19,901 bases of DNA from contig JBLGBN010000017.1 in the NCBI GenBank assembly GCA_047617745.1, positions 1 to 19,901 on the forward strand, given 5' to 3'. Positions within the stretch are counted from its first letter, which is position 1; every line of letters starts with the position of its first letter. The notes beneath the pieces were generated by a model. That model searched no databases and had not been told where the DNA came from. It worked only from the letters and a program-made list of their open reading frames with translations. The stretch comes from Candidatus Nanohaloarchaea archaeon (GTDB lineage: Archaea; Nanohalarchaeota; Nanosalinia; Nanosalinales; Nanosalinaceae). A program made the position numbers and the translations under genes. Below are positions 1 to 19,901 of the stretch, one piece after another.

Positions 1-125
1 TGCTGTATCATGTCTCGTATCAGGTTCTGGCTTCTTCGACCATCTGTCTGGTGTTTGGAGAGTTCTTCTCGCACCATTTCTCTGATGACTTCGTGGATTT
101 CGTCAAGTTCCTCCAGCTTAACCAT
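1..125 (-). CDS. Hypothetical protein, N-terminal part (MVKLEELDEIHEVIREMVREELSKHQTDGRRSQNLIRDMIQ...)
   Basis: Hand translation; ATG at 125 preceded by GGAGAGGTG; open to the window edge; acidic helical composition. Confidence 0.7.
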   Translation of the reverse strand, partial: MVKLEELDEIHEVIREMVREELSKHQTDGRRSQNLIRDMIQ

Positions 126-128
126 ACT

Positions 129-239
129 TCAACACACCTCTCCAGGTTTTGTCCGAAGTAACGGAGACCTGTTTATAAAGCAGTCATAGGTTAAGCACGG
201 CATCTGGCGGTCGAAAATCGGATAGGAGCGAATTGTCAT
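129..239 (-). CDS. Putative 36-aa micro-ORF (MTIRSYPIFDRQMPCLTYDCFINRSPLLRTKPGEVC)
   Basis: ATG overlaps the upstream stop (ATGA) with GAGGTGA 6 nt upstream; composition is not acidic, so coding status is uncertain. Confidence 0.35.
   Translation of the reverse strand: MTIRSYPIFDRQMPCLTYDCFINRSPLLRTKPGEVC
143..180 (-). promoter_or_regulatory. Candidate internal TATA box (TTTATAAA, 172-179) followed by a hairpin (CAGGT-C-TCCG...CGGA-CAAA-ACCTG, 143-171)
   Basis: Consensus archaeal TATA about 47 nt upstream of the ATG at 125; hairpin ends at the SD sequence. Confidence 0.4.
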
Positions 240-496
240 CGATCTTCACCTCTTCTCCGCATTTCTTCCTTCTGCCATTCAACGAAACCGTCTTCCAGAC
301 ATCCTTCTGTCCAGATTACCTTTCCGTTTTCCATTCTTCTACAGTTGCAGGCATCTGGATGACCTGGTATCGGTTGGTAGATTTTCGAGTCTATACCTTT
401 GTAGTGCAGTTTTCCTCCTGTCTCGAAATTCCGGGTATCGCATCTAGGACAGGTAAGAGTTTCTTCAAGCTCGTATCCGCAGTGTTGACAGTTCAT
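236..496 (-). CDS. Small Zn-ribbon protein
   Basis: CQHCG...CPRC motifs; AGGTGA upstream of the ATG. Confidence 0.75.
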   Translation of the reverse strand: MNCQHCGYELEETLTCPRCDTRNFETGGKLHYKGIDSKIYQPIPGHPDACNCRRMENGKVIWTEGCLEDGFVEWQKEEMRRRGEDR

Positions 497-509
497 AGAG
501 TTTGTTCAC

Positions 510-725
510 CTATGTAGTATTATTTTCAAGCTGGAGCTTCGCAACGTGGTAGGCGTAGTCTTCTCCGATCACTGGCTCTAACTTGATTTTATCGGAGTTA
601 TCCAGAGAACTGACGACTTCCATCCGTGATTCGTCTCCAAGCTCTTTATCCAGGTCGGGTAAAGGCATCTCCTGGCTCTCCTGCTGGTTAAGTATGCCGA
701 TGGCTTTTGCCTCGATCCTATCCAT
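510..725 (-). CDS. Small hypothetical protein, possible winged-helix fold
   Basis: 71-aa acidic ORF overlapping the primase-helicase stop; GGGTGA SD; helix-helix-helix-hairpin-like pattern. Confidence 0.7.
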   Translation of the reverse strand: MDRIEAKAIGILNQQESQEMPLPDLDKELGDESRMEVVSSLDNSDKIKLEPVIGEDYAYHVAKLQLENNTT

Positions 726-3700
726 TCTGCTTCACCCTGTACTGCTCCTGACCTGCTTCCTTGCGGGTTTCGAACACGCTGTTTTCGTGGATAGCGTCGA
801 GAACTTCTACCTTGTCATATTCTTCACTAACGAGATACTGTGCGTTCTGGATTGGATTCCAGCCGTCGCCTTGGGACAAACTGTGGATGGTTTTGGCTGG
901 TTCGTTCAGTTCTTGCTTCACGGAGTTCACGGATTCACTTTGATTCTGCGAAGGGATGTCCTGGTGTTTATCCGAGTCCTGTTCTTTCTCCTGCCCACCC
1001 TCTTCCGTTTCCTTCGTGTAACGGTGAAGTTCGTGAACCTCGTCATCCTCTTCTTCGTTTTGTTCAATCTCTCTTTTCTTGTCTATCAGGTTGTCTATCT
1101 CTGTTTTGTTGAGGAACTGGATTCCTTTGGGTTCGAGTCTTACTCCGCTTCCTGACTTTGTAGCGACAAGTTTCTCGGCTTTCAGTTTCTGCCATTTCTC
1201 TTTCACGGTTCGTTTGCTGTCGCCGAGTTTCTCTGCCAGTGCTCCGGAAGTATTCGCCTCTCGACCTATCTCCTTCAGGATAAGCAGTTGATCTGCGGAG
1301 AGTTCTTCAACAAGTTCTTCCAGTTTTTCCTGGTCAAGCGTGGTCTTCTCTCGTTCCTCTTTCAATAGGCTCTTCATTCCGAGTCGTTCCATTACCTTCT
1401 CGAAAAACTCCTTGACTCGTTCGACATGCTCTTCTGTAACCGTTATTTTTCCGTCCTCAACTGCGTGTTCAAGGACTGCTTGTGCTACGCAGAGCCGTGT
1501 CAGTTTTTCTCTGAATGCTCGGCTGACTATTGGTATGCTCTGGAAGTTGTAGCCTTTCATCATGTTGCTGGCTTCGACTCTGATTCTCTCCTTCGCATCA
1601 TCAGTGTACTGAATATCTTGTGGTTTCAGGCTCCATGCCCAGAGAACATGCTTCTTGTAGAACTCGTCGCTGTATGGCTTCTCCGAGGCTCTTGCCTGAG
1701 CTATCTCGTCCTCTGTAACATCTTCAGCCATGAATGGGATATACAAATCCCAACGCCGTATGTCAGGCCCTGAACTGAAAGTATTCGTGTCCTTGATTGC
1801 CTTGGCAGGTTTCGGGTAGTGTAGGGAGATCGGTTCTTTCGGCGGATTCATAGCCCCGATAATCCTGACTCTGGCAGGTGCAGAACCTTTGACACTTCGG
1901 TTGACGTTTACTCGCTGGTCTTCGAGTATCTCCCGCAGGTTCTTCATTTCCTCTTCGTGTAGCTGGTTAAGTCCGTCCAGTCCGACCAGTCCCATATCGT
2001 TGAGTGGGAGGACGCCCCATTCGATTACTCTCTGTTCTGTGTTGATGGTGTAGGCCAGTCCTGTTCTGCTGCCTGTTTCTGCGGAAGCGTATTCTCCGAG
2101 CCGGTAGTGGTCTTTGGTCAGTTCCTTTATCTGTTCGGACTTGTATGTTCCTCCGTCTCCGAAGAAAAGTAATCGGAGACTGCCTCGCTGTATTTTTCCC
2201 TCGATATTCGGTATGAGAGGTGGGCTGTGTGCGGTAAGCTGTAAACCTTTTCTGGCTAAAGGTCTACCGACCATGTCCGCAGCGATCATCTCGCAGGCGT
2301 TGTCAACCATCCATTTTTCGTTATATTTCTCGTGTTCTTCTTCGCTAAGTTCTATTTCCTGGAAACTTTGCTCCTCTGGCTCTATCTCATCTCCTATCAG
2401 CACCATTTGGTCGTTGTTGCTGTTGACGTGGACTTCTCCTCTGACTTTGACTGACTTGGAGTTCGGTATTTCTTCGCCTATGAGGTAGGCTGGTATGCTG
2501 TTGTTTTGGTTGGCGTTGAACTGTTCTGTATCCTGTAGAAGGTTCTGGAGCTTCATCCAAGATTTGTCAAGGTATTCTTCTATGGTGTGATTCCAGCTGT
2601 GGTTGTTATTGTCATCGATACAGTCTTTCCTGCTGTTCTTCCATGCGATTATGCTTTTCAGGATGTTATGCTGGTTTTTGTTGGAGAGAAGAAAGCGATG
2701 CAACAATTTCTCTTCCACCATATCTCCTTTCCAGGTCTTGTTACACTTCGGACACTCGGCTGTTACTTTCCATGGGATCGCCATTCCCTGCTTCTGTCCC
2801 TTAATCTTGCCTCTGACAGAAATCCGAATATCTACAAGTTCAGAGTTAACATCAGCAGGGCTGTAAGACCTGTAGACATCAAGGAAATGCCTTGCGTCTT
2901 CTATCAGTTCTTCGAGGTCGTAGCCGTTTTCCGTCGTCCAGTCGTCTAAATCCGCTTTCTCTGGCGTTTCTTCACTCCATTCGTGGACGAGAACTTTATG
3001 CTCCTCTACTAGACTGTCGCCTGTTTGCCGAGCATTCTCCCTACCCGTATCGTCGTTGTCGGTAACTATCAGAATCTGTTTGTAGTTCTTGGCGATACCC
3101 TTGAGTTCGTTGAAGTGCCCTTCAAAGCTTCCGCAGGCTGCAGCAACAGTATCATATCCTGCCTCATAAGCAGAGATGGCATCCGGATAGCCTTCCGTCA
3201 ATATCAGCGTATCGGAACTGTTTCGGAGTAGCTTGTAGATATCGTTTTCCACAAACTCGTTTCCGCTGCTTTTGGCCTGCTGATATTTCTTGTGTTCTTC
3301 CTCTGCGTTGGGATCTCGACACGTTATGAGATAAGGCTGGTCGTTTCTTTCCAGATGCGGAATTAGATATGTGCCGTCTTCCTGTCCTGTCATACCGTAG
3401 TGGATTCCTGCTTCTCCAAGTTTCTCGCCGTACTCCTGTTTCAAGCTGTTGAAAAGCTCTTCATCCATCCAGCCGATTCTCAGGTCTTCAACTGTCTCTC
3501 GACCCCAGTTTCTTCGCTCCTTCAAGTCTTGGTAGTGTTGCTTTTCCAGTTGTTCCTGAGCTTTCTGAACTACTTGTTCCTGTATCTGTCGGATTTCTAT
3601 CCTCTTTTCTCGTTGCTCCGAGCTTTTAGCTTTCTCATCAGGTATTTCTATGTCAAGTCCGTGCTCCTGAATTAGCTGCTTTGCAGCTTCATAGTTGCCG

Positions 3701-3897
3701 ATTCCGTCTCTCTGGGCTATGTAGTTGATGAAGTCTCCGCCTTTAGACTTACAGCTGTGGCATTTCCAGTTTCCTGCTTCGTAGATTTTGAGTGCTGGGT
3801 CGCTGTCTCCACAGATTTCGCAGTTCAGCTTGTTTCCTTCTACATCAGCTACATCTGAGAAATCCAGCTTTCTCTTGACTTTATAGATAAGACTCAT
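718..3897 (-). CDS. Primase-helicase fusion: C4 Zn finger + DnaG-type TOPRIM primase + MCM-like AAA+ helicase + C-terminal winged helix
   Basis: CEIC...WKCHSC..GGDFINY; TOPRIM ILTEGYPD and IVTDNDDTG, then DLDDW; CPKC Zn knuckle; Walker A LLFFGDGGTYKS; SRTGL; GVLPLNDMGLVGLDG; ARVRIIGAMNP; RRWDL (SRFDL-like Arg finger); TSGALAEKLG..RTVKEKWQKLKAEKLV wHTH. Confidence 0.9.
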   Translation of the reverse strand: MSLIYKVKRKLDFSDVADVEGNKLNCEICGDSDPALKIYEAGNWKCHSCKSKGGDFINYIAQRDGIGNYEAAKQLIQEHGLDIEIPDEKAKSSEQREKRIEIRQIQEQVVQKAQEQLEKQHYQDLKERRNWGRETVEDLRIGWMDEELFNSLKQEYGEKLGEAGIHYGMTGQEDGTYLIPHLERNDQPYLITCRDPNAEEEHKKYQQAKSSGNEFVENDIYKLLRNSSDTLILTEGYPDAISAYEAGYDTVAAACGSFEGHFNELKGIAKNYKQILIVTDNDDTGRENARQTGDSLVEEHKVLVHEWSEETPEKADLDDWTTENGYDLEELIEDARHFLDVYRSYSPADVNSELVDIRISVRGKIKGQKQGMAIPWKVTAECPKCNKTWKGDMVEEKLLHRFLLSNKNQHNILKSIIAWKNSRKDCIDDNNNHSWNHTIEEYLDKSWMKLQNLLQDTEQFNANQNNSIPAYLIGEEIPNSKSVKVRGEVHVNSNNDQMVLIGDEIEPEEQSFQEIELSEEEHEKYNEKWMVDNACEMIAADMVGRPLARKGLQLTAHSPPLIPNIEGKIQRGSLRLLFFGDGGTYKSEQIKELTKDHYRLGEYASAETGSRTGLAYTINTEQRVIEWGVLPLNDMGLVGLDGLNQLHEEEMKNLREILEDQRVNVNRSVKGSAPARVRIIGAMNPPKEPISLHYPKPAKAIKDTNTFSSGPDIRRWDLYIPFMAEDVTEDEIAQARASEKPYSDEFYKKHVLWAWSLKPQDIQYTDDAKERIRVEASNMMKGYNFQSIPIVSRAFREKLTRLCVAQAVLEHAVEDGKITVTEEHVERVKEFFEKVMERLGMKSLLKEEREKTTLDQEKLEELVEELSADQLLILKEIGREANTSGALAEKLGDSKRTVKEKWQKLKAEKLVATKSGSGVRLEPKGIQFLNKTEIDNLIDKKREIEQNEEEDDEVHELHRYTKETEEGGQEKEQDSDKHQDIPSQNQSESVNSVKQELNEPAKTIHSLSQGDGWNPIQNAQYLVSEEYDKVEVLDAIHENSVFETRKEAGQEQYRVKQNG

Positions 3898-4196
3898 TAC
3901 TGGTTCACCTGTCGCTTTCTGTTCTTTTCTGAGATTTTGTCTTCCAGCCTTTCTACTGCGTCCTTGGCGTGTTCTACCAATTCCTTTGTATCTTTCTGAC
4001 TACTGAGCCTGCCCGAAGTCTGCTTAATGATCTGACCCCAGTAAAGTGCAGAAGCTGTCATATGAGGTGGTTTATCGGAGTAGAGGCGGTAGACGAGTTC
4101 CCACTTGAACCGTTCCGTTGTAATCTCGACCACAAATCTTTGCCCATATTTTCTGGATTTCTGCATTCTGCTGGTGGCGTCGATAATCTCTGTCAT
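3897..4196 (-). CDS. Hypothetical protein (99 aa, basic)
   Basis: ATG at 4196 in a TGATG overlap with GAGGTGA SD; stop overlaps the primase start (TAATG). Confidence 0.75.
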   Translation of the reverse strand: MTEIIDATSRMQKSRKYGQRFVVEITTERFKWELVYRLYSDKPPHMTASALYWGQIIKQTSGRLSSQKDTKELVEHAKDAVERLEDKISEKNRKRQVNQ

Positions 4197-4363
4197 CAAA
4201 ATTTCACCTCTCTCCAGACGCTTTCTTGTCCGAGGAATGGTTCTTCATGGATATGTTTCCAGAACCGACCGCATTCCTGACATTTCCAGATGCTCTCTGT
4301 TTCAAATCTGTCGACATCATTAAACTCCAGTTCTCCACCGCATTCACAGGTTTTCCCTGACAT
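4196..4363 (-). CDS. 55-aa Zn-ribbon protein (MSGKTCECGGELEFNDVDRFETESIWKCQECGRFWKHIHEEPFLGQESVWREVKF), not in the ORF track
   Basis: CECGG...CQECG motifs; GGAGG SD; TAATG and TGATG overlaps fill the gap exactly. Confidence 0.8.
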   Translation of the reverse strand: MSGKTCECGGELEFNDVDRFETESIWKCQECGRFWKHIHEEPFLGQESVWREVKF

Positions 4364-4611
4364 TACTGATCATCCTCCATGCTATCTACGAATGCGTCAA
4401 CTTGCTTCTTTGCGTCCTCTACCGTCTCAATATGCAGGAAATAAATAGACCGATGGTATTCGACCTCGTCCGAGATTTTCAAGATTTGAAACAGGGCGAA
4501 GTCGTTCTCTGGAAGATATATGTCGAACTCGTAGAAAGCATCTCCCAAAGATACAGTCTTGTGAACCTTCTTCCAGGTGTCGTTACTGTAAACCCTGCAG
4601 TTACTGTACAC
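4363..4611 (-). CDS. Hypothetical protein (82 aa from a GTG start)
   Basis: GGAGGTG 6 nt upstream of GTG at 4611; acidic C-terminus; stop overlaps the next start. Confidence 0.7.
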   Translation of the reverse strand: MYSNCRVYSNDTWKKVHKTVSLGDAFYEFDIYLPENDFALFQILKISDEVEYHRSIYFLHIETVEDAKKQVDAFVDSMEDDQ

Positions 4612-4669
4612 AACTGACACCTCCGAAAAGGGCCGAACCTTTAACAAACGATATATTGAGATGCTCCAT
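4601..4669 (-). CDS. Putative 22-aa micro-ORF (MEHLNISFVKGSALFGGVSCVQ)
   Basis: TAATG overlap with GGAGGTGA 6 nt upstream; ends overlapping the next GTG start. Confidence 0.35.
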   Translation of the reverse strand: MEHLNISFVKGSALFGGVSCVQ

Positions 4670-5205
4670 TAGGAGTCACCTCCATCTTTTGCAGGTTGGA
4701 CGGAGCTCTCGGCGGGCGGATTTTCGTCCGCCTCCTCTTCCACTTCCAGGGGATATACTTGGTCTGGTTCTCTGTCTTCGAAATAGTCGGGGTAAGTAGG
4801 ATTTTCTGCACCTATCAGGCTGTAGTGTTCAATTACTTCCTCGTCCAGCTTGACGATGTAGAAATGGACTGTTCCCATGTGGAAATGGTCTGTCCCACAG
4901 ATACCTATCTGTCTAGTCACATGGTTATGGGAGCTTACCTCCTCTCTGCGAATTGGATTTTCTTCTTCCCAGTGTTCCTCTTTCCACCTTTTGACGAAGT
5001 AGACCCATGTAGCGACGAAATATTCCAGATCATCGTTCCGAGGCATCCAGTTATAGTAGTCCTGGAGTTTGGAAACGGTTACATCAGGATAGCCGTCACT
5101 ATGTTTGTATGTCAGAACCTTATCTACTCGCCTTTCTAATTCTCCTGTCTTTTGATTCTCCCACTCTATTTCCTGCTGGAAAAGAATCTGACATCTAGTC
5201 GACAT
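4669..5205 (-). CDS. Hypothetical mobile-element protein with N-terminal MSTR and a YxHxDGYP motif
   Basis: MSTRCQI...YKHSDGYP; the motif pair resembles an uncharacterised phage/plasmid family as I recall it; AGGTGG SD. Confidence 0.8.
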   Translation of the reverse strand: MSTRCQILFQQEIEWENQKTGELERRVDKVLTYKHSDGYPDVTVSKLQDYYNWMPRNDDLEYFVATWVYFVKRWKEEHWEEENPIRREEVSSHNHVTRQIGICGTDHFHMGTVHFYIVKLDEEVIEHYSLIGAENPTYPDYFEDREPDQVYPLEVEEEADENPPAESSVQPAKDGGDS

Positions 5206-5617
5206 TCTTAACCACCTTCTCCTGCAGTTCCTCCCAGTCGTCGAAGCTGTAGTTTCTGTCTCGCAGGAATTCTATGATCGGTTCTCGTAGTTCCTGACCT
5301 AGTTCTCTTACCTGTCGATTTCTGTCGTTACAGAAAGTTTCAATAATTTTCAGGAACGCCTGAAGTTCATCTTCGATTTCTGGTCGCAGTTCTTCGGGAT
5401 CTTTAGCTTTGCTCCAGCCATTTTCGAAGCAGTGAAGAATGTAAATTTTCGCTTCTTTCCTGCTGCATCCGTCTTCTCGAACTCTCTCGGCGTATTTTTC
5501 TACTGTTCCTCTAAGCCAGTTCTTCTGACCTTCAGCCGAGTTCAAAGGATTACAGAACTCTTCCCGACCTTCGCCATTTCCGTCCTCTTCAGTGTCGAAG
5601 AAGTTGTAGTTACTCAT
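5195..5617 (-). CDS. Hypothetical protein (140 aa from MSNYNFF)
   Basis: Acidic helical ORF; ATG at 5617 overlaps the end of the upstream 44-aa ORF, so the longer 5674 start is unlikely. Confidence 0.75.
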   Translation of the reverse strand: MSNYNFFDTEEDGNGEGREEFCNPLNSAEGQKNWLRGTVEKYAERVREDGCSRKEAKIYILHCFENGWSKAKDPEELRPEIEDELQAFLKIIETFCNDRNRQVRELGQELREPIIEFLRDRNYSFDDWEELQEKVVKNVD

Positions 5618-5744
5618 CGGCCATCCCCCGTGCTTTCTGTACTTCTTCCCTGAGAATAGGATGCAGGGTCTCAACAGCCTCCTCAGAAGCTTTGAGTATA
5701 ACTTCGAGAGCTTCGTCCAGTTTCTCCTCCTCTCTGTGTTTCAC
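5610..5744 (-). CDS. 44-aa helical protein (MKHREEEKLDEALEVILKASEEAVETLHPILREEVQKARGMADE), not in the ORF track
   Basis: GAGGTG SD upstream of the GTG start; acidic amphipathic sequence; overlaps the next gene. Confidence 0.7.
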   Translation of the reverse strand: MKHREEEKLDEALEVILKASEEAVETLHPILREEVQKARGMADE

Positions 5745-5762
5745 CGCAGACCACCTCTGAGA

Positions 5763-5941
5763 AAGTTATGGTTGGCTGCTGGGAGGAGTGTAAGCCGAGA
5801 CCGACAGAAACTTAACAGTTGCCTTATATTACCCACTTATATCACCCTGCACCGTAAATTCAACCGAAGCGGGGTGAAAGCGTGGGCAGGTGGCTCTTGG
5901 TCGGGTAGCCTGTCCTCGCTTTATATTTTTCATCGATTTTT
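5763..5941 (+). ncRNA. Candidate structured antisense RNA (or ssDNA signal) with three tandem hairpins and a U-rich tail
   Basis: Stems 5769-5777/5793-5803 (bulged), 5842-5850/5869-5877 and 5877-5890/5909-5922; G.U pairs form on the + strand but become A-C mismatches on -; T-rich tract 5920-5941. Confidence 0.45.
5829..5933 (-). CDS. Putative 34-aa leader peptide (MKNIKRGQATRPRATCPRFHPASVEFTVQGDISG)
   Basis: ATGA overlap with the RHH stop and GGAGG upstream; runs through the hairpins; basic, atypical composition. Confidence 0.3.
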   Translation of the reverse strand: MKNIKRGQATRPRATCPRFHPASVEFTVQGDISG

Positions 5942-6052
5942 CCTCCAGTATTGATGTAGTTCGTGGATGAATCCGTGGTATGGCTGCGCCTGTCTACGGT
6001 CTTCATCCAGTCTGTTCTTGAGTTTCGTTGGCATCCAGATAGTTGTTGCCAT
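5930..6052 (-). CDS. 40-aa ribbon-helix-helix (CopG/antitoxin-like) DNA-binding protein (MATTIWMPTKLKNRLDEDRRQAQPYHGFIHELHQYWRKNR), not in the ORF track
   Basis: TTIxM strand, LKxRLDxxR helix and Y..FI.EL helix typical of archaeal RHH proteins; TATA 23-32 nt upstream (leaderless). Confidence 0.75.
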   Translation of the reverse strand: MATTIWMPTKLKNRLDEDRRQAQPYHGFIHELHQYWRKNR

Positions 6053-6084
6053 ACTACATAATTCTATAGTAATCTATAAATAAA
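6051..6084 (-). promoter_or_regulatory. TATA box (TTTATTTATA, 6075-6084) with three 10-bp-phased AWWCTAYA repeats (putative operator)
   Basis: ATACTACATA/ATTCTATAGT/AATCTATAAA at 6051, 6061 and 6071, spanning start codon to TATA. Confidence 0.6.
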
Positions 6085-6432
6085 CCCCGTTCCTCCGTCT
6101 AAAATAGTGTAAGTCTGAGCAGACACTTTCGTTTCAGTGTCCGACCTTAGCCAACTACCTTTCCTACCTGTAAAAAACTGTAAGATAATATCGACACTAT
6201 AAAAGCTCAGAAATTGGGTTTTAGATTATAATCGAAGATTTAAGATTGCTTCAAATACGAAGACACTGTATTTTAGCTTCTTCAAAGCTCCAGAATTAAG
6301 AAAATGATACACGCTTTCTCAAGAAATAGCTGAGACAGACTCGTTGAGAATCTAAACAGAAATTTAAGAATTTATGACGAACGGTTGGTTACAAAACCTA
6401 TCTCCCATCCCGCATCGTATCAATAGTAAGGT

Positions 6433-6504
6433 TGCGGCGTCCGGGATTTGAACCCGGGTTGCTGGCTTGGAAGGCCAGAGTCTTAGCCACTGGACCAACG
6501 CCGC
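6433..6504 (-). tRNA. tRNA-Gly(TCC), intronless, CCA not encoded
   Basis: Acceptor stem GCGGCGT/ACGCCGC; anticodon arm CTGGC-CTTCCAA-GCCAG; T arm CCGGG-TTCAAAT-CCCGG; discriminator A. Confidence 0.97.
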
Positions 6505-6553
6505 GTCTCTATGTTGATGGATTAAGATGCAAGATTCTTAAATAGTTGGAGGA

Positions 6554-7561
6554 CTACAGATCCTGCCTCATGAACACAGTATAGCTGGCGGTGAAGACCA
6601 GCATTGTCTCACTGAGAAGAAACACGAGGTATCCCAGTCCTACACTCAGGCTCTCCCAGATAGATGGTTTAAGACTGTTATCGCTGTCGTAGTCTGTTCC
6701 CAGCATTGTAGTGACGAAGTCCTGGTAACTGGTTGTCGGCGATACTTTGGAAATCTGGTTCCGGAAGCTCTCCCTTTTCTGCCTGATCTGCTCTCGCTGC
6801 TCCCTTCTGTTATCTGTTGGGCTTTCTCTCACTGTATAAGCCCCTCCTGAAGATACGCTGCGTTCTACAGCTACGCCGCTACTCACCGAGGAAGAAGAGC
6901 TATCAATATCCATTGGATAGATGAAACTGGCGGTAAAACCGGCGATAAACGGTGTTGCAAAAAACAGAAGGAGTACAGCCATTCCGGCGATCAGAGATCT
7001 CCAGCTGGATCTGAAAACCGTGGAGAAAAGCGTTCCTAGCCCGAAGAAGAAGGCCATGTACACCACACTTCCCTGCCACATGAACATCAACCGGTATATC
7101 TGCTCGACTGTCGGCAGTTTACCGGTGAGGTATATTGCCAGTCCTGACGCCGAGGTAAAGGCGATTAAAAGCGCTATAGAGACTGTGAAAAGCCCGGCTA
7201 CAAACTTTCCGTTGATCACCTCATCCCTGTATACCGGGTAGGATAGTAATAGCTCTATAGTACCTTCCTCCCTCTCGCGGGAGACCGAGTCATAGCTCAG
7301 GAGGAGTGCAAGAACACCTGCTGCAAGCGGCAGATTGAGGCTCACCATAGTATCGAACACATCTATAAGAGAAGGTTCCTCAGGTATTTCACCGTAGAAA
7401 TCTCCGCTCTGTATACGATCCATCTGCTGGTTGTAATCCTGTACTCCAAGATAAACTGAACCCAGCGAGAGAGCCAGGAACAAACCAAGAATTAGAAGGA
7501 ATTTCCGGCTTGAGAAAGTGTCTTCAAGCTGTTTCCTGCCTATATCCCACATTGAACCCAT
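6554..7561 (-). CDS. ABC-2 type transporter permease (NosY-like)
   Basis: YDSVSREREEGTIELLLSYPVYRDEVINGKF motif; about six hydrophobic segments; coupled to the ATPase gene. Confidence 0.9.
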   Translation of the reverse strand: MGSMWDIGRKQLEDTFSSRKFLLILGLFLALSLGSVYLGVQDYNQQMDRIQSGDFYGEIPEEPSLIDVFDTMVSLNLPLAAGVLALLLSYDSVSREREEGTIELLLSYPVYRDEVINGKFVAGLFTVSIALLIAFTSASGLAIYLTGKLPTVEQIYRLMFMWQGSVVYMAFFFGLGTLFSTVFRSSWRSLIAGMAVLLLFFATPFIAGFTASFIYPMDIDSSSSSVSSGVAVERSVSSGGAYTVRESPTDNRREQREQIRQKRESFRNQISKVSPTTSYQDFVTTMLGTDYDSDNSLKPSIWESLSVGLGYLVFLLSETMLVFTASYTVFMRQDL

Positions 7562-8460
7562 TACTCTTCCTCACCTGTCAACCGTAGATACGTGGTTTCC
7601 AGCGATTCCTCTTCCAGCTCAATCTTTCGAACTCCAGTATTATTTTCCACCAGTAGATCAAAGATTTCAGATCTGTGCTCCTCCTCGACGGTTACCCTGA
7701 TATCCTTTCCATCCTGGCTGAATTCAAATCCATTTTTTTCGAGAACTTCAGAAGCTTCATCCTGATTCTCAGTCTCAACTATAATATTGATTTCCGAACC
7801 TTCTATACCGCTTAATTCCTCCCTAGTTCCGCTTTCAACCACCTTACCGTCCTTCAGTATCGCGAACCGGTCACATAGAGAATCAATTTCAGTAGTTATG
7901 TGGGAGGATATCAGAAGTGTCTTCCCTCTCTCGCTGTTAACCTTTTTGGCCAGATCCTTGAACTGTTTCTTTCCCTGTGGATCCAGGCCGGTTGTGGGTT
8001 CGTCGTAGATTATTATTTCCGGATCCTTGATCAGTGACTGTGCTATGCCGAGCCTTTTCTTCATCCCTGTTGAGAAATCGCCGACTTTTCTTTTTGCATC
8101 CGATTCAAGGTTGACCAGTTCAAGTAGTTCTTCTATGTCGGGTTCTTCCTCGGTTAGCTCGGCGAAGAACTCAAGATTCTTCCGGGCGGTCATATCCTCG
8201 TAGAAGCTGATATCGGCAGGAAGATAGCTGATCTTTCTCTTTATTTCTTTTCCATGATCGTGTTCCTCGCCGTCTATCTTTATACTTCCGGCATCCGGCC
8301 TTAAAAGTCCGATAACCGTCTGGAAAAGAGTGGTTTTCCCTACGCCGTTTGGTCCGAGAATCCCGAATATCTCGCCTTCTTCCACCGAGAGGCTGAGACC
8401 TTTCAGCACCGGAAAGTCCCCATAACTTTTCTCCACGTCTTCAAGTTCGATAGCCGGCAT
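7561..8460 (-). CDS. ABC transporter ATP-binding protein
   Basis: GPNGVGKTT, FSTGMKKRL, IIYDEPTTGLDP, SSH; ATG at 8460 follows GGAGGTGA. Confidence 0.95.
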   Translation of the reverse strand: MPAIELEDVEKSYGDFPVLKGLSLSVEEGEIFGILGPNGVGKTTLFQTVIGLLRPDAGSIKIDGEEHDHGKEIKRKISYLPADISFYEDMTARKNLEFFAELTEEEPDIEELLELVNLESDAKRKVGDFSTGMKKRLGIAQSLIKDPEIIIYDEPTTGLDPQGKKQFKDLAKKVNSERGKTLLISSHITTEIDSLCDRFAILKDGKVVESGTREELSGIEGSEINIIVETENQDEASEVLEKNGFEFSQDGKDIRVTVEEEHRSEIFDLLVENNTGVRKIELEEESLETTYLRLTGEEE

Positions 8461-8465
8461 TACTC

Positions 8466-9587
8466 TCACCTCCTGCCGAACTTCCTGTATACAAACGCGA
8501 GCAGCCCGAAGCTGACCGCCATCAGTATAGCTCCTACTATTCCCATTTGGCTTCTTTCCTGAACATTGACTCTTATCTCTTCAGGTTCATCCATCGAAGT
8601 CTCATCTGATGAAGCCGATACATCCACAAAGTAGTCGCCAGTCTCCGCGTTTTCAGGTACTTCGATAATCAGGCGGGAACGTTCTCTATCCCTATGCTCT
8701 ATGCTGGAAAACCCTTCCGGCCGGAGTTCATAATCCCAGCTGTCCGGGAGACCGATGTCAAACTGTACATTGTTCAAAGTTGGACCGCCTGAACCCGGTC
8801 TGATAAAACCGGTACCGCCATTTACAACTGTAACAGGGATTTCCACCGTGCTTCCCGGCTCCACCTGCTCAAATCTCTGGTTTATATCTACGCTGATATC
8901 TTTCTCCATCTCTCTACCCCTGACATCTATCTGAAAGCTCTCCGAGAGCCTAGAGTCGTCTTCAGCGGTTAATACCACGTCATAAGTTCCGAGTTCTGCG
9001 TTTTGAGGTACCTCGAGTTCTGCCGTGAGCGAGTTCTCCTCACCTGACGGAACATACACGTTTGTAACATTGAACTCCTGGAAACTGAAGGAAACAGCGA
9101 TTGACGAGTTGGTTCTGTAACCTAAATCATAACTCTGGTTGATCAAACCAGTGTTCTCGATGGTTAGCGGGATTTCAGAGGACTCTCCCTGTGATATAAT
9201 CAGGTTGTCCGGAGTCGAGGATGAGAGATCTCCAGCCGAAAATATGTCTGCTGTTGAGGAAAGCTGAAGCCGGATAAACCGTCCTTCCTGGTCGAACCCG
9301 GTCTCCTGGATTTCCAAAGTAAGGTTTTCCGAGGCTTTCAATTCCTCTCCCTCCGACTCATATATTTCGTTCCCCTGTAACTCTGTGAGGACGTGGAATG
9401 AAGTTTCTGTCCACTTACCTGACCGGAGAGTATTCTCCCCCTGCTGCTCGCTGTATTCTATTTCATAATCGTTAAATTCAAGCGTCTCCCCGAAATGAAT
9501 CTTGGTTGTTTGAGTATAATCAAGTGAAGCGCCTGTAAATACGAAGAAAAGAACAAAGACCGCTATAATAGAACTTTTCAATCTCAT
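8466..9587 (-). CDS. Membrane-anchored surface protein with Ig-like NEW3 (NPCBM-associated) domains, ABC-operon associated
   Basis: Signal peptide from MRLKSS (9587); two repeats ending EVP.NAE.G.Y.V; C-terminal TM helix + RKFGRR; ATTAAAA about 24 nt upstream. Confidence 0.8.
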   Translation of the reverse strand: MRLKSSIIAVFVLFFVFTGASLDYTQTTKIHFGETLEFNDYEIEYSEQQGENTLRSGKWTETSFHVLTELQGNEIYESEGEELKASENLTLEIQETGFDQEGRFIRLQLSSTADIFSAGDLSSSTPDNLIISQGESSEIPLTIENTGLINQSYDLGYRTNSSIAVSFSFQEFNVTNVYVPSGEENSLTAELEVPQNAELGTYDVVLTAEDDSRLSESFQIDVRGREMEKDISVDINQRFEQVEPGSTVEIPVTVVNGGTGFIRPGSGGPTLNNVQFDIGLPDSWDYELRPEGFSSIEHRDRERSRLIIEVPENAETGDYFVDVSASSDETSMDEPEEIRVNVQERSQMGIVGAILMAVSFGLLAFVYRKFGRR

Positions 9588-9696
9588 AATAGATTCTAGA
9601 AGGGCATTACTTTTAATACCTCCAAGCATTGTTCGGCCCGCGTCGAACATCTGCAGAGTCAGTTAGTTTTTCAAGCTTAAGAGTGAATTAACAGGT

Positions 9697-10131
9697 ATGG
9701 ATCAGGACGAATACGACGACTATCTGGTAGACAAGGCCAAAGAGATTCTCAACGAGCAGACATCAGATGTCGAAGAACAGGACCTAGAGGTTGAAACGGA
9801 CGAGGACAGAGATATTATAGATAAGGCCGAAGAAGAGGGCAAAAGCAAGATACCTGCAGTCTTTGATCCGAGAGAGATAGAACACCTGTCCAAGAACAGG
9901 AAAAATATGAGCAACCAGGAGCTGAAAGAGTTTCTGGAGAAAGAGTCAGATCTACAGAAAGAGCTTAACGAGATCGATGAATGGAAAGGTTTCTCTCGCT
10001 GGGAGGAACGGTTTATGATCCAGAACAACCTGAACAAAGAGCCTGAAGAGATAGCGGAAGAGCTCGGCAGAGAGGAGAAAGAAGTAAGGTTGAAGATGCG
10101 AATGTTGGGGCTCGATGTGGAGTTCCAGTGA
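9697..10131 (+). CDS. Acidic protein with two Myb/SANT-like HTH repeats
   Basis: FDPREIEHLSKNRKNMSNQELKEFL vs FSRWEERFMIQNNLNKEPEEIAEELGR; 6 nt upstream of nop5. Confidence 0.7.
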   Translation: MDQDEYDDYLVDKAKEILNEQTSDVEEQDLEVETDEDRDIIDKAEEEGKSKIPAVFDPREIEHLSKNRKNMSNQELKEFLEKESDLQKELNEIDEWKGFSRWEERFMIQNNLNKEPEEIAEELGREEKEVRLKMRMLGLDVEFQ

Positions 10132-10137
10132 TCGAAA

Positions 10138-10893
10138 ATGTCAAACGAAGATAAAAGAAAGAAAGCGCTGGAACAGACCAGAGAGAAGCTGAAAGAGAAC
10201 AAGAACCGTGACAGGTTCATGATGAAAGCAGTCGAGTTTCTTGACGAGAGCAATAAGAACTTCAATGCAGAAATGGAAAGATTCCGGGATCTTTACTCGC
10301 TCCACTTCCCGGAGCTGGAGAAGGAGATAACAAAGGACGAGCACCTGATAAAAATACTATCAGATGGTTTGAACCGTGAAGGGCTTGATTCGTTCTCCGA
10401 GATGGCGGAAAACTCCACAGGGTCACCGCTGGAACCTGCAGATGAGAGAATACTCGAGGAAATACATTCCGGCCTGGAGAAAAAGGTTGATCTGCGGGAG
10501 GACCTAGAAGAGTATGTTGAGGATATAGTTGAAGATGAGATGGAGAACCTGGGCGCTCTACTTGAACCGCTGCTGACTGCAAGACTTGTATCTCTGGCCG
10601 GCGGGCTTGAGGAGCTTGCCAGAAAGCCAAGCTCGACTATCCAGATGCTGGGGGCAGAGAAAGCGCTTTTCCGATATCTGAAGGGGAAAGGAACACCTCC
10701 GAAACACGGCGTGATTTTCCAGCACAGTTTTGTGAATTCTCTGCCGGAGGACAAGAGAGGGAAGATGGCGCGTTTCCTAGCGAACAAGGCTGCGATGGCC
10801 GCACGGCTCGATCAGTACGGCGACAAGTTCAAGGGGGATAAACTGAGAGAGGAATGCCGTGAAAAATTTGAGGAATTAAAGGAGGAGGGATAG
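10138..10893 (+). CDS. nop5: Box C/D RNP protein Nop5 (Nop56/58 homologue), short form
   Basis: ERFRDLYSLHFPEL, PSSTIQMLGAEKALFR, PPKHGVIFQH, RGKMARFLANK; adjacent to fibrillarin. Confidence 0.95.
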   Translation: MSNEDKRKKALEQTREKLKENKNRDRFMMKAVEFLDESNKNFNAEMERFRDLYSLHFPELEKEITKDEHLIKILSDGLNREGLDSFSEMAENSTGSPLEPADERILEEIHSGLEKKVDLREDLEEYVEDIVEDEMENLGALLEPLLTARLVSLAGGLEELARKPSSTIQMLGAEKALFRYLKGKGTPPKHGVIFQHSFVNSLPEDKRGKMARFLANKAAMAARLDQYGDKFKGDKLREECREKFEELKEEG

Positions 10894-10895
10894 AA

Positions 10896-11543
10896 ATGGA
10901 ACAGATACAACCCGGTGTTTACCGGAGAAAAGAGAATATTTACACCGAAGCCGCCTCGAAGGAATCCGTCTACGGCGAAACATTTATCGAAGTAGATAGA
11001 CAGAAATACCGGAGATGGGGCGCCTCGAGATCAAAGGCGGGTGCGGCGATCCAGAAAGGAATCGATCTTGGATTAGAAAGAGACGACGAAATTCTTTACC
11101 TTGGAGCAGCTTCAGGGACCACGGTATCACATTTCTCGGATATAGCTACAGACGGTTTCATCTATGCAGTAGAGTACTCAGAAACAGTTATCAGGGATCT
11201 TCTGGATGTCGCTGAAGACAGGGAAAATATTGCACCGATTCTGGGAAACGCCCGGAAACCAGAGGAATACTCGGATATAGTCGAAAATTGTGACGTTGTT
11301 TTCCAGGACATATCACAGAGCGATCAGCCGGAAATATTCATCAGGAACTGTGAGAAATATCTGAAGGAAGACGGTATCGGGCTTCTAGCGGTAAAGGCGA
11401 AATCGATCTCTACATCGGAAGAACCTGGAAAAATATTCAGTGAAGTGAAGCAGAAGCTGGAAAAAGAGTTCGAAGTTCTAGAAGAAACTACTCTTGAGCC
11501 TTATGAAAAGGATCATCTTTTCCTGAAGTTAAAGAAAAAATGA
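10896..11543 (+). CDS. flpA: Fibrillarin-like rRNA/tRNA 2'-O-methyltransferase
   Basis: SVYGE, RSKAGAAI, ILYLGAASGTTVSHFSDI, YAVE, FQDISQSDQ, LEPYEKDH. Confidence 0.97.
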   Translation: MEQIQPGVYRRKENIYTEAASKESVYGETFIEVDRQKYRRWGASRSKAGAAIQKGIDLGLERDDEILYLGAASGTTVSHFSDIATDGFIYAVEYSETVIRDLLDVAEDRENIAPILGNARKPEEYSDIVENCDVVFQDISQSDQPEIFIRNCEKYLKEDGIGLLAVKAKSISTSEEPGKIFSEVKQKLEKEFEVLEETTLEPYEKDHLFLKLKKK

Positions 11544-11551
11544 GGAGTTGA

Positions 11552-11755
11552 TCAGGCGGACAGAGAAGGAACCATATCTCTAAGAGCCTGTTTGACTGTT
11601 CCTTCCCTGAAGCCTTTGGAATCATAGTACTGAGGATTCTGGCAGCACTCTTCATGCCTGTCCAACAGCTTCGCTGTGCCTATTACAGCGTGTTTTCCAG
11701 GTAAAACGTTTTCCTCAACACTCGCCCCACAGTTTTCACACACGAATTCTATCAT
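11552..11755 (-). CDS. Small putative Zn-binding protein
   Basis: FVCENCG...HEECC; purine-rich SD-like sequence upstream. Confidence 0.7.
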   Translation of the reverse strand: MIEFVCENCGASVEENVLPGKHAVIGTAKLLDRHEECCQNPQYYDSKGFREGTVKQALRDMVPSLSA

Positions 11756-11794
11756 ACCCCTTTCGACCTCGCGAACTTTAGTTGTCTCCGCTCC

Positions 11795-11804
11795 CTTTAT
11801 AAAG
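11795..11804. promoter_or_regulatory. Palindromic TATA-like element CTTTATAAAG between divergent genes
   Basis: Perfect palindrome 40 nt upstream of the ATG at 11755. Confidence 0.45.
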
Positions 11805-11896
11805 AAGTGAGCGGTTTACCGGTATTCCGGTAAAAACAGATTTTCTCCCTCACCAAACTATTATCACTGGAGACTGAAATAATTATTCCTAGTACA

Positions 11897-12067
11897 ATGA
11901 AAGAATGGCAATGCAAGGATTGCGGAAGGCAGCTACAGTCCGAAATAGAGCCGCAGCAGTGCCCCTGCGGCAACGAGAACTTGGAATCCCAGGAGCAGCT
12001 CAGCATGCTGGAACAGATGATGAAAGACTACCTGAACCGGGAGAATAAAGAGAAGGCGGAAAGCTGA
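11897..12067 (+). CDS. 56-aa rubredoxin-like Zn-ribbon protein (MKEWQCKDCGRQLQSEIEPQQCPCGNENLESQEQLSMLEQMMKDYLNRENKEKAES), not in the ORF track
   Basis: WQCKDCG...PQQCPCG motifs; host-like composition. Confidence 0.8.
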   Translation: MKEWQCKDCGRQLQSEIEPQQCPCGNENLESQEQLSMLEQMMKDYLNRENKEKAES

Positions 12068-12108
12068 AAGCCAGATGTGATAAAGATTAACCCGGAGAAT
12101 CTTCTATA

Positions 12109-12684
12109 GTGAGCACAGGAGAAAGCTATCCTCTAGAGTTTGAGCAGTCCTACAGGAAAGAGCTAGAGGTAAGGCAGTCCGGTCTCGAAGAAAACGATAA
12201 AGATCTCCATGATTATATTCTATCAGGACTTGGAAACCTTGAACAGGAAGACTTCAGCTACATCTTCGGCGTAGAGAAACCATCCCGGATAATATCGGAA
12301 GGAGAGAAAATCGCCGGAGATACCATTGTAGAGGACTTCGCTATCACAGGTTCATACCAGGGCGGTGAAATGGCGTTAGGCCAGGTGGTCAGCTGCGACT
12401 CCAAAGAAGTTATTGATTCCGTGCCAAAAGATTACATACAGATTAACGGCTTCGGAAAAGAGATCGAGAGAAATCCGGAAATAGACCCGGAAATCACCGG
12501 TTATTACATTGTCAGGTCAGAGTACGACAGAGAAGAAATACATAAGAGAAACAGGTTGTTTAACAGAGATCTGGATTTCTACGGGCGGAGCGATATTCCT
12601 GTTGAAATTTACCGGGTGGAGCCCGATGGAAGAGATATCGCGGATGCGCTTAGAGAGTTCTACTCCTCTTTAGCCCAGTCGTAA
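12109..12684 (+). CDS. Hypothetical protein
   Basis: 191-aa acidic ORF, GTG start; 25-bp convergent overlap with sufC. Confidence 0.7.
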   Translation: MSTGESYPLEFEQSYRKELEVRQSGLEENDKDLHDYILSGLGNLEQEDFSYIFGVEKPSRIISEGEKIAGDTIVEDFAITGSYQGGEMALGQVVSCDSKEVIDSVPKDYIQINGFGKEIERNPEIDPEITGYYIVRSEYDREEIHKRNRLFNRDLDFYGRSDIPVEIYRVEPDGRDIADALREFYSSLAQS

Positions 12685-13406
12685 CCTTCATCTTCCAGTT
12701 TGTGAGCTAGCTCCGGTCCTCCGGATTCAACTATTTTTCCATCAATCATCACATGGACCCTATCCGGTTCTACATAGTCGAGGATTCGCTGGTAGTGGGT
12801 GATCATCAGCATTCCACGGTCCTCTTCCGCCAGTTTATTGATTCCCTTGGCGACAACTTTCAAAGCGTCGATATCCAGTCCGGAGTCAATCTCGTCAAGC
12901 ATCGCGTATTTCGGCTGTAAAACAGCCATCTGGAGAATCTCATTCCTCTTCTTCTCTCCGCCTGAAAATCCTTCGTTCAGGTATCGGCGGGCATACTCTT
13001 CATCCATATCAAGGAGATCTAGTTTCTCCTTTAGAAGTTCACGGAAATCGCTCTGGGAGATAGGTTCTTCGCCTTCCTCTTCTCTCCTTGCGTTGATCGC
13101 CTCTTTCAGGAATTCAGCTACGGAAATACCTGAAATCTCTGCCGGGTACTGGAACCCTAGGAAAAGCCCTTCCCGTGCTCTTTCATCTGTCTCTTCATCG
13201 GTTACGTCCTCGTCATCGACAAGAATTTTTCCGGAATCAATAGTATACTCCGGGTTGCCCATGAGTGATTTGCAGAGCGTTGATTTTCCGGAACCGTTCG
13301 GACCCATGATTGCGTGGATTTCTCCAGGCTCTACTTCGAGAGAAACTCCTTTCACGATTTTCTCGTCTTCTACTGATACTTCCAGATCTTTTACCTTAAA
13401 GCTCAT
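12660..13406 (-). CDS. sufC: Fe-S cluster assembly ATPase SufC
   Basis: HAIMGPNGSGKSTL, FQYPAEISG, LNEGFSGGEKKRNEILQ, LDEIDSGLDIDAL, ITHYQRIL. Confidence 0.97.
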   Translation of the reverse strand: MSFKVKDLEVSVEDEKIVKGVSLEVEPGEIHAIMGPNGSGKSTLCKSLMGNPEYTIDSGKILVDDEDVTDEETDERAREGLFLGFQYPAEISGISVAEFLKEAINARREEEGEEPISQSDFRELLKEKLDLLDMDEEYARRYLNEGFSGGEKKRNEILQMAVLQPKYAMLDEIDSGLDIDALKVVAKGINKLAEEDRGMLMITHYQRILDYVEPDRVHVMIDGKIVESGGPELAHKLEDEGYDWAKEE

Positions 13407-13433
13407 ACTGTATAAAGGGATAGAAAAACTTAA

Positions 13434-13961
13434 TTAACCTGAATCAGACATCATCTGGATTGCTTTGTTAGCGGCTTCTATGATCTTTGGAGATTCTATA
13501 TCCTTGACGTTCGACCGCATTTCCTCAATTGTCCAGAACCTGGCTTCCTCTGCATCGTCCCCAGCCACTATTTCGCCATCTACATTCTCGAACTTTGTGG
13601 CGTAGGCATTACCGACAACAAACTTGTCCGGGTGTTCAAGATGGATGCTTGAAACCAGTTCCATTTTCTCCCTATCCGCAGTTAGACCGGTTTCCTCTTC
13701 GAGTTCTCTGACCGCGCCTTCCTCCGGTTTTTCGTCGAATTCAAGATATCCTGCAGGATAGCTCCACTTGCCTTTATGTGGTTCGGCCCCTCTTCTAATC
13801 ATCAGTACCTCATCTTCTTTCACAACGAAAACCCCTGCCACCGGTACAGAGTTCCGGAACCTGATCTCATCGCACTCAGGACAGTAGTATCTTTCTCTAT
13901 CCTCATAGAACTTCCCTTCAAGTTCTGAGCCGCATTTATAGCAGTATGAAAGTTCTTTCAT
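13434..13961 (-). CDS. Nudix hydrolase with N-terminal Zn ribbon
   Basis: YCYKCG...CPEC; Nudix box GYLEFDEKPEEGAVRELEEETGL; ATG at 13961 overlaps the sufU stop. Confidence 0.9.
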   Translation of the reverse strand: MKELSYCYKCGSELEGKFYEDRERYYCPECDEIRFRNSVPVAGVFVVKEDEVLMIRRGAEPHKGKWSYPAGYLEFDEKPEEGAVRELEEETGLTADREKMELVSSIHLEHPDKFVVGNAYATKFENVDGEIVAGDDAEEARFWTIEEMRSNVKDIESPKIIEAANKAIQMMSDSG

Positions 13962-14308
13962 TTCTGGATCGCCTCCTGAACAGTTTCCAGACCAAGAAGT
14001 GCGCATTTCATCCTCATAGGTGTGACGTCTATACCGAGTTTGTCCAGCATCCAGTCCCGGCCGAGTTCTTTAACTCTCTCAACCTCCATGCCCTGGATTT
14101 CATCGGCGAGTATTGATATTGCTGCGGTTGAGACTGCGCATCCCTCAGTCTGGTGCTTCACATCTTTGATTTTTCCGTCTTCAATTTCTACAAATATTTC
14201 GGTCGAGTCACCGCAGCTGGAGTTCTCGCCCTCTGCCTTATACTCGGTTTCTATCTCCCCCTCGTTTCTCGGGTTCTTGTAGAGGTCGAGTATCTCGTCT
14301 CTGTACAT
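13958..14308 (-). CDS. sufU: SufU/IscU-family scaffold or sulfur-acceptor protein
   Basis: YKNPRNEG, NSSCGD, GCAVSTA, RMKCALL; coupled to sufS by TAATG. Confidence 0.88.
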   Translation of the reverse strand: MYRDEILDLYKNPRNEGEIETEYKAEGENSSCGDSTEIFVEIEDGKIKDVKHQTEGCAVSTAAISILADEIQGMEVERVKELGRDWMLDKLGIDVTPMRMKCALLGLETVQEAIQK

Positions 14309-15489
14309 TACTTGCGGAACACCTCCCTGACTTCTTTGACTGCCTCGACAAATTTTTCCACGTCTTCCTGAGTGTTGTACAGATATGGGGATGCTCTTGT
14401 GGTACCGGTAACACCAAGTTTCTCCATCTGTGGCTGTGCACAGTGATGCCCAGCTCTCACAGCAACGTTGTTCTGGTTAAGTACCTCTGCAACGTCATGT
14501 GGATGCGCGAACTCGGTAGTGAAAGATACAAGGTTCGCTCCCTCCGGTGAAAGCACGTCCACTCCTTCAATTTCATGTAATCCTTCAATCATTTTCTGCG
14601 CAAGCTGTTTATCATGCTTGCAAATACTTTCCATTCCAATTTCTTCTAGGTAGTCGACTGCAGCTCCCAGGCCGACTGCTCCAGCAATATTCGGCGTTCC
14701 TGCCTCAAACTTTTCCGGCACTTCCTCGTACTCAACTTCTTTATCTGTAACTTTTCTGATCATTCCTCCACCCACCTGGTAAGAATCCATCTGTTCAAGT
14801 AGCTCTTTTCTCCCGTATAGAACTCCGATTCCGGATGGACCAAGCATTTTGTGTCCGGAGAAGCACATGAAGTCTACACCAAGTTCTTTCACATCCACCG
14901 GTCTGTGCGGGACTGATTGCGCACCATCCAGAATTACAAGTGCATCATTTTCATGGGCGATCTCTGTAATTTCCTCCACCGGGTTCTCTGATCCGAAAAC
15001 GTTTGAAACATGTGATATCGCGACTACAGAGGTTTCCTCCGTAATTTTCTCTTTCGCATCTTCCAGGGAGATTTTTCCCTCTTCAGTCTCAATATAGGAC
15101 AGCTCCAGGCCTTCCTCCTCCGCTTTTCTTCTCCACGGCAGTTGCTCGGAGTGGTGAGCCATCTCCGATAGAACAACTTCACCATCTATTTCCAGGGAGT
15201 TAGCCAGCAGGTTCTCGGCCTCAGTAGTATTTCTGACAAAAACAGTCTCGGAAGATCTGGCGCCGATAAAATCTGCTACTTTGCTCCGTGCCTCTCTGTA
15301 GGCTTTATTGGCTTCATTCGCTAGGTCGTGCAGACCTCTGCCAACGTTGGCATTTTCCTCTTCGTAGAATCTTTCAATTCTATCGATTACCTGTCGTGGT
15401 TTCTGGGAAGTCGCTGCGTTATCCAGATAAACCAGGCCTTCTCTTTCCTGAAAAACCGGGAAATCCTCCTTGATTTTTTCGGGGTTCAT
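14308..15489 (-). CDS. sufS: Cysteine desulfurase SufS (group II); alternative start at 15504
   Basis: YLDNAATSQKP, DGAQSVPH, SGHKMLGP (PLP Lys), FEAGTP, RAGHHCAQP. Confidence 0.95.
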   Translation of the reverse strand: MNPEKIKEDFPVFQEREGLVYLDNAATSQKPRQVIDRIERFYEEENANVGRGLHDLANEANKAYREARSKVADFIGARSSETVFVRNTTEAENLLANSLEIDGEVVLSEMAHHSEQLPWRRKAEEEGLELSYIETEEGKISLEDAKEKITEETSVVAISHVSNVFGSENPVEEITEIAHENDALVILDGAQSVPHRPVDVKELGVDFMCFSGHKMLGPSGIGVLYGRKELLEQMDSYQVGGGMIRKVTDKEVEYEEVPEKFEAGTPNIAGAVGLGAAVDYLEEIGMESICKHDKQLAQKMIEGLHEIEGVDVLSPEGANLVSFTTEFAHPHDVAEVLNQNNVAVRAGHHCAQPQMEKLGVTGTTRASPYLYNTQEDVEKFVEAVKEVREVFRK

Positions 15490-15529
15490 ACTTTGTTTTT
15501 CCATCTGAATCTTTTTACTTCTAAACAAC

Positions 15530-17056
15530 CTACCTTGAGAACATGTTCTCCAGCTTTAGCTCAAGTTTCTCGGTTATCGTGTTTCCAAACTCGTCTGCTT
15601 CCTCGGCGACTTCTCCTTTCGCCTTATCTTCCTCGGTGACAGTCTGCTTCCACGTACCTCTCTGGTACCAGAGGTAAGCGATTAGAGCGCCCGCAACATT
15701 GGAGATGAAGAACGCCGCCCAGACGCCTCTCGTCCCGATATTTATCGCTCCCCAGTAGGCTATTGGGAGTCTGATTACTCCGAGAGTTGTAATAGAAATT
15801 ATCGCAGCGGTAACTGTTTTACCGGCGCCTCTGAAACTGCCGTTATAGGCTCTCAGTATACCCATAAAGCCGAAGCTGAATGCCACAAATCTCAGGAATT
15901 CAGCGCCTGTGCTTGCGATCAACTCGCTGTTTTGCTGTGCATTATCTATGAACACCGACGCAATTGAATCGGCGAATACAAAGGTCAAAATACCTAAAAC
16001 CGTTAAGATCAGGAAGGTGTACTTGGCCCCTGTTTTTGCGGTTTCGCCCGCCCTTTCAAAGTTTCCGGCTCCAAGGTTCTGACCTGTCATAGACTCTACT
16101 CCTCTCCCAACTGCTGAGGCAGGGAGGAATATCATGGAGAAGATACGGATACCTATCCCGAAACCGGCGACAATCGGGTTGGCAAAGGTCCATCCAACGA
16201 CCGCGGTCAACGCATTTACCGAGATCGATCTACCTGCACCTTCCACCGTCGCTGGTATTCCTATGTGAAGTATTTTCTTGAAGAATGAAAGATCCGGTTT
16301 CATACTGTACAGTGAGATTTCCAGACCTTTTGTGCCGCTGAAAAGCAACCATATACCGATGGAGAGCGAGAGAATCCTGGAGAGGATAGTGGCGATTGCT
16401 GCTCCCTGAACCCCCATTTCCGGGATGAACCAGAAACCGAAGATGAACAGAGGGTCTATTATGATATTCAGTATAACCGTTACAAACATCAGAATCATTG
16501 GAGTGACTGTGTCACCGAAGCCGCGCATAAGAGACTGGAAAACCAGGAAACCGAACATAGAGAATAAACCAATTGATATTATCTGCAGGTATGCTTCAGC
16601 GGAAGCCGCAACATTTCCAGTTGCCCCAAGAAGGCCGACAACGTCGCCAATAACAAAGTAACCGAAAACCCCGATTAAAGCCGATACAACGGCGCTGAAA
16701 CCCATAGTCTGGGAAGCCGCATAGTCCCGCATCTTGCTCTTCCCGGAACCCTCATACTGAGCCACAAGAACAGAACCTGCGACCGCCAACCCCATTCCCA
16801 GCGAGATCAGGAAGAAAACCAGTGGGAACGCAAAAGTAATAGCTGCCAGAGCCTCCCCCCTGTACTGGCCAAGCCAGAACGTATCAGCAAGATTATATGC
16901 GGTATGCAATAGATTAATTACAATTACAGGCAGGGAAAGATAGAACAGATTCTCACCTACCGGTCCATTCAAAAGGTCAAGTTCCTCCCTCGACTTGAAC
17001 TGGCTCTCAACCAGGTCTCTAAAGCCTGACAGCCTCTGGAGGAAACCTTCAAGCAC
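15530..17056 (-). CDS. MATE family efflux transporter
   Basis: YNLADTFWLG, RGFGDTVTPM, NIIIDPLFIFG, MGVQGAAIAT, GQNLGAG, RGAGKT; about 12 TM segments. Confidence 0.93.
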   Translation of the reverse strand: MLEGFLQRLSGFRDLVESQFKSREELDLLNGPVGENLFYLSLPVIVINLLHTAYNLADTFWLGQYRGEALAAITFAFPLVFFLISLGMGLAVAGSVLVAQYEGSGKSKMRDYAASQTMGFSAVVSALIGVFGYFVIGDVVGLLGATGNVAASAEAYLQIISIGLFSMFGFLVFQSLMRGFGDTVTPMILMFVTVILNIIIDPLFIFGFWFIPEMGVQGAAIATILSRILSLSIGIWLLFSGTKGLEISLYSMKPDLSFFKKILHIGIPATVEGAGRSISVNALTAVVGWTFANPIVAGFGIGIRIFSMIFLPASAVGRGVESMTGQNLGAGNFERAGETAKTGAKYTFLILTVLGILTFVFADSIASVFIDNAQQNSELIASTGAEFLRFVAFSFGFMGILRAYNGSFRGAGKTVTAAIISITTLGVIRLPIAYWGAINIGTRGVWAAFFISNVAGALIAYLWYQRGTWKQTVTEEDKAKGEVAEEADEFGNTITEKLELKLENMFSR

Positions 17057-17071
17057 TGCTAAAGACCCTAT

Positions 17072-18166
17072 TTACTGTTTCTGATCCAGTTTTCTCTGGA
17101 CTTCCTGCCTGATTTTATCTTTTACTCTCGGAACTTTAATCTGTTCCATGACCGGTTCGAAGAAACCTTTGACGACCAGTCTCTCAGCTTTTTCCTCGCC
17201 AAGACCTCTCGATTCAAGGTAGTGCTGTTTGTCTTTCTCTACTGTTCCGGCTGCAGCTGCGTGCGAAGCCTCTACCTCAGGGTTTTCAATCATTAGTTTT
17301 GGTGAGGCATCGGATTCGGCGTCATCGGAGAGCATAAGTGTCTCCTGATCCTGGAAACTGGAAGTGTCCACAGCTGATCTCTCTACCTTCTGAAGCCCCT
17401 CGTAGAGACTTCTGGCTTTGTGATCAACAACGCTCCTAGAGTCCATATCGCATTTCGTGTTATTTCCAATGTGCCTTGCGTGAAGAGAGATGTCGTGGTG
17501 CTGTTCTCCTGTTGGGTACCAGACCCCTGTCATCTCTGTTTCAGAGTTATCTCCTTTCAACACAGTTTCGATCTTCGTACGGTTCAGCTCACCGGAAAAC
17601 ATTCCGTTCAGCCAGTTGATCGAACCATATTTCTCTGTAATCGCTTTCCTGCGGGAGTAAGAGAAACCTTCCGGGTTCTCTACTGAACCATACTCGACGG
17701 AAGCATTCTCTCCGACATAGATTTCGGTGAAAGATGTGTTGAAATTCTTGCTTGATGTTTCCTCGGTAACTGTTACGTCTGCACTATCTTCTGCCTCTAC
17801 GATTAAATGACTGAGAACAGGACTTTCCTCACTGTATTCTATATGGAGTTCAGATTTACCTGACATTTCAGCGTAGATTATAGAATTGAGGTTGGCCGCG
17901 TGGATCGCGTTGAGCTTGTTCTCATCCGGTTTAATCAGATCAAAAGCCTTACTACCTGCCTTCTCAAGCGCTTTTTCACCGGTATAAATTTCGACATCCC
18001 CGCCGGTCTCAATTACTGGTTCAATTCTTTCTTCCGCGTCTTCAACCTTCTCTTCTAGATCTTTGGGGTAACGTGTCCAAGTCCTTCCCGGAGTTCTGAT
18101 AGATTCCGGCATTTCTAGCTCAGAAATATTTCCGATAGAGTCTCTCAAAGTTTTCTTCGATAACAT
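17072..18166 (-). CDS. sufD: Fe-S cluster assembly protein SufD-like
   Basis: SufBD beta-helix motifs LKGDNSE, SRSVV..KARSLYEGL, LMLSDDA, ASHAAAAG, YLESRGL, LVVKGFF; GGAGGT SD. Confidence 0.88.
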   Translation of the reverse strand: MLSKKTLRDSIGNISELEMPESIRTPGRTWTRYPKDLEEKVEDAEERIEPVIETGGDVEIYTGEKALEKAGSKAFDLIKPDENKLNAIHAANLNSIIYAEMSGKSELHIEYSEESPVLSHLIVEAEDSADVTVTEETSSKNFNTSFTEIYVGENASVEYGSVENPEGFSYSRRKAITEKYGSINWLNGMFSGELNRTKIETVLKGDNSETEMTGVWYPTGEQHHDISLHARHIGNNTKCDMDSRSVVDHKARSLYEGLQKVERSAVDTSSFQDQETLMLSDDAESDASPKLMIENPEVEASHAAAAGTVEKDKQHYLESRGLGEEKAERLVVKGFFEPVMEQIKVPRVKDKIRQEVQRKLDQKQ

Positions 18167-18210
18167 AGAATAAACCTCCGAGACGAAATCTAAAAAGACT
18201 ATCTAATAAA

Positions 18211-18248
18211 AGAAAAGATTTATAAATGTCACTATGTTTTAGTAACAT
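18211..18248 (+). promoter_or_regulatory. BRE/TATA (AGAAAAG-ATTTATAAAT) with downstream inverted repeat ATGTCACTA-N5-TAGTAACAT
   Basis: TATA ends 25 nt before the ATG at 18251; 8/9 inverted repeat at 18226-18248. Confidence 0.6.
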
Positions 18249-18250
18249 AT

Positions 18251-19456
18251 ATGGTAGATTTCAACGAACTTTCGGAAGATGTTGAAGAAAAAATTGAAAA
18301 CCAAAACGAAAGGCGGGAGACTGCTCTAGAGTTTGGCGCAATGATGACCAGAAATAATCCTTCTGGCATAGAAAGGAGTTTAGAGGAAGGCTATCCTGTT
18401 AATGTCGACATCAGTCTACGGGACAGAGAAGAGTTAATTGAATTTGTTGAGGAAAATTCCATAGATGAAGAAGTAGCCTCGGATATAGCCAACAAAGTCT
18501 ACGAAAACAAAGAGGAATTTGACTCGGGTAAAACTCCCAAAGACCATGCAATAGGTGCGATTCTCGGAGACCTTATAGGAGATAATGAACTTAAAAGAGA
18601 AGCAGGTGAAGAAATGTTCGAATCATACTCCGGACCAGATCCAAACGTTCTAGAAACAGTTGCAGAACACAATTTGTCAGAAGCCTTCGAGGCGCGAAAT
18701 AATTCAGCAGACCTGGATCCGGTCGCAGGTTTCGCTCACCGAAAAATCGCTGAAAAGCTGTCAAGAGGTACAGTAGGCTCAACAGCAGATGCTCTGAAGA
18801 TGGCGACCAGCGTTGACCTAGAAGAGAGGCTGGGCAAGGACTTCGAAAAAGAGGTAGCTACTAGATACGCGACCACGCTCTTTGAGGAAAATGACGGCGG
18901 AATAAACTCAGGAAATAAAGCTGAAGCTCTAGAAAGGGGTCTGAGTACAACCGGTGCAGATGTGAATCCCGACGAGATTTATCAAGATCCTGAAGTTAAA
19001 GAAGCAGCTTCTCAGAGCGTTGAAGCTCATCTCTCACCAGACAGCTCTACCGGAGGAGCCAATCTGCTCTACGCAATGAGCGAAGCTGAGGCAGTTGGTA
19101 TAGAGGACGAATACTCTAAGGAATTTGCCGAATTAGCAAGCCAGGCTATGGAAGAAAAGATGGAAAGCGGAAGTTACGGGGGTGCAGCACAGGAACTAGC
19201 TAGAGCGACAGAATACCTGGAAAGCGAAGAAACGCTTGATCCTGCGGACTCTATGGCAGATATTGCCATACAGGCAGTCCAGGAAAAAGATGAAGAAGCG
19301 GTTTCAGATGTCTATGAAATCACAAAGATGGGGGTAGAAGCCGGCTTTGGAGAGGAATTTGTCAAGGACACATATGAGAGAGTGGCAGACACAGTAGGAG
19401 AAACAGACAATGAACTGGTTGAGGCTGTAGAAAGAGGTTATGAGCACGCCTCATAG
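18251..19456 (+). CDS. Hypothetical acidic, largely alpha-helical protein (401 aa)
   Basis: Long ORF, Glu/Ala-rich, own promoter and T-rich 3' tract; no recognised family motif. Confidence 0.85.
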   Translation: MVDFNELSEDVEEKIENQNERRETALEFGAMMTRNNPSGIERSLEEGYPVNVDISLRDREELIEFVEENSIDEEVASDIANKVYENKEEFDSGKTPKDHAIGAILGDLIGDNELKREAGEEMFESYSGPDPNVLETVAEHNLSEAFEARNNSADLDPVAGFAHRKIAEKLSRGTVGSTADALKMATSVDLEERLGKDFEKEVATRYATTLFEENDGGINSGNKAEALERGLSTTGADVNPDEIYQDPEVKEAASQSVEAHLSPDSSTGGANLLYAMSEAEAVGIEDEYSKEFAELASQAMEEKMESGSYGGAAQELARATEYLESEETLDPADSMADIAIQAVQEKDEEAVSDVYEITKMGVEAGFGEEFVKDTYERVADTVGETDNELVEAVERGYEHAS

Positions 19457-19458
19457 CT

Positions 19459-19478
19459 TATTTCTTCTTCCCTTTTTT
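19459..19478 (+). terminator. Pyrimidine/oligo-T tract, probable archaeal terminator
   Basis: TTATTTCTTCTTCCCTTTTT directly after the stop at 19456. Confidence 0.5.
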
Positions 19479-19482
19479 ACTA

Positions 19483-19901
19483 TCATCCCAGGCTTCCCTC
19501 CATTTCCAGTTCGATTAACCGGTTTAGCTCGACCGCGTATTCTAGAGGAAGTTCTTTTGCAATTGGCTCTATAAAGCCACGCACAATCATTTCCTTGGCT
19601 TCCTCTTCCTCGATCCCTCTTGACTGGAGGTAATGTATTTCCTCGTCGCCGATTCTGCCGACTGTCGCCTCGTGCGCCATCTCGACATCGTCTTCCTTGA
19701 TCTCGATATATGGCTCAGTGTCGCTTGTCGCTTCATCGGAAAACATGAGGGCATCGCATTCAATCGATGTCTTGGAGCCTGAGGAGCCTTTTGGAATTCT
19801 GACAAGCCCACGGTAGTTGGTTCGTCCTTCTCCCTGTGAGATTGACTTTGATTCGATTGTAGACTTTGTATTTGGTGCATTATGAACCACCTTTGCACCG
19901 G
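19483..19901 (-). CDS. sufB: Fe-S cluster assembly protein SufB, C-terminal part (5' end outside the window)
   Basis: GAKVVHNAPNTKSTIESKSIS, YRGLV, ECDAL, HEATVG, YLQSRG, ELPLEYAVELNRLIELEMEGSLG. Confidence 0.95.
   Translation of the reverse strand, partial: GAKVVHNAPNTKSTIESKSISQGEGRTNYRGLVRIPKGSSGSKTSIECDALMFSDEATSDTEPYIEIKEDDVEMAHEATVGRIGDEEIHYLQSRGIEEEEAKEMIVRGFIEPIAKELPLEYAVELNRLIELEMEGSLG

Follow-up and report, generated by a model that had tools for sequence, protein, structure and literature searches.

The leader of an operon in an integrated nanohaloarchaeal element carries, on its opposite strand, two adjacent hairpins that have kept their base pairing while their letters changed. 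We consider it very probable that this conserved plus-strand RNA structure is real and, judging from sequence, probable that the RNA is an antisense repressor of the operon. The element is predicted to transcribe a two-hairpin plus-strand RNA of about 90 nt (about 5839-5931, both ends being predictions). The window, by which we mean the whole stretch of DNA analysed (19,901 nt), is the whole of contig C17 in an assembly of 834 kb and 34 contigs (G000; 88.6% complete), and related proteins bear nanohaloarchaeal labels in their source records.

The integration site is a tRNA-Gly(TCC) gene (6433-6504, minus strand; ARAGORN and Rfam). Its 3' end supplies the att core, a 15-mer (6433-6447) that also precedes a tyrosine integrase gene in two related genomes, G021 and G032. 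The G021 element (about 28 kb) comprises the 15-nt copy of the tRNA 3' end, the tyrosine integrase gene, cargo, the operon and the tRNA, and G032 has the same att copy and the start of the integrase at a contig end. The combination of att repeat and tyrosine integrase by which archaeal elements that integrate into tRNA genes are recognised was thus seen in G021 and G032; the G000 contig stops before the integrase end, and a second att copy is absent from that assembly. The G021 element spans L011 7093 to L010 15470, its att copy is one base off the resident tRNA, and its cargo looks by eye like heavy-metal resistance genes (P-type ATPases, a reductase and ArsR-like genes). About 66 additional bases, which look like an intron, interrupt the tRNA-Gly of G032 (L009 11986-12130). 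A second element in G000 (contig C1, about 91500-100900) has small regulator-like ORFs, an integrase and a 743-aa relative of the replication candidate of G032 described below.

The att flank (6168-6432) holds no long ORF and is 94% identical to its counterpart in G032 (L009 11720-11985), an identity between two genera. Contig depth at 6340-6400 is many-fold that of the remainder, and many elements seem to share this stretch. A strong plus-strand TATA-like box in the flank (6194-6205; scored in G032, the same 12-mer being present in the window) would, once the element is excised, be directed over the att site and towards the integrase gene. Two imperfect 27-nt direct repeats lie 71 nt apart at 6087-6184, and contigs from runs X21 and X7 skip 6096-6166. 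In G022, att-flank sequence corresponding to 6336-6459 (L054 6913-7038) adjoins a tRNA-Gly(GCC) that contains an intron; no genes of the element were seen there, and the stretch is perhaps a scar.

To the left of the tRNA runs a chain of overlapping minus-strand ORFs of 40, 34, 31, 44, 140 and 178 codons which, after a single 48-nt gap, continues with ORFs of 85, 55 and 99 codons and a 1059-aa Zn-Toprim primase-MCM fusion (718-3897); the portion from the 140-aa ORF to the primase-MCM occupies 718-5617. Among 70 genomes of the order, three (G000, G032 and G021, each from a different genus) encode a close match to the 140-aa protein, and one weak match was seen besides. A preliminary description had placed a control module at the head of a replication operon. 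The module does head the operon, but a direct tie to the primase-MCM did not hold up, as this gene lies on the same strand six ORFs and 1.9 kb downstream of the leader.

On the plus strand, helix A pairs 5843-5850 with 5869-5876 (hairpin 5843-5876), and helix B (5877-5922) is followed by a U-tract (5920-5930). Helix B is the strongest hairpin of the preliminary description, and its features were all recovered: the arms (5877-5890/5909-5922) form 13 of 14 pairs, one of them G.U, around a predicted UUGGUC loop (5897-5902). Folding of 5835-5935 gave -43.1 kcal/mol on the plus strand (z -5.2 against shuffles) and -28.3 kcal/mol on the minus strand (z -2.0), and folds computed as DNA showed a modest strand bias. 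Among 700 random 92-nt genome windows one reached z<=-5 and one reached -40 kcal/mol; however, since other windows in these leader regions reach z values of -5.5 to -6.2, z alone is not decisive. A third plus-strand hairpin had been described at 5745-5835, but shuffled sequences fold just as well as this stretch (z -0.5 on the plus strand, 0.0 on the minus strand) and G032 does not share the hairpin, so only the adjacent pair (5843-5922) was retained. For the same reason the interval originally singled out for folding, 5745-5945, scored weakly as a whole (z -1.9 plus, -1.1 minus). A further hairpin inside the 40-aa gene (5960-6010; z about -6 on both strands) has many synonymous changes in the allele from run X11 and is absent from G032.

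No Rfam family, those of CopA and the plasmid antisense RNAs included, matched over the hairpins at E<=10. The apical loop had been read as a YUNR U-turn typical of kissing interactions, an argument that proved weak: by simple arithmetic YUNR is likely in about one-fifth of 6-nt loops, and pMV158 manages without U-turn motifs. CUUGG at the tip of helix B is kept in both alleles, as a short motif common by chance. A 4-bp loop-loop pairing was dropped as seeming geometrically unlikely on stacked helices, which we judged rather than computed.

The sole full homologue of the hairpins is that of G032, 66% identical over the RNA stretch, and the comparison accordingly involves two full sequences. 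All 23 pairs of the consensus are kept in both, through three two-sided and five one-sided changes, all five of them passing via G.U; on the minus strand 19 and 18 of the 23 hold. Slid-alignment controls paired 39-59%, and 66 of 500 column shuffles equalled the observed value, which is near the floor for two sequences. Unprompted, RNAalifold returned a plus-strand structure of -33.8 with 24 pairs and a minus-strand structure of -13.6 with 13 pairs. Eleven substitutions in paired columns produced no break where 5.7-7.6 were expected, for a structure chosen with both sequences in view. With a structure derived solely from the window, 3 of 28 pairs were broken (8.0-9.5 expected, P 0.001-0.009), and with one derived solely from G032, 5 of 28 (8.3-9.9 expected, P 0.013-0.08). 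The covariation sought on the strength of the preliminary description appears as compensatory pairs in G032, within the limits of two sequences and that shuffle control.

Divergence is concentrated in the RNA: its 66% identity to G032 compares with 77-85% in the flanks. The X11 allele (a 478-nt contig) aligns at 5701-5850 and 5929-6126, with 87 other letters in place of 5851-5928. A structure that persists while its letters change quickly is consistent with an RNA antisense in cis, since any change in it would also alter its target.

Promoters were scored with a position-constrained TATA matrix, for which 24 of the 33 regions upstream of tRNA genes served as the training set; it was used in place of a free EM motif, which was too noisy, and a sigma-70 scan was set aside as not fitting an archaeal host. 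The candidate antisense promoter (5801-5818, plus strand) consists of a conserved 10-mer (5801-5810) and a TATA-like core (5811-5818) with a score of 4.7, in the top 0.36% of genome sites. The aligned site in G032 scores 4.1 (top 0.5%), and both are weaker than 20 of the 24 training tRNA promoters. A start near 5839 is predicted because this gives the 28-nt spacing seen at the 40-aa gene. In both alleles an aligned TATA-like site stands upstream, at a distance of about 30 nt, and a U-tract follows downstream; the combination of a weak TATA with a U-tract suggests an antisense RNA of about 90 nt.

This RNA would cover one short ORF and the Shine-Dalgarno of another. The 34-codon ORF (5829-5933, minus strand) had been proposed as a coupled micro-ORF. 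It is present, lies under the antisense RNA and overlaps the stop of the RHH-like gene through ATGA, and its SD-like GGAGG (5946-5942; -8.1 kcal/mol) is in the top 4% of random ATG/GTG sites. Neither its frame nor its sequence is kept in G032, where the equivalent is part of a 57-codon ORF or else a 32-codon ORF lacking an SD, and it was rejected as a conserved peptide. A 31-codon ORF (5741-5836, minus strand), missed by the preliminary description, appears from the sequence to be the better leader candidate. It has the same length, start position and stop/start overlap with the 44-aa gene in the window and G032, beginning with GTG or ATG; the probability of its staying open with start and stop by chance is 0.15. 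Its peptide is evidently unconstrained, because 2 codon changes are synonymous and 15 non-synonymous (2 and 9 in X11), as against 48 and 15 in the 140-aa gene. Four nucleotides upstream lies a Shine-Dalgarno-like site (5841-5848, minus strand), the complement of the RNA 5' arm. With the 16S tail of the genome itself it scores -9.9 kcal/mol in the window and -9.3 in G032 (top 1.0% and 1.7% of 5000 random ATG/GTG), and the 4-nt spacing holds in both alleles despite altered letters. This site argues for the ORF more strongly than its staying intact does, although the G-rich helix may have given rise to it incidentally. From the predicted first AUG, one open frame or another extends across the covered stretch into the 31-codon ORF in both alleles.

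The first conserved gene of the operon encodes 44 aa (5610-5757, minus strand) and has a strong SD (5757-5751; -15.5 kcal/mol) which, with the start, is predicted to be buried in mRNA structure (unpaired 0.19-0.30). Opening the start region would cost 14.0 kcal/mol in the window and 18.2 in G032, compared with 7.6 +/- 3.3 for 82 host genes, 8.1 in G021, where the RNA is lacking, and 23.9 with the X11 changes placed on the window. Shuffled upstream sequence reached costs as high in 57% of cases for the window, 16% for G032 and 1% for the X11 changes, which makes the burial not specific to the sequence in the window or G032, and the burying helix has no two-sided change between the window and G032. 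By eye, a 42-aa ORF in a distant primase-helicase element (G067, L052 4548-4676) resembles the 44-aa gene.

We propose that the antisense RNA pairs with the operon leader and masks the SD of the 31-codon ORF, and that ribosomes which would otherwise open the buried start of the 44-aa gene then fail to arrive. This reading, which would require both strands to be transcribed and the leader ORF to be translated and coupled to the next gene, we rate as quite possible, if a little short of probable; burial of the downstream start is its weakest step. Polarity would carry the effect to the replication gene 1.9 kb on, and the likely purpose would be to restrain the replication operon during the integrated state or once copy number is reached.

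The antisense RNA might instead repress the operon by another route, such as duplex-triggered cleavage (as for Tant/T1 of phiH), premature termination or polymerase collision, with the short ORFs incidental. The RNA structure and its covariation speak equally for this alternative, which has a precedent in haloarchaea in Tant (in the portion of PMC4284463 concerned), and it accommodates a leader ORF without coding signal as well as the very strong SD that the 44-aa gene has of its own. However, it leaves the fixed-spacing SD before the 31-codon ORF in both alleles unexplained. A simple refolding switch was also not found in silico: masking the antisense-covered part left the 44-aa start unchanged (unpaired 0.23 to 0.23 and 0.19 to 0.19), and a refolding attenuator was rejected. 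We regard repression by such a route as possible yet rather unlikely.

The RNA does not follow the primase-MCM. G032 combines it with a different replication candidate (L009 7381-9528), a 715-aa ATPase-like/wHTH protein sharing only the last ~60 residues with the primase-MCM, and has no intact RHH gene; we note this as a replication-gene swap inside the same operon. In G021, with a primase-MCM 94% identical, the slot holds a 70-aa HTH gene and a 325-aa gene, with neither hairpins nor RHH; the 44-aa gene is there without the RNA, the slot between it and the tRNA having been swapped as a block. At the G066 and G013 loci (primase-MCM 50% and 48%) the RNA model gave no hit. A look beside related primase-MCM genes, as the preliminary description had advised, thus failed to find the RNA in G021, G066 or G013, and its single module of repressor, RNA and leader comes apart: no intact RHH gene accompanies the RNA of G032, and G021 has neither. 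Because the RNA does not track with the primase-MCM, we view it as a swappable control part at the operon head.

The same distribution bears on the idea that the hairpins act as DNA (an origin, a primase signal or a protein site) or as a cis structure of the mRNA, with no separate RNA. Stem-loop origins are known in archaeal elements, from pRN1 (parts of PMC3869888) and SNJ2 (parts of PMC13107129), the U-tracts after helix B also score as minus-strand TATA boxes (6.0 in the window, 7.2 in G032), and the strand bias of the DNA folds is only modest. In contrast, every one-sided change gives G.U on the plus strand and an A.C mismatch in the mRNA, the hairpins and the replication protein do not go together from one element to the next, and the origins of pRN1 and SNJ2, as those parts describe them, sit downstream of the rep gene. 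A DNA or mRNA role of this kind appears improbable, and use of the hairpins as an origin of primase-MCM replication is unlikely.

Homologue searches returned little beyond the two alleles. Among 70 genomes the RNA model matched just its two training sequences, and no further homologues were found in the viral contigs, metagenome contigs, plasmids or phages searched; 13 metagenome hits to a loose pattern scored nothing with the model and were discarded. Nine loci of more distant elements and flanks gave no convincing hit with filters off (best E 0.075). An apparent gap in one of these (L050) proved to hold an 86-codon ORF, RHH-like at its end by eye. In G013 (L051 6691-6834) a gap after the first RHH-like gene contains two hairpins (z -5.7 on the minus strand) and a 30-codon ORF overlapping the RHH stop; these hairpins have no sequence likeness to the RNA described here.

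An independent small RNA acting in trans, with a host target, as an antitoxin or on a protein ligand, could also occupy a variable slot, as the block swap in G021 would allow, and nanohaloarchaea do express two-hairpin ncRNAs of unknown role (sections of PMC10266531). Against this, the RNA has changed more quickly than the sequence on either side, the opposite of what a fixed target outside the element would favour, and no exact match to it longer than 12 nt occurs elsewhere in G000. A toxin-like peptide that is conserved is likewise missing, as the short ORFs show no constraint and the 44-aa gene occurs in G021 without the RNA. We think a trans role slightly less probable again than a DNA or mRNA role. 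It is very improbable that the hairpins are a chance fold of GC-rich spacer DNA passed down to two related elements: the z values of the other leader windows, the sample of two and the 66 matching shuffles would allow it, but the 11 paired-column substitutions broke no pair and the structure taken from the window alone still gave P<=0.009.

Upstream of the RNA, the first gene of the leader encodes a 40-aa RHH-like (DUF7557-like) protein, a predicted autorepressor (5930-6052, minus strand). Where a promoter had been postulated before it, the sequence has a TATA-like box (6080-6073) at a distance of 28 nt from the ATG, with a score of 6.4, in the top 0.11% of genome sites by the tRNA-trained matrix; because of this spacing a leaderless mRNA is predicted. 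Overlapping the box is a 5+5 inverted repeat (6078-6065), a candidate operator at which the protein would repress its own promoter. That the gene is coding is supported by synonymous changes in 9 of the 11 variant codons listed from X11 and X21 (20% expected, P 2e-5), a count that covers part of all differences. Its RHH-like assignment comes from the top ranks in the ESM Atlas (an unnamed cluster at 0.93, DUF7557 clusters at 0.92 and 0.91) and an AF2 model with helices at 9-21 and 26-39 after an extended N-terminus (pLDDT 77). On the other side, HHalign gave 18.7%, Pfam, PHROGs and Foldseek returned no match, and nothing useful came from protein search or PDB sequence search. At this position G032 has a shortened, weakly alignable stretch with no intact RHH gene, and G032-like sequence occurs here also in runs X7, X13 and X16. 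More distant primase-helicase elements also begin, by eye, with small RHH-like ORFs. The RHH gene would then be an optional second layer of control.

CopA of plasmid R1 is a two-hairpin counter-transcript of about 90 nt. The R1 order copB-copA-tap-repA recalls the arrangement predicted for the window, with a small repressor gene first and an antisense RNA over the point where ribosomes enter a short leader ORF that is coupled to the gene after it, and R1 works by leader blocking (both from portions of PMC12361487). The SD of the 31-codon ORF lies under the RNA 5' arm as tap lies under CopA. Unlike R1, the window has archaeal promoters and host, belongs to an integrated element and shows no sequence or Rfam match; its coupled gene is a 44-aa unknown with the primase-MCM six ORFs on, the antisense RNA thus being far from the replication gene, and its repressor gene is dispensable in one allele. 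The circuit would work like copA/tap of R1 without being a member, given the lack of a family match and of direct rep coupling. CopG of pMV158 has the RHH fold. There too, in copG-RNAII-repB, an RHH-type repressor heads a replication operon and an antisense RNA lies over a translation start. RNAII differs from the RNA of the window in being 48 nt long with one hairpin, binding by its 5' tail without U-turns and blocking repB directly (in excerpts of PMC4485353).

The Sulfolobales plasmids pRN1 and pSSVx differ from the window in having a two-gene operon and a prim/pol-SF3 protein in place of Toprim-MCM. Counter-transcripts over copG/rep have reportedly been seen in both, and attenuation is said to have been proposed. 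As is predicted for the window, pRN1 (orf56/CopG-orf904) has an autorepressor co-transcribed with a primase-helicase (parts of PMC3869888). A haloarchaeal mobile element, phiH, combines a repressor, Rep, with a cis-antisense RNA, Tant, that removes use of the ribosome-binding site on T1 (sections of PMC4284463 and PMC6210493). In contrast to the window, Tant leads to RNase cleavage of the lytic transcript, those sections mention no leader ORF, and phiH is a Halobacterium virus, not a DPANN element. The RNAs nc0003-nc0005 of Ca. Nanohalococcus are likewise nanohaloarchaeal, 115-155 nt long and described as two-hairpin; they are, however, described as ribosome-associated rather than as element antisense RNAs, and by eye show no clear likeness (sections of PMC10266531). 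Counter-transcripts are also found on haloarchaeal pL6 plasmids (part of PMC11431627). Term look-up for archaeal counter-transcripts gave nothing in the parts covered of PMC4234260, PMC4027180, PMC4379921, PMC9608457 and PMC3462420, and 'antisense' is absent from the main text of bioRxiv 10.1101/2025.02.15.638363. In our literature search, with subscription literature mostly outside its scope, no description of control by antisense RNA or a leader peptide came up for any DPANN element.

The preliminary description had inferred a circuit analogous to those of R1 and pMV158. Covariation and strand bias support a structured antisense RNA, and synonymous changes a real RHH-like gene. The distance to the primase-MCM and the distribution of the RNA in G032 and G021 speak against strict replication control. 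More tentatively, and with less confidence than we place in the masking of the leader SD, a CopA/tap-like circuit may have evolved independently in DPANN, in which an RNA 5' arm resembling an anti-Shine-Dalgarno would shut a sequence-free leader ORF that relays ribosomes to the replication operon. On the main reading already, fast change of the RNA would separate related elements competing for one tRNA-Gly site; on the more tentative one, its structure-keeping divergence would set exclusion groups among elements that compete for this site and freely swap replication genes. As a principle this is not new, and antisense RNA has a precedent among haloarchaeal elements in Tant of phiH. Little is known, however, of replication control in archaeal mobile elements. 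If the proposal is true, it would provide a compact and testable case of bacterial-style control by translational coupling in an archaeon, where a single transcript would carry both leaderless and Shine-Dalgarno genes, and the RNA would be the seed of a new small-RNA family and a control part retained while the replication gene was swapped.
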